61,355 nt of DNA from the IMG/VR virus record IMGVR_UViG_3300037180_000072, positions 1-61,355 of that record; one strand, written 5' to 3'. Positions within the stretch are counted from its first letter, which is position 1. Each line of letters begins with the position of its first letter. Positions 1 through 61,355 of this stretch are shown here, piece by piece. Position numbers and translations under genes: made by a program. Source of the DNA: a virus (taxonomy: Duplodnaviria > Caudoviricetes). The notes under the pieces were generated by a model. It made no database searches. It saw only the letters and a list, made by a program, of their open reading frames with translations, and was not told the DNA's origin.

Positions 1-121
1 TCGGCGCAGTCCTTACGCCAGATTCATGGGACAATGATCCTCGTGTAGAATGCTCGCATGGGATTCACTTCTTTTTGACACGGAAAGAAGCGGAGGAGTA
101 CTAGGCGATTTTATTGGGATT

Positions 122-1786
122 TTATTGCCCCGACGAAAAAATCAAATGCAACAAAGCCTTGTCGGCGCCGGTTAGGTGGGCAATCCCCTCAAGAGTCGCT
201 CCCTTAGCCACCATTTTTCCTACCTGCCACAAAGCTTGCTTTTGCAAATATTTCCCAACCTCGGGAGCCTCGTCACCAAACTGCGCAGTCGCGTCTTCGG
301 TCGGCATTTTGTTGAAATCGCGGAACGAACCAATATAATCCGTCTTGGGTGCGAAGCCGAAAGACTGTTTCGCAGTTTGAAGCCAGCCTTTGCCAGTGTT
401 GGACTGCAAAATATCCTGCAGCGCTCTCTGCCCAGTCGCAGTCGTGGGCTCAAATTGTGTGATACTTACCCGGCTCTGCTCGACAGCGTTTCGCAATGAC
501 TGCGAAGAATCGTCACCCATAAACTCCTGCAAACGCCCAGGACGGCCTGGAGTTTTACCGATAGACGCTCTTTGAAGGCGAGGAGACAATTTGTTTGGAT
601 CAACCTGCTCACCTTCCCCAATTCCACTGACGCCCGAGGTAGAACCAACGACGTGGTTATTTATGTCATACGAGGCTTTATATCGCTTCCAGTCCGCTGC
701 AGCGGAATCAACGTCGATGCCTGCGGCTTTTGCTTTCGTCATCGCATCGCCAACTTGATTCTCTAGGCCAATGCGCTCCTGCTCCAACTTGCCTGCAAGT
801 TCTTCATCGCCATTCGTAATCGCGTTTTGAATCCCGGTATTCTTGAGTTTGATTTTTCCCAGAAGATCATCTTTGATATCGACGCCCGTCACAGATTTGA
901 TTTGGGCATAAGTGGCTTTCGACCGAGCTTGCAACTGATCGCCCACGTCCTGATAGACTTGGCGGATAGGAGTAGAGGGATCGACCGGCCTTAAGCCAGC
1001 ATCTTGGGCTGCGGCGTCTGCGCTTGAGCGAATGGCCCCTTGCACCTGGGGCTGCACATCGGAAACGGTTGGACCTTCCGTCACGGCTTCCGCGCCCGCC
1101 GAGATTGGAGCTTTGGCCGCGTTTCGAGCCGCAACTTGCTCTATGCGCTGGCGGAAAGGATTCGGACGAGCCGGTGCGGATGCGGCTTCGGCGGATGCGG
1201 CTTCGGCGGTTGTGGTCGTCGGCACAACAGCATCCGTAGTCGCGGCTTCTGCGTCCGCACCAGCGCCGCCACCCAGCAAAAGTGTAGCCGCTGCCGTGCT
1301 TGCGTCAATTAAGGTGCGAGCGGTCGCGCGGGTAGGATTAGCTTTGAATGCGTCCACTACACTCTGCACCGGAGCAATGTTTAACATATGCTGGCGAGCT
1401 ACATTATCTACCGCACGCAAAGAATCACCAACCGAAGCCCCGCTTGACCGGGATTTTTCGTATTGGTGGATCAAAGGAAAAATTTGTTCGACTTGATGAG
1501 TAAATTGGACAGCAGGAATGGAATCCCAAATACCACGAGGGCTCAAAGTGTTTTTGATGAAGCCGGTAATGTCGTTTGAGGCGTCTTGTTTGCCTTTGGC
1601 GAGATCGGAACCTGGCGCGCCGTTCAATAACCCACTGAGTGTTCCCTGCGCGGGTTGGCTTGGCGCAACAGCAGTAGCACCGGCGGGCAAAGGAAATTGT
1701 TGTGTATCGGTACCGCCAGCGGAAGATGAGCCCGACGAATCAGCAGGCGTAGCGCCGGGAGGCAGTGGAAATGGTTGCGGAGGCAT
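122..1786 (-). CDS. putative DNA-ejection / internal virion protein
   Basis: 554 aa, Ala/Gly/Gln-rich and helical; last gene of the block after the nozzle and GNAT-like genes, the usual ejection-protein position in podoviruses. Confidence 0.5.
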   Translation of the reverse strand: MPPQPFPLPPGATPADSSGSSSAGGTDTQQFPLPAGATAVAPSQPAQGTLSGLLNGAPGSDLAKGKQDASNDITGFIKNTLSPRGIWDSIPAVQFTHQVEQIFPLIHQYEKSRSSGASVGDSLRAVDNVARQHMLNIAPVQSVVDAFKANPTRATARTLIDASTAAATLLLGGGAGADAEAATTDAVVPTTTTAEAASAEAASAPARPNPFRQRIEQVAARNAAKAPISAGAEAVTEGPTVSDVQPQVQGAIRSSADAAAQDAGLRPVDPSTPIRQVYQDVGDQLQARSKATYAQIKSVTGVDIKDDLLGKIKLKNTGIQNAITNGDEELAGKLEQERIGLENQVGDAMTKAKAAGIDVDSAAADWKRYKASYDINNHVVGSTSGVSGIGEGEQVDPNKLSPRLQRASIGKTPGRPGRLQEFMGDDSSQSLRNAVEQSRVSITQFEPTTATGQRALQDILQSNTGKGWLQTAKQSFGFAPKTDYIGSFRDFNKMPTEDATAQFGDEAPEVGKYLQKQALWQVGKMVAKGATLEGIAHLTGADKALLHLIFSSGQ

Positions 1787-1788
1787 GA

Positions 1789-3876
1789 CTACTGTCCCCC
1801 GTATACACTACCGTCGCTCGTGTACCAAGTTTTTCCATCGTCGGTGTACAAAATTCCGTGTTCTTGTGTAGCACTGGCTTGTTTGAAGTCGCCGAGGTTC
1901 GCGTGAACTTTACTCGCGGCGCTTCCCGCAGGAGCGGGTGTCGATGCCGGGCTATCCTGAAGAATATCGCCCTCACGCTGTTGAACATATCCATTGGTGC
2001 CGATGCGTCCTTTAACTTGGGACTTGACATTCTCCCGAGATTGGTCAACAACGCCATCAAACTGGCCTTGGTTCAGATTGTAAATGAACGTGTCCGCTGA
2101 CGCCTGCCGAGCAGAATCGGTCGGAGTTCCGCCTCCAATGACCTTGGCGTAATCATCCGCCGCACCAAGCACTGCGGCTCGATAGGTCGCAAGTGCCGGA
2201 CTTCCGGCTTGGTACTTTAGCCAATCAGAATATGTATTGAGTGCGGGAATCTTCGTATTGCCAAGGGCATCGTGGGCCGCTTTCAATTGGTCAAGCATTC
2301 CACCAGGCTGGGCAAGGCTGCGAGCAGAACCGTAGAAAACTTGGTTCCCCGGCTCTTTCAACGCTTGCTCTCCGACAATTTCGTTGGTGGCGTTATAGCT
2401 AGGGTTAATTTTCTTAGCCGCGTCGATGGCTTCCGCAATAGCTCCCGGCGTAAATTTGTTGGTTTTCAAATCGGCCAGAGTAACATCTCCTGCCGCCAAA
2501 GCTTTTCCAATGTCGGCCACATTTCCCTGTTCGGCCAACACTTTAGCGTTTTCTGCGCTGTACATATCCGACAGATATGCGCGATGCGCACTTGTCGCCT
2601 GAGCCAATAAACGAGTCTCCCGGACTTTTTTGTCAGGATCGGTTTCCGTTGCAATCATGTTTTTCAGCATCGGAACCGCCGCCGAAGATTTCGCGCCTTC
2701 CATCTCACTCGGGTCGGTTTCCAACTTAAACAGCGGGTCCGTCGATTGCTGCTTCGCTACTAGGTCGGCTTTGGCCGTCAACTTCGCCACAGCATCCGCT
2801 GAAAGTGCAGCCTTGTTCTGCGCCAGGAGCACGGCTTGGCGTTTCTGTTGCGGCGTGGAGTTCGGGTCAGCCAATGTTTTTCGAGCCATAGCTACCACGG
2901 GGTCGTCGTTTCCTTTGGAGTCCTGTAATTCTTTTCCGGCAGCGTCTAAAATATATCCTTGGCGCATATTGAATATTGAAGGGGTGGCTGTGGCCGCAGC
3001 GGAAGGCGAAGCAGTCGCGGGTTGGGGCACCGCAGTCGCGGGTTGACCCGCCGCAGGCGCAGCCGTACCCAAAGGAGGTGCATTTGTCGTAGCTGGCGCA
3101 CCAGGAGTAGCCGTCGAATTTGACGCAGGCACACCAGATGGTGACGCGGGGGCTCCACTCGCGGGCGCAGCAGCGGGCGCAGCAGCGGGCGTGTTGGACT
3201 GACCCGTAAGTTGGTAAACCTGACCGCTGTTGGGATCGACACCCCAGCCCTGGGGTACTTGGCCGCGACTGTCGAACATATCTTGAGCTTGAGTTTGATT
3301 CGCCAGCGCGCCTGCAGTAAGTTGCTGTTGTTTACCCTGAACATCCAAATCCGATTGCGTCATCTGGTTGTGAATCGTAGACATGTACAAAATATTCTGG
3401 CCCACTTTTTCGTTTGTATCCGCAACCATCAAATCCTGTTGCAACTTTGCGTTCTTCTGCGCCTGCGCGGCCTCTTGAGCTTGAATTTTTTGCTGCTGCT
3501 GATTGGCATAATATTGCTGAACTTCTGGCGCGCCACCTTCGCGGCCATGAGAAGAAACAGAGGTGCCCGCAGCCGACAGGGCGACCCCAATTCCGGCTAT
3601 CATATTTAGCAAGCGAGAATGGGGTACCGTCGGAGGAACAATCGGAATTTTTGCGTCTTGCTGAACTTGAGAATATGCAGCTTGAGCGCGGCCCATACTG
3701 TCGCGGGCCGCTGCCTCCGCCGCATCCCCAGACGAAGATGAATTCGTGGGGGCAGCATTAACCGCGCCGGGTGCGTTCGACACCAACGGCACAGTGTTGG
3801 CAGACACAGGGGCGGGCGAAGACACCACGGGCAAGGAAGCGGGTGCTGGGGTCGGATTTGGTGTCGGATCAGCCAT
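1789..3876 (-). CDS. putative DNA-ejection / internal virion protein
   Basis: 695 aa; Pro/Ala linkers, Q-rich coiled coil, hydrophobic segment LLNMIAGIGVALSAAG; position. Confidence 0.55.
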   Translation of the reverse strand: MADPTPNPTPAPASLPVVSSPAPVSANTVPLVSNAPGAVNAAPTNSSSSGDAAEAAARDSMGRAQAAYSQVQQDAKIPIVPPTVPHSRLLNMIAGIGVALSAAGTSVSSHGREGGAPEVQQYYANQQQQKIQAQEAAQAQKNAKLQQDLMVADTNEKVGQNILYMSTIHNQMTQSDLDVQGKQQQLTAGALANQTQAQDMFDSRGQVPQGWGVDPNSGQVYQLTGQSNTPAAAPAAAPASGAPASPSGVPASNSTATPGAPATTNAPPLGTAAPAAGQPATAVPQPATASPSAAATATPSIFNMRQGYILDAAGKELQDSKGNDDPVVAMARKTLADPNSTPQQKRQAVLLAQNKAALSADAVAKLTAKADLVAKQQSTDPLFKLETDPSEMEGAKSSAAVPMLKNMIATETDPDKKVRETRLLAQATSAHRAYLSDMYSAENAKVLAEQGNVADIGKALAAGDVTLADLKTNKFTPGAIAEAIDAAKKINPSYNATNEIVGEQALKEPGNQVFYGSARSLAQPGGMLDQLKAAHDALGNTKIPALNTYSDWLKYQAGSPALATYRAAVLGAADDYAKVIGGGTPTDSARQASADTFIYNLNQGQFDGVVDQSRENVKSQVKGRIGTNGYVQQREGDILQDSPASTPAPAGSAASKVHANLGDFKQASATQEHGILYTDDGKTWYTSDGSVYGGQ

Positions 3877-3882
3877 AAAATA

Positions 3883-4593
3883 TCATCCTTGGACCGGCGC
3901 TGCAGGGGCCGCCGCCGGGGCGGGCGCGGCTGCAGGCGCAGTTTGGGGCGCAGGTTGGTCTGCCGGACCACCCGAACCCGTATTATTGCCGCCTTGAGCC
4001 TCTGGCTGCGATTCCTGCTCCTCTGGCGCGGCGGCCTGGGGCTGGCCTGGCGCTCGAAGCTGCGGAGCGTGCCCGCCAGGTTTCACACCGCTATGCGCCC
4101 TTGCGACATCTTGATTTGGCTTAAAAACCAGTTGCTGCAAAAGTACACCGAAATCCAGCAAGTTCATCCCAGCACCGTCGGTTTTCTTCACCAAATCCAA
4201 TTGAGCCTGCGCGGTCTTGACATCTGGGTTGTTGTCGCCCAGTAAACTTTTGACGTTGTTAATGTGCTTCTGCGCGGCAGAGATCGCCGATTTTGCGGAG
4301 TCGGAATCCTTGGGAATTATGGTCGTGCGCAGCTTCTCGACCGGATGGGCCACCGTTTCGCCGTCAGGAGAACCGAAACCTTTGCCACCAGATTTGTGAT
4401 AGGTGGTAAGTAAGTTGCGAACCATTCCGCCGGTACTTGCCGCAGCGGCGCCGACAGCTTGGATATGCTCGTCCATTGGCTGTGAAAGATAGGGGATCGA
4501 AAATGAACGCGAAACTCCTGAGCCATCGAAAAGTTGCGCGATCTTTTCGTTCAGTGCCGAATACGATTTCTGTAGGTTTATTTTGTCGGCCAT
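3883..4593 (-). CDS. hypothetical virion-associated protein
   Basis: 236-aa ORF tightly packed in the ejection block. Confidence 0.5.
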   Translation of the reverse strand: MADKINLQKSYSALNEKIAQLFDGSGVSRSFSIPYLSQPMDEHIQAVGAAAASTGGMVRNLLTTYHKSGGKGFGSPDGETVAHPVEKLRTTIIPKDSDSAKSAISAAQKHINNVKSLLGDNNPDVKTAQAQLDLVKKTDGAGMNLLDFGVLLQQLVFKPNQDVARAHSGVKPGGHAPQLRAPGQPQAAAPEEQESQPEAQGGNNTGSGGPADQPAPQTAPAAAPAPAAAPAAPVQG

Positions 4594-4598
4594 GTTAA

Positions 4599-5261
4599 TT
4601 AGCCCACAGAGCTAGAGCTAGAGCTAGAGCCACCGTGCGTAAAATCTTTAGCTATTGCCGCGCCGCCAGTCACGAGCGAGCCAATCCCGCCGAGCAGGGA
4701 ACCAAGGTCTTGCCATCCTGCGTTATCCGCGCTCACCACCGCGCTGCCTGCGTTGATGGCACTATCCGCAGCATTATTTGCGCCGCCAATTGCAGTCGCA
4801 CCGGACCCACCATATTGCGCGCCAACACTGTTCAACCCTTGGATCGCATTCCAATAATTTTGCTGCTTCATTGACTGATTCTGTTCACTGAGCGAAGCCA
4901 ATTGCGCAGCCTTACTTTGCGCCGCAGACGAGGCAACGGCTCCGGCAAGTTGACCAGTTGGGCCGGAACCAACATCGGCGGCGCCGTGCGTTGCCGCATA
5001 AGCAGATGCGGCGCCAATTGCAGACTTCGCCGCGTTCGCGGTGTTGGTGTCAATCGCGGACGTGGCCGCAGCAAGTTGAGGACCGGAATATCCAAGGGGG
5101 TTGGCCGCCATCGCGTTCAACCGCGCCTGCTGTTGAGCCAAAACTCCCTGTTGTTCTGCGAAATCTGTCACGTAGTTGGAGTTTAATGTGGTCGTCATCG
5201 CGGTCTGCGCTTTTTGCAAAGCCAAATCAGAGGCGACTACGGCTGCCGAATCACTGCACAT
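4599..5261 (-). CDS. small internal virion (ejection) protein
   Basis: Likely start MCSDS at 5261; Ala/Gly/Gln-rich with C-terminal LGSLLGGIGSLVTGG, typical of pilot proteins. Confidence 0.55.
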   Translation of the reverse strand: MCSDSAAVVASDLALQKAQTAMTTTLNSNYVTDFAEQQGVLAQQQARLNAMAANPLGYSGPQLAAATSAIDTNTANAAKSAIGAASAYAATHGAADVGSGPTGQLAGAVASSAAQSKAAQLASLSEQNQSMKQQNYWNAIQGLNSVGAQYGGSGATAIGGANNAADSAINAGSAVVSADNAGWQDLGSLLGGIGSLVTGGAAIAKDFTHGGSSSSSSSVG

Positions 5262-5700
5262 GTTGCACCACCGACTCTGGCCCGGCCATCTCTTTATTGA
5301 GGTCGAGCACAAAAAGGTTTCGATGTTGGAGTTCGAAATTATTTTTCATCGCCCACTTCGCAACTCCATAATCAGGTTTAGACAAAGTTTCTATCGAACG
5401 AATTCCATATTGCACATAGAAAGCCTCAAGTCCGGCCTTCAGCACACTCAATGCCTGCAACTTTTCCGATGCCCGCGCTTCGGGATTAAACCCGAGATGG
5501 GCAACTACAGCGGACAAGAAAACTGGCGCGAACGCGACAACAACGCCGTCTTTCTCGGCGGCAAAAGTAAGCACAGTTGGGTTCGTTTTCTTCAGACCCG
5601 AGATCAAATCTTTGGGGTCGATTTGCGGGTTCTGGCTGGCCCAAACGCTAAACGCTTCCGCATCAGCAGGTTCGGCCAAACGAAATTTCCAATCCGGCAT
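5251..5700 (-). CDS. GNAT-fold acetyltransferase-like protein
   Basis: N-terminal FRLAEPADAEAF and TFAAEKDGVVVAF pattern; GNAT-like genes commonly precede ejection genes. Confidence 0.5.
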   Translation of the reverse strand: MPDWKFRLAEPADAEAFSVWASQNPQIDPKDLISGLKKTNPTVLTFAAEKDGVVVAFAPVFLSAVVAHLGFNPEARASEKLQALSVLKAGLEAFYVQYGIRSIETLSKPDYGVAKWAMKNNFELQHRNLFVLDLNKEMAGPESVVQHVQ

Positions 5701-5714
5701 GAGAGAGTCCTCTA

Positions 5715-5732
5715 TATGATTGAAAAAGTCTT
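5715..5732 (-). promoter_or_regulatory. phage late-promoter motif copy 1 (AAGACTTTTTCAATCATA)
   Basis: Matches the 12-copy consensus; 15 nt upstream of the ATG at 5700. Confidence 0.7.
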
Positions 5733-5738
5733 GTTATT

Positions 5739-6203
5739 CTACGCCAATCGCACTCTTTGACTCGGACTCGACAACAGATCGCTTTCCCCACTCGGGCCGA
5801 CGGAGGTGACCACGATTGAGTGTGGGATTGGAGTGTTCGGCACAGAGAAAGTTAGCGGCGATTTCGATCCCGCAGCAACCTGCACTGGATTTTTTCCCGC
5901 GCGCTTCAGGTACACGCGAGCCCCTTGAAAAAATTTATCTCCGCCGGGATGGACGAACGCGACCGTAACATTTTTTTGGCCCGCGACGGTTCGAGTTACG
6001 ACGCGAACATTGCGGACGTGCTTCGGTGTCGTGCGCGGCGAAACGGATGGCCGAGACGGCTGCGTGGTTGGTAGAACATTCGAAACCTGCGGCACAGAGT
6101 AACTTTTTTGCTGCTGCAACTGGTTAGTGTGATGGCTTCCATCCGACGGCCACAGAATGGACGTGGTCGGAGTTGATTTTGGGAATTTAGGTTGAGTCTC
6201 CAT
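5739..6203 (-). CDS. hypothetical virion protein with C-terminal FN3/Ig-like beta domain
   Basis: 154 aa; beta-rich C-terminus (IVVTSVGPSGES). Confidence 0.45.
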   Translation of the reverse strand: METQPKFPKSTPTTSILWPSDGSHHTNQLQQQKSYSVPQVSNVLPTTQPSRPSVSPRTTPKHVRNVRVVTRTVAGQKNVTVAFVHPGGDKFFQGARVYLKRAGKNPVQVAAGSKSPLTFSVPNTPIPHSIVVTSVGPSGESDLLSSPSQRVRLA

Positions 6204-6205
6204 AG

Positions 6206-8095
6206 CTATACCTTCTGGTCAGATTTGAACGAAAGTCCCTTAACGCAGTTGGGAGCGTTTTCAGGCTCAAACCTGATCTTAACTTGGACGGAATGTACCA
6301 ATTGTGACATTAGGGCGGAGTTAGCCATATTCACTGGAAATCTCAGCGCCTGAATAGATTTGCTAGGCCACGTTTGCCCAATCGGAGGCTCTTGTAAAAC
6401 TTCAGGCAACTGAACGAAACCAATTCCCGCCGTATCGGAAATTTCATTAGGCATCACCCAAAGTTCTGGGACACTTGGGCCACCGAAATCTCCCGTTCCC
6501 ACAGCGTCGCAGTAAATGCATACATGCTCTAGCGGAAGCGCCTCCCCACCTAATGGAGAAAGCGTGATACTTCCGATCACGATATTTGTTTCCGGGTATG
6601 GTGTTCCGTTATTCGCGCCGTAGGCTCCGCCGTCTCCCCACGAATTCAAGTCTCTAGCGTACAAATAATTTCCAGGATTCTGGTATGTAATCGTGATCTG
6701 AACCTCGGCCACAAAAACTTCCGGGTTGCCAATCGTATACATCGCGCTCGCGACAGCGCTATTGAGATACCCCCCGGCACTCGCCACGGCCTTCACTGTC
6801 TCCGATACTGAAACAGTAATCGGTACCGTATATACGGCGCCGTGTGATCCTGGAACCGGCGTTGAGCCGTCGGTGGTGTACGTGATCGTACTTGCGGGCG
6901 TCGCGCAAGTTATCGTCACGGTTTGCGCCGTAGCGTATACACCCGTTCCCGGCGCCAGTATGGGTGTCGCCGCCGCACCTTCAATAACGTACGTCCCGGT
7001 GACCACGGCACTGTTGGTGTACCCCGGGGCGCTGCCGATTGCCTTGATCGTCGTGGTCGTGGCAACCGTGATCGGGCCGCCGTAGACCGAACCGTGCGAA
7101 CCCGGAACCGGCGTACTGCCGTCTATCGTGTATGTAATCGTACTGGCCGGGGTCGCGCAGGTAAGGGTAACGGATTGAGCAGGACCATACATGCCCGGCG
7201 GCGGAGCGAACGTCGGGTTTGCAGTCATGGCCGAAATGACATATGCCGCGTCGGCTTCCGCGCTATTCAAATATCCTGGCGCGCTCGCGACGGCTTTGAT
7301 CGTCAACGATGTTGAAACAGAAATCGGTGTGGAGTAGACAGAACCATGCGAGCCCGGAACCGGCGTCGAACCATCCAGCGTATACGTGATCGTACTGCCC
7401 GATGTCGCACACGAAATCGCCACGGATTGCGGCGCGCCGTACGTTCCCGCTGGCGGCATGTACGTTGGCGTAGCCGTCGTGGGGATGCTGCCCTCTTTGA
7501 AAGAAGCAATGATCGAGGACCAGTAAATCGGAGGCCCGCTGACCGGGAAAGAGGCCGTGACAAAACCCGCAGCCGGATTCAAATAGCACGCCGTGGCCGC
7601 TGGGTTTATTAGCGCGGCGTTGCTGATGGGCTCGAATGTAAATGGACTATCTACCGAAGATGCCGCCGCACCCAAAGACAGAGACGCAACTACAATTCCC
7701 CCGCTGGTAGGAGAGAGCGAGCCTTGTGGCGTACCGCCATACGACAGGGCCGAAACGGCGTATACATCGAAAAGACCACCCGTGAGGCTGTTGTTGTCGT
7801 AAAGACCGACAGAAATACCACTCGACCCGTCGGCCCCCGAACTGATAATCTCCAAGTCTGTGACGCCCGATGACGCGCTCAATGAATATGCAAGATACGC
7901 GGCGCCCACATCGGAGTTTACGGGACCAAGTAAAGTCCAGTCATTGCCTTTAGAGTCTCCAATTTCAGTAATCGTAATTGCCCCATCACAAACGATGGAC
8001 GCCACAAGCAGATTTCCGCTCGAAGCCGGGCAGGGAAATAGATCGTCGCCAGTGGCCGTAACTGAATAGGTGCTGAATCGATTGAAAGTAATCAT
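6206..8095 (-). CDS. virion protein with three chitobiase/CHB_HEX_C (FN3-associated) repeats plus the probable C-terminal part of the nozzle protein
   Basis: Three repeats of about 84 aa, ATPTxxPxxGxYxxxQSVxIxCATxxSTITYTxDGSTP; TGATG overlap with the upstream ORF. Confidence 0.65.
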   Translation of the reverse strand: MITFNRFSTYSVTATGDDLFPCPASSGNLLVASIVCDGAITITEIGDSKGNDWTLLGPVNSDVGAAYLAYSLSASSGVTDLEIISSGADGSSGISVGLYDNNSLTGGLFDVYAVSALSYGGTPQGSLSPTSGGIVVASLSLGAAASSVDSPFTFEPISNAALINPAATACYLNPAAGFVTASFPVSGPPIYWSSIIASFKEGSIPTTATPTYMPPAGTYGAPQSVAISCATSGSTITYTLDGSTPVPGSHGSVYSTPISVSTSLTIKAVASAPGYLNSAEADAAYVISAMTANPTFAPPPGMYGPAQSVTLTCATPASTITYTIDGSTPVPGSHGSVYGGPITVATTTTIKAIGSAPGYTNSAVVTGTYVIEGAAATPILAPGTGVYATAQTVTITCATPASTITYTTDGSTPVPGSHGAVYTVPITVSVSETVKAVASAGGYLNSAVASAMYTIGNPEVFVAEVQITITYQNPGNYLYARDLNSWGDGGAYGANNGTPYPETNIVIGSITLSPLGGEALPLEHVCIYCDAVGTGDFGGPSVPELWVMPNEISDTAGIGFVQLPEVLQEPPIGQTWPSKSIQALRFPVNMANSALMSQLVHSVQVKIRFEPENAPNCVKGLSFKSDQKV

Positions 8096-11000
8096 CAGGC
8101 AAACCCCGCGAATGTGGCCGTCAAATCAAAACTGATCGGAGTCGTCAGCAGCGCCGCCGGGCTCTGCCAAGGCATCCCCCACAAGTCCGACGGACCGCCG
8201 AAAACGAAAGTTGTGTTGCTTGTCCCAAACGAAAACGTATGAGTCTCCGCTCCGGCTGCCGCATTCGTTGGCGTAATCTCCAAACTCAAACTCGCCGAAG
8301 GTGCGGTTTGTTTGCCAACGACAGTGACTTGGACTCCTTGAATCGCCGCCGTGGCCGGAATTTGACTGACCGCATAGTTGAGCGCCCGCAAAATTTGAGA
8401 CGATCCCGCTGCACCAAATGTAACCGTCGTGTACGAAGTCGCTGATCCCGACGTAATGTTGCTTGGATTCAACCATGCCGTTCCTGAACCAGCGACACTC
8501 GCGCCAGTGCCTGGATTGAGCGGCCCGAGAATAGATGTAGTGCCCCCGGTCGGCGCGCCTAGCATCAAACTGTACACACCGTCGGAAGTTTCAACTGAAT
8601 TCAGTGCTCCGGCGCCAAAGCTTGGGAACGCAGGCACGCTCCACGCACCGATGTTGCTGCCGTACCTTACAATTCTGTCCACGCCGTTGCTGATGAACGC
8701 TCCGACATCCAAGCCGTCCCGGTGCATGGTAACGTATGACCGTTTAGGGTCGAAGTTGTCCGTCAAATAGTCGGCAATGCGTTCGCCAATTTCCTGCTTC
8801 TCTTGGCCGATCAACTCGAAATACTCTTTCTGAGTCGTGAACTGCCCGGTGATCGACCCATCCCGAAAAATCGCATTGGAGTTCAGAATTCCGAAATTGC
8901 TCAATGCATCCGGCGAGTAGAACGAAATCGTCTCAGGGCCGCCCAGAATTTCATAGGTCCGATCCGAGGCCCATACAACGAGGCCCAAGCCATCCGCAGT
9001 TGGAACCAACGCGAAAGGTTTTGATGCATATTGAAAACGATTGGCTGGCGGCCATGATTCTTCAGGAACACCGTTGGTACAATCCGGGCCTGCATCAAAA
9101 TAAACGTAGTTGCCAACAATCATCCACAATCGGCCCTGCCAATATGCCGTAAATGCGCCCGCTCCCGGAGGCGTAGTGATAGAGCCTGGCGCACCAGGAG
9201 GGGGATCGTTCTGATGATCCAGCGAAGCAACTAGCAAAATATCCAAATCCGCGTCGGTCACAAAATCGTTGTAGGACCACTGGGCGTTCACACCCGGGTT
9301 CGTCGCTGCCCCGGAAAATAGATAGATGCCTCCGCCATCAGAGGTGCGATAAATCTCGATGGCGTTGAATGTCGCGATGCCTGCGTCCGCCGTCTGTGTG
9401 TAATTCGGCCACTCGAAATAAATCTGGAAATAGGTGTTCAGTGTTCCGATTGGCTGATCAACGGAGATTACTTGAAATTGCTGCCCGTTCAAAAACGAAG
9501 CCGAGGTCAGGCCATCGATGGTAACCCAAAGACCGGGCTGAAAATTATTCGAAGCCATAATTGTCACGACGTTGGCGGATACGGAAACGGCTGTGATGTT
9601 GGCACTGGCGTTGCACAGCGGAGACCCGGTTCCTACGCCGGTCACGGTCGAGATCAGCGGGATGGCCGAGCCCGCGTCCACGGTGTTAGAGACGTTGGCG
9701 TGAGTGAAATTGGCCGTGAAGCTGCCATTGACGTTTACCGTGCCTGCGTCTGCTGTGGCACCGTAGGTAGCATGGGTAAAGTTCGCTTCAAACTGAGTGC
9801 CCGAAAGTCCACCGGGCAAAACGGTCACTGTCTGCCCATTCAAGAATGTAGCTACGCTGACATCGGAGAAAGTAACTTTCTGTCCGGCGACCAATTTGTT
9901 AATCGCAAGGATGGTTAGTACGTTCGAGCCGCTTACCGCGACGCTTGTGAGTGGAAACGAAGCCGAAGGGACGGCGGACAAAACGGTAAAGGACTCCTCG
10001 TTGAGGTAGGTTCCAACAGTGAGACCGGAGACAGTGAAAACATTTCCAGGAAGAAAGTTGTTGTTGCCATTGAAAGTCACGATATTGCTGGCAATGGAAA
10101 AACTTGTGATCGCGCCATTCAGCGGCCCCAAAATCGCGCCAGTATTGTCGCTGATCGGGCTGCTGGTCGTCAGATGCCCATAGATCGTGCGATAGCCATA
10201 GACATAGCTATATCCCGTGAAAGCAAGACCAGTCCCCTGGCCGATGTTCGTCCAAGTGTAGTCCCCGTCCTGAGTCTCGCCGCCAATTGTTGTATTCCAG
10301 ACCGGCGCGATGCTTCCGGTGGTGATCGGAGATTGAGTTTCAACCCAGTATGGAACCGTGGTAGTGACGGAGCCCGCCAATGTCGCTACCGTATAACCGC
10401 TGGTGGGAACGATGCCGGTATTCGATCCGTTGAACACGGAAGTCCAGTACGAACCGCCATAAGCCACAATTTGCCCGGCAGCGTAAGTAACCCCGGAGTT
10501 CCAAGGATCAATGACATTGCTGGCCGACGCACCCAATTGTAGGAAGCCGTTGTTATCCAAAATCACAACAGGTGTCGGATAGTAAGTCGTTGGGTACCAA
10601 GTCTCAATCGGCCCGTAGTTTGTCCAGACAACTCCGCCGTCTGCCACATCCGTGCCGATTGTCGTCGGCCAAATAGGTTCGTTCTCGCCGGAGATGCCGG
10701 GCGCAGAGACTCCCGAGGGCAGAGTGTAGTAGACAGTGACCACGGGCAGGTTGGTACCATAGGTGGTACCTTCTACAAATATGGCTCCGCCGTGCGCACC
10801 AGTGATCGCGCTAATATTTCCAGAGATTGCTACGCCGAACCCGGTCGCCCCATTAGCGTTAATTTGCGCAGGCGTAGGAGTCGCACCCCACAAGTCAGTG
10901 GGGCCACCGTATGTGATTGAGGTGTACCCAGTCTCGCTCCAAGGGGCGCCGGACGCGTGATCGGTGCCGACAACGGCGCCGCCGATTACCAGCTTTATGG

Positions 11001-11817
11001 ACTGATCCACCGCACTCGCCAAAGTAACTTGGCGCAGATAGGTCAACTCGATGCCGACGATGGTCGCGGTCGAGGGAATATTGAAATTGAAACTCTCCAA
11101 AAACAAATACGACCCGTAGCCAGGTACTGTTGCGATTTGAACGTACTCGTTAACCCATGGATTCGACGTACTTCCCGCCAAAGGTAAGTTTTCGTAATCC
11201 GTCGGCGAACTAAACGATCCGTTCGCTACGACAACGCCTGACAAAGACTCCACATTGCCATTTGGGTCCAGCAAAGAATCGCCGATACCATAGCTGGTGT
11301 ACTGTTGCCAGAAACCCATACCGGATGAAACCGGAGTCACTGTCGGCGCGGCCAAACCCCACGCACTCAAGTTGGTTCCATCGAATTTGTACAAGTCTGC
11401 GGAAGCGCCATCGGAATAGTAGGTCATGTTCCCGATGGTGGAAACGTAGCCCTGCGCGGTTGTGGTTTTGTTGAGAACGGTCGTGATTGAAGTGTCGGAG
11501 AAAATTGCCAAGCGCTGTGTAGTGTCAACCCAAGGGACTACGACATCGCTTAAAGTGCGCGTAGAATAAAATTGATTCACAATTTCCGCGTCGGGGAGAG
11601 GAATCGGGCAGAAGACGGAAAAGCCTGGGCGGCGTATCCATTCCAATTTGTCGGATAATTCGAACTGTAGCCCGTCAATGACGGGCTCCTTGAAACTGAC
11701 AACCTGAATTCCGATATTTTTGAACGGGGCAAAAAGAGGATTGCGATACGTGTACCAACCTGAAATAAAAAAACTTATTTCAAGAGAGGGCTCGCTTTGT
11801 GAGACACGTGTAGCCAT
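8095..11817 (-). CDS. tail nozzle / packaged-DNA stabilisation protein (P22 gp10 / T7 gp12-like) with inserted adhesin domains
   Basis: N-terminal W-I-RRPG motif; beta-propeller-like segments (AYWQGRLWMIVGNYVYF..PEESWP); DGGVVWTNYG / DGDYTWTNIG carbohydrate-binding-like inserts. Confidence 0.6.
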   Translation of the reverse strand: MATRVSQSEPSLEISFFISGWYTYRNPLFAPFKNIGIQVVSFKEPVIDGLQFELSDKLEWIRRPGFSVFCPIPLPDAEIVNQFYSTRTLSDVVVPWVDTTQRLAIFSDTSITTVLNKTTTAQGYVSTIGNMTYYSDGASADLYKFDGTNLSAWGLAAPTVTPVSSGMGFWQQYTSYGIGDSLLDPNGNVESLSGVVVANGSFSSPTDYENLPLAGSTSNPWVNEYVQIATVPGYGSYLFLESFNFNIPSTATIVGIELTYLRQVTLASAVDQSIKLVIGGAVVGTDHASGAPWSETGYTSITYGGPTDLWGATPTPAQINANGATGFGVAISGNISAITGAHGGAIFVEGTTYGTNLPVVTVYYTLPSGVSAPGISGENEPIWPTTIGTDVADGGVVWTNYGPIETWYPTTYYPTPVVILDNNGFLQLGASASNVIDPWNSGVTYAAGQIVAYGGSYWTSVFNGSNTGIVPTSGYTVATLAGSVTTTVPYWVETQSPITTGSIAPVWNTTIGGETQDGDYTWTNIGQGTGLAFTGYSYVYGYRTIYGHLTTSSPISDNTGAILGPLNGAITSFSIASNIVTFNGNNNFLPGNVFTVSGLTVGTYLNEESFTVLSAVPSASFPLTSVAVSGSNVLTILAINKLVAGQKVTFSDVSVATFLNGQTVTVLPGGLSGTQFEANFTHATYGATADAGTVNVNGSFTANFTHANVSNTVDAGSAIPLISTVTGVGTGSPLCNASANITAVSVSANVVTIMASNNFQPGLWVTIDGLTSASFLNGQQFQVISVDQPIGTLNTYFQIYFEWPNYTQTADAGIATFNAIEIYRTSDGGGIYLFSGAATNPGVNAQWSYNDFVTDADLDILLVASLDHQNDPPPGAPGSITTPPGAGAFTAYWQGRLWMIVGNYVYFDAGPDCTNGVPEESWPPANRFQYASKPFALVPTADGLGLVVWASDRTYEILGGPETISFYSPDALSNFGILNSNAIFRDGSITGQFTTQKEYFELIGQEKQEIGERIADYLTDNFDPKRSYVTMHRDGLDVGAFISNGVDRIVRYGSNIGAWSVPAFPSFGAGALNSVETSDGVYSLMLGAPTGGTTSILGPLNPGTGASVAGSGTAWLNPSNITSGSATSYTTVTFGAAGSSQILRALNYAVSQIPATAAIQGVQVTVVGKQTAPSASLSLEITPTNAAAGAETHTFSFGTSNTTFVFGGPSDLWGMPWQSPAALLTTPISFDLTATFAGFA

Positions 11818-11838
11818 GTTAGTGGGAGGGGAGTACCC

Positions 11839-12084
11839 TCACTTATGGTTGGAAAAGTCTTGTTCTTTGCGCAATGCGCGGCGAGTAGTAAACGCGGCCA
11901 GAAGGATGGTCAGGTAGCCGAGGAAGAAATACAAATCACGCTGGCGGTAAGGACCGGGATCGTCCACAAGCATCGCTAGAAAATTTTCCCATGCTAGAGC
12001 GAACGCAAACATTCCCAGAATGAACAAACACACCCGTAGGATACGGGTGTGGATATTCTTCCATTTGGATTGCGGCACGGACAT
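11839..12084 (-). CDS. small two-TM membrane protein
   Basis: 81 aa with two hydrophobic stretches; a late-promoter motif lies in its 3' end. Confidence 0.45.
   Translation of the reverse strand: MSVPQSKWKNIHTRILRVCLFILGMFAFALAWENFLAMLVDDPGPYRQRDLYFFLGYLTILLAAFTTRRALRKEQDFSNHK
11844..11861 (-). promoter_or_regulatory. phage late-promoter motif copy 2 (AAGACTTTTCCAACCATA)
   Basis: Consensus match 27 nt upstream of the nozzle gene. Confidence 0.75.
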
Positions 12085-12102
12085 GGCAAAGCGGTGTCCA
12101 TT

Positions 12103-15100
12103 TTATTTTCCGGCGACGGTCCAGTTCGCCCCATCACAGAAAGCCAGCACGACATCAGAGCCGCTTCCGGTGATCGTCGCTCCCCAGGTGTTCGTGGTCG
12201 AATCTGTCACGGTCGCGGTTTCACCCTTCGATCCAGATGCACACGTAACCAGACTTGCAAATACGCTGGTCGGAAGTTTCAGCCACTGGGCCTTCGAGAA
12301 ATCTTCGGTCAAGCCCAAGTCCACTAATCCAGCCGCTTCGGTAATGCTCCAAACTGCCGCGTTTCCGTTCGGCTGATACGTGACCGGCAAACTTCCAGCC
12401 GTCAGCGATCCGGTGTCGGACAGTGGGAAACTCGCTCCAGCGATATAGCCAGTGAAACTGTCGGGAGCATTCAGCGCCGTGCGACCGTACATTCTGTAGG
12501 ATGTAGCCCCGGTGCTGTTTGTGCAACTTCCAGACATATATCCGCTGCCGCCGCCTCCAGTAAGTGTAGCTGTGACCGCTACTGACCACCACGACTCATA
12601 CGGTACGCTAATAGCGTCGGAAAGCCCGTTAAGCGCCGTAAAAATATAGGCGTAGGTTCCATCGGCTAGGCTGCCGCCCGATGTGTGTGGAGTTACCGTA
12701 CAGCCCGAAGGCGGCTGTAACCCAACAACATATCCTCCGCCTTGTTGACTATAGATAGATGCTTGGGGGTCCATTGCGTAGTAGCGATTCGCCATCAATC
12801 CCTGCGTGCCAAGGGTTGCAACAATGCCGCACGAGGTTGCCGTGCCTCCGTAGACCGGGCCGTTCCCCTGCTGGCCGATAACCGTCAAGCCGCTGATGCA
12901 CGGCGCGACGGCACCGTAAGCGTTCGTCGTAACTGTCGAGCCGACAAAGCTTGTCCAGCTATCCGCCCCCGCCTGACTCATGGAGATAAATATGCCCGTG
13001 ATCGGCTCCTCGTATCCGAGAATATTGACGAGAGGTTCGTCCGTGGTTTCCTCGTCAGATGGGGCGCTCTGATTGATTTGAATATTGAGCAGGGAGACGT
13101 TTCTGGAATCAATCTCTACGAGAGAAGAATCCCCGCCTTCCAGCAAATTATCCTCATCCTCCACGTTGCCCATTTCACCTGTCGAGGTTTCGGCACCTAG
13201 GAAAATTCCTCCGTCAGCCATCGACATATCACGAACCATGTCGATATTTGAAGCTCCAGTTGTAGAGATTGGAGCACCCTCAAAACCCAAGAAAGATAGA
13301 ACGTCGTCAATTCCATCCGGCCCTTGGTCGTTGTTGCCGCCCAGGGTTCCGCCAGTAACGCGGCTTTTGCAGCAGGAATCTTCAAATTGGATGAGAGGCC
13401 CGTACCCAGGAGAGTAGCCGCTACCGACGTAATTCTCCTCTACTTGAATATTTTGGAGGATCGTGCCGCCCAAATTCGGGAGTGTAAGAATATACTTTTG
13501 GTTTGTGACTCCGCCGAATAGATTTTCAATCGTCACCGCAGAGCCTGCGATCTCCCACACTGGACTGGTGTTCGATCCATTTTCCTGCGTTGCCCATCCA
13601 GCTACCGGCGACGTGTCATAGGGCAGGATCGTATCCCCTCCGGCTACTCCGTGGATTGACCAGCCGCCATAGAGGACGTTCGTGTTTGCCGTGATGACAT
13701 TAGCCGCTACTTGATACGCACAATTTAATCCGATACTGGGAAACGAAAGGACGCCATAAATGTTATAGGTTCCCGGTGGAACGAACACGATGCCGCCGAC
13801 CCAGTTCGGTGAAGTTCCCCCGCAAGCCAAGTTTGCCGCATTGAAGGCCGTAGTTTCATCATGCCGAACTACCCCGCCCCCCGAAACTGTCGTCGTAGTG
13901 GCCGGTGTCACTGTCACGCTCGTTGTCCCGCCGCCAGCCGTGATTGTGCCGATGTACCGGCCAGCCGTGGCCGAAGTTGGAGGCGTCGAGGGAACGTCCG
14001 TCGGCCACTGGCGGATCGCACCTTGTCCGCGATCAATCCAAACCCACGGCTCTTGCATCGCTCCGCCGGAGCCCGAAGCTATAGAACCAGATTGCGCCCA
14101 AGTAATCTGGAAATTGCCCACTCCGGTATTGAATGACGCGCCCGTTACCGTCCATGTGCCGTTGTAGGCGGAGACGGATGAGCCGGTAACGGTAACTTGG
14201 CTGCCTATGATGGCGTAGTTGCCGTGCGGGGCAAACTGCTTAAATTGATTCACGTTTGCCGTGGTGACGCCACCGGTGTTTGTAATTGTCGTAATGGTGT
14301 AAATCGGCGGCAATTCAGCCGACCACGTTTGCCACTCCGCACCATCTTTCCAAATCGCCATGAACTGCGTGTTGGGAGGGAGATTTACAGCACCTTGGAG
14401 ATAGCCCGTGGCCGTAAGTGTCGAAGGCTCGTTCGAGATAGTGACGCAATCTTTTGGCGACGCCCCGCGCAGAGAGTCGATAGCGGAAATACAATAAGTA
14501 TGCGAGGTCGATCCGGTCGCGCCGATCATCACGCCCGCCGCGCCCGTGGGCGTTGCCAATGTACTGACAGGACCGGCGCCCCCGATCATCAAACCTTCAC
14601 CGTTGGCGAAGTCAATCGCCGAGGACAGTGTAATAGTTGTTGCGCCACCATTTACCGTACCTGAAGTGGTGGTGTAATTATTTGAGCCTGACGCGCCGTA
14701 CGCCGTAACGTCGAAAGTTGGAGACGGGCCTTTTTGGTGTAGATTTGCTCCTAGCGTTACATCTCCGGTTGAATCAACCGAACTGCCCGCCGCGCCGCCG
14801 AATGCTCCCGCGTTGTTGTACTGAACCTGCCCGCTTGAGCCACCGGGACTTCCACCGCCACCGCTCGGAGCGTTGCCGATTGTTTGCGGTTGCCAATGCG
14901 TACCATCGTATGTCATCAGCACGGGCCTATTCGCCGGTACGTCTCCCGAAGCCAGAGCAGTCCCAAGCCATTTTTGCACAGCAGCCGCGCTCGATGAATT
15001 GACATTGAGTGTAAGCGCGCCGGAGTTCGCCGTAGTGGTGTAATAAATAATCTCATCACCTTTGGCGGGCACGAATGTGGGTACGGTGGTGCAAACTTGC

Positions 15101-16575
15101 GCGGTGCTGCTGCCTGAAGTATCAGAACAATTTAGCGGCGTACCAATATTGTGCCCCGTCGAAGCCACAAACTGCCCTGAGACATTGGTGCCGACCACGG
15201 GCTTCGATGTCGGAATCACCAGTCCATTCACTTGGCTGGCGTTGCCTTCAACCACACGCACGATGTAATTCGTGTTGTCTGGAGAACTAAATGTGGCATA
15301 GGAGCCTGGCGGAAGCGCAACCGAGGCGTCTCCGGTACTTGAACTTGCGCCGTCCACAACCGTCAGTGTAGAAGTTGTAGGCGTAACCGTCACGGTTTCC
15401 GTATTGGTTACCAGAACCGCGAACGTGAAGTTATTTCCGCAGCCAGAAGAACCGGCAGCGGGCAAGGTAACGGCCACGTTGCTGCCGCTTGTGTAATTGA
15501 TCGTGGTCAGTCGGTCGCGAGTAGCCGTACCGGAGTCGCAAAGAATCGTGTCCGACGTTCCGCTCACGCTGCGGCCCGTAATTCCCGCTGATTGATATGT
15601 CGCCGCCGCCCCGTTAACGCCCGTTTTTACTTGGCCCGTCAGAGGGGCAGGGGTGCTGCCGAGCGTGGAAGTTGTGGCCCAATATGCGTCGTCGTACTGC
15701 GTCCCGGTGCCCGGCCCACTTCCTCCGCTGCCATTTGACGCAGCCGTGATTCGACCCTTCGGGTCTACCGTGATGGTCGCGTTTGTATACGTCCCAACAT
15801 TGGAATTGACCGTCGCTAGAGTGCCCGCGCAAGACCCGGCGCTTGTGGTCAAATCCCCCGTTAACGCCGGGAAGTTTGCGCACGGAAGAGTCGTCAAACC
15901 TTGAATCTGCGTAGCATTCACCCACATAGCGATCTGAGCCGCCGTGGGTGTTCCAGAATTGGAGACGTTACCGGCGCCCGCTGGCGTAAAGCAGCCAACA
16001 GCGTTAAAATTTGCGCCCACGCCCTGTGCAGCCTGAACGCCCGTGCATGTCGTAGGCGTGCCTGCCGGAGAGGTGGCCGTAGGAGCATTGTTGATGGTGA
16101 TTACGGGATTGGTTGTGCCCAGAGCCACCGAACAATTGGAATTGGCACAACTAACCGAATTAACACTACCACCCCCACCGCCACCGCCAGTCTGAGGATT
16201 AACCAAGAAAAAACCAGAGCCGACGTACTCAACAAGGGCAGGCACGGTCGTAACGATGTCGCCCAAGACCAATGGATTGCCCCCAGCTTTTTCGATTGGG
16301 TACGCGGGCAAAGCATCCACTTTCAAAGTCGCGGGGCCAGTGTCTCCGGCCACAGGTACCCAAGTGATGAACTGTCCTACAGTGTAGGAAGTCGTCGCTG
16401 GAGAATAAGTCACAGTTTGAGCGTTCGCCGAACCGCCCCCTGTGCCCGCATAACCCAAATACTTTGCGTTGAACGGCTGGAGCGGAGGAGTCTGGGCAAA
16501 CGCAGGTCCAACAGACACCAGAGCCAAAGTCGCAGCCAAGAAAAGTTTGATGATCGAGCGCATAGTTTTGTTCAT
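12103..16575 (-). CDS. tail spike/fibre-like protein with pectate-lyase-like beta-helix and N-terminal signal peptide
   Basis: Likely start MNKTMRSIIKLFLAATLALVSVGPAFA-Q at 16575; FDVTAYGA and DETTAFNAA...GGIVFVPPGTY motifs; fibre-type repeats (GTYTNATITVDPKGRITAASNG, GGSSGQVQYNNAGAFGG). Confidence 0.65.
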   Translation of the reverse strand: MNKTMRSIIKLFLAATLALVSVGPAFAQTPPLQPFNAKYLGYAGTGGGSANAQTVTYSPATTSYTVGQFITWVPVAGDTGPATLKVDALPAYPIEKAGGNPLVLGDIVTTVPALVEYVGSGFFLVNPQTGGGGGGGSVNSVSCANSNCSVALGTTNPVITINNAPTATSPAGTPTTCTGVQAAQGVGANFNAVGCFTPAGAGNVSNSGTPTAAQIAMWVNATQIQGLTTLPCANFPALTGDLTTSAGSCAGTLATVNSNVGTYTNATITVDPKGRITAASNGSGGSGPGTGTQYDDAYWATTSTLGSTPAPLTGQVKTGVNGAAATYQSAGITGRSVSGTSDTILCDSGTATRDRLTTINYTSGSNVAVTLPAAGSSGCGNNFTFAVLVTNTETVTVTPTTSTLTVVDGASSSTGDASVALPPGSYATFSSPDNTNYIVRVVEGNASQVNGLVIPTSKPVVGTNVSGQFVASTGHNIGTPLNCSDTSGSSTAQVCTTVPTFVPAKGDEIIYYTTTANSGALTLNVNSSSAAAVQKWLGTALASGDVPANRPVLMTYDGTHWQPQTIGNAPSGGGGSPGGSSGQVQYNNAGAFGGAAGSSVDSTGDVTLGANLHQKGPSPTFDVTAYGASGSNNYTTTSGTVNGGATTITLSSAIDFANGEGLMIGGAGPVSTLATPTGAAGVMIGATGSTSHTYCISAIDSLRGASPKDCVTISNEPSTLTATGYLQGAVNLPPNTQFMAIWKDGAEWQTWSAELPPIYTITTITNTGGVTTANVNQFKQFAPHGNYAIIGSQVTVTGSSVSAYNGTWTVTGASFNTGVGNFQITWAQSGSIASGSGGAMQEPWVWIDRGQGAIRQWPTDVPSTPPTSATAGRYIGTITAGGGTTSVTVTPATTTTVSGGGVVRHDETTAFNAANLACGGTSPNWVGGIVFVPPGTYNIYGVLSFPSIGLNCAYQVAANVITANTNVLYGGWSIHGVAGGDTILPYDTSPVAGWATQENGSNTSPVWEIAGSAVTIENLFGGVTNQKYILTLPNLGGTILQNIQVEENYVGSGYSPGYGPLIQFEDSCCKSRVTGGTLGGNNDQGPDGIDDVLSFLGFEGAPISTTGASNIDMVRDMSMADGGIFLGAETSTGEMGNVEDEDNLLEGGDSSLVEIDSRNVSLLNIQINQSAPSDEETTDEPLVNILGYEEPITGIFISMSQAGADSWTSFVGSTVTTNAYGAVAPCISGLTVIGQQGNGPVYGGTATSCGIVATLGTQGLMANRYYAMDPQASIYSQQGGGYVVGLQPPSGCTVTPHTSGGSLADGTYAYIFTALNGLSDAISVPYESWWSVAVTATLTGGGGSGYMSGSCTNSTGATSYRMYGRTALNAPDSFTGYIAGASFPLSDTGSLTAGSLPVTYQPNGNAAVWSITEAAGLVDLGLTEDFSKAQWLKLPTSVFASLVTCASGSKGETATVTDSTTNTWGATITGSGSDVVLAFCDGANWTVAGK

Positions 16576-16579
16576 GTTG

Positions 16580-17191
16580 TTAGGTCCAAAGTTGAACGAT
16601 GCAATTGAGTCCCGCGTCCGAGGCGACCAAATAAAGGTATGTAGCGTCCCACGGAGGGTTCTGCCAATAAATCGAACCGCCGGGGAGCGTTTCCAGAATA
16701 CTTGCGGCATCGGGTGCCTGGCCCAAATCGTGTGCGACCTGAAAAGGTCCAGCATTGGGCGCGGCCACGGTCAATTGCGTGACCGTAGTGTTCCCGCCCA
16801 AACTTGGCGTTGGATAAAAAATCACATTTCCTCCTACTGTTGAAACCGGGGTCATGTTGCTGATATTTACGGTGACGCCAGCGGCCTCGGGAAATTGCCA
16901 CCACATAGGCTGGTTCAGTCGCGAACCGTTTTGATCGTAGAACGTAACCAAGTAATATGTTCCGAGCCCAATCAAATTCTGCGGGTTCAACTCTTTGTTG
17001 CTGTACAATTTGCACGGCTGAATTAGATTGCCGTTGCCGTCCAACTGGAATACAACCGGAATTTCAGACGAGACGAGCCCGTACGGAGCCGCGATTACGG
17101 TCGCGTCACAGTTGAGCGAAAAACTGACGGCGCCATTGGCAACAAACAAACCGGATGCATTCTGGAAGCCGCCCCCTGTCAAAGTGATCAT
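16580..17191 (-). CDS. virion structural protein (tail accessory / fibre-attachment-like)
   Basis: Start MITLTGG at 17191 (TAATG overlap); beta-rich; directly upstream of the spike gene. Confidence 0.5.
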   Translation of the reverse strand: MITLTGGGFQNASGLFVANGAVSFSLNCDATVIAAPYGLVSSEIPVVFQLDGNGNLIQPCKLYSNKELNPQNLIGLGTYYLVTFYDQNGSRLNQPMWWQFPEAAGVTVNISNMTPVSTVGGNVIFYPTPSLGGNTTVTQLTVAAPNAGPFQVAHDLGQAPDAASILETLPGGSIYWQNPPWDATYLYLVASDAGLNCIVQLWT

Positions 17192-18249
17192 TACGAATCT
17201 TCCTCGCCGAGCCACTTGAGCCAAATCTGTTCCGACTTAGCGGAGTACTGTCGCAGAGACTTGGCATTTTGCTTTCGCAACCTTGGCCCGCGAAACCGGC
17301 CAAGTGCGTTTCCCATCTTCGAAACAATGTCGTCTACATCTGTCGGGTTCGCTTTGGACCCACCGGCAGCCCATGAAATCTCAGGAGAAACCACAATTGG
17401 CAGATCGACCGAAACCATATCGGCGGCCACGATATTGAACGTCTCTGAAAACGAAACCTGCATCCCCAAGTCCATCTGCCGCAGAACATTCAAAAAGTCA
17501 GCGTGTGGATACCAAGGGTGCTCGATCAAACGCGCGTCTTCGCGATTCGCGAAGTAGCTTCTCAAATTCGACAGTATCGACTCAGCCCCACGCTCCAGTC
17601 GGGCAGTGTTAATATGAAAATGCAGACCCAAACCCGCACTTGCTGCGAAATTGAGAGCGGCATTGGCCTGGATCAATTGGTTCTTCAGTGGCCGGATCGC
17701 GCCAAAACAACCCACGTTTAGAGGACCAGACACAAACTTCCGGTGAACCTCCTGTCCCCCGGCCAAGGGATAATAATTCGGCAAATAGATGGCTTTGTGC
17801 TTAGGCACATCGGCGCCACTCAGAATCGACTGAATACCGTGCCAAGCTCTTTCAGAGTTCGAGGCCACGAAAACATTTGGTATTCGCGAATACTGAATGA
17901 GCCAACCTACCGCGACTCCCTCGCCAGCCAAGAATGGCAACTCACTGTGTGTACGAACAACCCAAACTACATCCGGGTATAGCCGGGTCAGTACCACAAA
18001 TTTCTCAGGAATGACCCACAAAGCTTCGATAACTACATGCGTCGGCGCATACTTGAATACCTCGCGGTCAATGTCGTTGTTGTCTACAACGTCCACGAAC
18101 TTCGCGTCAACCCCACTCTGCTGGAGCATACCAACCACAAACCGAACCGAGTTAGACAAACCGGAAGAAAAGACCCCGGATGACCCCGTTTGGTTCAGAT
18201 CAAAGTCCCCGTAGCCGTACTGCTTTTTCAGAATGAATAAAATTCTCAC
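17191..18249 (-). CDS. glycosyltransferase-like protein (GT-B / GT4-like)
   Basis: GTG start with RBS; GCFGAIRPLKNQ and SFSETFNIVAADMVSVDLPIVVS resemble the GT4 nucleotide-sugar-binding motifs. Confidence 0.65.
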   Translation of the reverse strand: MRILFILKKQYGYGDFDLNQTGSSGVFSSGLSNSVRFVVGMLQQSGVDAKFVDVVDNNDIDREVFKYAPTHVVIEALWVIPEKFVVLTRLYPDVVWVVRTHSELPFLAGEGVAVGWLIQYSRIPNVFVASNSERAWHGIQSILSGADVPKHKAIYLPNYYPLAGGQEVHRKFVSGPLNVGCFGAIRPLKNQLIQANAALNFAASAGLGLHFHINTARLERGAESILSNLRSYFANREDARLIEHPWYPHADFLNVLRQMDLGMQVSFSETFNIVAADMVSVDLPIVVSPEISWAAGGSKANPTDVDDIVSKMGNALGRFRGPRLRKQNAKSLRQYSAKSEQIWLKWLGEEDS

Positions 18250-18596
18250 AGCGTCTCGTCCCTCGAAATGCAGTGCAGCACAAACCAAGCAATCCCAAAC
18301 GGAACCCAGGATATGTCCCACAGCCAGATGAAGAAGTCGCCAGGACTGTAAATTCCGTTTTCGGGCAGCACAAACCAATCCGACAAAACTTTTAGGTGCG
18401 ACCCTGTGGTCATGCAAGCATGGATGGTGTCGCCATCCGGGATAGCGCTGCAGTCACCGGCCCAAACGTGAACAGGCATTTGCGAATGATTCGCGGCCAA
18501 GACGACGGCGTTCAGGAAAAGGCCAAAACACACCGATAACCATGGCAGACAAAGCAGCCAAAAGTGGCGGATGTGGATGGATTTCCCAATGCGCAC
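18246..18596 (-). CDS. DUF5317-like membrane protein
   Basis: LNAVVLAANHSQMPV...LKVLSDWF...YSPGDFFI pattern; hydrophobic helices. Confidence 0.55.
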   Translation of the reverse strand: MRIGKSIHIRHFWLLCLPWLSVCFGLFLNAVVLAANHSQMPVHVWAGDCSAIPDGDTIHACMTTGSHLKVLSDWFVLPENGIYSPGDFFIWLWDISWVPFGIAWFVLHCISRDETL

Positions 18597-18614
18597 AGAG
18601 GAATGGCCTCTGAT

Positions 18615-18632
18615 TATGGTTGAAAGAGTCTT
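18615..18632 (-). promoter_or_regulatory. phage late-promoter motif copy 3 (AAGACTCTTTCAACCATA)
   Basis: Consensus match 19 nt upstream of ORF 18596. Confidence 0.75.
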
Positions 18633-18646
18633 AAATTAGTCAGCTA

Positions 18647-20047
18647 CTACATCAAGGTGAAATTTGGCGTCAATGATTGGACATTGTCGGCCCTGTCTTC
18701 GGACTCCAGCGCACGCTGTACCGCAAGAGCAGCCATCTGCATCTGTGATTGAGTCTCCGCCGCAGAAAGTCCGTAAGCCACGCGCATGCCCTGAAACAAA
18801 AGCATTTCGTAGAGCACGTACGATAAATCATCCGGCCACGGGAATATATCTTGAGGGGATGTAAATTTTGGAGCTTTCGCTTGATAGACAATGTTGAACG
18901 CATATGGATACGTACTCACTGGCTCGGACAAACGGAATTTCACCACGCCGTTTCCATAATCGCGCTCACAAGAAATGTTGAGTAAATCTCCGGTCGTGGT
19001 GTACTCCGGCGCAAGTCGATGCACCGCATCAATCGGAGTTACAGGCAGCGGAAAACTGTTGTTGTTGATGTCTACGACTGCGGCAGATTCAATCCAGCCG
19101 AAATTCCAAATACCGGGGGCGCCAGATGGCACGGCATAAATCGTCCCTCCGTCTGCGCCATTCACAATCGTAACTCCTGTCGGCGTTGTGAATGTGACCG
19201 CCGTTGGCGTTGCGGACAAAAGAGTAACGATCTTCCCGTTCAGTGTCGCATTCGTGCTGATCCCCGCGAACGTCATAATATCGCCCGGCGACATTGCATT
19301 CGGAACACTCACTGTCGTGACGCCGCCCGTTGCGGAAATGTTGCTGATCGAGCCGTACTGACCGGGCGTGCCGACAAGGGTGATGTGAAACTGATCCGGG
19401 ATTGCGATCAAAGTGTAAGTGTTAACCCACTGGCTCGTCTGCGTAAGCTGATTGTACGTGAATGTGCTGTTGTACGCGGGATTGACAACTCCGGCCACGA
19501 TAAATGCGGATGACCCAATATTGCCAACCTGAAATGGATGCGGGTCCAAAAATTGAACGGTGAAAGTTCCAGCCGCGGGGTTGAAAATTATTCCGGCGGT
19601 TTGCCAGTTGCCGGTCGGACCGTAAGAATTCCCACCGTTAAATGGGCCATAGACAACTTTTGCCAAACCGTTCTGGTACGTGCCTGGATTCAAATCCACT
19701 CCGGCACCACCAGCGGGAAGTTGCCCACCCGGGGTGACGCTATTTATCAAAACAAAACATGATGCTCCTGCAAACTTAAACTCTTGCAGACCCATCTGAG
19801 AAACTAGGAAGTGAGAATTCGCGGCAGGATTCGCTTCCCCGAGGTCCACTCGGTTAAACCACCAGGGCATCCTACGGGTCAGCAAGGTTTGCATTACATT
19901 GTCGCAAAGCCGGTACGCAGGCTGGCCATCGATACCACCAATTCCAAAAAAGCGTTGGAGTTTTGTCGCAATCGAGCATTGATCCATCATGGCCTGAACA
20001 GTCGTGGTGGCGTTCACGTTGGGAACAAGATTCGAATTGCTTGACAT
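18647..20047 (-). CDS. head-tail adaptor (tail tubular protein A-like) with inserted beta domains
   Basis: Helical N- and C-termini (MQTLLTRRMPWWFNR; FPWPDDLSYVLYE) around beta-rich inserts; position. Confidence 0.5.
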   Translation of the reverse strand: MSSNSNLVPNVNATTTVQAMMDQCSIATKLQRFFGIGGIDGQPAYRLCDNVMQTLLTRRMPWWFNRVDLGEANPAANSHFLVSQMGLQEFKFAGASCFVLINSVTPGGQLPAGGAGVDLNPGTYQNGLAKVVYGPFNGGNSYGPTGNWQTAGIIFNPAAGTFTVQFLDPHPFQVGNIGSSAFIVAGVVNPAYNSTFTYNQLTQTSQWVNTYTLIAIPDQFHITLVGTPGQYGSISNISATGGVTTVSVPNAMSPGDIMTFAGISTNATLNGKIVTLLSATPTAVTFTTPTGVTIVNGADGGTIYAVPSGAPGIWNFGWIESAAVVDINNNSFPLPVTPIDAVHRLAPEYTTTGDLLNISCERDYGNGVVKFRLSEPVSTYPYAFNIVYQAKAPKFTSPQDIFPWPDDLSYVLYEMLLFQGMRVAYGLSAAETQSQMQMAALAVQRALESEDRADNVQSLTPNFTLM

Positions 20048-20061
20048 ATTTTTCCCTCACT

Positions 20062-20079
20062 TATGGACAAAAAAGTCTT
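20062..20079 (-). promoter_or_regulatory. phage late-promoter motif copy 4 (AAGACTTTTTTGTCCATA)
   Basis: Consensus match 15 nt upstream of the ATG at 20047. Confidence 0.75.
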
Positions 20080-20098
20080 GTTTTTGTGGGCCAAAATA

Positions 20099-20138
20099 CA
20101 AACGCCCCGCCGAGGGGTCAACCACAGCGGGGCGTTTG
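20099..20138 (-). terminator. probable intrinsic terminator hairpin
   Basis: 12-bp inverted repeat CAAACGCCCCGC/GCGGGGCGTTTG followed by a T-rich run on the minus strand. Confidence 0.55.
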
Positions 20139-20202
20139 CCGGAGCATCCCAGTTCGTTTTTCCTGACGTTGAGCAGACGCCGGGCGAAGAGGGAAGGTCG
20201 TT

Positions 20203-20523
20203 TTACTTCGTTTCGATCTCGGTCTTAATCGCCTGGCCCACAGCTTGCTCAACCTGCTCTTCGAGCGTCTGTACCGCCGGGCTCTCTTGGGCCTTTGCGG
20301 CCTCGCGCTTCAGCACTCCAATAATGTGCTGGGCGTATTGCAAAGCGCCTTCGATTGAGTGGAGCGTTCCAATCGCCTGTTCGCGCTGCTTGATCAGACT
20401 GACAAGTTGCTCTTCGTGAATCTGAATTGCGCTTTTTGGCGCCGTTGGTGCGGGCAAGGGTGATGCCGATTGCGACAGAACCGGCGGGGTGGCCGGGCCT
20501 GGAAATTCCTTTACTTCGCTCAT
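20203..20523 (-). CDS. hypothetical coiled-coil protein
   Basis: 106 aa with GGAGG RBS. Confidence 0.6.
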   Translation of the reverse strand: MSEVKEFPGPATPPVLSQSASPLPAPTAPKSAIQIHEEQLVSLIKQREQAIGTLHSIEGALQYAQHIIGVLKREAAKAQESPAVQTLEEQVEQAVGQAIKTEIETK

Positions 20524-20578
20524 GGTGTTGCCTCCGATTGAATTTTACTTCTGCTGCCGTTTGCTACCGCTTGCTACT

Positions 20579-20797
20579 TCAATTCTGCCAGTAACCGTGG
20601 CTGTGGCCGACGTGAGTTCCGAACAAAGCCCCCAACGGGAAGAAAATGTTCAGAAGCCACAACACCACTGCCACGACGGCGATGACATCGATGATCTTGA
20701 CAAACGGAGCCCAGATGTAGGGCGCCAGGTAAGTGTTCACAAGCCACAACAGAACTCCGACCACAATCAGGATCAGAAGTACTTGGATGATTGGCAC
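20579..20797 (-). CDS. small two-TM membrane protein (Thivi_2564-like; holin candidate)
   Basis: GTG start; IIQVLLILIVVGVLLWLVNTY..IAVVAVVLWLL. Confidence 0.55.
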   Translation of the reverse strand: MPIIQVLLILIVVGVLLWLVNTYLAPYIWAPFVKIIDVIAVVAVVLWLLNIFFPLGALFGTHVGHSHGYWQN

Positions 20798-20861
20798 TTT
20801 GTGTTTTACTTCTTTCTTTAATGCACCTGCTTTTCTGTTTCGGGTAAAAATTTGTCGAGAG

Positions 20862-21833
20862 TTATAGCTGGAACAGCGCAATATTTTGCTGTTCCGGCAC
20901 AGCCGCAGTCGCGGTCAAGTTTTCAAAGTGCGCGCGGACAAGAACGGCGCGACCTCGGCTGGTCCAAGTAACCGATCCGTCAGTGACGGTTGATCCCTTG
21001 GCGATGTTCTGGAACGCGGCGGAGCCGATGAAAGTCGCGGCAGTGTTCTGCGTCCCGGCCTGCGTGGCCTGGAACAGAATTCCGTTCAGGACCATGTAGG
21101 TTCCGTTGGCAACCGCAGCTTGGGTGTACGTGGTCGTACCCGGCGTTGCGCCAGGATATACCGGCGAGAGACAGTCGAAGCCGTAGCCGATGGAAACTCC
21201 CGTGGTCTGAGTTCCTCCATCAGGCTGAATGTAATGGACCGGCTTGTAAACTTTCCACTGCGAGCCGGAGTTGGGAACCACGAAGTAATAATCCAGCGTG
21301 GTGTTCGCGGGCACGGAAGGATACGCGGCCTGAATTCCCGAACCATCGAGGGTCGGAACCGCAGCGCCGGTGCCGTAAACTTCAAGCAGCACGGAGGTCG
21401 TCGCGACCGGATAACCAGTGACGGTGCCGCCGTTGACTGCAAGTGCGCTCGGGGACGGGCTCGAAGACGTAGCCGCAGTGTTCAAGGCTTCGCCAGTGGA
21501 CGAGGCTTCGGAGTAAATCTGCCAGCCAATGATCGTCGCGCCAACCGTGGGAACCGTGGGCTGGGCAACCGTAACCGCGCCGGTGGACGCCGAAACAGAG
21601 ACTCCAACTTCCGCCGAAGGCAGAGACACGCCTTCCGCAGTAACCCAAGTCACCTTGACGTAGGCGGTGCTGGACGCAAGCGAACCAGAGCCAGAGTGAT
21701 AGGTCAACGAGGGAGTCGCCGGGGCGGGCTCGCCGAACGTGCTCAGCGTAATGTCGTAAAATGCGCTGGGCGCGTTTGCGCCGCGATAGGATGTGATGTA
21801 CCCGCGAGACTGCGAAGTGTTCGTGAAAGCCAT
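20862..21833 (-). CDS. virion structural protein (Ig-like / carbohydrate-binding)
   Basis: Thr/Ser/Gly-rich beta protein; TAYVKVTWVTAEGVSLPSAE and VTDGSVTWT motifs; preceded by a late motif. Confidence 0.55.
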   Translation of the reverse strand: MAFTNTSQSRGYITSYRGANAPSAFYDITLSTFGEPAPATPSLTYHSGSGSLASSTAYVKVTWVTAEGVSLPSAEVGVSVSASTGAVTVAQPTVPTVGATIIGWQIYSEASSTGEALNTAATSSSPSPSALAVNGGTVTGYPVATTSVLLEVYGTGAAVPTLDGSGIQAAYPSVPANTTLDYYFVVPNSGSQWKVYKPVHYIQPDGGTQTTGVSIGYGFDCLSPVYPGATPGTTTYTQAAVANGTYMVLNGILFQATQAGTQNTAATFIGSAAFQNIAKGSTVTDGSVTWTSRGRAVLVRAHFENLTATAAVPEQQNIALFQL

Positions 21834-21888
21834 GTGTGTTTTCCTTAATCGCCGGTGAAACCAGCGGAGGTCTGAGTGACCCTCTAAC

Positions 21889-21906
21889 TATGGTCGGATA
21901 AGTCTT
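21889..21906 (-). promoter_or_regulatory. phage late-promoter motif copy 5 (AAGACTTATCCGACCATA)
   Basis: Consensus match upstream of ORF 21833. Confidence 0.75.
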
Positions 21907-22828
21907 AAAATGTGGAGACTTCGAAGCGCAGCGGGGGATGATTCAGATTCGCGAGACAATATTCGTTTCGCAAAACTTCAGCGAATGGCCTAATTCTATC
22001 GTATTGGTGCAGAATTGTGAAACGACTCAAATCAGGAATTCCTGAGTTCCAAAGGATCGACAAATTCTCAACCCATCCTTGGCCGTGAGTGTCAAACGGA
22101 GCCACCTCGGGCCAATCCAACATTTTCTCGCGATCATCCGAGTTGGACAAGGCAACCAGATTCACGCACCAATGGTCGCTCATTTTCGGGACCAAGGTAA
22201 TGTCCTGATAAGCTTTCTGGTGCATCAAAGTGTTGTACACTGGCTGGTCGGCGCCCCAGAGTCGATCACTCAAATCTCGGCCAAGAAGATAAATGCCCAT
22301 GGACACGTCTGAAATATATTGCGCCCGGCCAGCGATCACGCCGGAACAGTAAATCATCTTCGGCAGCATCCACGAAGAAATTTCCTTGAATCCTTTGTTG
22401 ACCCAATCCACATTGCCGGATTGATCCCGGTGCAGCAAATATTCCGGCGCCGCGACAAGTCCCGCGTCTCCAATATTCTTCTCCAGCCACTTCGATGGAT
22501 TACCTTGAAAAATTACGTCCCGCGTATCACAGCAAATTACGAAGCGATAGCCAAAGTGAGATTCCAGATATTTGTGGATCAGCAGGAAGCGGCCAACGTA
22601 AGGGAAGTATCTGCCGAGGGGCTGGCTAGGATTGGAGAACTCGATTACCGGAATTTCGACGAGATCGAAGCCAAGCGCGGCGAGATTCTGGCGAGCAAGT
22701 GGCGAGATATCTTTGACGAACAAAACTTTTTTGCCTGCGTAGCCGGAGCGGACAAGAGAGGTGGCAAAGGGCTCGATTGCTGGCCAATCGTAATTGGCGG
22801 CGAGGCCGAGGACAAGATCAGTCACCAC
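21905..22828 (-). CDS. glycosyltransferase-like protein (GT-A fold)
   Basis: CCDTRDVIFQGNP DxD-type motif, CSGVIAG, DQPVYN, HQYDR. Confidence 0.65.
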   Translation of the reverse strand: MVTDLVLGLAANYDWPAIEPFATSLVRSGYAGKKVLFVKDISPLARQNLAALGFDLVEIPVIEFSNPSQPLGRYFPYVGRFLLIHKYLESHFGYRFVICCDTRDVIFQGNPSKWLEKNIGDAGLVAAPEYLLHRDQSGNVDWVNKGFKEISSWMLPKMIYCSGVIAGRAQYISDVSMGIYLLGRDLSDRLWGADQPVYNTLMHQKAYQDITLVPKMSDHWCVNLVALSNSDDREKMLDWPEVAPFDTHGQGWVENLSILWNSGIPDLSRFTILHQYDRIRPFAEVLRNEYCLANLNHPPLRFEVSTF

Positions 22829-23605
22829 CTAAAGTAAAATCTTCTTCTGCCCTTCCGGCAAATTCGCGTTCACTTCATCCAATTTCTCTTGGTACGTTAC
22901 CACGGGATAGCTGTTCTTGGGAAGTTTATATGTGTTCCCAGTGGCGTAATCGACATGCACGGGAAGCACGCCACCGTGAGCCCAGATTTCGTAGCCAGCA
23001 TCTGAAACTTTTTTGGCAAAGAATACGTCGTCCGTCCCGCTGCGCCCAACAATCTTAACTTCTATACCATTACGCATTTCCGTGTCACCAAGTTTTGCTT
23101 CCGAGGTATCCTTGAACCAAGGTTTCGGAATATCTTTCATCACGCTTGTGCGGACCATCATGCATCCTGTGCCCAGCCCCTTGCACTTGAATACGTCTCC
23201 GATAGTCCATTCCCAGTATGGCCCGGCGCCCAGTTCCATAAATACAATTGGCATTGGCGGAACATCCTTAGTGCAGTAGATTCCACCGCAGATAGCGGCT
23301 TTGGGGTGCTGTGCCAAAACATAGTAGAGTTCCTGAACAGCGCTGGCAGGAGGAACGGTATCGTCGTCGATCCACATCATAAACTCAGCGTTCACTTTGA
23401 TCGCAACTTCAGCCAGTTCTTCGCGCTGTTTATCTCGCGTATGCCCTGAACCAGGCGCGGCCTTGCTGATGTACCAAAAATGATTCATGCCCACAGGGAA
23501 ACTTAAAGACGCAAGGGCCATGGCCCATTCGATACAAACATTGCGGCCAGAGGAAGGGACAAGGATTGCGATGCCGTTGGGTGGCGTGGGTTTGGTGTCA
23601 GACAT
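22829..23605 (-). CDS. glycosyltransferase family 2-like protein
   Basis: MWIDDD, GTGCMMVRTSV..PKPWF, TDDVFF..GYEIW motifs. Confidence 0.65.
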   Translation of the reverse strand: MSDTKPTPPNGIAILVPSSGRNVCIEWAMALASLSFPVGMNHFWYISKAAPGSGHTRDKQREELAEVAIKVNAEFMMWIDDDTVPPASAVQELYYVLAQHPKAAICGGIYCTKDVPPMPIVFMELGAGPYWEWTIGDVFKCKGLGTGCMMVRTSVMKDIPKPWFKDTSEAKLGDTEMRNGIEVKIVGRSGTDDVFFAKKVSDAGYEIWAHGGVLPVHVDYATGNTYKLPKNSYPVVTYQEKLDEVNANLPEGQKKILL

Positions 23606-23939
23606 GATCGGCGCTCTTCGGCGGCGCGGGTTCGGGAGATACGGGAGACGCAGGCAAAGTAATAACCTTCGGCAGCCTGTACGGGGCCACGAAATCTTTC
23701 CAGATCAAATTCAGTCTCGCGTGGCGTGCGCGCGGAGCAAGTTCGCCCACACCGTCGAGGGAGTGCATAATCAAGTCCTCGATGGCGCTGCAAAGTTCGT
23801 GGTTGAACTCAGGCTCGAACGCGGCGTCGCCGCCAACTGCGAACATCAGTTGGCCTTCGAGATCAAGTAAATGTTCCCAGACTTGGACGGCGTGCTTAAA
23901 AGTGTCGCCGGAATCGTCGCGAGATTTGGAACGGGGCAC
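23598..23939 (-). CDS. hypothetical protein
   Basis: 113 aa, GGAGG RBS, coupled to the next gene. Confidence 0.55.
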   Translation of the reverse strand: MPRSKSRDDSGDTFKHAVQVWEHLLDLEGQLMFAVGGDAAFEPEFNHELCSAIEDLIMHSLDGVGELAPRARHARLNLIWKDFVAPYRLPKVITLPASPVSPEPAPPKSADHV

Positions 23940-24138
23940 CGAGCCTCCTATTTGCGTTCACGCAAGACTATACCAGCGGAGGTGATCAGAAGCAACCATT
24001 TATTTTTGGTGGTTTCGTGGAAATGGGACTCACAAACGAAAAAATCGGATAGGGCCGGAGAGGTGCAGGTGGGTTTGCAGCAATGGGACATTAGATCGGG
24101 CGCTCCCCGTCCGGCACTTGAAGAAAAATTTCCGTTAT

Positions 24139-24645
24139 TTACGAACCTTCGTACGCGATGATCTGTTGCACGATGGCGTAATCTTTATGCGGACCCATGA
24201 GTACGGGCTTGCCTCGCGGATGCTCTGCGTCGGGCGCGAGCACAAACCAGGACTTGGGATAAATGAGCGCCTGGCACAGGACGCATATGCCTCGCGCCTG
24301 CCTGTCGGGGTAGTTCCGTATTAACCGGACAGAAGTCTGCCCGCGCTTATCCAAATGCGTGCAACGATTCTGCCTCTCCTGATCTTGCTTCAACCTTTCA
24401 TCTTCGTCCTGCTTCCACTGAGCGCGCTCGCGTTTTTCTCGCGCAACTTTAGCCTCATCCACATGCGGGGCAGTGATCGCTCGAATTTTCTCCGGCGTCA
24501 AAGCCATCCCTTCCAGCGTCGGCGTCAATCCAGCGAACACTGCGGCCACAGCCTCTTTCACGGCAGCAGACACCATTGCGTTCATACCGGCCATCTGCTC
24601 GGGATTGGGTGCCGAACTCCGATTTCCTTCTTGTGCGTTTGCCAT
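24139..24645 (-). CDS. hypothetical protein with C-terminal Cys/His (Zn-binding-like) motif
   Basis: CTH...CVLC; AAGGAG RBS. Confidence 0.6.
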   Translation of the reverse strand: MANAQEGNRSSAPNPEQMAGMNAMVSAAVKEAVAAVFAGLTPTLEGMALTPEKIRAITAPHVDEAKVAREKRERAQWKQDEDERLKQDQERQNRCTHLDKRGQTSVRLIRNYPDRQARGICVLCQALIYPKSWFVLAPDAEHPRGKPVLMGPHKDYAIVQQIIAYEGS

Positions 24646-24724
24646 TTCAGTCTCCTTGTTTCCGGGCTCAATTGTTCGAGTGCTCGATTACGGGATGCTC
24701 CAAAGCGGCAGAGTGCCCTATATC

Positions 24725-24742
24725 TATGGTTGAATAAGTCTT
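24725..24742 (-). promoter_or_regulatory. phage late-promoter motif copy 6 (AAGACTTATTCAACCATA)
   Basis: Consensus match; flank nearly identical to the copy at 53049. Confidence 0.75.
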
Positions 24743-24785
24743 AAAGTTTCTGAAATCTTATTACAAGTATCGCGGGCAGGAGAAG

Positions 24786-25376
24786 CTATTCGAGGACGTT
24801 GCCAATATTTCTCTGAATCATTTGCTCGCCGCCGTGGCGAAAATCTGCAAGCGTTTCTTGCCATCTTTGATCGTTCCATGCATCATTGGGCTCGCCGAAC
24901 TCCTCAAGCACCTGCTCCCATGTGATCGCGCCCTTCAGTAAGCAATAAACGATTACGGTGCGCCAGCCTCTTCGCTCTTCTGTCGGCAGATCGCGGTCGT
25001 CCACAATTGCGTACGAAAACTCCGTGAGCCACCCCTTCGGGAATCCAGTCAGAAATTGAATTCGCCCGTACTCCGAGGAGTACAGTCCCCAGTCATCGGG
25101 AAAATTTATCTGAGATTGTATGATCAGATGGGGATTGAGTTTTTGCAGCCGATAAATCAAATCGCTGGAGTGCATGCATTCGCCCTTGCGTCGGCTCCAG
25201 TCTGAAAACCAATCATGGTCGCCTTCGCGGTATCTCTGAAGTAAGGGCTCGATTTTCTGATCGATGTACCGGGCCTTGGCTTCGTCCCAAACTTCGAAGT
25301 CGGCAGGCTTCGCGTTCTTTACGCGTTCCCATGATTTGCGCTCGAAATGTTCTGCGGAAAATAAATCAAGAGCCAT
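24786..25376 (-). CDS. hypothetical protein
   Basis: Likely start MALDLF at 25376 (TAATG overlap with the lysin gene). Confidence 0.6.
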   Translation of the reverse strand: MALDLFSAEHFERKSWERVKNAKPADFEVWDEAKARYIDQKIEPLLQRYREGDHDWFSDWSRRKGECMHSSDLIYRLQKLNPHLIIQSQINFPDDWGLYSSEYGRIQFLTGFPKGWLTEFSYAIVDDRDLPTEERRGWRTVIVYCLLKGAITWEQVLEEFGEPNDAWNDQRWQETLADFRHGGEQMIQRNIGNVLE

Positions 25377-25810
25377 TATGCGTAAAATTTCTGCGAGCCA
25401 ATGGACGCGGTCAGCGCGTGGCCTTCCGTCCCCAGTCCATCCGGGCCCGCGATCACTCGCGTAAACCATGGGCTGTTCGCGGTCTTGGGATTTTCGTAGT
25501 AATGGGCGCCATCTGTTGGATCAGGATCGTCGCCATTCAATACTTGCGGGCAAAGTGAAACGCAGTATGCAAATTGCACGTCGCCGGGCGGAGGAATCAA
25601 GTTGAATTCGGCATCGGAGGTCACGCTCATACTGGTGAATTGGTTTTTCATGTAAATAGCGCCGTGAAGTGTTTTAGCAAAGCCGGGCGCGCCAACTCGA
25701 TTCTTGATGACGTGCGCCACCGCACGCATTCCGATCTGCCCTTGGCCGCGAGCCTCTTTCCAAACACACAGTTCCATGGATTGAAGATCGTTTGCGTCGT
25801 ACTCCAGCAT
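25376..25810 (-). CDS. cell wall hydrolase, SleB/Hydrolase_2 family (endolysin candidate)
   Basis: EARGQ...AVAHVIKNRV...NQFTS...DPTDGAHYY. Confidence 0.85.
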   Translation of the reverse strand: MLEYDANDLQSMELCVWKEARGQGQIGMRAVAHVIKNRVGAPGFAKTLHGAIYMKNQFTSMSVTSDAEFNLIPPPGDVQFAYCVSLCPQVLNGDDPDPTDGAHYYENPKTANSPWFTRVIAGPDGLGTEGHALTASIGSQKFYA

Positions 25811-25875
25811 TGTTGCCCCCTTCGTAACACGGCCATGTTAATTACCCCGGCCATGGTAAATATCTCAAATTTCTC

Positions 25876-25903
25876 TTGACAAGTCAACCCAGTTTGATAC
25901 CAT
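25876..25903 (+). promoter_or_regulatory. sigma70-type promoter for the plus-strand ncRNA locus
   Basis: TTGACA-16-TACCAT with a TGn extended -10. Confidence 0.55.
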
Positions 25904-25907
25904 GTGT

Positions 25908-26018
25908 TCGAGGCTGACACCTTAGTCCGGGTTGGATAGTGGTCCCGGAGTGAGCGCTAAATGGACCCGAGGCGGGCGCGCTCCATGGATGTGGGATCGT
26001 CACCCACCGGCCTCGACC
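25908..26018 (+). ncRNA. tRNA-like RNA domain
   Basis: TCGAGGCTG pairs with CGGCCTCGA; T-arm-like GTGGG-ATCGTCA-CCCAC stacked directly on it; TCCGGG/CCCGGA hairpin; no canonical anticodon arm. Confidence 0.5.
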
Positions 26019-26021
26019 TTT

Positions 26022-26258
26022 TGAGTTAGGGTTGGCGACTGATAATCGCCAAGGGGGCTAACAAGCTCTCTGCGGGTCTCGAAAAGATGCACTTGACTGT
26101 GCTAACCGCACCCTGAATTAGTCGCATCTGCGTAAACTGGTCTCATGGATCGAGGGCGCAGAATAAAGTCGGGCGACAAGCGCCAGTGGCTTCGTAATGG
26201 ACGACCGGGTAACGCCGCCTATCCTACGAAGACTAATCACTGAGAAGCAGCCCGCAAA
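26022..26258 (+). ncRNA. putative structured ncRNA
   Basis: Nested helices TTGGCGA/TCGCCAA, TGCGGG/CCCGCA, AGATGC/GCATCT, CAGTG/CACTG, CTTCGTA/TACGAAG in an interval with no convincing ORF. Confidence 0.45.
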
Positions 26259-26447
26259 CCTTCGAAATGCCCAAGAAACCAAATCTCCCGCAGCCAGAAG
26301 AAAAACTTTGGTCCCAGCCCCACGTCTGTCGAATTTGCGGCGCAACCTGGGACTGCCACTACTCGCTCTGCTGGCTCCCTTACGAAACGACTTGCGTCGC
26401 GTGCCCCTGTGGCCCACTTGTCTGCGGGTACATAGAGCCTTTCGCGC

Positions 26448-26762
26448 TCACTTGATCTCAGTCACGCTCGAATGCGCTGCCGGGTCCACACCTTGCTGCG
26501 GCCTGTATCCCGCAAATGTAAACGCATACCTTGCCGTCCGGCCTTCGGGCTTTAGCTCGGACAGTTTGAAATCCCAGAACGGATAAAGTGAATCCAGCTT
26601 GTCCGTAGTGTCCATCAGAATTTTGTCCACATTTTCCGGCCCATATCCTTGGCGCGGTCCAGCGCGGTAGACATGATTTGCTGGCGGGTAAACGTGCTCG
26701 GGGAAAACAATTCGCACCTCGACGCGCCGGAATAGTTTGTTGCCTGTTTTATCGCGGAGCAC
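26448..26762 (-). CDS. hypothetical protein
   Basis: 104 aa, coupled to the upstream ORF. Confidence 0.55.
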   Translation of the reverse strand: MLRDKTGNKLFRRVEVRIVFPEHVYPPANHVYRAGPRQGYGPENVDKILMDTTDKLDSLYPFWDFKLSELKPEGRTARYAFTFAGYRPQQGVDPAAHSSVTEIK

Positions 26763-27109
26763 TACCCTTCCCCACCCAAATCCGCCGGATGGGACTCATC
26801 CGCTTTTGACCCGACGACGGCCAGAGCCGCGCCCATCAGAAGAACTTCGGCGGCGCCCGGCTGAACTTCCGCAGACTCTGCGGCCAATTGCCGAACTCGG
26901 GCATCCGCATCGTTTCGATCTGAAATTTCAGCGATGGCGGCGTCGTACTGCGCCAGCAAAAACCGAATGTCGTCCGAAGTCACCGCCAGCCGCGAATTCA
27001 GACTGTTGCGGATGTCTTTGAGAATTTGTTCAGGGCCGCGTTCTAGCGCAGCACCCTTGGCACTGTTCTTGACCGCTCGCGCGGCGGCTTCTGCAACGGA
27101 ATGGCTCAT
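26762..27109 (-). CDS. hypothetical protein
   Basis: 115 aa, AAGGAG RBS, ATGA overlap. Confidence 0.55.
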   Translation of the reverse strand: MSHSVAEAAARAVKNSAKGAALERGPEQILKDIRNSLNSRLAVTSDDIRFLLAQYDAAIAEISDRNDADARVRQLAAESAEVQPGAAEVLLMGAALAVVGSKADESHPADLGGEG

Positions 27110-27507
27110 TTTTTCTCCTTCTCAAAAAACAACGTGGGATTGGTATCGCCGCTTTTGATATTCACCAGACTAAGAATTTCCCGTTTGCGATCTGAGCCCA
27201 AACACGCTTGAAGCGCGATGCGGGCTATTGGGTCAACATCGCAACCCAGCGTCACCACGATGTGTTTGCGGTTTGGGTTTCCGCTCTTGGACTGGGTGTC
27301 CCGAACTCCAACCACTCCCCAGTTCTGGCCCAAGATTTCCTGAAACTCCATGAAGCGCTCGAACCCGGCCTCGTCGTCAATATCGACAAACAACTCATTA
27401 GGCTGGGGAAGAACAACCGTCCATCCCTTTTCCTTAGCTCTCGCAAAAGCCACCACACTGCCGCCGACGAAATCACTCTCTTTCGTTTTCTTGACTTCTT
27501 CCGGCAT
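27106..27507 (-). CDS. hypothetical protein, archaeo-eukaryotic-primase-like motifs
   Basis: LFVDID and SKSG..RKHIVV resemble AEP motifs I/II; GAGGAG RBS. Confidence 0.45.
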   Translation of the reverse strand: MPEEVKKTKESDFVGGSVVAFARAKEKGWTVVLPQPNELFVDIDDEAGFERFMEFQEILGQNWGVVGVRDTQSKSGNPNRKHIVVTLGCDVDPIARIALQACLGSDRKREILSLVNIKSGDTNPTLFFEKEKK

Positions 27508-27584
27508 ATCCGTCTCCTCAAAAGTTGGGCGGCGCGCCAGTCTGCTCACCAAGCACGCCACCCATCGGGGGATCGAGTACGAAT

Positions 27585-27613
27585 AGTTTAGGATGTTTGC
27601 TTTGGAGTGTCAA
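27585..27613 (-). promoter_or_regulatory. sigma70-type (early) promoter
   Basis: TTGACA-17-TAAACT in an intergenic gap. Confidence 0.65.
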
Positions 27614-27629
27614 GTGTTTTTGTCGGGAA

Positions 27630-28430
27630 TTATCCCTTTGACTCCCTTGCTGCTGCGGCTACTGACTGTGGATTCTTGCAATCTGAATGGTGAACGTCTT
27701 CCTCGCTTCGGAACCAGAGCGGTCCGGTGCCGTTCCATGAGTTCGTCCATGGACTATATCCCCATGTGAAACGTCCACCGCAGTCAGCACACCGCGAGAA
27801 CGCCCACCGTTTGAAGTCCCCTAGCGGGTGAACCCGTATTTGCCAGTGCCAAACGTGCCAGCGCGGATGCCTGTACCACGGCCGTCGCTCCCTGGCGATG
27901 TAGCGCGCGATTGCCCAAAAGAATCTCTCGGCACAGTATTCGCGGCCATGCTTGGTATCCTCGCCGCTGCTGTTGTGCCAACTAGGAAGAAACGCTAGAC
28001 TGCTCCTGAAATTGTCCACCGAGTTTCCCATCATCTCGCACGCCCACCTGGACGCCTCGGCAAACGTCACAGGGCGCAACGGAGGCTTGCAAAGATGCTG
28101 CTTTGAGAGCACCCTACCCATCAGAAGAAACGCCTGTCGCAGAAGTGTCTCGCCTTCGGTCGGGCTGTCTATCTCCTTACCTCTGAATCTCTGGAAATAT
28201 GGCGTCCTAGCTTCGTCGCCAGCAATGGTCTTAACCCTGTTCTGCTGGTCTTTTGAAAGTGGTGGGCTGAACCATCCGCAAGAATCGTCACTCCCGCCCA
28301 CCTCTGGGTCAACGTGCCATACCGTGATGAAGGTTCGACGGTAGCCGTTTGGCCATATTTTTTCGTTCCCTGGGCGTCGTTCTTTCCACGGGTACTTGAT
28401 GTCAAATGCCACTGTCATTGGATCGTGCAT
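27630..28430 (-). CDS. hypothetical phage protein (Trp-rich, Zn-finger-like C-terminus)
   Basis: 266 aa; GGAGG RBS; RCADCG. Confidence 0.6.
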   Translation of the reverse strand: MHDPMTVAFDIKYPWKERRPGNEKIWPNGYRRTFITVWHVDPEVGGSDDSCGWFSPPLSKDQQNRVKTIAGDEARTPYFQRFRGKEIDSPTEGETLLRQAFLLMGRVLSKQHLCKPPLRPVTFAEASRWACEMMGNSVDNFRSSLAFLPSWHNSSGEDTKHGREYCAERFFWAIARYIARERRPWYRHPRWHVWHWQIRVHPLGDFKRWAFSRCADCGGRFTWGYSPWTNSWNGTGPLWFRSEEDVHHSDCKNPQSVAAAARESKG

Positions 28431-28449
28431 TAGTCACCCTCCAAGGTAG

Positions 28450-28854
28450 TCATCTATATAATTCCCTTTTTGTCCATTGGGGGTTACGTTTGCGATGCGC
28501 GTGTTTGTGGCAAGCTGCGCAGACAAAGACGGAATTTTCGAGTGATATTTCGCCGCCTTTGCCGCGCGGAATTTGTTCATGCATGTGGCCCGTATCCCAA
28601 GTGACCGGAGCCGAGCAAAGTTCGCACTCACCTTTGGAGCGCTCGAAAATTTGGCTGCGAATCGAATGCACCGCGAAACTACGAGTGATTTGAACGGACT
28701 TCGATCCAGGGAAAATAGATGCACTCAAACTCCTAAAAATACGCGATACTTTCAACCTGTCGCTTTTTTCGACAAGCTCCACCCAAACCTCCTTAATCAC
28801 TGTCCGTCTCCCAAGTAATTCACAGAGTACGTGCCCCAATATTCCATAGCCCAC
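28450..28854 (-). CDS. HNH endonuclease (true start probably the GTG near 28800)
   Basis: CELC..HMHE..RGKGG..ENSVFVCAACH. Confidence 0.65.
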   Translation of the reverse strand: MGYGILGHVLCELLGRRTVIKEVWVELVEKSDRLKVSRIFRSLSASIFPGSKSVQITRSFAVHSIRSQIFERSKGECELCSAPVTWDTGHMHEQIPRGKGGEISLENSVFVCAACHKHAHRKRNPQWTKRELYR

Positions 28855-29447
28855 TTCATTGCAATGTCCTTTCGCTGCGCCGATTTGGATATGTTGCTTT
28901 TGGTCACTGGGTCGGTTCGCATAGCCGCGTCCATGACGGCTTCGAAAAACACACGCTCCTCCGGCGAAACCATGAACTCGAATTCCAAATCCATATAGTC
29001 CCCATCTTCGTCCGGCATCTTGAGCGCTACGGATATGGCTTTCTTCAAGTCTTTCACGGTGGATTTTGGATCAAGGGCTACGTTGACAACTTCGGCGGGC
29101 AGGACAAGGGCGTAATCCTTGGCCGCGCGGAGCCGCATTGCTTTCGATATTCCCATAGCTTCCAGTTGCGCCGCTGAAAATGTGTCACTTAGATCGCGGA
29201 CAGTGAGAAAATATCGATGAAGCTGTTCGGGCGACCTGCGCGAAGTCATCGCGACTTCTTTCAGGTACTCGCGGAAAGTTTGGTAATGCAGGCGCCAGAA
29301 TTGCATCTCCGCAACTTCGAGTAGAAGCCAGCCAAGATGGGCATAGCCGCGCTCGCATTGGTCATCGGCAGCGGCCATTTCGGTCGCCTGGCGCTGCACG
29401 CGGCTGAGTGCGTCGCCGCCGGTCGCGTATTGGATTGAATCACTCAT
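28797..29447 (-). CDS. hypothetical protein
   Basis: 216-aa helical ORF coupled to its neighbours. Confidence 0.6.
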   Translation of the reverse strand: MSDSIQYATGGDALSRVQRQATEMAAADDQCERGYAHLGWLLLEVAEMQFWRLHYQTFREYLKEVAMTSRRSPEQLHRYFLTVRDLSDTFSAAQLEAMGISKAMRLRAAKDYALVLPAEVVNVALDPKSTVKDLKKAISVALKMPDEDGDYMDLEFEFMVSPEERVFFEAVMDAAMRTDPVTKSNISKSAQRKDIAMKWAMEYWGTYSVNYLGDGQ

Positions 29448-29854
29448 TGCAAATATTTCTTGTATACGCCAGCCTTCACCAACACCGCCCGAATCGCCGA
29501 ATATCCTTCGCCTTCGGGATAACCAAAGTGCGCAGCGATATCCGTGACTTTCTGCCCGCGACCTTCGGCATACAACGCGATAGCTTCGGCGGCATCGATC
29601 TTACGGCGTTTGCGAACGGGTTCCTCGGGCGCGTCCTCGACGGGCTCTTCGTGAACGGTGCCAACTTTTCGGCGAGATTGCATCGGAGGAATATCTGCCG
29701 GGTTGGGACGAATGCAATTCCAACAGGAGGCTCGCCACTCTCCGCTTGCGGTGCGCTTTGCGTAGCCATTCTCCTCCTTACCGCAAAAACCACATTTTCC
29801 ACGGGCATCGATCTCAGTGTGCGCAAGTTCAAAATCCAAAACCGCTACTGACAT
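29444..29854 (-). CDS. Zn-finger plus C-terminal helix-turn-helix-like protein
   Basis: CGFC...CWNC; AIALYAEGRGQKVTDIAAHFG. Confidence 0.55.
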   Translation of the reverse strand: MSVAVLDFELAHTEIDARGKCGFCGKEENGYAKRTASGEWRASCWNCIRPNPADIPPMQSRRKVGTVHEEPVEDAPEEPVRKRRKIDAAEAIALYAEGRGQKVTDIAAHFGYPEGEGYSAIRAVLVKAGVYKKYLQ

Positions 29855-30387
29855 GGCGTCTCCTCCTCAAGTTTTTTCATCCAAGATAACACACGCTCTA
29901 TTTGATCCATCGCAGCCATACCTTTAATTCTGGCAGCTATCAGGCTAACTACAATTACGTTTCCGGGAACATACCCTTTCGATGGAATTTTGCAAATCAG
30001 CGACGGGCTGTTGTTGCTTGGGCCACCCGCAAGACTTCGACGGTGCGCTAACGGAATCCCCAAAATCGGGCAAAGGTCAGGTATGGATACGTCACCGCGA
30101 TGAAGAGTGAACGGAACTTTTTTTCGGCGCGCACGATCCGCCGCGCTATTCAACATCACCCGAACCGGATGTTTTATGTCAGACCGCCGAGTCACCGCCG
30201 CCATACGCGCCCGACCCTCCGGGGTAGCCATCACTTTCAATCTCCGGTCTTTACTGCACTCCCGGCACTCACTCTGGTGCCCATCGGGCCGACCACGGTG
30301 ACAAGCAAAATCGCGTATATCTTTTTCTGTGCCGCACCGGCGGCACGTTTTGGACATCCGATTTATAACAAGCTTGTTATAATCCAT
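29845..30387 (-). CDS. degenerate HNH-type homing endonuclease
   Basis: CRRC/CREC Zn finger, CPILGIPL, SPSL..KGYVPGNV; the usual DR and N residues appear replaced. Confidence 0.6.
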   Translation of the reverse strand: MDYNKLVINRMSKTCRRCGTEKDIRDFACHRGRPDGHQSECRECSKDRRLKVMATPEGRARMAAVTRRSDIKHPVRVMLNSAADRARRKKVPFTLHRGDVSIPDLCPILGIPLAHRRSLAGGPSNNSPSLICKIPSKGYVPGNVIVVSLIAARIKGMAAMDQIERVLSWMKKLEEETPCQ

Positions 30388-30449
30388 CTTCCTGATTTCC
30401 AGTATACACCGGAGCGCCCGGCGTGAACAAGGTTTTTTCTACGGATGGC

Positions 30450-30653
30450 TCAAATCGAGCAGGGGCGTCGCCGCTGCGGAGCTGGATGAATGTCCGCCAG
30501 ATTTGGTCGAATGCAATTCCAGCAGCAGGCTTTCCATTTCCCGCCAGCGGATTGCTTGGCGTACACGTTTTCCTCTTTTCCGCAAAAACCGCATTTTCCA
30601 CGGGCATCCGTTTCTGTGTGAGCAAGTTCAAAATCAAGAACGGCTACGGACAT
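30450..30653 (-). pseudogene. truncated duplicate of the 29444..29854 Zn-finger gene
   Basis: First ~55 aa closely match (MSVAVLDFELAHTE.DARGKCGFCGKEEN), then an early stop. Confidence 0.6.
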
Positions 30654-30665
30654 GGTGCCTCCTGT

Positions 30666-31196
30666 TCATTTCTGAATTATACCAAGAGCCGACCTTCGCC
30701 GTCTAGCTAAAATAATTGCTCCGGCACCACCATCGCTATAGAACGCGCGCATCGATCCTTTGGTTTCACGCTCGCTCAAGTTATCCGTATACTCCGATAG
30801 AGCTTCTTTGATCTCATCAAACGGGTAGGTCATCAGAAGTTCAGCCACGGCGCGCTTGGCCGGGAGTACGCCGGTCAGTTCATAGGACAGCGAAGTCAGT
30901 TCCGCGATTTGAGGGTTATCCATATCGGTTTTGGTTTCCTCGGGCGCAGACCCCAGGCGCGAATCGATGACTTTCATGTATTCAGTGATCGGCCAAGGGA
31001 AGTTGTCGGATACGTGCTCGTGACACCAGGCTTCATAGTCAGCGAGCACAGCGGCCTTCCCGTACGCCTCGGCGATCAGTTCAAACTTGAATTTCAGGTT
31101 TGGCGGCGCACATCGCGTATTATGGAGTATTCGAGCCGATATTTTAGGTAAAGCCTTTATTAACTGCATTTTAGCCTCCAAATTCAACTTCTTCAA
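30666..31196 (-). CDS. hypothetical protein
   Basis: 176-aa ORF. Confidence 0.55.
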   Translation of the reverse strand: MKKLNLEAKMQLIKALPKISARILHNTRCAPPNLKFKFELIAEAYGKAAVLADYEAWCHEHVSDNFPWPITEYMKVIDSRLGSAPEETKTDMDNPQIAELTSLSYELTGVLPAKRAVAELLMTYPFDEIKEALSEYTDNLSERETKGSMRAFYSDGGAGAIILARRRRSALGIIQK

Positions 31197-31305
31197 TACT
31201 ATTTTTGTCTAAGCCCGAGTGTAAAACATGACCAATATGACTAAGTTGAAACCAAGTTCGATGCGCTACCTTTGAATATACACTAAGATGATGATAACAA
31301 TAGAC

Positions 31306-31686
31306 TTAGGTTTGAAACACTTTCAGTACAAGCACCCCTGGCTGTGGGTTAACTTTGCCATAATTCTTAACTTCGTCATAATCTCCACTGGGCCTTGCAA
31401 AAATTTGATCTTTCGGGTGTTTCCGGTTCCAGGTTCGAATTCTGTGACAATTTGAACACACTACCTCACATTTGTCCAGCTCTGCTCGAATCTCCTTTCG
31501 GCTGTGCGCACTCCACCAAGATAGGCCAAAATTTTTTGTGAATTCTGGGAGATGATCAAACTCCATTACTGAACGATGATACTGGATTCCACAATCAGCG
31601 CACGGTCGGTTTTTGGCATCTATTACCATACGCCGTCGTATGCTTCGGAGCTTACCTCGTTCGTCTATGATCCTATCCAGCTTCAT
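31306..31686 (-). CDS. HNH endonuclease
   Basis: CADC..MEFDHL..KCEVVCSNCHRIRT. Confidence 0.75.
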   Translation of the reverse strand: MKLDRIIDERGKLRSIRRRMVIDAKNRPCADCGIQYHRSVMEFDHLPEFTKNFGLSWWSAHSRKEIRAELDKCEVVCSNCHRIRTWNRKHPKDQIFARPSGDYDEVKNYGKVNPQPGVLVLKVFQT

Positions 31687-31691
31687 TTTAT

Positions 31692-32220
31692 GGGAATTAT
31701 ATACTTAACTTCCTCGGTTCTGTTGATGCCGCGAGATACAAAGGGTGCTTGGGTGTCCCGTTTTTGTTCTGTCCTAAGCACTTAACTTTGTCTTTCTTGA
31801 CAACCCAGTCTGCGATTTCTTTTGCTTCCGCCGTTAGCGGGTTGCTGCCCCATGCCGCGATGACAAGTTCGGAAACAGCCATCATTTTGTCCAATTCTTC
31901 GCGGTTACGCGGCCCCACTGGATTTTCTGCGGTCTGTAAATTCTTCGGATCGGTAGAACGGAATGCATATACGTTCCCCATCAACAACCAACTGAATCCC
32001 CATAACTTAGCAAAGCCTACACAGCGGCGAATTGTCGGGTCATCTATCTGTGCGTCTGCCGTAGACGGGTTGAGGCCCACAAACAGAACAATACGCTCGC
32101 CGTCCGAGACTTTACGAGTCAAACAGTAGCGATACTGTTGGTCTTCGCTAATCGTTGCCGATTGTTCTAGGTAATTCATAAGTTGCTGATTCTCCTGGGG
32201 AAGTTAAGTATATAGTTCCC
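31692..32220. mobile_element. non-autonomous TIR cassette (MITE/MIC-like) with 8-bp target-site duplication
   Basis: TIRs GGGAATTATATACTTAACTTCC (31692..31713) and GGAAGTTAAGTATATAGTTCCC (32199..32220), 21/22 match; flanking direct repeats CATTTTAT at 31684..31691 and 32221..32228. Confidence 0.85.
31697..32179 (-). CDS. DUF1643 family protein
   Basis: YRYCLTR..FVGLNPSTADA..DDPTIRRC..NVYAFRSTDP..AAWG..G.PKHPLY. Confidence 0.8.
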   Translation of the reverse strand: MNYLEQSATISEDQQYRYCLTRKVSDGERIVLFVGLNPSTADAQIDDPTIRRCVGFAKLWGFSWLLMGNVYAFRSTDPKNLQTAENPVGPRNREELDKMMAVSELVIAAWGSNPLTAEAKEIADWVVKKDKVKCLGQNKNGTPKHPLYLAASTEPRKLSI

Positions 32221-32224
32221 CATT

Positions 32225-34456
32225 TTATACCGTTTCCTCGTCCAGACTCAAGTCTCGCTGTCGTGAAACCTCCTCGATTGACTCGTCAGACCCCTGCTCA
32301 TTCATCGGTAGGAGCCTCCAGAACCAGTTTTTTCCCTGTTTGAAGTCCGCGACGCCCATTTTCTCTTTTGCCCGCCGTAGTGTCTCTACGGAGATTCCAG
32401 CCCCATTTTTGGCGTCTGCAATCAGCGTCACGCTGGGTTTTGGTTTGTTGTCTTGCAAATACCCCTCCAACCAATGTATAGCCCGCTGAAGCGCGTCGTT
32501 TGGCCGTCCAACACCTCGTGTGGGTCCAGGTTCGTTTACCTGTCGCCGGGCGCTCCCCAATGCATCATCCGCCGAGCCCTCAATCACGTCTCCCCAAACC
32601 ACGTACGGAATTGGTTTCATTTCCTGGCCTACGAGTACTGGACGCACGGCTACGCTGTAGGATAGTCCCGCTCGGGTAGCGGAAACCAGGTTGTTTTTAA
32701 TTCGCAGCATTGAAAACGTATCATGCTTTTGCGAATCCGGCGGAGTGTCTGGGGTTTCTTCCGTTTTTTCTTGTACGTTTCTTGCAAATAGCCACGAGCA
32801 TCGAGCCACTCCGATGAACGCCATCGCACCACCGACTCGGCTGATTGCCTCTAAATCGGTTTTCTTATTCAAGTGCATAACGATTACCACGGCAACCTTG
32901 AATTTTTCCGCCGCTCGTTTTAACGGAATCAAAATTGATCGCACTTCCTGTTCGGCAACCATGCTTATATCGCCGAGATAGTTACTTATGGGGTCGATGA
33001 TGACCAACCGGATGGCGGGGTTATTTTCAAGCTGCGCCTCAATTGCTGGAATATCAAAATCCAAACGCACCTCGCGGTCGTCCTGTTGAGTCGGGCGCAC
33101 TGCCTGAATAAAATGAATTCGTTTCAGGTTTGCGTTTGCAGCTATCAAGCGAGGAACGGCGGTGTCGTCTAAATCGTCTTCTCCCAAAAGCATAAGCACA
33201 TCGGCGGGCTCTCCGTCTACCGCCGACCCAGGAAATCGACCACCTGTACTGCATGTCGCAGCTATGCTAGTGGCCGCTAGGGATTTTCCGTTATCTGGGT
33301 TACCGGCCATGAGTGTGATTTTCCCTAACGGTATTTTCTCATTCCACAACCATCGTATACTTCTGACTTGAATCTGATCGCCGCGTACGATAATCGCTTC
33401 CGGTCGAGTCTGCACTGCCCGAGCTTTCCGATCCTCGACCAGCGCTCGAAACTTTTCAATATCGTTTCCGCAATCCTTGGTGAATACGTCGTTGGCGTCT
33501 TTGCGCCCATTCGGCCAGCGGATGACAAATGTGCTCCCGTTCAATCGATTTTGCAGCGAAGTCATCGCCGCGATTCCGGTTTTGTCGGTGTCTCCTGCCA
33601 GAAACACTCTCCTGGCGGCTAGGAGCGTTTCAATTTCCTCTTCCGTGGGTTTGTACCCGGACATGGGCAGTCCCACGGTCACGTACCCGGCTTGGGCCAT
33701 GACCAATGTGTCGGGCTCTCCCTCGACTACCCAAACATCTGACTGAGGATCGACGGCCTGCAAATTGAATAAGGTAGTGTCGGTGTCGAGCGCGCGAAGG
33801 ATGCCGGAATTTCCCTTGCCCGATTTTTTGGCTTTCTTCGCTACGAGGCTGCGGTACTTTACGGCAGTAACGGTTTGCCGATCCTCGGACAAGGTAGGAA
33901 AGAGAATCCAGCCGTCTTTGACCCACAAATTGTTTGGACTGATCTTTTCAGCGCTCTGCACGAACCCCAGGCAGAATTTACGTGATACGTCCATGCCGAT
34001 GCCGCGATCCGCCAGCCACTTTTGAGCTTCGGTCGACTTCTCAAGCGCGGCAATCGCCGGAGAGTACTGGGCCATGGTAAAGGTAGCGATCTTTTTGGAT
34101 TTCGAGCCTGTAGGCGGCGGAGCTTGTTCTTGGCCGTCTTGCCATCCCGCGATCCCAGCTTCGCTCAAAACTTTTTCGACGGCGGCGTTGAAGGATAAAG
34201 CGTCGAATTTTTGGATGAACTGGAACAAGTTTCCACTTTCGCCGCACCCGAAGCACTTATACCCCCAGACAGCATCGTCCAGTTTGTAAACCTTGAATGA
34301 TGGGTTTTTGTCGGGGTGGAATGGGCACAAACCGGCATATTCTTTCCCGTCGCGGCGCAAAGGAACACGAGACCCAATAATGCCGATTGGGCTGATCTCG
34401 CGTTTCCACCGATTTAAATCCTCGTCGGTGAACTTAACGGCAGTGGGTCGAGTCAT
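32225..34456 (-). CDS. primase-helicase (CHC2 Zn finger + TOPRIM + RecA-like AAA_25 helicase)
   Basis: CPFHPDKNPSF..YKCFGC; VVEGEPD; DTDKTG; Walker A GNPDNGKS; LVIIDP. Confidence 0.85.
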   Translation of the reverse strand: MTRPTAVKFTDEDLNRWKREISPIGIIGSRVPLRRDGKEYAGLCPFHPDKNPSFKVYKLDDAVWGYKCFGCGESGNLFQFIQKFDALSFNAAVEKVLSEAGIAGWQDGQEQAPPPTGSKSKKIATFTMAQYSPAIAALEKSTEAQKWLADRGIGMDVSRKFCLGFVQSAEKISPNNLWVKDGWILFPTLSEDRQTVTAVKYRSLVAKKAKKSGKGNSGILRALDTDTTLFNLQAVDPQSDVWVVEGEPDTLVMAQAGYVTVGLPMSGYKPTEEEIETLLAARRVFLAGDTDKTGIAAMTSLQNRLNGSTFVIRWPNGRKDANDVFTKDCGNDIEKFRALVEDRKARAVQTRPEAIIVRGDQIQVRSIRWLWNEKIPLGKITLMAGNPDNGKSLAATSIAATCSTGGRFPGSAVDGEPADVLMLLGEDDLDDTAVPRLIAANANLKRIHFIQAVRPTQQDDREVRLDFDIPAIEAQLENNPAIRLVIIDPISNYLGDISMVAEQEVRSILIPLKRAAEKFKVAVVIVMHLNKKTDLEAISRVGGAMAFIGVARCSWLFARNVQEKTEETPDTPPDSQKHDTFSMLRIKNNLVSATRAGLSYSVAVRPVLVGQEMKPIPYVVWGDVIEGSADDALGSARRQVNEPGPTRGVGRPNDALQRAIHWLEGYLQDNKPKPSVTLIADAKNGAGISVETLRRAKEKMGVADFKQGKNWFWRLLPMNEQGSDESIEEVSRQRDLSLDEETV

Positions 34457-34470
34457 AAAGAGGTTTGAGC

Positions 34471-35415
34471 CTATGCTTTTCGTTTTGCGAAAGCAATCTT
34501 CTTTTTCTCGGTTTGTTTCTCTTCCCGCTTGCGGAATGTCTTGAGTTTCTTTTCAGTTGACATTCTTTTCTCGATTGCTTTGTAGATCAGTGATAGGCTC
34601 AGGCAAGCCAAGTAACCTTTGAAATCATCCTCAAAATTGTATTCGTGCCATGACTCAAATTTCCCGTCTTCTTTCCCAAGCCTGAGAATCCACCGGGACT
34701 TGATCTCGGCGCCGGTCTCCTCCATCAGTGCATTTTGATACGCCGCCGTTTGCATCAAATATTCGAGGCTCAACTGGTTGCTTGATTTCCAGTCAATCAA
34801 GGATAACTCATCTAAAAACATTCGCGGGCAGCAGGTGGGATCATCGCAACTATCTACAGTGGCCGTCCCGTCCGACGTGCCCGCGTATTTGTATTGGCGC
34901 GAGTAGATTTTGTGCTCCGTGCTGATCCAGCGTACGTTGTGTTTCTGCATCCAATCGAAAGCCGCGAGCCCGCAGTTAACCGAGCGCTCGTCAGTCGGCG
35001 CAAAATCATTCATTTTCTCGACGATACTGCGTGTATTCGCAATGGCGTTGCGAATCGAGTTCTCAATCCAAGTGTGCGCCGCCGTGCCTACATCGCCAGC
35101 TTCTTCTAGCCGCTCGGTATGTGTGCTCTTGGCCTCCTCGGCGATCTGGCTAAATTCAACCCATGGTATAGCCTTGATGTTCTCGCCATCGCGGGGCATC
35201 GTGCGAAGGAGCTTCAGGAACATCATCTTGGCCGCCCAGGGCTTCAGGTAAGGCTTGTCGATGATTTTGGTGATGCCTGTTACGCCGGACTGAGCTTCGA
35301 GTGAACCGTCGTCGCGGACGAGGTAGTACGTCCATGAAGGCTCGTCAAAGCGTAGGGTGATCGCGCCGTTGTAGAACACCAACGGCGGACCCAGTTGTAA
35401 CTCGCGGGGCTTCAC
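34471..35415 (-). CDS. PD-(D/E)xK exonuclease-like protein
   Basis: GTAAH..YAGTSD..IDWKSS..QTAAY. Confidence 0.75.
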   Translation of the reverse strand: MKPRELQLGPPLVFYNGAITLRFDEPSWTYYLVRDDGSLEAQSGVTGITKIIDKPYLKPWAAKMMFLKLLRTMPRDGENIKAIPWVEFSQIAEEAKSTHTERLEEAGDVGTAAHTWIENSIRNAIANTRSIVEKMNDFAPTDERSVNCGLAAFDWMQKHNVRWISTEHKIYSRQYKYAGTSDGTATVDSCDDPTCCPRMFLDELSLIDWKSSNQLSLEYLMQTAAYQNALMEETGAEIKSRWILRLGKEDGKFESWHEYNFEDDFKGYLACLSLSLIYKAIEKRMSTEKKLKTFRKREEKQTEKKKIAFAKRKA

Positions 35416-35672
35416 GCCAGCTTAACCGGAGCGTAGTAGTACGATGTGCCCGTGTAGTCCATTTCCATGTCTGGATCAAATTCGTTCTTACCCGCCGCTG
35501 GATCGACGCGGAATATTGACGGTCGGGTCACTTGGATTTCATTTGCGCGCCTGGTTGCGTTCACGACGTGCTCTTTCGCTTGGTTTTCGTCCCGATAAGC
35601 GATCACGCACCATTCGGTGCGGTCACTGTACTCCCCAGTTTTCCCGAAAACTACATAGATGGTTTCGCTCAT
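35412..35672 (-). CDS. hypothetical phage protein
   Basis: IYVVFGKTGEYSDRTEWCV motif; GAGGAG RBS. Confidence 0.6.
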   Translation of the reverse strand: MSETIYVVFGKTGEYSDRTEWCVIAYRDENQAKEHVVNATRRANEIQVTRPSIFRVDPAAGKNEFDPDMEMDYTGTSYYYAPVKLA

Positions 35673-35857
35673 GGCTCCTCACTTTTCGAAATATTGGTGT
35701 AGCCGATGGTACCAATGCTCGGGGCCGATCTTGTGCGCGACTTTGCTGTGTGCAAAAATCCAGCCAAGGTATATGAGTAGAAAAGACAGTTCTACTCCCA
35801 CACCCTGCCAAAATCCAGTTACGATGTGGTCCAGAATTCGCTGGCCCATGGGCTAGA

Positions 35858-36292
35858 TCAAAATGGAATTTCGTCAGAGTCGTCCGGTACGGTCACCGGC
35901 TCCGGTTCGGCTGGCGCAGGCTGGGCCATTTGCTGGCTGGTGGAGTGCCCGTTTCGGTCGCCGGTAGACAAACCCTTGATGTCCGTGACGCTGATTTCCG
36001 TGGTATACCGCTTGACGCCATCTTTTTCCCACTGGCGTGTTTGAATTTTTCCTTCCACGTAGATCAGGTCGCCCTTGTGGAGATAGGGCTCGACAAAAGC
36101 TTGTACAGACGCGCCCCACAGAACTAGGGAATGCCACTCGACCTTCGATTGCTTGTTGCCGTCGCGATCCTTCCAAGACTCGTCCGTGGCGATGGTCATG
36201 TTTGCCACAGCTTTGCCTCCAGAAGTGAATCGGATTTCCGGGTCTTTCCCCAGCCGACCGATAAGGATGACTTTGTTCAGACTTGTGCTCAT
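35858..36292 (-). CDS. ssb: single-stranded DNA-binding protein
   Basis: LNKVILIGRLGKDPE..KGDLIYVEGKIQTRQW; acidic tail DDSDEIPF. Confidence 0.95.
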   Translation of the reverse strand: MSTSLNKVILIGRLGKDPEIRFTSGGKAVANMTIATDESWKDRDGNKQSKVEWHSLVLWGASVQAFVEPYLHKGDLIYVEGKIQTRQWEKDGVKRYTTEISVTDIKGLSTGDRNGHSTSQQMAQPAPAEPEPVTVPDDSDEIPF

Positions 36293-36322
36293 TTGTTGCT
36301 CCTTTTTGAATTTGAAATTCGT

Positions 36323-37300
36323 TTACTTCTTGCCCGCTGAGGGCGTGTTGGCGTTCTCCACCAACTCGGCCAGTGTCTTCCATCCGCCGGGGTTGGCGGT
36401 AGCTTTGTCCACGCGGGCAAAGAAATCATCCCAAAGCGCTTTCGATATTGTTTCCGTGGCTTTGTTTTTGGTGATCTCGAACAGGAAGATCAAAGTTTTG
36501 CGGTTGATCGGCAAACCTCGGGAAGCTTTTAGGCCGCCTTGCTCCGCGAGACCGATCCCCATCTTCCGAAACTTCTCGCGATAGCCGGTCATTTCAGCTT
36601 CGGTGGGTAGTGGTTCACTCGTGGCCGCTGGGGACGATGTAGACGTTGCAGTGGGCGCAGGGGCTGCCGCTGGTGCCGGTGATGGAGAAGCCATGGGTTT
36701 CGCACCAGACGATTGTGCGGTCTGTGGGGCCGGACGGACTGCTTGAGTCTGCTGCGCCGCTGCGGTTGGTCTCGTCGGCGCTTGGGTAGGGCGTTGGGCC
36801 TGCCGCTGGGCCTGCTGTGCTTGATGTGCGCGTATGGCGGGCGGCACCTGGGGGCGCTGCGCGGGCTGACTACGTTCGTCTACAGTTTCGTCTGCTTCGG
36901 GGTCTGCCGCATCGGGCACGAGAAAGGCGTTCTTCAGTGCGTACTTGAGTGCGCCGGTTTCAGCTTTGTACGCGGCTTTGTCTCCGGTATCCGCGCCGGT
37001 TCCCAAACCGCTACTGGTGAAGGTGTCCGTGCTCTCCAAATCGTGAAATGTAATGGAGCATTTTACATTTACCGCTGAGAACGGGGCATCCTTGCTCTTC
37101 TCTCGCGCGATGGTGTACGGCGTCCCAACAAAGTCGAATTCGACCTGGGCGTATATTTTCAACGCGATGAACTGCGCGCGAATCGCGTTGGTCACATCCG
37201 CCGCTCGGATGTAGTCGTATTTTTGAAACTCGTTTCGACCCCGCTTTTCGATTAGGTCGATCTCTTCGTAAATCTTGTGCAGCTTTTCTTTGAGTGTCAT
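36323..37300 (-). CDS. erf: Erf-family single-strand annealing protein
   Basis: IEKRGRNEFQKYDY..G.GADTGDKAAYKAETGALKYAL..DPEAD. Confidence 0.8.
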   Translation of the reverse strand: MTLKEKLHKIYEEIDLIEKRGRNEFQKYDYIRAADVTNAIRAQFIALKIYAQVEFDFVGTPYTIAREKSKDAPFSAVNVKCSITFHDLESTDTFTSSGLGTGADTGDKAAYKAETGALKYALKNAFLVPDAADPEADETVDERSQPAQRPQVPPAIRAHQAQQAQRQAQRPTQAPTRPTAAAQQTQAVRPAPQTAQSSGAKPMASPSPAPAAAPAPTATSTSSPAATSEPLPTEAEMTGYREKFRKMGIGLAEQGGLKASRGLPINRKTLIFLFEITKNKATETISKALWDDFFARVDKATANPGGWKTLAELVENANTPSAGKK

Positions 37301-37336
37301 TTCGAGTTCGCTCCTGGCGTTTTTTCGAAAACGGAT

Positions 37337-37696
37337 TTACGGCTTGGCCGGTGCAGCGGGTGCAGCGGGTGCAGTCGCGGCGGGGGTCTTGGCCGAAAAC
37401 GCCACGATGCCGGTGCCAGGGTCCACATTGTACGTTACGGTATTGGCGTCCCACTTGTTGGCCGCAACCACCGTGTTCAGGTCCGTATTGAAAATTGTGG
37501 TCGCGGTCTGGTACGCCTGCCCTTGCGGCGTCGCCAGCATTTGAAGCTGGGAAATTTGAACGTCCTTGTAGGCCAAGCGCAGTTGAGATTGCTGTGCGTC
37601 GGTCAAGGCGTACTTCGGCGCCGGAGTCTCGGCGATCAGAAACGCGCTTCCTCCAAACACCAACATCGCGATCACGGCTACTTTCGAGAATTTCAT
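37337..37696 (-). CDS. small secreted protein
   Basis: Start MKFSKVAVIAMLVFGGSAFLIA (signal-peptide-like); first gene after a sigma70 promoter. Confidence 0.55.
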   Translation of the reverse strand: MKFSKVAVIAMLVFGGSAFLIAETPAPKYALTDAQQSQLRLAYKDVQISQLQMLATPQGQAYQTATTIFNTDLNTVVAANKWDANTVTYNVDPGTGIVAFSAKTPAATAPAAPAAPAKP

Positions 37697-37740
37697 TGTT
37701 TCACCTGTTTCCTTTCGAATTTGTGTTGCATGTTCCCTCA

Positions 37741-37769
37741 AATTTATAGAAGTAAGGTGTTTTTGTCAA
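37741..37769 (-). promoter_or_regulatory. sigma70-type promoter
   Basis: TTGACA-17-TAAATT. Confidence 0.65.
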
Positions 37770-37804
37770 GACACTAGATGTAGGGGTTTCGCAAGAACAT
37801 CCTA

Positions 37805-40045
37805 CTATTTGTGATATACCGGGCCTTCCCAGCCTTCGGCACCTAAAATCAAACCGGGCGCCCACTTGGGAACGTCAACCACGGTTTCAATCAGTGCATC
37901 AAGGCGCAATCCACTCTCGGGTTCCTCACAAGCAATCTCATCGTGAAATAAACCCCAAATATGGAAGCCGCGATTATCGGCCAATTTTATACTGTGTAAA
38001 AGATCGTCACGAGCCATTGCTTGAATTGCGTTTTCGCAAAGCTTTCCGCCATACGTTTTTACGCGTCCCCACTTGTTGTGCTTTTTCTGAACACGGCCAT
38101 CGGCGCCCGTAGTTGAACTGTGCTCGACGCCGTCATAGGAAATATTTAGAACCTGAAAGGGTCTTCCCGTTTTTTTACTGACGAGTGTGACCTCTTCTAG
38201 TTTTGGATTCAAATAGTGCAGCGCTCTGCCGGACGGAAGCTCCATAACTATCAGGTACCCACCACCTATTAGAGATCGTCGCCGGAAAGCGATCACGCAC
38301 TGTTTGCCCCCTTTGGGGTGCGGTAGCCATTTTTGTTGCCATCTGTTCCACGTCGCTTCACCCACTTTGATAACTCCGCCACGCATCAAAACCTGTTTGA
38401 ACGCCTCTTCCAGATCGCTCCAGAACTGGACAACTTCGGGGTATGCTGACCGAAAAATATCCACGGCTTCTTGCGCTTCTTCTTTGGTCATATCCACGCC
38501 GCAGGTACTTAACGCGTATCCCCATAGGCCACCACGCGTGGGATCGCCGTACTCGTTCATTTTCATTTCACCGCCACCCTGTCCGAATCCAGCAGCTAGG
38601 GTAGCAGCTTTGAATTTTTGTCGATCATCTTCGTTGCCTGCGGCATAGTCCGCCCACAGTTCAGCATAGGTTTTCTTAGTTAGTTTTGTACCGTAGGAAA
38701 GATAGGGATCGCCCCCGTCTTTCTTTGAATGCCTGAAAACGTCCAGCATCGCGTCACAACCCGCAGCCCAGCCCAACATGCGGTTCTCGATAGCGTTTTT
38801 GTCTGCGACAACAAACCGATTTCCGGGTTTAGCCTGAAACAGCGAGCGCATAAGCGTGATCACAAAACTTACAACAGTGACTGAGTCTTTTTTATTTTTT
38901 ACGTTTGTGAATTCGCGAACGATTCCGTCATAGTCTTCGCGCTCCAAAAGATCGAGCGCTAACTCCAGCTTTTTCCTGACCGCCTTCTCTCCGCGTGACA
39001 GGTTCTGTACTTGTACTGATGCGTCTTCACCACCACCGCTTGCCCATCGCCCGGTTCGCGACGCTCCTAAGTATCGAAACTGGTACCTAATCCGGTCATC
39101 ATCCGAGATAAGTTCTAGCATTTTTTCAATTTTGGTGTACGAAGATTTGCGTGTAGACAGCCGGATGTCCAACACCTCGCGGCACTCGGGAGTGATTAGC
39201 GAATCCGGTTTGTCTAATTCAACTCGAATGGTCGGAGCGCGCAAAGACTCTAAAGTGTACCCGCGTGCGTGTACCCATTCTTTCATTTGCGGGTCAGAAT
39301 TGGGATTCTCCAAACCCGTTTTTTCTTTGAGAAGCGTTTGCTGTTCGCCCAGAAAACGCAAAGCTAACCGCAAACCTTTTTCTGCAAGATCGCGACGGGT
39401 AGGTATACCAAACTGATTGATCTTTTGGTCCAAAAACCAACCACGCCATTCGTGTTCGGGAAATTGAATTTTGAGTAGTCGGTACCACAGGTCTCGTTCA
39501 GCGCGTGTGTCCCGTTTGCAGTACTCGCCGTATTCCTCAAACTCTCGGGGATGGGTATTGTGATCACGAAACAGTGGAGGTGCGATGCCAAACAAAGTCA
39601 TATTGCCGCCCATGCTTACCGGCTGGCAGAACATATCTTTGAGCGCTTCGCCTCGCTCATCTTTCCTATGGGGCATTTTTAAAATGTCGGCAACGTCTTC
39701 CAAATAGCCGGGCAAAGATAAGGCGTGCGCCAAGACAATCGGGTCTCGGAATCGCTCGGTCGGGAGATCGATCTTCATTCCGTATTTGAGAATTTGCTGC
39801 TCAAATATGGAGTGCCATGCGACGATGATTATCTTGGGATCATGCAGGAGTTTGAGCAAGCGCTTTGGTGCGGGGCCAAGATGCGGTAGCCACAACTGGA
39901 TTTCTTCGTCGTCGGCGGCCCAGCCGAGCATGCTAATGCCCAAGGATGGGTGCTTGGCGTAGCGATCAAGTCCGACAACGGTCAAATCGAGGAGATTGAA
40001 GGTCTCAAAATCAGCAAACAAATATTGTACAGGCAAGCTGGTCAC
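37805..40045 (-). CDS. DNA polymerase, family A (SPO2/APSE-like) with 3'-5' exonuclease
   Basis: ADFETF exo I; TGRWAS; D..AIENR motif A; RQ..K..L..GFG motif B; TYGGKLCENAIQA; HDEI motif C. Confidence 0.9.
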   Translation of the reverse strand: MTSLPVQYLFADFETFNLLDLTVVGLDRYAKHPSLGISMLGWAADDEEIQLWLPHLGPAPKRLLKLLHDPKIIIVAWHSIFEQQILKYGMKIDLPTERFRDPIVLAHALSLPGYLEDVADILKMPHRKDERGEALKDMFCQPVSMGGNMTLFGIAPPLFRDHNTHPREFEEYGEYCKRDTRAERDLWYRLLKIQFPEHEWRGWFLDQKINQFGIPTRRDLAEKGLRLALRFLGEQQTLLKEKTGLENPNSDPQMKEWVHARGYTLESLRAPTIRVELDKPDSLITPECREVLDIRLSTRKSSYTKIEKMLELISDDDRIRYQFRYLGASRTGRWASGGGEDASVQVQNLSRGEKAVRKKLELALDLLEREDYDGIVREFTNVKNKKDSVTVVSFVITLMRSLFQAKPGNRFVVADKNAIENRMLGWAAGCDAMLDVFRHSKKDGGDPYLSYGTKLTKKTYAELWADYAAGNEDDRQKFKAATLAAGFGQGGGEMKMNEYGDPTRGGLWGYALSTCGVDMTKEEAQEAVDIFRSAYPEVVQFWSDLEEAFKQVLMRGGVIKVGEATWNRWQQKWLPHPKGGKQCVIAFRRRSLIGGGYLIVMELPSGRALHYLNPKLEEVTLVSKKTGRPFQVLNISYDGVEHSSTTGADGRVQKKHNKWGRVKTYGGKLCENAIQAMARDDLLHSIKLADNRGFHIWGLFHDEIACEEPESGLRLDALIETVVDVPKWAPGLILGAEGWEGPVYHK

Positions 40046-40638
40046 CGATTGGCAGTTTCACGTTCTCGAATTATGTTCAGGTGCTCCGTGACGGAATGAA
40101 CTCGGAGTAGCGCGTCCGCATGCCGGTTCCACGGCTGATCGAGTAAGAAAGCGGTCACGCCCGGAGTCGCGTTTAATTCGCTCACAGTCGGGGCGAGGTC
40201 GTCGAGGTGGTACTTCAGCCCGAGTCCCTGGAATAAATGCTGTTTGTGAGCAGGATCGGCGACCTGCAGCACCGTACTGTATCCGGCGCGGGGCCACAGA
40301 TGTCGGTCGTGCAGCCAGCGGGCAGATTGGACCGATGCGGGTTCGCCGATGGTATTGACGCGGCTGGTGATGAAGAAAATTTCGTCGTCGGGTTTGATAC
40401 CTTGCTGGAGTTCGGAGAGGCCGGGCAGAGCACCCATGTTCTCCCAAAAATAAGGTACGTTTCGAATGTCCCGCCAAACTTCGGCCATTTGCGCTTTCGT
40501 GAGATATTGGCTGTAGTCCCAGTCGGATGGTCCGGTGAAATCGGGCGGAAACTTTCCGGGCCATCGCAAATTTGCGATAGCGACGAGACTGGCGCTGAAA
40601 TTGCAAATCACGCCGTCGAGGTCAATTGCGAATCGCAT
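40042..40638 (-). CDS. HAD-family 5'(3')-deoxyribonucleotidase-like protein
   Basis: IDLDGV motif I; FITSR; LDD; DQPWN. Confidence 0.8.
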   Translation of the reverse strand: MRFAIDLDGVICNFSASLVAIANLRWPGKFPPDFTGPSDWDYSQYLTKAQMAEVWRDIRNVPYFWENMGALPGLSELQQGIKPDDEIFFITSRVNTIGEPASVQSARWLHDRHLWPRAGYSTVLQVADPAHKQHLFQGLGLKYHLDDLAPTVSELNATPGVTAFLLDQPWNRHADALLRVHSVTEHLNIIRERETANR

Positions 40639-41111
40639 TATCGTTGCTCCGGCGGTTTCGCGGCCCTCGCGATTGGCGCACCTTCGGCTTCGAGTTCGAG
40701 TTGTAGAATGGCAAGCGCTCTCCAGGCAAGTTTTGCGGAGTGATACATTCCGTCAGTGTCTTTGCTGCCGCGCTCGACCATGTGTCGCAATAATGCATCT
40801 GCCTGGTCGCCGGACTTCTCTCGCGCCCAGTGTAGCGGCGAATCGGGACCGTTGTGTTGCAAGTTACCTTGGCGCGAAACCTTCGCGACTTCGGCCAAAG
40901 CGGAACTGAAATAGTCCAAGACTCCCGTGGCGAGGGGAACTTCTTTTCGCGATTTGGAATCTGTGGGCAGAGTTGATTTTGGTTCAGTAATTGAAACGGC
41001 ATAGTGGATTAAAGAGCCGGGATTTTCCCCACAAACCGCGCACTCCGTCCCCATCAGGTCGGCCAGTGATGACTCCGACGGCACAAACGCGTGTATTCCT
41101 GCTCTCGGCAT
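40638..41111 (-). CDS. dATP/dGTP diphosphohydrolase-like protein (DUF5664-like)
   Basis: RKEVPLATGVLDYFSSALAEVAKVS..GN.QH..LHWAR..DALLRH..H.AKLAWRALA. Confidence 0.65.
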   Translation of the reverse strand: MPRAGIHAFVPSESSLADLMGTECAVCGENPGSLIHYAVSITEPKSTLPTDSKSRKEVPLATGVLDYFSSALAEVAKVSRQGNLQHNGPDSPLHWAREKSGDQADALLRHMVERGSKDTDGMYHSAKLAWRALAILQLELEAEGAPIARAAKPPEQR

Positions 41112-41114
41112 GTC

Positions 41115-42110
41115 TCAACCTTTCTTGAACAAAATTTCCCGTAAGGCGGCGTCGATCTTGGCTGCGATCTCGGGATGTTCTACCAGAAATGTGCGAGCGT
41201 TGTCAATTCCTTGGCCCAGACGTTCGCCGCCGTAGGAGAACCAGTTTCCGCTACGCTCCACTACTTTGTATTCTTCGCCGATTTTTAGTAAATCCCACTC
41301 AGCGGATATGCCGTGCCCGTACAAAAGTCGAACTTCCGCTTCCTGAAAAGGAGCGGCCATTTTGTTTTTTATGACCTTGATGCGCGTTTCCGCGCCAACG
41401 GGTTTGTCGTTTTCTTTGATGATTTGGGTTTTGCGGATGTCCAATCGCACGGACGAGAAAAACTTGAGCGCGCGGCCACCTGATGTAGTTTCATTGCTGC
41501 CGAACATCACGCCGATTTTTTCGCGAATCTGATTGATGAAAAATAAAATGGTGTGGGTCTTGTTCGTGACCGCAGTCAGTTTACGCATCGCCTGTGACAT
41601 CATGCGTGCTTGAACACCCATCTGGGCATCTCCGAAATCGCCTTCAAGTTCGGAGCGAGGCACCAGCGCGGCCACGGAGTCGATAACGATGATGGCAAAT
41701 TTGCCGGATTCAACCAAGGACTCGGTGATCTCAAGCGCTTGCTCTCCGTTATCTGGCTGAGAAATAAACAAATGGTCTACGTCTACGCCGAGCGCACGAG
41801 CATAGGCCGGGTCCAGCGCTTGTTCAGCGTCGATATATGCAGCTTTGTGCCCTAGTTTTTGTGCTTCGGCGACAACGTGTAACGCCAGTGTGGACTTTCC
41901 CCCGGATTCAGGTCCAAACGCTTCTACTACGCGGCCACGGGGGAGGCCGCCGATGCCCAAAGCTTTATCGAGCGCGAGGGAGGAAGTAGATATGACATCT
42001 ACGGGCGTGAAGTTTTTGCTGCCGAGAAGCATTATGCTTCCCTTGCCGTGCTGCTTCTCGATTGCAGATATTACTTCCGCGAGACTTTGGGTCTCTTCAG
42101 TTTTGCTCAT
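41115..42110 (-). CDS. recA: recombinase RecA
   Basis: [53 protein letters not shown]. Confidence 0.95.
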
Positions 42111-42134
42111 GGCTGCTCCGGTCGAACTGCTATT

Positions 42135-43196
42135 CTAGCTCAAGTAGATTTGCGAAGTCAATGTTTTTTCGAGGTATTGTTTGTTGATGAGGAAGAAAGT
42201 TTGACTGGGTTTTTCGTAACTTCCTTTGATGGATACCGCGTAGGCCGAATACCCGATAAGACATCCGTTGGAGATAAACGACCCGCCGTCGTATCGGGTA
42301 TGGAAGTGGCCGAATACGTCCAGATTCACGTCGGGCCGCGCCTTGTTCCACTGCGCTATGGCCTTGTTAGCGCTGATCGAAATCCCACCGACGCCCCCTT
42401 GGTACTTGATGGCGTGCCCATGGTGAAATCGAACCACGTACTTCTCAAAGAAGGTCACGTAGGAATGGTAGCCTTCGGCGATCTGAAACTTCACGCGTGG
42501 GTTGCCTTTGAAATGGTCGCGCATGACATAGTACATAAAATGCTCCAGCGAGTTCCCGGCCTCGGTGGCGATCCTTTGTTTTTTCGTTGTCCGAGCGTGG
42601 TTACCGCTGTGGCAGACAATCAAAAGTTCCAGCGTCTTCGGAGTGTGCGACAGAATGTACTCGATGCCGCCGATCAGATGGCTCTGTGCATTGTACGCGG
42701 CGTCCATCGGGGCCAAAAAATTTGCTTCGGCCAAATCTTCGTGAATCGAATTGGTGAAGAAGTCGCCGAGCAAAGCGATTACGAGAGTGCGAATGCTGGT
42801 TTTCTGTTGCTCGATCCCCAGCCAGGATAGGGTGCCATGAACCAATTGTGAAAACCGCCGGTCGTAGATTTGCAAGTTGAATTCGTTCTTCCCGCTCACC
42901 TGACCGGGATCAACGCGCTCTTCGTTGTGATGATCAGACCAAACCACAACCGCAGCGGACTCACTTTGGTCGTGGGCTTCCTTGGCAAGAATTTTAGACG
43001 CTTGGGGGGTCAGTTGGCTAAAATCCTTCAGCGAGCCCAATTCGGTTTCAAGGCCAACTATTTTTTCGCGCAAAGCGGCGATCTGCGCGTCTTTACCTTC
43101 ACGCTTGTCTCGCAGCTTCTGAAGATCGATCTCGACTTTGGCCTTCTCGGAAAGTGGTTTGGCCTTCTTCGCCACATCGTTGATTTTAGTCGCCAT
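42135..43196 (-). CDS. metallophosphoesterase-like protein
   Basis: SDHH, LLGD, GNH, HHGH, GHFH calcineurin-like motifs. Confidence 0.75.
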   Translation of the reverse strand: MATKINDVAKKAKPLSEKAKVEIDLQKLRDKREGKDAQIAALREKIVGLETELGSLKDFSQLTPQASKILAKEAHDQSESAAVVVWSDHHNEERVDPGQVSGKNEFNLQIYDRRFSQLVHGTLSWLGIEQQKTSIRTLVIALLGDFFTNSIHEDLAEANFLAPMDAAYNAQSHLIGGIEYILSHTPKTLELLIVCHSGNHARTTKKQRIATEAGNSLEHFMYYVMRDHFKGNPRVKFQIAEGYHSYVTFFEKYVVRFHHGHAIKYQGGVGGISISANKAIAQWNKARPDVNLDVFGHFHTRYDGGSFISNGCLIGYSAYAVSIKGSYEKPSQTFFLINKQYLEKTLTSQIYLS

Positions 43197-43500
43197 CGGT
43201 TTCCTCCAATTTTTCTCGCAACAATGCGATGCTTGCGCGGCTGCCCCAGTAAAGTTTGTTGTCCACTTTTAGCCGGTAGTCCGCGAGACCAGGGTGATTA
43301 TTTATGCCACCGGAGTGGATGTCGGCACCCATGCGCTCGGAAACCTCCATAGTACCAAGCAACTCGGACAAGGGAAGTTTGTCAAGTACGGCGATGGCCT
43401 TTTGCGCGCGTGGGGGAAGTGGCAATTTGCTTTTTGACCGAGTTACGGTCACCCCATTCACCTTAAACCCGCGAGGTAAAGGCACGCTCGGTCTCCTCAA
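43186..43500 (-). CDS. hypothetical protein
   Basis: ORF packed between neighbours. Confidence 0.45.
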   Translation of the reverse strand: MRRPSVPLPRGFKVNGVTVTRSKSKLPLPPRAQKAIAVLDKLPLSELLGTMEVSERMGADIHSGGINNHPGLADYRLKVDNKLYWGSRASIALLREKLEETDGD

Positions 43501-44436
43501 TCAAGATTTTCCGTTAGCCAAATCCAAAAGCATTGCTATGCGATCCTGAACGTAGTCGTCTCTCTGCAATTTCTCCGGCAAAATTTGCAACTCGTTCACC
43601 CGCGCGGCCCATTCCTGCGCTGTGTGTGCTGCGGCGGTTGCGGCGGTCAGTTTCGCCTGCGCATTCTGTGCCGCGAGCGCAGATTGCAAGACGGATAGGT
43701 TAACGCCGGATGGGGTAGTGTTATTCTTGGCCGACTCGATCCACTCGGGAAAGATCAATGCATAAACTTCGTCGAAACACTCCACAAATGCCGGACCAAC
43801 TTGCTGGCGCTTTGCCCATGTTATGCAGGTACGGCCCAATCGTCCAAAGCCGAAGAACGGAACAGCGTGGCCCCCGAGATTTCCGCCGACAAACGGGCCA
43901 TTCCATGGTTTGCCGTTGTCGAAATCTTCCATCATGCTGGCGGTGACTTGAATGCCCGTGTATACGGAACCAAATGCATTTATGGCCGCGTTTAGTTCTT
44001 CAGGATCGCGCCAGTTTACGGCGGCCCAACCGAGAATCAAACCTTTGGCCTGCGCGTAGGCCAAAAGGTCGGTGAGCGCGGTGCCTTGGTCGGTTGGATT
44101 TTCCCCGTCTATCAGCAGTGCGTTTGGGTTGTAGCCGGTGACTGCCGTGTATAAATCAAGTGCGTCTTTGTCGGTGAAGATTTCAGGAGTTCTATTGGCT
44201 GCGGAGTTCGCCATGCGGATATGGAGAAAACTGGCTTCCGCGCAGTCGCCCACTTGGTCATTAGCCAGCATGGATTTTGCCCACACCGAATCAGGAACAG
44301 CGTACTCCCATCCGCGTTTTTCAGGCGCGGACGGGAGTATCGGGGTTGGCGAAGGCGCCGAGATCACATCACGCAACGCCGCAAAATGTAAGGTGTTGGG
44401 ATGATACTTCGGCGCGGGTTTTTTGAGTGGGTACAT
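43501..44436 (-). CDS. papain-like cysteine peptidase-like protein
   Basis: NDQVGDCAEA catalytic-Cys-like motif; GGHAV; ITW. Confidence 0.55.
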   Translation of the reverse strand: MYPLKKPAPKYHPNTLHFAALRDVISAPSPTPILPSAPEKRGWEYAVPDSVWAKSMLANDQVGDCAEASFLHIRMANSAANRTPEIFTDKDALDLYTAVTGYNPNALLIDGENPTDQGTALTDLLAYAQAKGLILGWAAVNWRDPEELNAAINAFGSVYTGIQVTASMMEDFDNGKPWNGPFVGGNLGGHAVPFFGFGRLGRTCITWAKRQQVGPAFVECFDEVYALIFPEWIESAKNNTTPSGVNLSVLQSALAAQNAQAKLTAATAAAHTAQEWAARVNELQILPEKLQRDDYVQDRIAMLLDLANGKS

Positions 44437-44442
44437 TTTTCG

Positions 44443-45099
44443 TTATCGGTAAGAGAACGGATGCAGCAAAGTCTTGGTCGGGACGTGTGCGCGGCAAGGT
44501 GCGCCCACGACCGGGCAAGCATTTGCGTTCCAGCCGTTGACGATATTTTGCGACGAGACCACGACGCGGACAGGAATGTGGTACACGATTCCGCTATGGA
44601 GCGTAACCGTAGTCACCGCCGCCGCCGGTTGCCCGACTAAGGTAGCGATGGATTCGATGATCGTCAAAAAGCTGTCCGTACCGGCGACGATGCGCGAAGC
44701 CAACACGGAGTTATCGAATTGAGACGCAGCCAAGAATGCTGGCAGATTCGTCTCGGCGGCTTCGGAGATCGAAAGCAGCGTCGAGTTACCGGCGGCTTTG
44801 TTGGCTTCAACTGAACTGACCGTATTCGTTAACACCTGCTGCCATGCAGTGATGAGGGTCGTGTCGTGGGCGTCGATTGGAGTGCCTTCGACGGCGGATG
44901 TGATGGTAAGCGCATTCGCGGCAAGTTGGGCAGCGAGTGCAATCAAGGCGTCGATTTGGCTGGCGGTGCAGCCCTGTAGAGCGACGGCAGGCGTGAGAAG
45001 ACCGAGACAGATCAACGTAACCTGACAGACCTTCTTGAGCCACGACCACGAGCCGAACGTCGGCGCACGGAGTGTGTACAACGGCATTGCTGAAGTCAT
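44443..45099 (-). CDS. putative lipoprotein
   Basis: Hydrophobic leader ending ALQG-C; helical Ala-rich body. Confidence 0.5.
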   Translation of the reverse strand: MTSAMPLYTLRAPTFGSWSWLKKVCQVTLICLGLLTPAVALQGCTASQIDALIALAAQLAANALTITSAVEGTPIDAHDTTLITAWQQVLTNTVSSVEANKAAGNSTLLSISEAAETNLPAFLAASQFDNSVLASRIVAGTDSFLTIIESIATLVGQPAAAVTTVTLHSGIVYHIPVRVVVSSQNIVNGWNANACPVVGAPCRAHVPTKTLLHPFSYR

Positions 45100-45143
45100 T
45101 TGTATCTCCTTATCGGGTAAATCGGATGTGGTACCACTTCGCC

Positions 45144-45172
45144 AAGGTACATTATTTCTGGGGGAATGTCAA
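45144..45172 (-). promoter_or_regulatory. sigma70-type promoter
   Basis: TTGACA-17-TACCTT. Confidence 0.55.
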
Positions 45173-45552
45173 GTATTTTTGCTGAGTTGTTGCTTTGCTA
45201 AACGCTTCGCTAAACGCTTCGCCAACCTGCGCTGCTTCTTGGTATCTACTCGGCCAGGGAGACCGTATCGCGGCGCGCCCAGTGCAATCGTAGCTGGAGA
45301 ATTTTCCAAGTAATCGACTGCGGCTCTCAGTAGAATCAAACTGTCTCGAAATCGGCCAAGCGCGCGATTACATGCAGGGCAAAGCAAGCCGCGAATTAGC
45401 CCGGAAGTGTGGTTGTGATCTGTGTTAGGCTTTTTCATTGGCCGCTTGCAGATCGCGCACAAGCCTTTTTGGTGAGCCAATATTTTTTGCTGGTCGGCCA
45501 GAGACAAATTGAAGATGCGAAGAAGGCGTTTTTCTTTGGCGGAGGTTGTCAT
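45169..45552 (-). CDS. endonuclease VII-family nuclease
   Basis: QKGLCAIC..DHNH..IRGLLCPACNRALG. Confidence 0.85.
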   Translation of the reverse strand: MTTSAKEKRLLRIFNLSLADQQKILAHQKGLCAICKRPMKKPNTDHNHTSGLIRGLLCPACNRALGRFRDSLILLRAAVDYLENSPATIALGAPRYGLPGRVDTKKQRRLAKRLAKRLAKQQLSKNT

Positions 45553-46415
45553 TTCCCGCCCGGTTTCTTCAGTCCCTGCAGCGCTTTGGACGGTATGGTT
45601 TTTTCGTTAGCTTTTCGTACATCTCCTTCCGCGCCGCTTCCTGTTGCGCCGGGCTCAGTTGCTGAAATAGGCGAAACGTCAATCGTCTTCGTAGGCGGCG
45701 CTACTTCTTGTCCGCCGATGCTGCCGAAGGTGATATGATCTGCGGGCTCTGCGGGCGGCGTGATATTCTTGGCGCGGGCAAAACGAGTTTCTTCCGGCTC
45801 AAACTCACTGGCGGCTTCGACAGCTTCATTTCCTATCGCCAGTCCTGCGACATCCGTGGCTGTTTTTCCAACCGCGCCTGCCAAGTTACCGCCGGGTTTC
45901 GCGCCTTGGGCAAAGGCGCGCAATCTGTCGGACACGGGGGACACGCCAGGCATGAGCGACCCGACGGCATCGGATGCGAGCGAAGTAGTATCAGCCAAAC
46001 CTTGTCCGTACTTTTTGGCATGGAAATCCTGGACGCTGTGTATGAGATCGGATTTGGCTTGGTTGTAGTCGGCGGTGGTAGACTTGCCGCTTACCAGATT
46101 GGTTACCTTGGCAGCGACTTCTTTAGACGCGCGGTAGGCAAGCAAGCCTCCGGGACCAAGTAATTCAAACGCCAAAACCTCTTTGTGGTCTTGCGGAGGG
46201 AGAAAATCCTGGACCTGGTCTTTGGCTTCTTGGCCGATGCCTTCAGTGAGCCGAGTCGCAAATGGCTTGGCGGATTCGTTAGGATCGGCGCCGATGTGCG
46301 TAGCTTGGGTAGCTGCTGCGGATGCGCTTGCGTCTACCGGGTCCGGTGGAGGCGCAGGTACGGTAGCGGCGGCTTGAGGGGAAAGTGTGCTTGTGTCGTT
46401 GGGCGCGGGAGGCAC
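45549..46415 (-). CDS. hypothetical protein (ejection-protein-like composition)
   Basis: 288 aa, Ala/Gly-rich. Confidence 0.5.
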   Translation of the reverse strand: MPPAPNDTSTLSPQAAATVPAPPPDPVDASASAAATQATHIGADPNESAKPFATRLTEGIGQEAKDQVQDFLPPQDHKEVLAFELLGPGGLLAYRASKEVAAKVTNLVSGKSTTADYNQAKSDLIHSVQDFHAKKYGQGLADTTSLASDAVGSLMPGVSPVSDRLRAFAQGAKPGGNLAGAVGKTATDVAGLAIGNEAVEAASEFEPEETRFARAKNITPPAEPADHITFGSIGGQEVAPPTKTIDVSPISATEPGATGSGAEGDVRKANEKTIPSKALQGLKKPGGK

Positions 46416-46424
46416 AAGGCACCT

Positions 46425-47087
46425 TTAGGCGTCAGGATTCAAAACCTGCAATTTTGGATCAATGGCGAAGGCGTCGTGAATTCGGCGTTTATCTACGTCA
46501 TGGATGCCCCCGTCTGAAGCCAAAACGCGAAAATTGGATGGATCGACTGGAGGCAAGTGTTCGAGGCCGTCAGGACGCGGCGGCAGGACCACAGGGGCGG
46601 CTGCAGAGGCTTTTTTACTTGTGGATGACTTCCCACCCTTCCGGGTAGTTGAACTCGCGGCAGGGGCTGCGCCAGCCTCGTCAGCGGCCTTTTCAGGAGT
46701 GGTCGCGGCCCCAATTAACAGCTTTGCCAATGTAGGATGGGCCTCGGCGTAATCGGCGACTTCGGGAGGCAGAGATTTCAAAGTGTTGATGGCCCCGATT
46801 GCTTTGTCGAGAGGCGCGACAGCGGGCATGAGAGATTTCTTGGCCTGATAAAGTTTGTCTTTTGTGTCTTCCGGGACGGCCAAAGGCTGCAGTTTTGCCA
46901 CCAACTCTTCCGGCGATTTTGTGTTAAAAAACGCGTCATGCAAGTCCGCGCGCTGACTATCGTTGATCGCCGGGTCTCCGTCGAGGATGGGAAAAGCAGG
47001 ATCGGAGAACGGAGATTGTGTTTGAGATTGAGGGTCCATGTTCATTTTCCTCGGTACTTCTAAATTAGTACCCATATGACGGTACAC
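46425..47087 (-). CDS. hypothetical protein (start may be 47045)
   Basis: About 205-220 aa; GAGG RBS before MNMDPQ. Confidence 0.55.
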   Translation of the reverse strand: MYRHMGTNLEVPRKMNMDPQSQTQSPFSDPAFPILDGDPAINDSQRADLHDAFFNTKSPEELVAKLQPLAVPEDTKDKLYQAKKSLMPAVAPLDKAIGAINTLKSLPPEVADYAEAHPTLAKLLIGAATTPEKAADEAGAAPAASSTTRKGGKSSTSKKASAAAPVVLPPRPDGLEHLPPVDPSNFRVLASDGGIHDVDKRRIHDAFAIDPKLQVLNPDA

Positions 47088-47140
47088 ATCGAAGCTAAAC
47101 GACCCTTATATGGGTACACTCGACTCCAAAACGGGTACGG

Positions 47141-47782
47141 CTATCCACACGACGCGTCGGCTATGACGTTGCTGTCCATTTTCGTCGCGCCCATCAAAAC
47201 TTCAAATTCAAATTCACCTTGAGGGTCTAAGTATACCCCAATAATTCCACCCGGTTCCACGATGTCACCTTTTTCATCAAGACCCATCGCCATTTTGATG
47301 ACCGAATTGTGGATCACAGCCACCGTCGGAAGGCTTTCGTACGGCGAGCAAGCATACTGAAAAATCACTTTCACTCGGTCAACACCTTGATTCCAGCTTT
47401 CGCCGCCAGGGATCGGGACATCAGGGTTGGCTCGAAAATATTGGAGTCGGGCTTTGCGTTCTGGCGTTTTTTCTTTACCTGTAAACTCGTCCCCGAGGAA
47501 CCAAGCGCGTAGATTTGGATCGGTCGCGAGAAACGGGCAGGCCGCATTCACCTCGTTCATTATGATTTCGGCGGTTTGATATGCACGCGGCAGGTCCGAG
47601 GAAATGATGCGGCCAACTTTTTGGTACGCCAGCCACTGCCCGGCTTTTTCGGCGGACTGGCGACCTTCTGGGGAAAGTACGAAATTTCCCCAGCCATCCC
47701 ATCTATTTTGGATGTTTAGCTCGCCGTGGCGAACCCACAGCATGACTAGCTCGCGAGATGGGTCCATGTTGATGTCTGACAT
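47141..47782 (-). CDS. histidine phosphatase (phosphoglycerate-mutase family)
   Basis: VRHGE; SSDLPRAYQTA; PGGES; VIHN. Confidence 0.85.
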   Translation of the reverse strand: MSDINMDPSRELVMLWVRHGELNIQNRWDGWGNFVLSPEGRQSAEKAGQWLAYQKVGRIISSDLPRAYQTAEIIMNEVNAACPFLATDPNLRAWFLGDEFTGKEKTPERKARLQYFRANPDVPIPGGESWNQGVDRVKVIFQYACSPYESLPTVAVIHNSVIKMAMGLDEKGDIVEPGGIIGVYLDPQGEFEFEVLMGATKMDSNVIADASCG

Positions 47783-47798
47783 TTTTGGTTCCTTGATC

Positions 47799-47874
47799 TG
47801 GAGCCCGAAGATGGACTTGAACCACCGACCCGCTGTTTACAAAACAGCCGCTCTGCCAACTGAGCTATTCGGGC
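47799..47874 (-). tRNA. tRNA-Thr(UGU)
   Basis: Canonical 76-nt cloverleaf GCCCGAA...TTCGGGC-T-CCA; anticodon loop TTTGTAA. Confidence 0.95.
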
Positions 47875-47879
47875 AAAAT

Positions 47880-47964
47880 TGGTTGCGGAGGCCGAGAATC
47901 GAACTCAGCGTGCCAATTGGCGCCGGTTTATGAGACCGACAACCCTCCATGGGTAGTCTCCGCA
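47880..47964 (-). tRNA. atypical tRNA(CAU) with long variable arm
   Basis: TGCGGAG/CTCCGCA-A-CCA; anticodon loop CTCATAA; variable hairpin GCCAATTGGC; 6-bp T-stem with TTCGATT loop. Confidence 0.75.
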
Positions 47965-47981
47965 GACGAAAACCCTTCATT

Positions 47982-47999
47982 TATGGACAAAAAAGTCTT
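47982..47999 (-). promoter_or_regulatory. phage late-promoter motif copy 7 (AAGACTTTTTTGTCCATA)
   Basis: Consensus match 18 nt upstream of the tRNA pair. Confidence 0.75.
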
Positions 48000-48267
48000 A
48001 TTGTCCCGACTGCTCCGAAGGTATTGACTTCAACTTCTGAACACGCTCGTAACCCTTAATCGCTCTGGCAAACTTTTCAATCAGTTTGCGCTCGGGCAAG
48101 TTAAGAGGCTCAAGAATGTACAGAACTTCCTTGGCCGCGCGGTAGAGTTTTTCGGTGGAGGTCATTGTTGTTTTACCCGAAACGCGTAGTACAAACCAGA
48201 AACAAATCCCAGGTCAAACACGACCCATACCCACATTGGCACAAACCAGTATTTAAGCATAACAAAA

Positions 48268-48310
48268 ATCCTCCGAAGCTAGAGTAAGCCTTCGGAGGAT
48301 AGGATGTCAA
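48268..48310 (-). promoter_or_regulatory. sigma70-like promoter overlapped by an 11-bp inverted repeat
   Basis: TTGACA-18-TACTCT; ATCCTCCGAAG/CTTCGGAGGAT. Confidence 0.45.
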
Positions 48311-48327
48311 CTACTTTTTGCGAGTGA

Positions 48328-48522
48328 CTAGGCCGTGACGGCGCCGGAGAGGCGTTCGAGTTCGGCGAAGCTTTCGGTCGAGATGCTGAGTCGGGCGTCG
48401 GTCGCGCGTTGGTAAGTTCCGGGATTGGCTCCGGTTCCGTGTTCGGCCACGAAGTCTCGGCCTGCCTGGCTCACCGGGCGAATCTCGTTGCCCTTGAAGA
48501 GTAGATCGAATCGTACGTCCAT
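48328..48522 (-). CDS. hypothetical small protein
   Basis: 64 aa; GAGGT RBS; downstream of a sigma70 promoter. Confidence 0.5.
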   Translation of the reverse strand: MDVRFDLLFKGNEIRPVSQAGRDFVAEHGTGANPGTYQRATDARLSISTESFAELERLSGAVTA

Positions 48523-48597
48523 CGGTACACCTCTTTCTTGAACTTCTGAATTTTGAATCTAAAGACGGGCTAAAGCAGACTACCCGCCAGCACCACG

Positions 48598-48626
48598 AAG
48601 GTACCAGCGGGCAGTGGGAATGTCAA
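48598..48626 (-). promoter_or_regulatory. sigma70-type promoter
   Basis: TTGACA-17-TACCTT with a TGn extension. Confidence 0.6.
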
Positions 48627-48647
48627 GAACTAATTCGATGTAAAGTG

Positions 48648-49256
48648 TTACACCAAATTGAGTTCGAAAAAGTCCAGATTGATTACAACGCCAGTTTCGG
48701 TGCCGCCGAGAGTCGCGGTCAGAAGGAAGTTCAGGTCAGCTTCGCCAACCAGTCCGGTGATCGTGGTGATCACGGTCTGGGCCTTGGTCGTGCCGAAAAT
48801 ATTGCTGGTGTAGTAACCATTGATGTTGCCCTGAGCGTCCAGTTGAATGTACGCATCCAGAACGAACGAGCCAGCGGTTTCAGTCGAGCCCAGCGTGACG
48901 GCAGCCTGTAGGCCGACAGCGGTGCCCAAGCCGTAAACGGTGGCGCTGGAGTCGGTCGAGGGGATCGGCAGCGCGGACGCGGGAATTTGGTACAGTTCAA
49001 TCGCGAGCGTGGTCGAGCTTGACGTGCCGCCGGTCAATTGGCCGGAAGCATGGATGTTGATGACCTGACCCGTGCCCTGGTAGAGGCCGGTGACGCCAGC
49101 GGACAAGGGAATATAGCCCCCGCCGGTCAGCGTGAGCGCGTTGTTGTTCAACTGGAACACGGACTGCGTGGTCGTGATGGTAGTCCCGAGCAAGGGGGCG
49201 ATGGTGAGTTGCTGGGTGCCGCCGATTTGACGCCGGATGGTCGATGCGTTAGAAAT
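48648..49256 (-). CDS. capsid decoration / minor head protein, probable AUU start
   Basis: Beta-rich Thr/Gly protein downstream of the capsid gene; GAGGAG RBS precedes an in-frame ATT at 49256. Confidence 0.55.
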   Translation of the reverse strand: MSNASTIRRQIGGTQQLTIAPLLGTTITTTQSVFQLNNNALTLTGGGYIPLSAGVTGLYQGTGQVINIHASGQLTGGTSSSTTLAIELYQIPASALPIPSTDSSATVYGLGTAVGLQAAVTLGSTETAGSFVLDAYIQLDAQGNINGYYTSNIFGTTKAQTVITTITGLVGEADLNFLLTATLGGTETGVVINLDFFELNLV

Positions 49257-49292
49257 TGTAGTCTCTCCTCTATTCGTACCGTTTGAGGTACG

Positions 49293-49889
49293 CTATTGCT
49301 TTTGGTGCGTATTCAAATACGTGATTCCTGCGGCTAAAATCCCTGGGTTGTCTTTCGCGTGGCCCAGCATGTGATTGCACCGGGAGCACAACAAACCTCG
49401 CACGCATTTACCGCAGGACTTCTTCTGATTAGGGCAACAGCCGTGATCGTGATCTACGCAGAGCCTCTTGTCTGTGTCATTGAGGCCACCGCAGATTGCA
49501 CAACCGCCGTTTTGCTTCGCTAGGAGAGCGTCGTATCTTTCCCGAGACATTTGGTAGTTATGTCTCAGGTTGCTCTCCCAAAAGAAATCTGGATTTTCCG
49601 CCACGTTCTTGGCTCGCCATGCAACCATGTAATCGTGGTCGTAGGCTTTTCCAGTTTCTTCGGCGATCCTCTTTCGGTTGGCTCGACGTTTTATTCCTGC
49701 CTGCTCCGTCTTTGCCGCCCGATTATAAATCGCCCGCGCTTTATCAGGATTGCGGTGTCGCCAGTCCTGACCTTGCGCATAGACGCAGGGTTTGCACCAC
49801 GTATGATGGCCGCCCTTGTATCCCTTGCGTACTGCAAACTCATCAATCGACTTCTCGATCCCACAACGGGTGCAGGTTTTGGTTTCCAT
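49293..49889 (-). CDS. free-standing endonuclease VII-family homing endonuclease
   Basis: CTRC/CKPC N-terminal Zn finger; QNGGCAIC..VDHDH..VRGLLCSRCN. Confidence 0.85.
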   Translation of the reverse strand: METKTCTRCGIEKSIDEFAVRKGYKGGHHTWCKPCVYAQGQDWRHRNPDKARAIYNRAAKTEQAGIKRRANRKRIAEETGKAYDHDYMVAWRAKNVAENPDFFWESNLRHNYQMSRERYDALLAKQNGGCAICGGLNDTDKRLCVDHDHGCCPNQKKSCGKCVRGLLCSRCNHMLGHAKDNPGILAAGITYLNTHQKQ

Positions 49890-49905
49890 GGTCTCTCCCT
49901 ATATC

Positions 49906-49923
49906 TATGGGAGAGAAAGTCTT
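49906..49923 (-). promoter_or_regulatory. phage late-promoter motif copy 8 (AAGACTTTCTCTCCCATA)
   Basis: Consensus match 17 nt upstream of the homing nuclease. Confidence 0.7.
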
Positions 49924-49927
49924 AAAG

Positions 49928-49964
49928 TTAGATTGCTGATACCTCAGATGGCACTAACTTCAGA
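49928..49964 (-). repeat. tandem recoded duplicate of the capsid C-terminus (SEVSAI*)
   Basis: TCT GAA GTT AGT GCC ATC TGA (49964..49944) overlapped by TCT GAG GTA TCA GCA ATC TAA (49948..49928). Confidence 0.8.
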
Positions 49965-51158
49965 ACGAACGCGTCTAAACCCAGGAGTGGAATTGGTCTG
50001 GGGCCTGGCCACCACACCCAAAAACCAGTCGTAACTTACGATTGCCCTTGTCTGCAGCATCGGGTTCGAAAGGTCGATGTCGTTATCGCCAAATGTCTTG
50101 ACGTTAACCTTGAAGCTAGGGTTGCGCGGCACGCGGTTGCCCAGCAGTTCCGACGCCATCATGGCTTCGCGGCCAACGATGTACGTCCCGTATCCGGTCT
50201 TTCCGACCGACGGATAGTTCGTGTAAGTCGGCGTGGTCTGGGTGCGGATGATGCGAACTCCGCTCCATTCCAGCACCGTATACCCGCGCGTCATGTCACT
50301 CTTCAGGACACTGGCGCCAGCTTCGGAGCGCTTGAGCACGTCAACGGCGCTGCCCGCAGAGTTGTCGCTCATAAAATCATAAACGACATAGGGGTGCATG
50401 GCACTCGTGTACAGCCCGCCATCGCGGCCCGGCACGGCGTTGCCCATCAACTGGGACTCGGCCTTGCGGATCGTGTTGGAAAGCATGAACTCGTTGTCAA
50501 GCAAATCGATGCGAGCGGACGACTGCGCGGTTGCGGCAGCTTCGAATCCGTTGATCGCGATCAGATTGCTCGTGAGGGCGCCGCGATAAGACAGGTTGCG
50601 GCTCGCGTCCAGCGTAATGTCCGCGAGGAACATTTGCTGGGCGACGTTCGAGATGCCGATCCAGTCACCATACTCATCAGCAAACGCGTCGCTGAAGACT
50701 TGGTTCAACTGGAGTGACGGACCCGGAATGCCTTCAGACAAATCGTAGGTCGCGGCAGCGTACGGAGTTTGGCCGTAGAACTGGAGCGTGCGGCCAGATC
50801 GGCGCGGGAGCGGGCGGAAATCGCATAATTCTTCCAAAAACGGAGTGTTGAATTGCCCAAGACTGTTACTCGCTCGCGCGAGGCCAGGTCATTTCTGCCT
50901 GACTCTTCCGGTTGTTATTCCCGGAAAGTTCGGACTATTGCATCACCCCGAAGGGTGTCTTCTCGCTTAGTCTCTCACGGTGGCTTTCGCCTTCCGCCTC
51001 GTTGGCATTTCAGCTTTCGAGTCAATCAGAGAAGATTTTCTGTTCCAGATTTCGCTGGACAGGAGCAGCTATGTTTACTCAAGGATCGCTGTGCGATCAT
51101 ATGCGATTTGTGGAAATGCCGCCAAGGTCGTGGATGTGACGCCCGGAGGTAGAATCAA
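49944..51158 (-). CDS. major capsid protein (N4-gp56-like), spliced: exon 1 51158..51077, exon 2 50857..49944 (331 aa)
   Basis: Follows portal and scaffold; RPLPRRSGRTLQF, EYGDWIGIS, MHPYVVYDF, GVRII motifs; splicing restores the frame (..AILE-W-QFNTPF..). Confidence 0.85.
50858..51076 (-). mobile_element. group I intron (219 nt, no ORF) in the major capsid gene
   Basis: Exon ends in U (GAGU pairs with GCUC); intron ends in G; P3 UCUUCUC/GAGAAGA; P7 GACUA/UAGUC. Confidence 0.88.
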
Positions 51159-51226
51159 GTGGACACCTTCTCTGCCCAAGTTGGGCTACTGGGAGGAGGC
51201 TCTTGCTCAAGAAGACTCGCTCTATT

Positions 51227-51244
51227 TATGGTCCGATAAGTCTG
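51227..51244 (-). promoter_or_regulatory. phage late-promoter motif copy 9 (CAGACTTATCGGACCATA)
   Basis: Consensus match upstream of capsid exon 1. Confidence 0.7.
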
Positions 51245-51248
51245 TTTT

Positions 51249-51662
51249 CTAGGAGTGACGACGAAGATAAGCCGCTGCAGCCTGCAGAATATCAGTGTTT
51301 TCTTGCGCATACCCGATCACCGAGTTGCACCGTCCGTGAACAAGTGCTCGAAACTTTTTAGTCTTGTGGTCGTGGTCTACTACTAATGTGGTTTGAAGAT
51401 CGTCGTCAACCGGGGGTTTTCCACAAAGAGCGCAAAGCCCATTTTGTTTTACTAATTCCTCTTCATACCGCTCGGGAGTAATTCCATATGACCGCTTCAA
51501 ATGGTGACGGCGATGAAACGGATTATTTCCACGTTGATAGTCGCGCGTTCGTTTACATATACATGTTTTGCATTCGCTGGCATGCGGAGGATAGAAATTG
51601 TTGGGATCGCGCTCGCCGCACTTCTTGCAGATACGGGGTTTTCTACTACCTTTGACTGGCAT
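51249..51662 (-). CDS. endonuclease VII-family homing endonuclease
   Basis: CKKC/CKTC; YGITPE.Y..QNGLCALC..VDHDH..RALVHGRCN. Confidence 0.85.
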   Translation of the reverse strand: MPVKGSRKPRICKKCGERDPNNFYPPHASECKTCICKRTRDYQRGNNPFHRRHHLKRSYGITPERYEEELVKQNGLCALCGKPPVDDDLQTTLVVDHDHKTKKFRALVHGRCNSVIGYAQENTDILQAAAAYLRRHS

Positions 51663-51764
51663 TTTTCCCTCCCTAAAGGGAGCCTGAGTGGGGAAGCGTT
51701 AGGGCGCTCCCCCGATCCTCGGCTAAAGAGAGCGGTAGAGGTTGTCGCACGCTCTCAAACTTTT

Positions 51765-51929
51765 TTACGCTCTTCGATATTGCGGCGCGCCAATCCGGTC
51801 CAGCCTTCGTTCAACTACCGCGAGCCGATCATTGTGATCAGGGCCATGCCGCGACGCGAGACGCAAAGCCTCTTTTGCAATACGCACCAACTTGTTCCAT
51901 TCTGCCCGCGTGATTGGTTTCCTTACCAT
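51765..51929 (-). CDS. small basic hypothetical protein
   Basis: MVRKPITRAEW..., GAGGT RBS, directly after the scaffold stop. Confidence 0.45.
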   Translation of the reverse strand: MVRKPITRAEWNKLVRIAKEALRLASRHGPDHNDRLAVVERRLDRIGAPQYRRA

Positions 51930-51930
51930 C

Positions 51931-53028
51931 TTACCTCTTCGCGCGAAACGCTTCTTGAAACGCAGCGTTCGGGTCTTGTCCGTTTTTGAGTTTCGCGGCT
52001 TTCCATGCTTCCAGAATTTCTCCTGGCGTCGCACCTGCGGGAATCTCTACTGTAGCGTCGGCGTTCGCCGGTGTCGCAATTGTCGCTCCCGTGCCCGAGC
52101 TTACGCCAAATAGCGACGATGAAGTTGGCGCAGTTCGCGCAGCAACGGCTGGCGCAGCGGGTGCAGCCACAGGAGCCGGTGCCGCTGAAGTCGCAACGGT
52201 CGTAGCTGCCGGTGCAGCAGGCGCGGGTGTTGCCGACGCCGGTGCGTCAGGGGGAAACAGCATCTTGTCCGACTGCAGTGAAGCATATGCCTCACGCAAC
52301 GCGCCAACTTTGTCTTTAGCTTCTGAAAGAGGCTTTCCTTCGGCATCGCGCAAAGCCGTCAACTTCAATCCCAGCAATTCCGTGTTGCGCTCTCCGCCCG
52401 GCCAGTCGGAACTTTTCAAAAACTCTGTCGTCGCGTCCGCCCACGATTTCTCATACGCGCTACTTTGATTCTGTTCGACGGCAGCTTTCAGCGCGGACAA
52501 GGGAACGCCTTGCTTTTCCAAATATTCCGCCATCGCGCCAGACTGCTCGATGTAATCCGCCGCGCCAATTTCACCGCGTTTGAATTTCAGTTCCAGTTCC
52601 ACTCGCGCAACCGCATCAGCCTCTGCCTTGGCCGCAGCCGCAGCTTGCGCCGCAACGGGATCAACCACGTCTTCGCGCGTCGGGGGTTCGTGTGACTGGA
52701 CCGCCGAAGCCACTCGGTACGCATTCGATACCATGCGCTCAAGTTCAAGTTCGGTCGGGGCCGTGAAAGTGAATTCTCGTCCACCGATTATTTCCGTGCG
52801 CGAAAAATCTGTCGCAGTCGCGGCATCCTTCGCAGCCTGCTCGGCAGCAATGCGTGCAGTTTCCGCTTGGGCCGCCGCAGCCTGTTCAGCCTGCGTGGCG
52901 CCCGTCTGTTTCTGGGCCTCGGCCAAGATAGCTGCGCGCAAGTCCTCGGGATTTATGGCCGCCTTGACTGCCGCGTCCAGTTCAGCGTTCATGGTTACCG
53001 GATTCAGCACAACGGTTTCATCGCTCAT
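51931..53028 (-). CDS. capsid scaffolding protein
   Basis: Ala-rich helical protein with a Pro/Ala linker and short C-terminal helices, between portal and capsid. Confidence 0.7.
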   Translation of the reverse strand: MSDETVVLNPVTMNAELDAAVKAAINPEDLRAAILAEAQKQTGATQAEQAAAAQAETARIAAEQAAKDAATATDFSRTEIIGGREFTFTAPTELELERMVSNAYRVASAVQSHEPPTREDVVDPVAAQAAAAAKAEADAVARVELELKFKRGEIGAADYIEQSGAMAEYLEKQGVPLSALKAAVEQNQSSAYEKSWADATTEFLKSSDWPGGERNTELLGLKLTALRDAEGKPLSEAKDKVGALREAYASLQSDKMLFPPDAPASATPAPAAPAATTVATSAAPAPVAAPAAPAVAARTAPTSSSLFGVSSGTGATIATPANADATVEIPAGATPGEILEAWKAAKLKNGQDPNAAFQEAFRAKR

Positions 53029-53048
53029 GGTTGAAAGCTCCTTATATT

Positions 53049-53066
53049 TATGGGTGAATAAGTCTT
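53049..53066 (-). promoter_or_regulatory. phage late-promoter motif copy 10 (AAGACTTATTCACCCATA)
   Basis: Consensus match 21 nt upstream of the scaffold gene. Confidence 0.75.
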
Positions 53067-53098
53067 AAAGTTTCTGAAATCTTGTTACGCGTCCGAAA

Positions 53099-53338
53099 CT
53101 AAGAATTAGTTGTGGTGACTGGAGGCAGTCCATTCGAAGCTGACATTATTCCATCCTTGTGGTATATTTCGTGCGATACGCAAATCGGACAACCAGAAAT
53201 ACCGACATACTCCCCATGCGTAAAACAGTTTCCGCCGCCGCGATGAGAACCTTCGTGCCCCTTCTCAAGCACGCAAGAAAAGTACATCCCCCATCGAGGA
53301 ATAAATGCTTCTGCCAGCTTGTTGCATTTTTCGGCCAT
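53099..53338 (-). CDS. small Cys/His-rich protein
   Basis: CVLEKGHEGSH and C.TH...GCPIC; TGATG coupling. Confidence 0.5.
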   Translation of the reverse strand: MAEKCNKLAEAFIPRWGMYFSCVLEKGHEGSHRGGGNCFTHGEYVGISGCPICVSHEIYHKDGIMSASNGLPPVTTTNS

Positions 53339-53760
53339 CAGAATGATCCTGGAACGCGCGAATCCATTTCGTCAAACTTCTCCAAGACTTTCACTCGCAC
53401 GTAATCTCCCTGCTCCATGGCGTCTTCCGGCGTCTTCTCGGGCAGGTCAGAAATTAGCGCGCGGGCTTCGTCGAGGCCAGCTTGAATCGCTGAGTTGATT
53501 CTCTGCAGCAATTGTTCGTGATGTTCGAGCGCGCACTGTTGGCGAACTTTCATCACTACGATTTGCTGTGCGTCCCATCCACCATATCGCGCGCAAGCCA
53601 TTGCAGCTTCGTTCACAAGTTCCTGAGATAGTGCGCGCAGGTCGCCGAAGCCGGGATTGGCGCGGAGACTGATTAGCCGATTGGCGCGATCAATTGTTGG
53701 CGTGGATGTAGGCTCGAACGGGGCGGTCGAGTCATGGATCGGGCTAGGATTTGCGCTCAT
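53338..53760 (-). CDS. hypothetical protein (post-portal, Bbp19-like position)
   Basis: 140-aa helical ORF right after the portal gene. Confidence 0.55.
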   Translation of the reverse strand: MSANPSPIHDSTAPFEPTSTPTIDRANRLISLRANPGFGDLRALSQELVNEAAMACARYGGWDAQQIVVMKVRQQCALEHHEQLLQRINSAIQAGLDEARALISDLPEKTPEDAMEQGDYVRVKVLEKFDEMDSRVPGSF

Positions 53761-53796
53761 GTCTTTATGCTGCTCCGAACAACATTGCTTGTCAAG

Positions 53797-56055
53797 TTAT
53801 TTGAATGCGCTTGCGTCCTCAGTTGCAAACGCCCCCTTGGCGGCGCGTTCGAGCCCTTGCGCTTCTGGAGTAGACGCGAACTGCGCTTGCGCCTGTGCTT
53901 GTTGCTGTTGTTTTTGCAATTCCAAATCGTTAGTTTGATCCGTCGTTTTTCCGTGCTCCTTCAGAGTGTGTTTGCCTGTCTCCACCAGCATTCGGTTTTC
54001 GGCGGCGTTATTGTCTACACCCTTTTTCACTTCGCCTTGAAGTTGCACGATACCGGCCTTACTTTGCATGGCCCCCTGCTGAGTGTTCGCCATCATGCGC
54101 GCTTTGTCTTCGTCGTTCATTGGGACGAGGATTTGTTCGCGGTACGGCAGGCCATATGAATCAAACAGTGAAGACATGAAAGCGTTATAGTCAACCTTCA
54201 TGGCCTGCACTGCCAAATTCTCCACCGTGCCCGGCGCTTGCAGAATCGTAGCGATGAACCCAAGGTATTTATTCAAAGCCTCTCTGGCCGCCAGCTTCGT
54301 TCCTGCGGAAATTTCAACTTTGTACGTCCCGTTCAAAATATCTAGTGGCGTGGCTTTGAATGCATCGCCGAGCGCTTGAGACAACATCGCTCGAATCTGG
54401 CTGGGCTTGAGTTTCTGGTTCTGCTCGATACAATACTCCAAAAATGGAGTGAACACCTGCTCAGAAATCACGTCAACCAAGTCCTGCAACTTGACAGACT
54501 CTCCGCCAGAGATAGCTTCCACACCCGCAGGCGTGCGCATATCCCCGGCGGCGCCTGGGTTCGCACCCAATGTGCCCGGTCCCGCGCCGGATATCGAAGC
54601 CGCCCAAGCTTTTACTTGAGCGATGATTGCCAATGGCTCTTTTGCGTCAATACCGTTGCGCGTGATGGCTTCGAGTTTGCCATTCGCACCGTCGTTCTTG
54701 AAAATCTTGCCAGGGAAAATCCATTGTGCCTGTGCGCTGTTATTCGTACCCGCCGGAGCCGTATACGTTCCCATCAAGTTTAGGTTCACGTCGTCCATGA
54801 AAGCGTTGACGATACCTTGGCAGATACGTTGAAAGTCTGTCAGCCAATAAGCGATGCCGTATCCGTGGGCGGAATCAGGGGCGTTGCGGAAGCAGAATCC
54901 CAGAAACGGCGGGCGACCGTTGTCGTGCGTTTCATTCAGCAAAGTATATTCGCTGCCAAGAAACACACCATGGCGAAACGGAGTCCAGTAGTCGAACAAC
55001 TCAAACTTGCGCATCAAAGGGTCGTGCGAAGTCCGGTCGGTGTAGTTTTCAGGATAGGCTTTTTGCGGAGTTGTGGTTTGCTGGAAAATTGGGTTGCCTG
55101 TGTTCGAGCCCAAAGTCTCAAGCGGATTGGTCGCAGACTCACTTTGCATTTGCGGCGTGGTCAGCGCTACGAGTTGCGCGCGGGTAGGGATATTCCAGCC
55201 CTGCGTGTTGCGCAATGCATCCAGTTGGTACCCGGTGACGTAGATGATTCGACCAAACCATTCGGCCACGCGAGGATCGCCACGACGGAGGTCGGGAGCA
55301 TATCGCGCGCGGCGAATGGGAACGTGCTCAAACTTGGGCTGGTTGGTTTCGGATATTCCAACAGTTTTCTCTTCGATTTCGTCTTCGTCCACCACTTGTG
55401 GAACGATGACCAGATTGCCGCCTACGCCCAAGCTTTGAGGATGACTCTTCTGAACTTTTTTGATGACGTTTTTCTTTACTTTTTCCCAACCATAGTGAAC
55501 GACTCCAAAGCCATAGAACAAACCATCGTAGGTGACTTCACGCATCTCGGATTTGATCGAGACACCTTTATACCCACAAGTCTTGAGTTGGGCGTTCAGG
55601 ATGGCTTGCTGGGCCTCGGCGCACTCAAGTGGCGTGCCTGACGTGGGGTCGATTTTGAAACTTTGGTAGCCGCCAAGCAAAGTCTGATTGACGACGCTAT
55701 GAATGCTGTAGAATTGCTCGGCCACAAGAGGAATGCCCAAGTGTGATCGAAATTGATCGGTACCTTTCCACTTGACGGGTTCGACCGCTGCGCGAAGCAT
55801 CAGTTCAGCAGTGTTCCATCGGCCAATGAGCCCACGAGTTGAGATGAAGGTTTCGCTCTCCAGCCTATTGCTTACGGCCTCTTTTAACATCGAGGCATCA
55901 GATCGCCGCTGATCTTCAAACGCGACATCTGTTGGCAGCAGCGGGAGACCTGTTTCGCCGGAGGGGATGGCGCCCGGCAAATCCAAAACACGCATCTGCC
56001 CTTGGTCCTGAAAATGGACAGTAGAGTCTACGTCTTTTTTGAGTTCATCGGGCAT
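53797..56055 (-). CDS. portal protein (P22/N4-like)
   Basis: 752 aa after terminase; GLFYGFGVVHYGWE, HGYGIA, RTPAGV, Q-rich C-terminal barrel. Confidence 0.85.
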   Translation of the reverse strand: MPDELKKDVDSTVHFQDQGQMRVLDLPGAIPSGETGLPLLPTDVAFEDQRRSDASMLKEAVSNRLESETFISTRGLIGRWNTAELMLRAAVEPVKWKGTDQFRSHLGIPLVAEQFYSIHSVVNQTLLGGYQSFKIDPTSGTPLECAEAQQAILNAQLKTCGYKGVSIKSEMREVTYDGLFYGFGVVHYGWEKVKKNVIKKVQKSHPQSLGVGGNLVIVPQVVDEDEIEEKTVGISETNQPKFEHVPIRRARYAPDLRRGDPRVAEWFGRIIYVTGYQLDALRNTQGWNIPTRAQLVALTTPQMQSESATNPLETLGSNTGNPIFQQTTTPQKAYPENYTDRTSHDPLMRKFELFDYWTPFRHGVFLGSEYTLLNETHDNGRPPFLGFCFRNAPDSAHGYGIAYWLTDFQRICQGIVNAFMDDVNLNLMGTYTAPAGTNNSAQAQWIFPGKIFKNDGANGKLEAITRNGIDAKEPLAIIAQVKAWAASISGAGPGTLGANPGAAGDMRTPAGVEAISGGESVKLQDLVDVISEQVFTPFLEYCIEQNQKLKPSQIRAMLSQALGDAFKATPLDILNGTYKVEISAGTKLAAREALNKYLGFIATILQAPGTVENLAVQAMKVDYNAFMSSLFDSYGLPYREQILVPMNDEDKARMMANTQQGAMQSKAGIVQLQGEVKKGVDNNAAENRMLVETGKHTLKEHGKTTDQTNDLELQKQQQQAQAQAQFASTPEAQGLERAAKGAFATEDASAFK

Positions 56056-56069
56056 AAAGGGTTCTCATT

Positions 56070-56087
56070 TATGGTGCAAAAAGTCTT
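56070..56087 (-). promoter_or_regulatory. phage late-promoter motif copy 11 (AAGACTTTTTGCACCATA)
   Basis: Consensus match 15 nt upstream of the portal ATG. Confidence 0.75.
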
Positions 56088-56097
56088 ATTACGAGCC

Positions 56098-58011
56098 TTA
56101 ACCGCACACGATCCCGGACCCGCATCCTCCATCCGAATAGTCGTCACTTGGCTGCGCCGATTCGTTCAATTTCCGCAGCCAATTCGCGGTCGTGACGATT
56201 TGCGGTGGGTTCTCGAATTGGTACCCTGTCGGAACCGTAACCACCATCCCCAAGCAATCCGCAAAATCGTCATGGCGCCCCAACTTCGGCCATTTCACAA
56301 GCTGCTGTACCAGTGTCGCGTAGCCTGGCATGCCGCCGTAGAGCCATAAACGCTGGTTTCCGAGCGGGCCTTTTATCGAACCGATGCGCGTTAGCTTGGC
56401 GTTGTTGGTTTGAGGTATTTTTTCCCACTGAAGAGGGATTCTTTGAATGCCTTTTTCTGCGGCATACGTGGTGATCACATTGTTATAGGCTTCCCACCCG
56501 CTAAACCTTTCGTAAAATATGTAGTCAGGCCGGTGTTTCAGCAGTACGTTGACTGTATTTTCTGCAACTTGCTGAGAGTCCCAGTGGCCGAAGAGGCAAT
56601 CAAAGACATAGATGCGTCCTTGGAAGACGCGGCACACAAACAGCACTGAATTATCCCGGCCTGCTTGAGCCACGTAGGCTAAATCTCCGACCACGAAAGT
56701 TTTTGATTGTGAGTACGGTGGAATTTGAGTTAACTCGTGTAAAGTTTGGCCGCCGATGAGTGTTTCGGTGAAAGTTTGGGCACCTTCCGCGATAGGTAGG
56801 TTGCAGTATTGACAAGCGAAGAATTCCTCCCCCAGCCTAATTTTTTCACCCTCAAGAAACTCCAGCGTATGCCCGATGGACCGACCGTCCAATGTTCGCG
56901 TTTGCGGAAACAGAACACCCTTCGAACCGTTGGTTTGAAACCCTGGACAATTGCACCCAGATACAGTGCATGGCGGCTGACTTACATTTTTTTCGTAGTC
57001 ATGGTACACGTCGGTGTGCGGGCAATTGGCGCAACCATGCGACCAGCAATCTCGAATCGAGAATTTCCAGATGGTGCGCCCAATTAACTGCCCTTCTTCT
57101 TTGGCCGCATCCTGAATTCTTTCGTAGGTGTCGCCGAAACTGTATCGCGTGCCCGTTACGACAATGAATCCGCTAGGCTCAAGTAGCGGGCAAATGCTGA
57201 GATAGTCCTCGTAGCACTTTTCCAGAGTTTTTACGCTGCGGAAGTTTTGCTCGTTTACCAAGTCGTCGATGTAGATGAGGTCAAAGTGCGATCCCGCTTT
57301 AACCGACTTCGCAGTAGAAATTGCAAACGTAGGTTCGGCGAAAATATCACTGGTGCGCGCGGGTACAGTGAACTCGTGAGCGTTGCCCATTTTGCATAAT
57401 TCATCTGACCACGCACGAGGATCGAGATCGTCCTGAATTTGTCGATTTCTGACACTTTTCAGACAAAACTCAGGAAATAGAAATTTGAAACGATCCGTAG
57501 GTCGCTCGAACACCCGTTTCACGCGGGCCAATTGGCGCTTGGCAAGCTGGTCTCCGCCGGTCAGGAAACAAATACGCACATTGGGATAGTTCAGGATGGT
57601 TTGAACGATGTCCACAACGATGGCCGAAGTCTTAAAGAGCCCCCTGCTCCACAGTATCATTCTTTTCTTGGTCAGTACGTCCAGGTCGGACAGAACAAGA
57701 CCCTCCCCTGGCCGCTTCTGCAAAAACCGGCTGAACAATTGCGAGTGAGGATCGTTTTGAAAATCCATCCCAAGGATCGGGATGTGCTCTTTCGGTTTGT
57801 CTGGTTCGGCACCCTCGTCGTCTACATACCCACTCAAGTACAAGTGCCAGCGCAGACACTTATACCTTTCCCGGAACCATTTCTTCTTTTTTTCTTCGGG
57901 CCAGCCCTCGAAGAATTTTAGAAATTTTTTGGGAAAATTAGCAAGGGCTACCGAGTCCCGGTATTTTTGCAGAAGAATGGGATCGACTTCGAAGATGGGA
58001 TTCGTAGGCAT
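56098..58011 (-). CDS. terL: terminase large subunit
   Basis: SRGLFKT Walker A variant; GSHFDLIYIDD Walker B; GTRY; FACQY; DLAY, RHDDFAD nuclease motifs. Confidence 0.88.
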   Translation of the reverse strand: MPTNPIFEVDPILLQKYRDSVALANFPKKFLKFFEGWPEEKKKKWFRERYKCLRWHLYLSGYVDDEGAEPDKPKEHIPILGMDFQNDPHSQLFSRFLQKRPGEGLVLSDLDVLTKKRMILWSRGLFKTSAIVVDIVQTILNYPNVRICFLTGGDQLAKRQLARVKRVFERPTDRFKFLFPEFCLKSVRNRQIQDDLDPRAWSDELCKMGNAHEFTVPARTSDIFAEPTFAISTAKSVKAGSHFDLIYIDDLVNEQNFRSVKTLEKCYEDYLSICPLLEPSGFIVVTGTRYSFGDTYERIQDAAKEEGQLIGRTIWKFSIRDCWSHGCANCPHTDVYHDYEKNVSQPPCTVSGCNCPGFQTNGSKGVLFPQTRTLDGRSIGHTLEFLEGEKIRLGEEFFACQYCNLPIAEGAQTFTETLIGGQTLHELTQIPPYSQSKTFVVGDLAYVAQAGRDNSVLFVCRVFQGRIYVFDCLFGHWDSQQVAENTVNVLLKHRPDYIFYERFSGWEAYNNVITTYAAEKGIQRIPLQWEKIPQTNNAKLTRIGSIKGPLGNQRLWLYGGMPGYATLVQQLVKWPKLGRHDDFADCLGMVVTVPTGYQFENPPQIVTTANWLRKLNESAQPSDDYSDGGCGSGIVCG

Positions 58012-58047
58012 GGCTCGGGCTGCTCCCCTCGCGCGGGTAAGAAGAAA

Positions 58048-58272
58048 TTATTTTCCGATTCCGGCGGTCAACTTATTGGTCGCGTAGTGAATCGTACTGA
58101 ATGTCGTTATCCCAGCGAACGTAACCGCGTCCGGCCACAGGTGGGTGTGGATAAGCATGTACCAAACCCAACTGATGGACGCCAAAGTGCAAATTGCACT
58201 CAGCGCTCGGGCAGAACTGGGATCAAAATCGGGCGATCCCTCGGAAAATGCTTTCGCCAACCACGTAAACAC
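58048..58272 (-). CDS. small two-TM protein, holin candidate
   Basis: FSE..PSSAR followed by two hydrophobic helices. Confidence 0.45.
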   Translation of the reverse strand: MFTWLAKAFSEGSPDFDPSSARALSAICTLASISWVWYMLIHTHLWPDAVTFAGITTFSTIHYATNKLTAGIGK

Positions 58273-58288
58273 GACTCGGTTCCTCTAA

Positions 58289-58306
58289 TATGGTTGGATA
58301 AGTCTT
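58289..58306 (-). promoter_or_regulatory. phage late-promoter motif copy 12 (AAGACTTATCCAACCATA)
   Basis: Consensus match 17 nt upstream of ORF 58272. Confidence 0.75.
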
Positions 58307-58315
58307 TTTACGAGT

Positions 58316-59182
58316 TTAGTTGACGGATATAGTGGCCGCCGGTCCCAAAACATATGCGGTCCCGCCCGGCACAAGCGCGGCAGCCTGGCAGGAAGTGGTG
58401 CCCGATGGTATCGGCTGCATCAGATAGCTTGACGCGGTAAAAGGTGCGCCATTCACCAAAATTGATGGGCCGCCGGGCAGGCTACAATACAAATTGAAGA
58501 GCGTGCCCGTGGGAAACGGATTAGCGATGCTGGCGACCGGGTTGACCGTGATGGTCAAGGTAGGCGCAACGGGCGGCGGTGCCGTGGTAACAGTGAAAGG
58601 TACCCCGACAGATGTAACCGATGGTGACGATCCCGTCAATTCGTTGGAGAATACCGAGGTGCCTGTCGCCACCACGACTCCCCCAGACATACACCCGCCA
58701 GGGGGACACGAACTTGTCACGGCATACACGTAAGCAAAGCCGTTAGGGGTGGTCACGACGACATTTCCGGTTATGGCTCCGATGGGCACGGTTACGACGA
58801 TAGACGTAGCACTCCACGATGATACGATGGCCGGGGTGGCGTTGAATGCGACGGTTCCCTGCGCGACGCCGAAACCAGTGCCTGTAATCGTAACCGTCGA
58901 TCCAACGGGCGCAGATGATATACTGAGACTGCTGATCACCGGAGGAACGGAGACCACAGTCGAGTCAGTAAACGTCAGGCCAGGAATTAGCGTAGTGTTG
59001 AGCGGAGTGAAGGCGGATGCGGGCGGGATGGAGCCAGTGTAGATCGCCCGCTCAACCGTGTACCCAGCGATGCCGGGCGTCGGAGAGTTACCCCAATTGA
59101 GCGTGACACTCTGGCCGAACATCACTGGAGTCACGACTAAGCATGCAAGAATTGCAAAGAAAATCTTCGGTACTCGGTTCAT
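58316..59182 (-). CDS. secreted FN3 / IPT-TIG domain protein
   Basis: Start MNRVPKIFFAILACLVVTPVMFG-Q; SVTLNW..IAGYTV; GSTVTITGTGFG..SWSATSIVVTVP (IPT/TIG). Confidence 0.7.
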   Translation of the reverse strand: MNRVPKIFFAILACLVVTPVMFGQSVTLNWGNSPTPGIAGYTVERAIYTGSIPPASAFTPLNTTLIPGLTFTDSTVVSVPPVISSLSISSAPVGSTVTITGTGFGVAQGTVAFNATPAIVSSWSATSIVVTVPIGAITGNVVVTTPNGFAYVYAVTSSCPPGGCMSGGVVVATGTSVFSNELTGSSPSVTSVGVPFTVTTAPPPVAPTLTITVNPVASIANPFPTGTLFNLYCSLPGGPSILVNGAPFTASSYLMQPIPSGTTSCQAAALVPGGTAYVLGPAATISVN

Positions 59183-59198
59183 ATATCGCTCCTCAGTT

Positions 59199-60308
59199 TT
59201 ACTTAACTGCCAAAATCCCTTCCAGAAATTGATAGCCGTTGGTTTTTGTGAATGTGCCGGAGACGACGCCTGCCGCCGATGCCGTGTAGCCAGCAACTAG
59301 GAACGAAGTGTTGTTCCCCAGCAAACTGGATTGACTCAACACTGAGTAAGGCGTGACCGCCGAATAAGTTTCCGCGGATCCTTCTTGCTGCTGCCCGTAC
59401 AGCACAAGATCGTTTGCGGTTGAAGTTGTAATGTTGCCCGTTGAGCAAGATGTGCAGTTGGTTGTGTTGTTGTTATAGACGGGGTTCATCCCGCCATCGG
59501 GGCCGATTGAGTTGGCTTCGTATGGGAACACGGCGACATTGGCGCTCGCCGAATATTTTGCAGACACTATGCAAGACCCACTCACCGTAATGTTTGCGGA
59601 ATACCACTGGGCCACCGCGCTACTGGATATGGCCCCTACGCCGACAGCGCTGAAGGCTCCGACCGTGGCGGTTCCAGCACATGATGGCGTGGAAATAACC
59701 CCACCGCCTCCTGACGCAATTACTAACACGTACGCTATATTCCCGGCGGTAACATTCAACGGATATGCACAAGACACTGTGCCGCCACTGGTATAGGTGG
59801 AGCAACTTGCGGCCAAGGGATGGGCGAGGGTGGGTTGAACAGGTAACCTAGCGCTCGATGGTTCGTTTACGGTCAGAGACAAACTAATCGGAGGTAGGGG
59901 CGCCGAAGGTGCGGTAGCCGGAATAAAAACTGCAACCGAGCTCGACGGCAAACTCGTGCCCGTGGCGACAACGGAGGTGCCGTTATTGCATCCGTTTGGT
60001 GGGCACGTCACTTCTATTTCGTAAACAAAATTGCCTGGGCCGGAGTTATCCACGTAAGACAATGCCGTGATTGGGGGATTGCCGATTGGCGAGAAGGTTC
60101 CCGGCGCGGAGCAAAAGCCGTTGGAGATTCCCCCACCTGCGGTTGGAGTGCCGCCAGTGACCGCTACGGTACAGGGTGCGCGAAGCGGGATATATCCCGC
60201 AATGCCTGGGGTGACGGACGCGGAATACGTCAGCGTTGCTTGTGCGTGGACCGAGCCCACAATAGCCAAGCTCGTCAGTGCCAACACCAGTGCGCGAAAC
60301 GCTTTCAT
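59199..60308 (-). CDS. secreted Cys-rich FN3-like adhesin-type protein
   Basis: MKAFRALVLALTSLAIVGSVHA-Q signal peptide; paired cysteines; paralogous to 58316..59182. Confidence 0.7.
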   Translation of the reverse strand: MKAFRALVLALTSLAIVGSVHAQATLTYSASVTPGIAGYIPLRAPCTVAVTGGTPTAGGGISNGFCSAPGTFSPIGNPPITALSYVDNSGPGNFVYEIEVTCPPNGCNNGTSVVATGTSLPSSSVAVFIPATAPSAPLPPISLSLTVNEPSSARLPVQPTLAHPLAASCSTYTSGGTVSCAYPLNVTAGNIAYVLVIASGGGGVISTPSCAGTATVGAFSAVGVGAISSSAVAQWYSANITVSGSCIVSAKYSASANVAVFPYEANSIGPDGGMNPVYNNNTTNCTSCSTGNITTSTANDLVLYGQQQEGSAETYSAVTPYSVLSQSSLLGNNTSFLVAGYTASAAGVVSGTFTKTNGYQFLEGILAVK

Positions 60309-60318
60309 CGATATTACC

Positions 60319-61355
60319 TCATGGTACGCTTACGAAAAATCCCGTCGCGGGCGCCGGGGTGGACGAGCTAGAGTTGATGATATACGCCGCACTCGCTACT
60401 GATCCGTCACTGTACCCGGTCCCGCCATTTATGGCTTTGACCGTCTCACTCGCGGCGACCGAGATGGCCGTTGAGTAAAGAGTACCAGTTGTGCAGCCAC
60501 TGGTTCCGTTTGTTGCCGGGGTCGCACCATTGACAGTATAGCATATGACTGGTGCGGAACCCGATACACTGATGGTGACGCTTTGGGCACCAGTATAGGT
60601 TCCAGCTACGGGGCTAAAAGTGGGTAACGCTCCGGTACCGTTGATGACATACGCGGCGCTTCCGACCGAGCCGTCTACATAGCCCGTTCCGCCGTTGATT
60701 GCCTTAACGGTTTCACTTGACGCCACCGATATTGCAGTGGTGTACAAAGTGCCGGTGGTGCAGCCCGAGGTGCCGTTCGTCACAGGCGTTGATCCGTTCA
60801 CGGTGTAGCAAATTACCGGCGCGGACCCAGTAACACTGATGGTGACGCTTTGGGTGCCCGTGTAGGTTCCAGCCACGGGACTGAATGTCGGCGTGGCCCC
60901 GGTGGCGTTAATCGTATAAGTGGCGCTGCCGACAGCGCCGTCGAAGTATCCCGTGCCACCATTGATGGCTTTGACGGTCTCGCTGGCGGACACGGAGATT
61001 GCAGTCGTGTATAGCGTGCCTGTAGTGCAGCCGCTGGTTCCGTTGGTCGCCGGAGTTGCGCCGTTGGTGGTGTAGCAAATAACCGGGGCCGATCCGGTTA
61101 CGCTTATCGTAACACTTTGCGTACCAACATACATTCCGCCCACTGGGCTGAATGTCGGTGTAGCACCCACGTTGCCTGCTGGATCGTTCTCGTAAACTCG
61201 CTCATCAAACTGCCGCACATCGGGGAATAGCATCGCGCCGCCCGCGCAGCTACCGGGATTTGAAGCCAGCGCATATTCCACTGACGTAGTAGTGGAAGTT
61301 GTGATAAACACTTCCGCGCCCGTTGGCGTCCCTGCCCCGCTTGTGGCGCACGCGC
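60319..61355 (-). CDS. chitobiase/CHB_HEX_C repeat protein (5'-truncated by the window edge)
   Basis: Three repeats GATPTFSPVxGxYxGxQSVTISxxGSAPVICYTxNGxTP..GCTTGTLY..ETVKAI. Confidence 0.7.
   Translation of the reverse strand, partial: ACATSGAGTPTGAEVFITTSTTTSVEYALASNPGSCAGGAMLFPDVRQFDERVYENDPAGNVGATPTFSPVGGMYVGTQSVTISVTGSAPVICYTTNGATPATNGTSGCTTGTLYTTAISVSASETVKAINGGTGYFDGAVGSATYTINATGATPTFSPVAGTYTGTQSVTISVTGSAPVICYTVNGSTPVTNGTSGCTTGTLYTTAISVASSETVKAINGGTGYVDGSVGSAAYVINGTGALPTFSPVAGTYTGAQSVTISVSGSAPVICYTVNGATPATNGTSGCTTGTLYSTAISVAASETVKAINGGTGYSDGSVASAAYIINSSSSTPAPATGFFVSVP

What the first reader, a model, noticed from the sequence alone, without database searches (positions are those of the whole stretch)
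25876..26258. Counter-oriented ~350-nt structured ncRNA locus opening with a tRNA-like domain
Seen: the genome is almost entirely minus-strand, but this gap between the lysin gene and the early block has a plus-strand TTGACA-16-TGnTACCAT promoter. It is followed at once by a 9-bp closing stem (TCGAGGCTG 25908..25916 / CGGCCTCGA 26008..26016) with a T-arm-like hairpin (GTGGG-ATCGTCA-CCCAC) stacked directly on it, ending ...GACC. The D and anticodon regions are replaced by larger hairpins. A second multi-helix domain follows: TTGGCGA/TCGCCAA; TGCGGG 26071 / CCCGCA 26251; AGATGC/GCATCT; CAGTG/CACTG; CTTCGTA/TACGAAG. I see no tmRNA G3-U70 pair or RNase P signature. Inference: an undescribed phage ncRNA, perhaps a tRNA mimic acting as a decoy for anticodon nucleases or as an RNase P processing tag.
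Basis: partly seen in the sequence, partly recalled or inferred. Interest (0 to 1): 0.8.

Follow-up and report, generated by a model that had tools for sequence, protein, structure and literature searches.

The report
Accessory structured RNA in peat phage
A gene-free stretch of an uncultured peat and lake phage most likely makes a folded non-coding RNA of about 350 bases whose last third belongs to a small, uncatalogued RNA family shared with a few other phages, while its proposed tRNA-like opening is no better than chance.

Summary
The plus-strand promoter, the stems and the absence of any known RNA family are real. The interpretation needs revision.

(1) The promoter (25876-25903) is half of a conserved two-way promoter. 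In 7 of 12 related contigs it drives a conserved 58-69 aa cysteine-rich ORF (window 26267-26455) with no leader. In the window and in one relative an RNA has been inserted between promoter and ORF. Two other relatives carry small protein ORFs at that spot.

(2) The 3' third (26127-26256) is the best-supported part. It has a hairpin (P1) whose 5-6 bp stem covaries around a near-invariant 24-nt loop, followed by a second arm whose P3 helix also covaries. I found five distinct members in non-syntenic phage contexts. None matches Rfam.

(3) The tRNA-like 5' domain folds as described, but it is no more stable than shuffled sequence. Its geometry is expected by chance, and it fails the T-loop, CCA, ARAGORN and Rfam tests. 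No homologue could be fetched.

(4) RNA-library contigs from three studies lie on 25919-26248.

Verdict: a real accessory ncRNA gene of a new small family, function unknown, most likely a trans-acting RNA with a conserved recognition loop. The scan has noted other orphan peat-phage RNAs before, but none with this sequence.

The parts
25876..25903 (+). Sigma-70-type promoter (TTGACA, 16 nt, TG-n-TACCAT). The inferred transcript start is near 25909-25911.
   Evidence: The palindrome TTGACnnGTCAA is conserved in L026/L081, L027, L075 and L077.
25859..25887 (-). Divergent promoter (TTGACT, 17 nt, GATATT) for the endolysin side. Its -35 box overlaps that of the + promoter.
   Evidence: The same two-way layout occurs in L027.
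25908..26016 (+). 5' domain: 9-bp closing stem (25908-16/26008-16), inner hairpins, and the 'T-arm-like' hairpin at 25991-26007. Specific to this phage and its close strains.
   Evidence: Fold (z = -0.58). Chance tests. Variant 25915 T>C makes the U-G pair C-G, and variant 25997 T>C lies in the loop. No homologue in 5 genomes. A relative's RNA contig matches 25944-25984 (record 7).
26021..26122 (+). Middle domain of nested hairpins, including TTGGCGA/TCGCCAA.
   Evidence: Fold: -39.1 kcal/mol, z = -2.82, 4 of 200 shuffles as good. No homologue was found.
26127..26162 (+). P1 hairpin of the conserved core. The stem is 26127-32/26157-62. The near-invariant loop is 26133-26156 (TAAACTGGTCTCATGGATCGAGGG), with an inner GGTC/GATC helix.
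   Evidence: 6 of 6 stem pairs change on both sides across 5 sequences; the covariance model separates members at 59-61 bits from all else at <=28 bits.
26170..26254 (+). Second arm of the core: outer helix 26170-74/26250-54, P3 26184-88/26238-42, P4 26190-96/26225-31, with conserved junction bases.
   Evidence: Fold. P3 has 5 of 6 pairs changed on both sides in 4 sequences. RNAalifold finds P1, P3 and an outer helix on its own.
26267..26455 (+). Conserved 62-aa cysteine-rich ORF (His plus 8 Cys invariant). It has no Shine-Dalgarno sequence in the window and is leaderless in most relatives.
25376..25810 (-). Endolysin (Hydrolase_2), the divergent neighbour.
26448..26762 (-). Conserved 104-aa gene of unknown function, last gene of the minus-strand early block and convergent with the Cys ORF. 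It was used to fetch relatives.

Best explanation
The stretch 25876-26262 is an accessory (moron-like) non-coding RNA unit on the + strand. A conserved two-way sigma-70-type promoter normally drives a leaderless mRNA for a small Zn-finger-like cysteine-rich protein. In this phage about 355 nt of structured RNA has been inserted between the transcript start and that ORF.

The RNA is a chain of three self-contained domains. Two of them (25908-26016 and 26021-26122) are specific to this phage lineage. The third (26127-26256) is a core shared with four other phage contigs in unrelated genomic places.

Shown:
- conservation of the promoter and the ORF;
- the insertion-site logic;
- the covarying P1 and P3 helices around near-invariant unpaired bases;
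- strand assignment from G-U pairs;
- presence in RNA libraries.

Inferred: the core is the working part. Its invariant 24-nt P1 loop and conserved junction bases form a recognition surface for a conserved partner (a host or phage protein, or an RNA). The RNA acts in trans as a stable effector made from the moment the promoter fires, for example as a decoy, sponge or cofactor in host take-over or counter-defence. The lineage-specific domains are scaffolding or stabilisers. I put the trans-acting role at roughly 45% and do not name a partner.
For: - Promoter. It is conserved with overlapping -35 boxes in relatives.
- ORF: 12 contigs carry the Cys ORF with His plus 8 Cys invariant.
- Leaderless layout: in 7 contigs (L070, L071, L074, L075, L079, L080, L081) the start codon lies 5-8 nt after a -10-like hexamer.
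- Insertion site: L077 and L076 have protein ORFs inserted there, and the window and L027 have the RNA.
- Core family: five distinct members, the window, L027, L028, L036 and L060.
- P1: 6 of 6 stem pairs change on both sides, 93% of cells are paired, 0 of 500 shuffles reach the covariation score, and slid controls pair in <=50% of cells.
- P3: 5 of 6 pairs change on both sides. RNAalifold finds P1 and P3 independently.
- Strand: G-U pairs are invariant on the + strand only.
- Covariance model: members score 59-61 bits and all else <=28 bits, with one copy per genome.
- Contexts are non-syntenic. The core is absent from two whole relatives' contigs, one of them 97% complete.
- The block shared by L027 and L060 is read in different frames, so it is not coding.
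- RNA-library contigs of 3 runs from 3 studies lie on 25919-26155 (1 difference), 26057-26248 (0) and 26073-26219 (0). Three further RNA contigs are diverged relatives of parts of it.
Against: - Only 5 family members are known (4 for P3), so covariation rests on few sequences. The shuffle control is not a probability.
- Contigs carry no strand. RNA libraries can hold DNA, and the runs were chosen because they hold words of this stretch.
- The whole region is not more stable than shuffles on the + strand (z = -0.79). The - strand gives z = -1.91.
- No terminator separates the RNA from the ORF in the window, so it could simply be a long 5' leader.
- The two lineage-specific domains have no fetched homologue.
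- L028 fits P1 well but fits the second arm only loosely.
- No partner, target or complementary site was found.
Confidence: 0.62

Rival explanations
1. Cis-acting leader. The core works on its own transcript as a riboswitch-like sensor, a put-like processive antiterminator acting on RNA polymerase, or a processing signal whose cleavage just before 26267 would recreate the leaderless mRNA of the Cys ORF.
For: - It sits directly after a promoter in L027 and within the leader in the window.
- No terminator lies before the ORF, and the window ORF has no Shine-Dalgarno although its relatives are leaderless.
- Covarying stems around invariant unpaired bases are also the signature of aptamers and of put RNAs (the latter recalled).
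- L060 has a terminator-like hairpin 57 nt after the core.
Against: - Downstream genes differ in 3 of 5 members.
- 10 of 12 phages with the Cys ORF lack the RNA.
- In L036 the next gene has its own promoter.
- The terminator-like hairpin in L060 is an insertion inside a longer stretch conserved with L027.
- No Rfam riboswitch matches.
Confidence: 0.25
2. tRNA mimic. The 5' domain presents an acceptor/T-arm minihelix that is recognised by RNase P, the CCA-adding enzyme or anticodon nucleases.
For: - A 9-bp stem is stacked directly on a 5-bp/7-nt hairpin, starting 5 nt after the -10 hexamer, at or just before the inferred transcript start near 25909-25911.
- Variant 25915 T>C converts U-G to C-G.
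- At this exact place, chance expectation for the 9-bp version is low, although it is 0.30 per window overall.
Against: - ARAGORN and the Rfam tRNA and tmRNA models find nothing.
- Folding z = -0.58, and the 7-bp geometry is at chance frequency.
- The loop AUCGUCA departs from the recalled T-loop consensus at positions 54 and 58, and a natural variant changes 'U55'.
- The 3' side reads GACCU, not NCCA.
- There is no D or anticodon arm, and position 3-70 is G-C.
- It is absent from L027, from the other family members and from 5 searched genomes.
- In one relative's RNA contig the stretch 25985-26126, which holds the hairpin and the 3' strand, is replaced by 42 other letters.
Confidence: 0.07
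3. Selfish or decaying insert. The core is a small mobile or recombination-prone DNA module, or a remnant of one, that lands in promoter-proximal gaps and is transcribed passively without serving the phage.
For: - Distribution is patchy and non-syntenic.
- The promoter-to-ORF junction is an insertion hot spot that also holds protein ORFs.
- Homing nucleases occur in these genomes (HNH and EndoVII).
Against: - Compensatory changes keep two helices while a 24-nt loop stays nearly invariant among otherwise unalignable flanks, which argues for selection on the folded strand.
- No terminal repeats or target duplications were seen around it.
Confidence: 0.06

Closest known systems
Orphan candidate structured RNAs of phages (for example the 10,006 csRNAs predicted from IMG/VR and other viral sets; PMC10690425, abstract and outline read)
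   Same: An intergenic, covariation-supported fold in uncultured phage contigs, with no assigned function and sometimes tRNA-like or upstream of genes.
   Different: Here the motif has a 24-nt near-invariant loop, occurs in non-syntenic places, and is embedded in a longer lineage-specific RNA.
GOLLD and ROOL large ornate RNAs of phages and prophages (Rfam families; paper seen only in the search listing)
   Same: Phage-borne, own promoter, multi-domain, function unknown, found in lake and environmental metagenomes.
   Different: No match to their Rfam models at the gathering score or at E<=10. This RNA is much smaller (about 350 nt; core about 130 nt) and is not beside the phage's tRNA genes, which lie at 47.8 kb.
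tRNA, tmRNA and tRNA-like processing tags (for example the RNase P-processed C4/CI immunity RNAs of P1/P4; recalled)
   Same: A terminal helix stacked on a 5-bp/7-nt hairpin at the 5' end of a counter-oriented phage transcript, between gene blocks.
   Different: It fails ARAGORN and the Rfam models, the T-loop consensus, the CCA end and G3-U70. It is not conserved in relatives.
Phage morons and HK022 put-type leader RNAs (recalled)
   Same: Extra cargo inserted next to a promoter between conserved genes. Two-arm RNA with conserved internal loops and covarying stems, directly after a promoter in L027.
   Different: No sequence or model match exists to test. In two members the element lies inside operons, far from any promoter.

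Membership tests
tRNA / tRNA-like structure | Recognised by tRNA detectors (ARAGORN, Rfam tRNA model) | tested here: not met
   ARAGORN finds only tRNA-Thr and tRNA-Met at 47.8 kb. Rfam tRNA has no hit in 25700-26500 at E<=10.
tRNA / tRNA-like structure | 7-bp acceptor helix stacked directly on a 5-bp T stem with a 7-nt loop | tested here: inconclusive
   It is present (25910-16/26008-14 plus 25991-26007). The same geometry occurs 4 times in the window against 3.1 +/- 2.1 in simulations. The 9-bp version occurs once against a mean of 0.30.
tRNA / tRNA-like structure | T-loop consensus U54-U55-C56-R57-A58 (recalled) and a 3' NCCA end | tested here: not met
   The loop is AUCGUCA and the 3' side reads GACCU. 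A natural RNA-library variant has C at the second loop base, 25997.
tRNA / tRNA-like structure | D arm and anticodon arm | tested here: not met
   The fold has two unrelated hairpins in their place.
tmRNA | Detected by ARAGORN or the Rfam tmRNA models; G3-U70 pair (recalled) | tested here: not met
   Pair 25912-26012 is G-C.
Any Rfam 15 family (including RNase P, 6S, GOLLD, ROOL, riboswitches, ribozymes, C4 antisense RNA) | Covariance-model match | tested here: not met
   There is no hit at the gathering score on the window. There is none at E<=10 on 25700-26500 apart from a 9-bit Plant_SRP chance hit on the other strand outside the RNA. There is none at the element in L027, L028 or L036 at E<=5, nor in L060 400-1250 at E<=10.
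Riboswitch / cis-regulatory leader | Consistent association with one class of downstream gene | tested here: not met
   The downstream gene is the Cys ORF in the window and L027, and three unrelated ORFs in L028, L036 and L060. 10 of 12 Cys-ORF contigs lack the RNA.
Riboswitch / cis-regulatory leader | Covarying helices around conserved unpaired bases | tested here: met
New motif family defined here (P1-loop core) | 5-6 bp variable stem closing the loop T[AG]AACTGGTCTCA-N1-2-GATCGAGGG | tested here: met
   The window scores 61.2 bits with model R1. The five members score 59-61 bits and all else <=28 bits.
New motif family defined here (P1-loop core) | Second arm with the P3 helix followed by G[CG]U on the 5' side and preceded by NAU on the 3' side | tested here: met
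   Window 26184-88/26238-42. L028 fits only loosely.
New motif family defined here (P1-loop core) | Long 3' extension closed by ATGCGCC/GGCGCRT, as in L027 and L060 | tested here: not met
   It is absent from the window. Local alignment of the window's 3' part against L060 scores 14, and 183 of 200 shuffles do as well. The L027/L060 extension is shown.

The most novel reading that the evidence does not exclude
The P1-loop core is a new class of phage RNA effector. Its invariant 24-nt loop and conserved junction bases form a catalytic or high-affinity site. Either it self-cleaves or directs cleavage, releasing a stable RNA and, in this phage, regenerating the leaderless mRNA of the zinc-finger-like gene. 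Or it titrates a conserved host defence or RNA-processing factor. Phages then exchange it as a free-standing RNA moron with interchangeable scaffold domains.
Probability: 0.15. Interest if true: 0.75.

Novelty: new member of a known kind. Interest (0 to 1): 0.5.

Why it matters
Phage non-coding RNAs with real comparative support are few, and their roles are mostly unknown. This one offers a compact, testable object: a core of about 130 nt with two covarying helices and a 24-nt loop that stays the same in phages that otherwise share no alignable sequence. That degree of conservation points to a conserved binding partner or chemistry.

It is present in RNA libraries from peat, so natural material exists to map its ends. 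The locus also shows an RNA gene landing in the same promoter-proximal slot where relatives carry protein morons, and converting a leaderless gene into one with a 355-nt leader. That makes it a natural experiment on leaderless translation.

If the RNA is only a fast-evolving accessory leader, the finding is ordinary.

Tried and rejected
- **tRNA-like reading:** tested and not supported.
- **Degenerate copy of the core in the 5' domain:** the local alignment score was 14, and 279 of 300 shuffles did as well. Model R1 finds only one site in the window.
- **5' domain against other parts:** compared with the 5' or 3' parts of L060 and L027, nothing rose above shuffles. A circular-permutation relation to the L027/L060 extension occurred to me from short shared words (GCTAAA, ATAGTGG) but was not testable.
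- **Pseudogene of the 156-aa ORF that L002 has at this place:** no tblastn match.
- **Coding on either strand:** the one-base length difference in the P1 loop shifts the frame between members. The L027/L060 block is read in different frames.
- **Antisense targets of the loop inside the phage:** only single 10-mers were found.
- **Similarity searches:** phage GenBank records gave no match, and neither did plasmids.
- **Other pattern hits:** these are 8 of 11 metagenome hits, 23 of 26 hits of the looser viral pattern, and all 3 GTDB genome hits. They lack the TAAAC part or complementary flanks and were dropped as chance hits. L031 has a one-base-longer loop but no flanking stem and was dropped for that reason.
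- **Cys ORF:**
  - no homologue by word search;
  - no Pfam or PHROG family;
  - AlphaFold2 model with mean pLDDT 76.8;
  - no PDB fold match (best E = 0.66);
  - not found in the L060 and L028 contigs, which are incomplete.
- **Uncovered parts in RNA runs:** no RNA contig lay on 26272-26900, and only a weak variant piece lay on the lysin gene. I had no second read-laying run to test a silent stretch.
- **DNA runs that were not laid (X2, X4-X15):** these are used only as a hint of habitat (peat, bog, lake, permafrost).
- **Literature:**
  - no paper holds the motif letters;
  - one topical search led to PMC10690425, whose supplements might list this motif but are closed;
  - earlier notes of this scan were searched by place, words and sequence, with no look-alike sequence.
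- **Not used:** The search of protein representatives, complex prediction, the protein-atlas search.

Full report
**The observation.**

The window is a 61-kb virus record with nearly all genes on the minus strand. Between the endolysin gene (25376-25810, minus; Hydrolase_2) and the early block lies a plus-strand promoter, TTGACA-16-TACCAT with TG, at 25876-25903. The 9-bp stem 25908-16/26008-16 and the stacked hairpin 25991-26007 are in the sequence and in the minimum-energy fold. So are TTGGCGA/TCGCCAA, CAGTG/CACTG and CTTCGTA/TACGAAG.

ARAGORN finds only two tRNAs, at 47.8 kb. Rfam 15 gives nothing at the gathering score. At E<=10 on 25700-26500 it gives only a 9-bit chance hit on the other strand.

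Energetically the picture is weak:

| Stretch | z-score |
|---|---|
| 25900-26265, + strand | -0.79 |
| 25900-26265, - strand | -1.91 |
| 5' domain | -0.58 |
| middle domain | -2.82 |
| 3' part | -1.87 |

**Context: a conserved promoter and a conserved downstream ORF.**

It is conserved at 59-60% in L002/L026 and L027. After I fetched relatives through the neighbouring 104-aa gene, it was found in 12 contigs in all, with one His and eight Cys invariant.

The promoter is conserved too. The palindrome TTGACnnGTCAA supplies overlapping -35 boxes for two divergent promoters.

In 7 relatives the start codon lies 5-8 nt after the -10-like hexamer, which is a leaderless layout. L077 carries a small ORF with a good ribosome site between promoter and Cys ORF. 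L076 carries a 109-aa ORF there. Only the window (about 365 nt) and L027 (about 320 nt) have a long non-coding insert. The slot is therefore an insertion hot spot, and the RNA is accessory cargo. In the window the Cys ORF has no Shine-Dalgarno sequence.

**A conserved core in the 3' third.**

Aligning the window with L027 exposed a shared block that starts GTAAACTGGTCTCA. Pattern scans of IMG/VR, JGI metagenomes and GTDB genomes gave five distinct carriers: the window, L027 (= L029, L037), L028 (= L035), L036 and L060 (inspected). All other pattern hits lack the 5' part or the complementary flanks and were dropped.

The block is the loop of a hairpin, P1. Its stem differs in every member yet stays paired. 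On the 5-sequence alignment:
- 6 of 6 stem pairs change on both sides;
- 93% of cells pair;
- 0 of 500 shuffles reach the covariation score;
- sliding the partner by 1-3 columns drops pairing to 21-50%.

A second arm follows. Its P3 helix (window 26184-88/26238-42) changes on both sides in 5 of 6 pairs among four sequences. RNAalifold finds P1, P3 and an outer helix on its own. Invariant G-U pairs place the fold on the plus strand.

A covariance model of P1 scores the five members at 59-61 bits and everything else in 352 kb at <=28 bits. It finds one copy per genome and none in two relatives' whole contigs, one of them 97% complete.

The contexts are not syntenic:
- after a promoter in L027;
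- inside operons in L028 and L036;
- in a 570-nt gene-free stretch after tandem promoters in L060.

L027 and L060 share a further extension of about 200 nt, closed by a 7-bp helix and read in different frames, so it is not coding. The window lacks it. No Rfam family matches any member, and ARAGORN finds nothing in them.

**The tRNA-like 5' domain.**

The geometry is there, but a 7-bp stem stacked on a 5-bp/7-nt hairpin occurs 4 times in the window against 3.1 +/- 2.1 in simulations. With 9 bp it occurs once against a mean of 0.30, and 26 of 100 simulations had at least one.

The loop AUCGUCA departs from the recalled T-loop consensus. The 3' side reads GACCU. Position 3-70 is G-C. There is no D or anticodon arm.

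The domain has no counterpart in several comparisons:
- L026, L027 or the other Cys-ORF relatives;
- the rest of the RNA or the L060/L027 parts;
- five searched genomes.

Natural variants point both ways. 25915 T>C in a bog DNA contig turns the U-G pair of the closing stem into C-G. 25997 T>C in an RNA-library contig changes the base equivalent to U55. One relative's RNA contig matches 25944-25984, has 42 other letters, and then matches P1. So part of the domain travels with the core, but the hairpin and the 3' strand are not kept in recognisable form.

**Expression and distribution.**

Words of 25700-26600 occur in DNA runs from peat, bog, lake, freshwater and permafrost, and at small share in five peat RNA runs. 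Laid on 25300-26900, RNA-library contigs of three runs from three studies cover 25919-26155 (1 difference), 26057-26248 (0) and 26073-26219 (0). Three more RNA contigs are diverged relatives of parts of the locus.

Contigs give no strand. The libraries may hold DNA, and the runs were chosen by this stretch. This shows presence in RNA libraries, not proven transcription.

**How it most likely works.**

The locus is an accessory RNA unit inserted into a leaderless early-type gene. Its conserved core, with two covarying arms around invariant unpaired bases, looks like a recognition or catalytic module. I favour a trans-acting stable RNA that binds a conserved partner (about 45%). The reasons are:
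- the core moves between unrelated contexts;
- it is independent of the downstream gene;
- it is dispensable for the Cys ORF in 10 of 12 phages.

A cis role (sensor, put-like antiterminator, or a processing site that would recreate the leaderless mRNA) is the main rival (about 25%). The tRNA-mimic reading (about 7%) and a selfish remnant (about 6%) follow.

**Comparison, novelty and limits.**

It is not a member of tRNA, tmRNA, RNase P, GOLLD, ROOL or any other Rfam family. It resembles the many orphan candidate structured RNAs of phages (PMC10690425, abstract and outline read). Its supplementary lists, which might include this motif, were closed. I found no paper with the motif letters and no look-alike in earlier notes of this scan. 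The scan has, however, reported other orphan peat-phage RNAs.

The main limits are:
- only five members are known;
- there are no stranded reads;

Noticed in passing
window 26267-26455 and relatives (A7): A family of 58-69 aa proteins with an invariant His and 8 Cys (WSQPHVC..CG..W.C...C...C..C.CG..C), mostly encoded as leaderless genes divergent from the lysis gene. There is no Pfam or PHROG family. The AlphaFold2 model has mean pLDDT 76.8 and no PDB fold match.
   Followed up: partly
window 25825-25860: Two adjacent 18-nt direct repeats (TAACACGGCCATGTTAAT / TACCCCGGCCATGGTAAA) that also form a palindrome. They lie in the leader of the endolysin gene just beside the two-way promoter and may be an operator.
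   Followed up: no
L077, about 190 nt between the palindromic promoter and the Cys ORF: A small ORF with a GGAGG ribosome site sits at the same slot where the window has the RNA. L076 has a 109-aa ORF there. The slot acts as an insertion hot spot.
   Followed up: partly
L060 428-500: Three promoter-like sites, each beginning TTGACA, spaced 22 nt apart upstream of the long form of the RNA. A sigma-factor-like ORF (judged by eye) diverges from them.
   Followed up: no
L027 2269-2601 (minus strand): A 110-aa ORF that looks to me like a LAGLIDADG-type homing endonuclease (by eye, not tested). It sits between the lysin gene and the two-way promoter.
   Followed up: no
window 40042-41111: Adjacent NT5C-type 5'-nucleotidase and dATP/dGTP diphosphohydrolase N-terminal domain genes lie next to the DNA polymerase. 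RecA (41115-42110), ERF and EndoVII genes are nearby. This may be nucleotide-pool remodelling.
   Followed up: no
window 25984/26127 (RNA run X18, record 7): An RNA-library contig of a relative joins a match to 25944-25984 to a match to 26127-26162, with 42 other letters in place of 142. This is a shorter natural version of the RNA, and I could not read its sequence.
   Followed up: no
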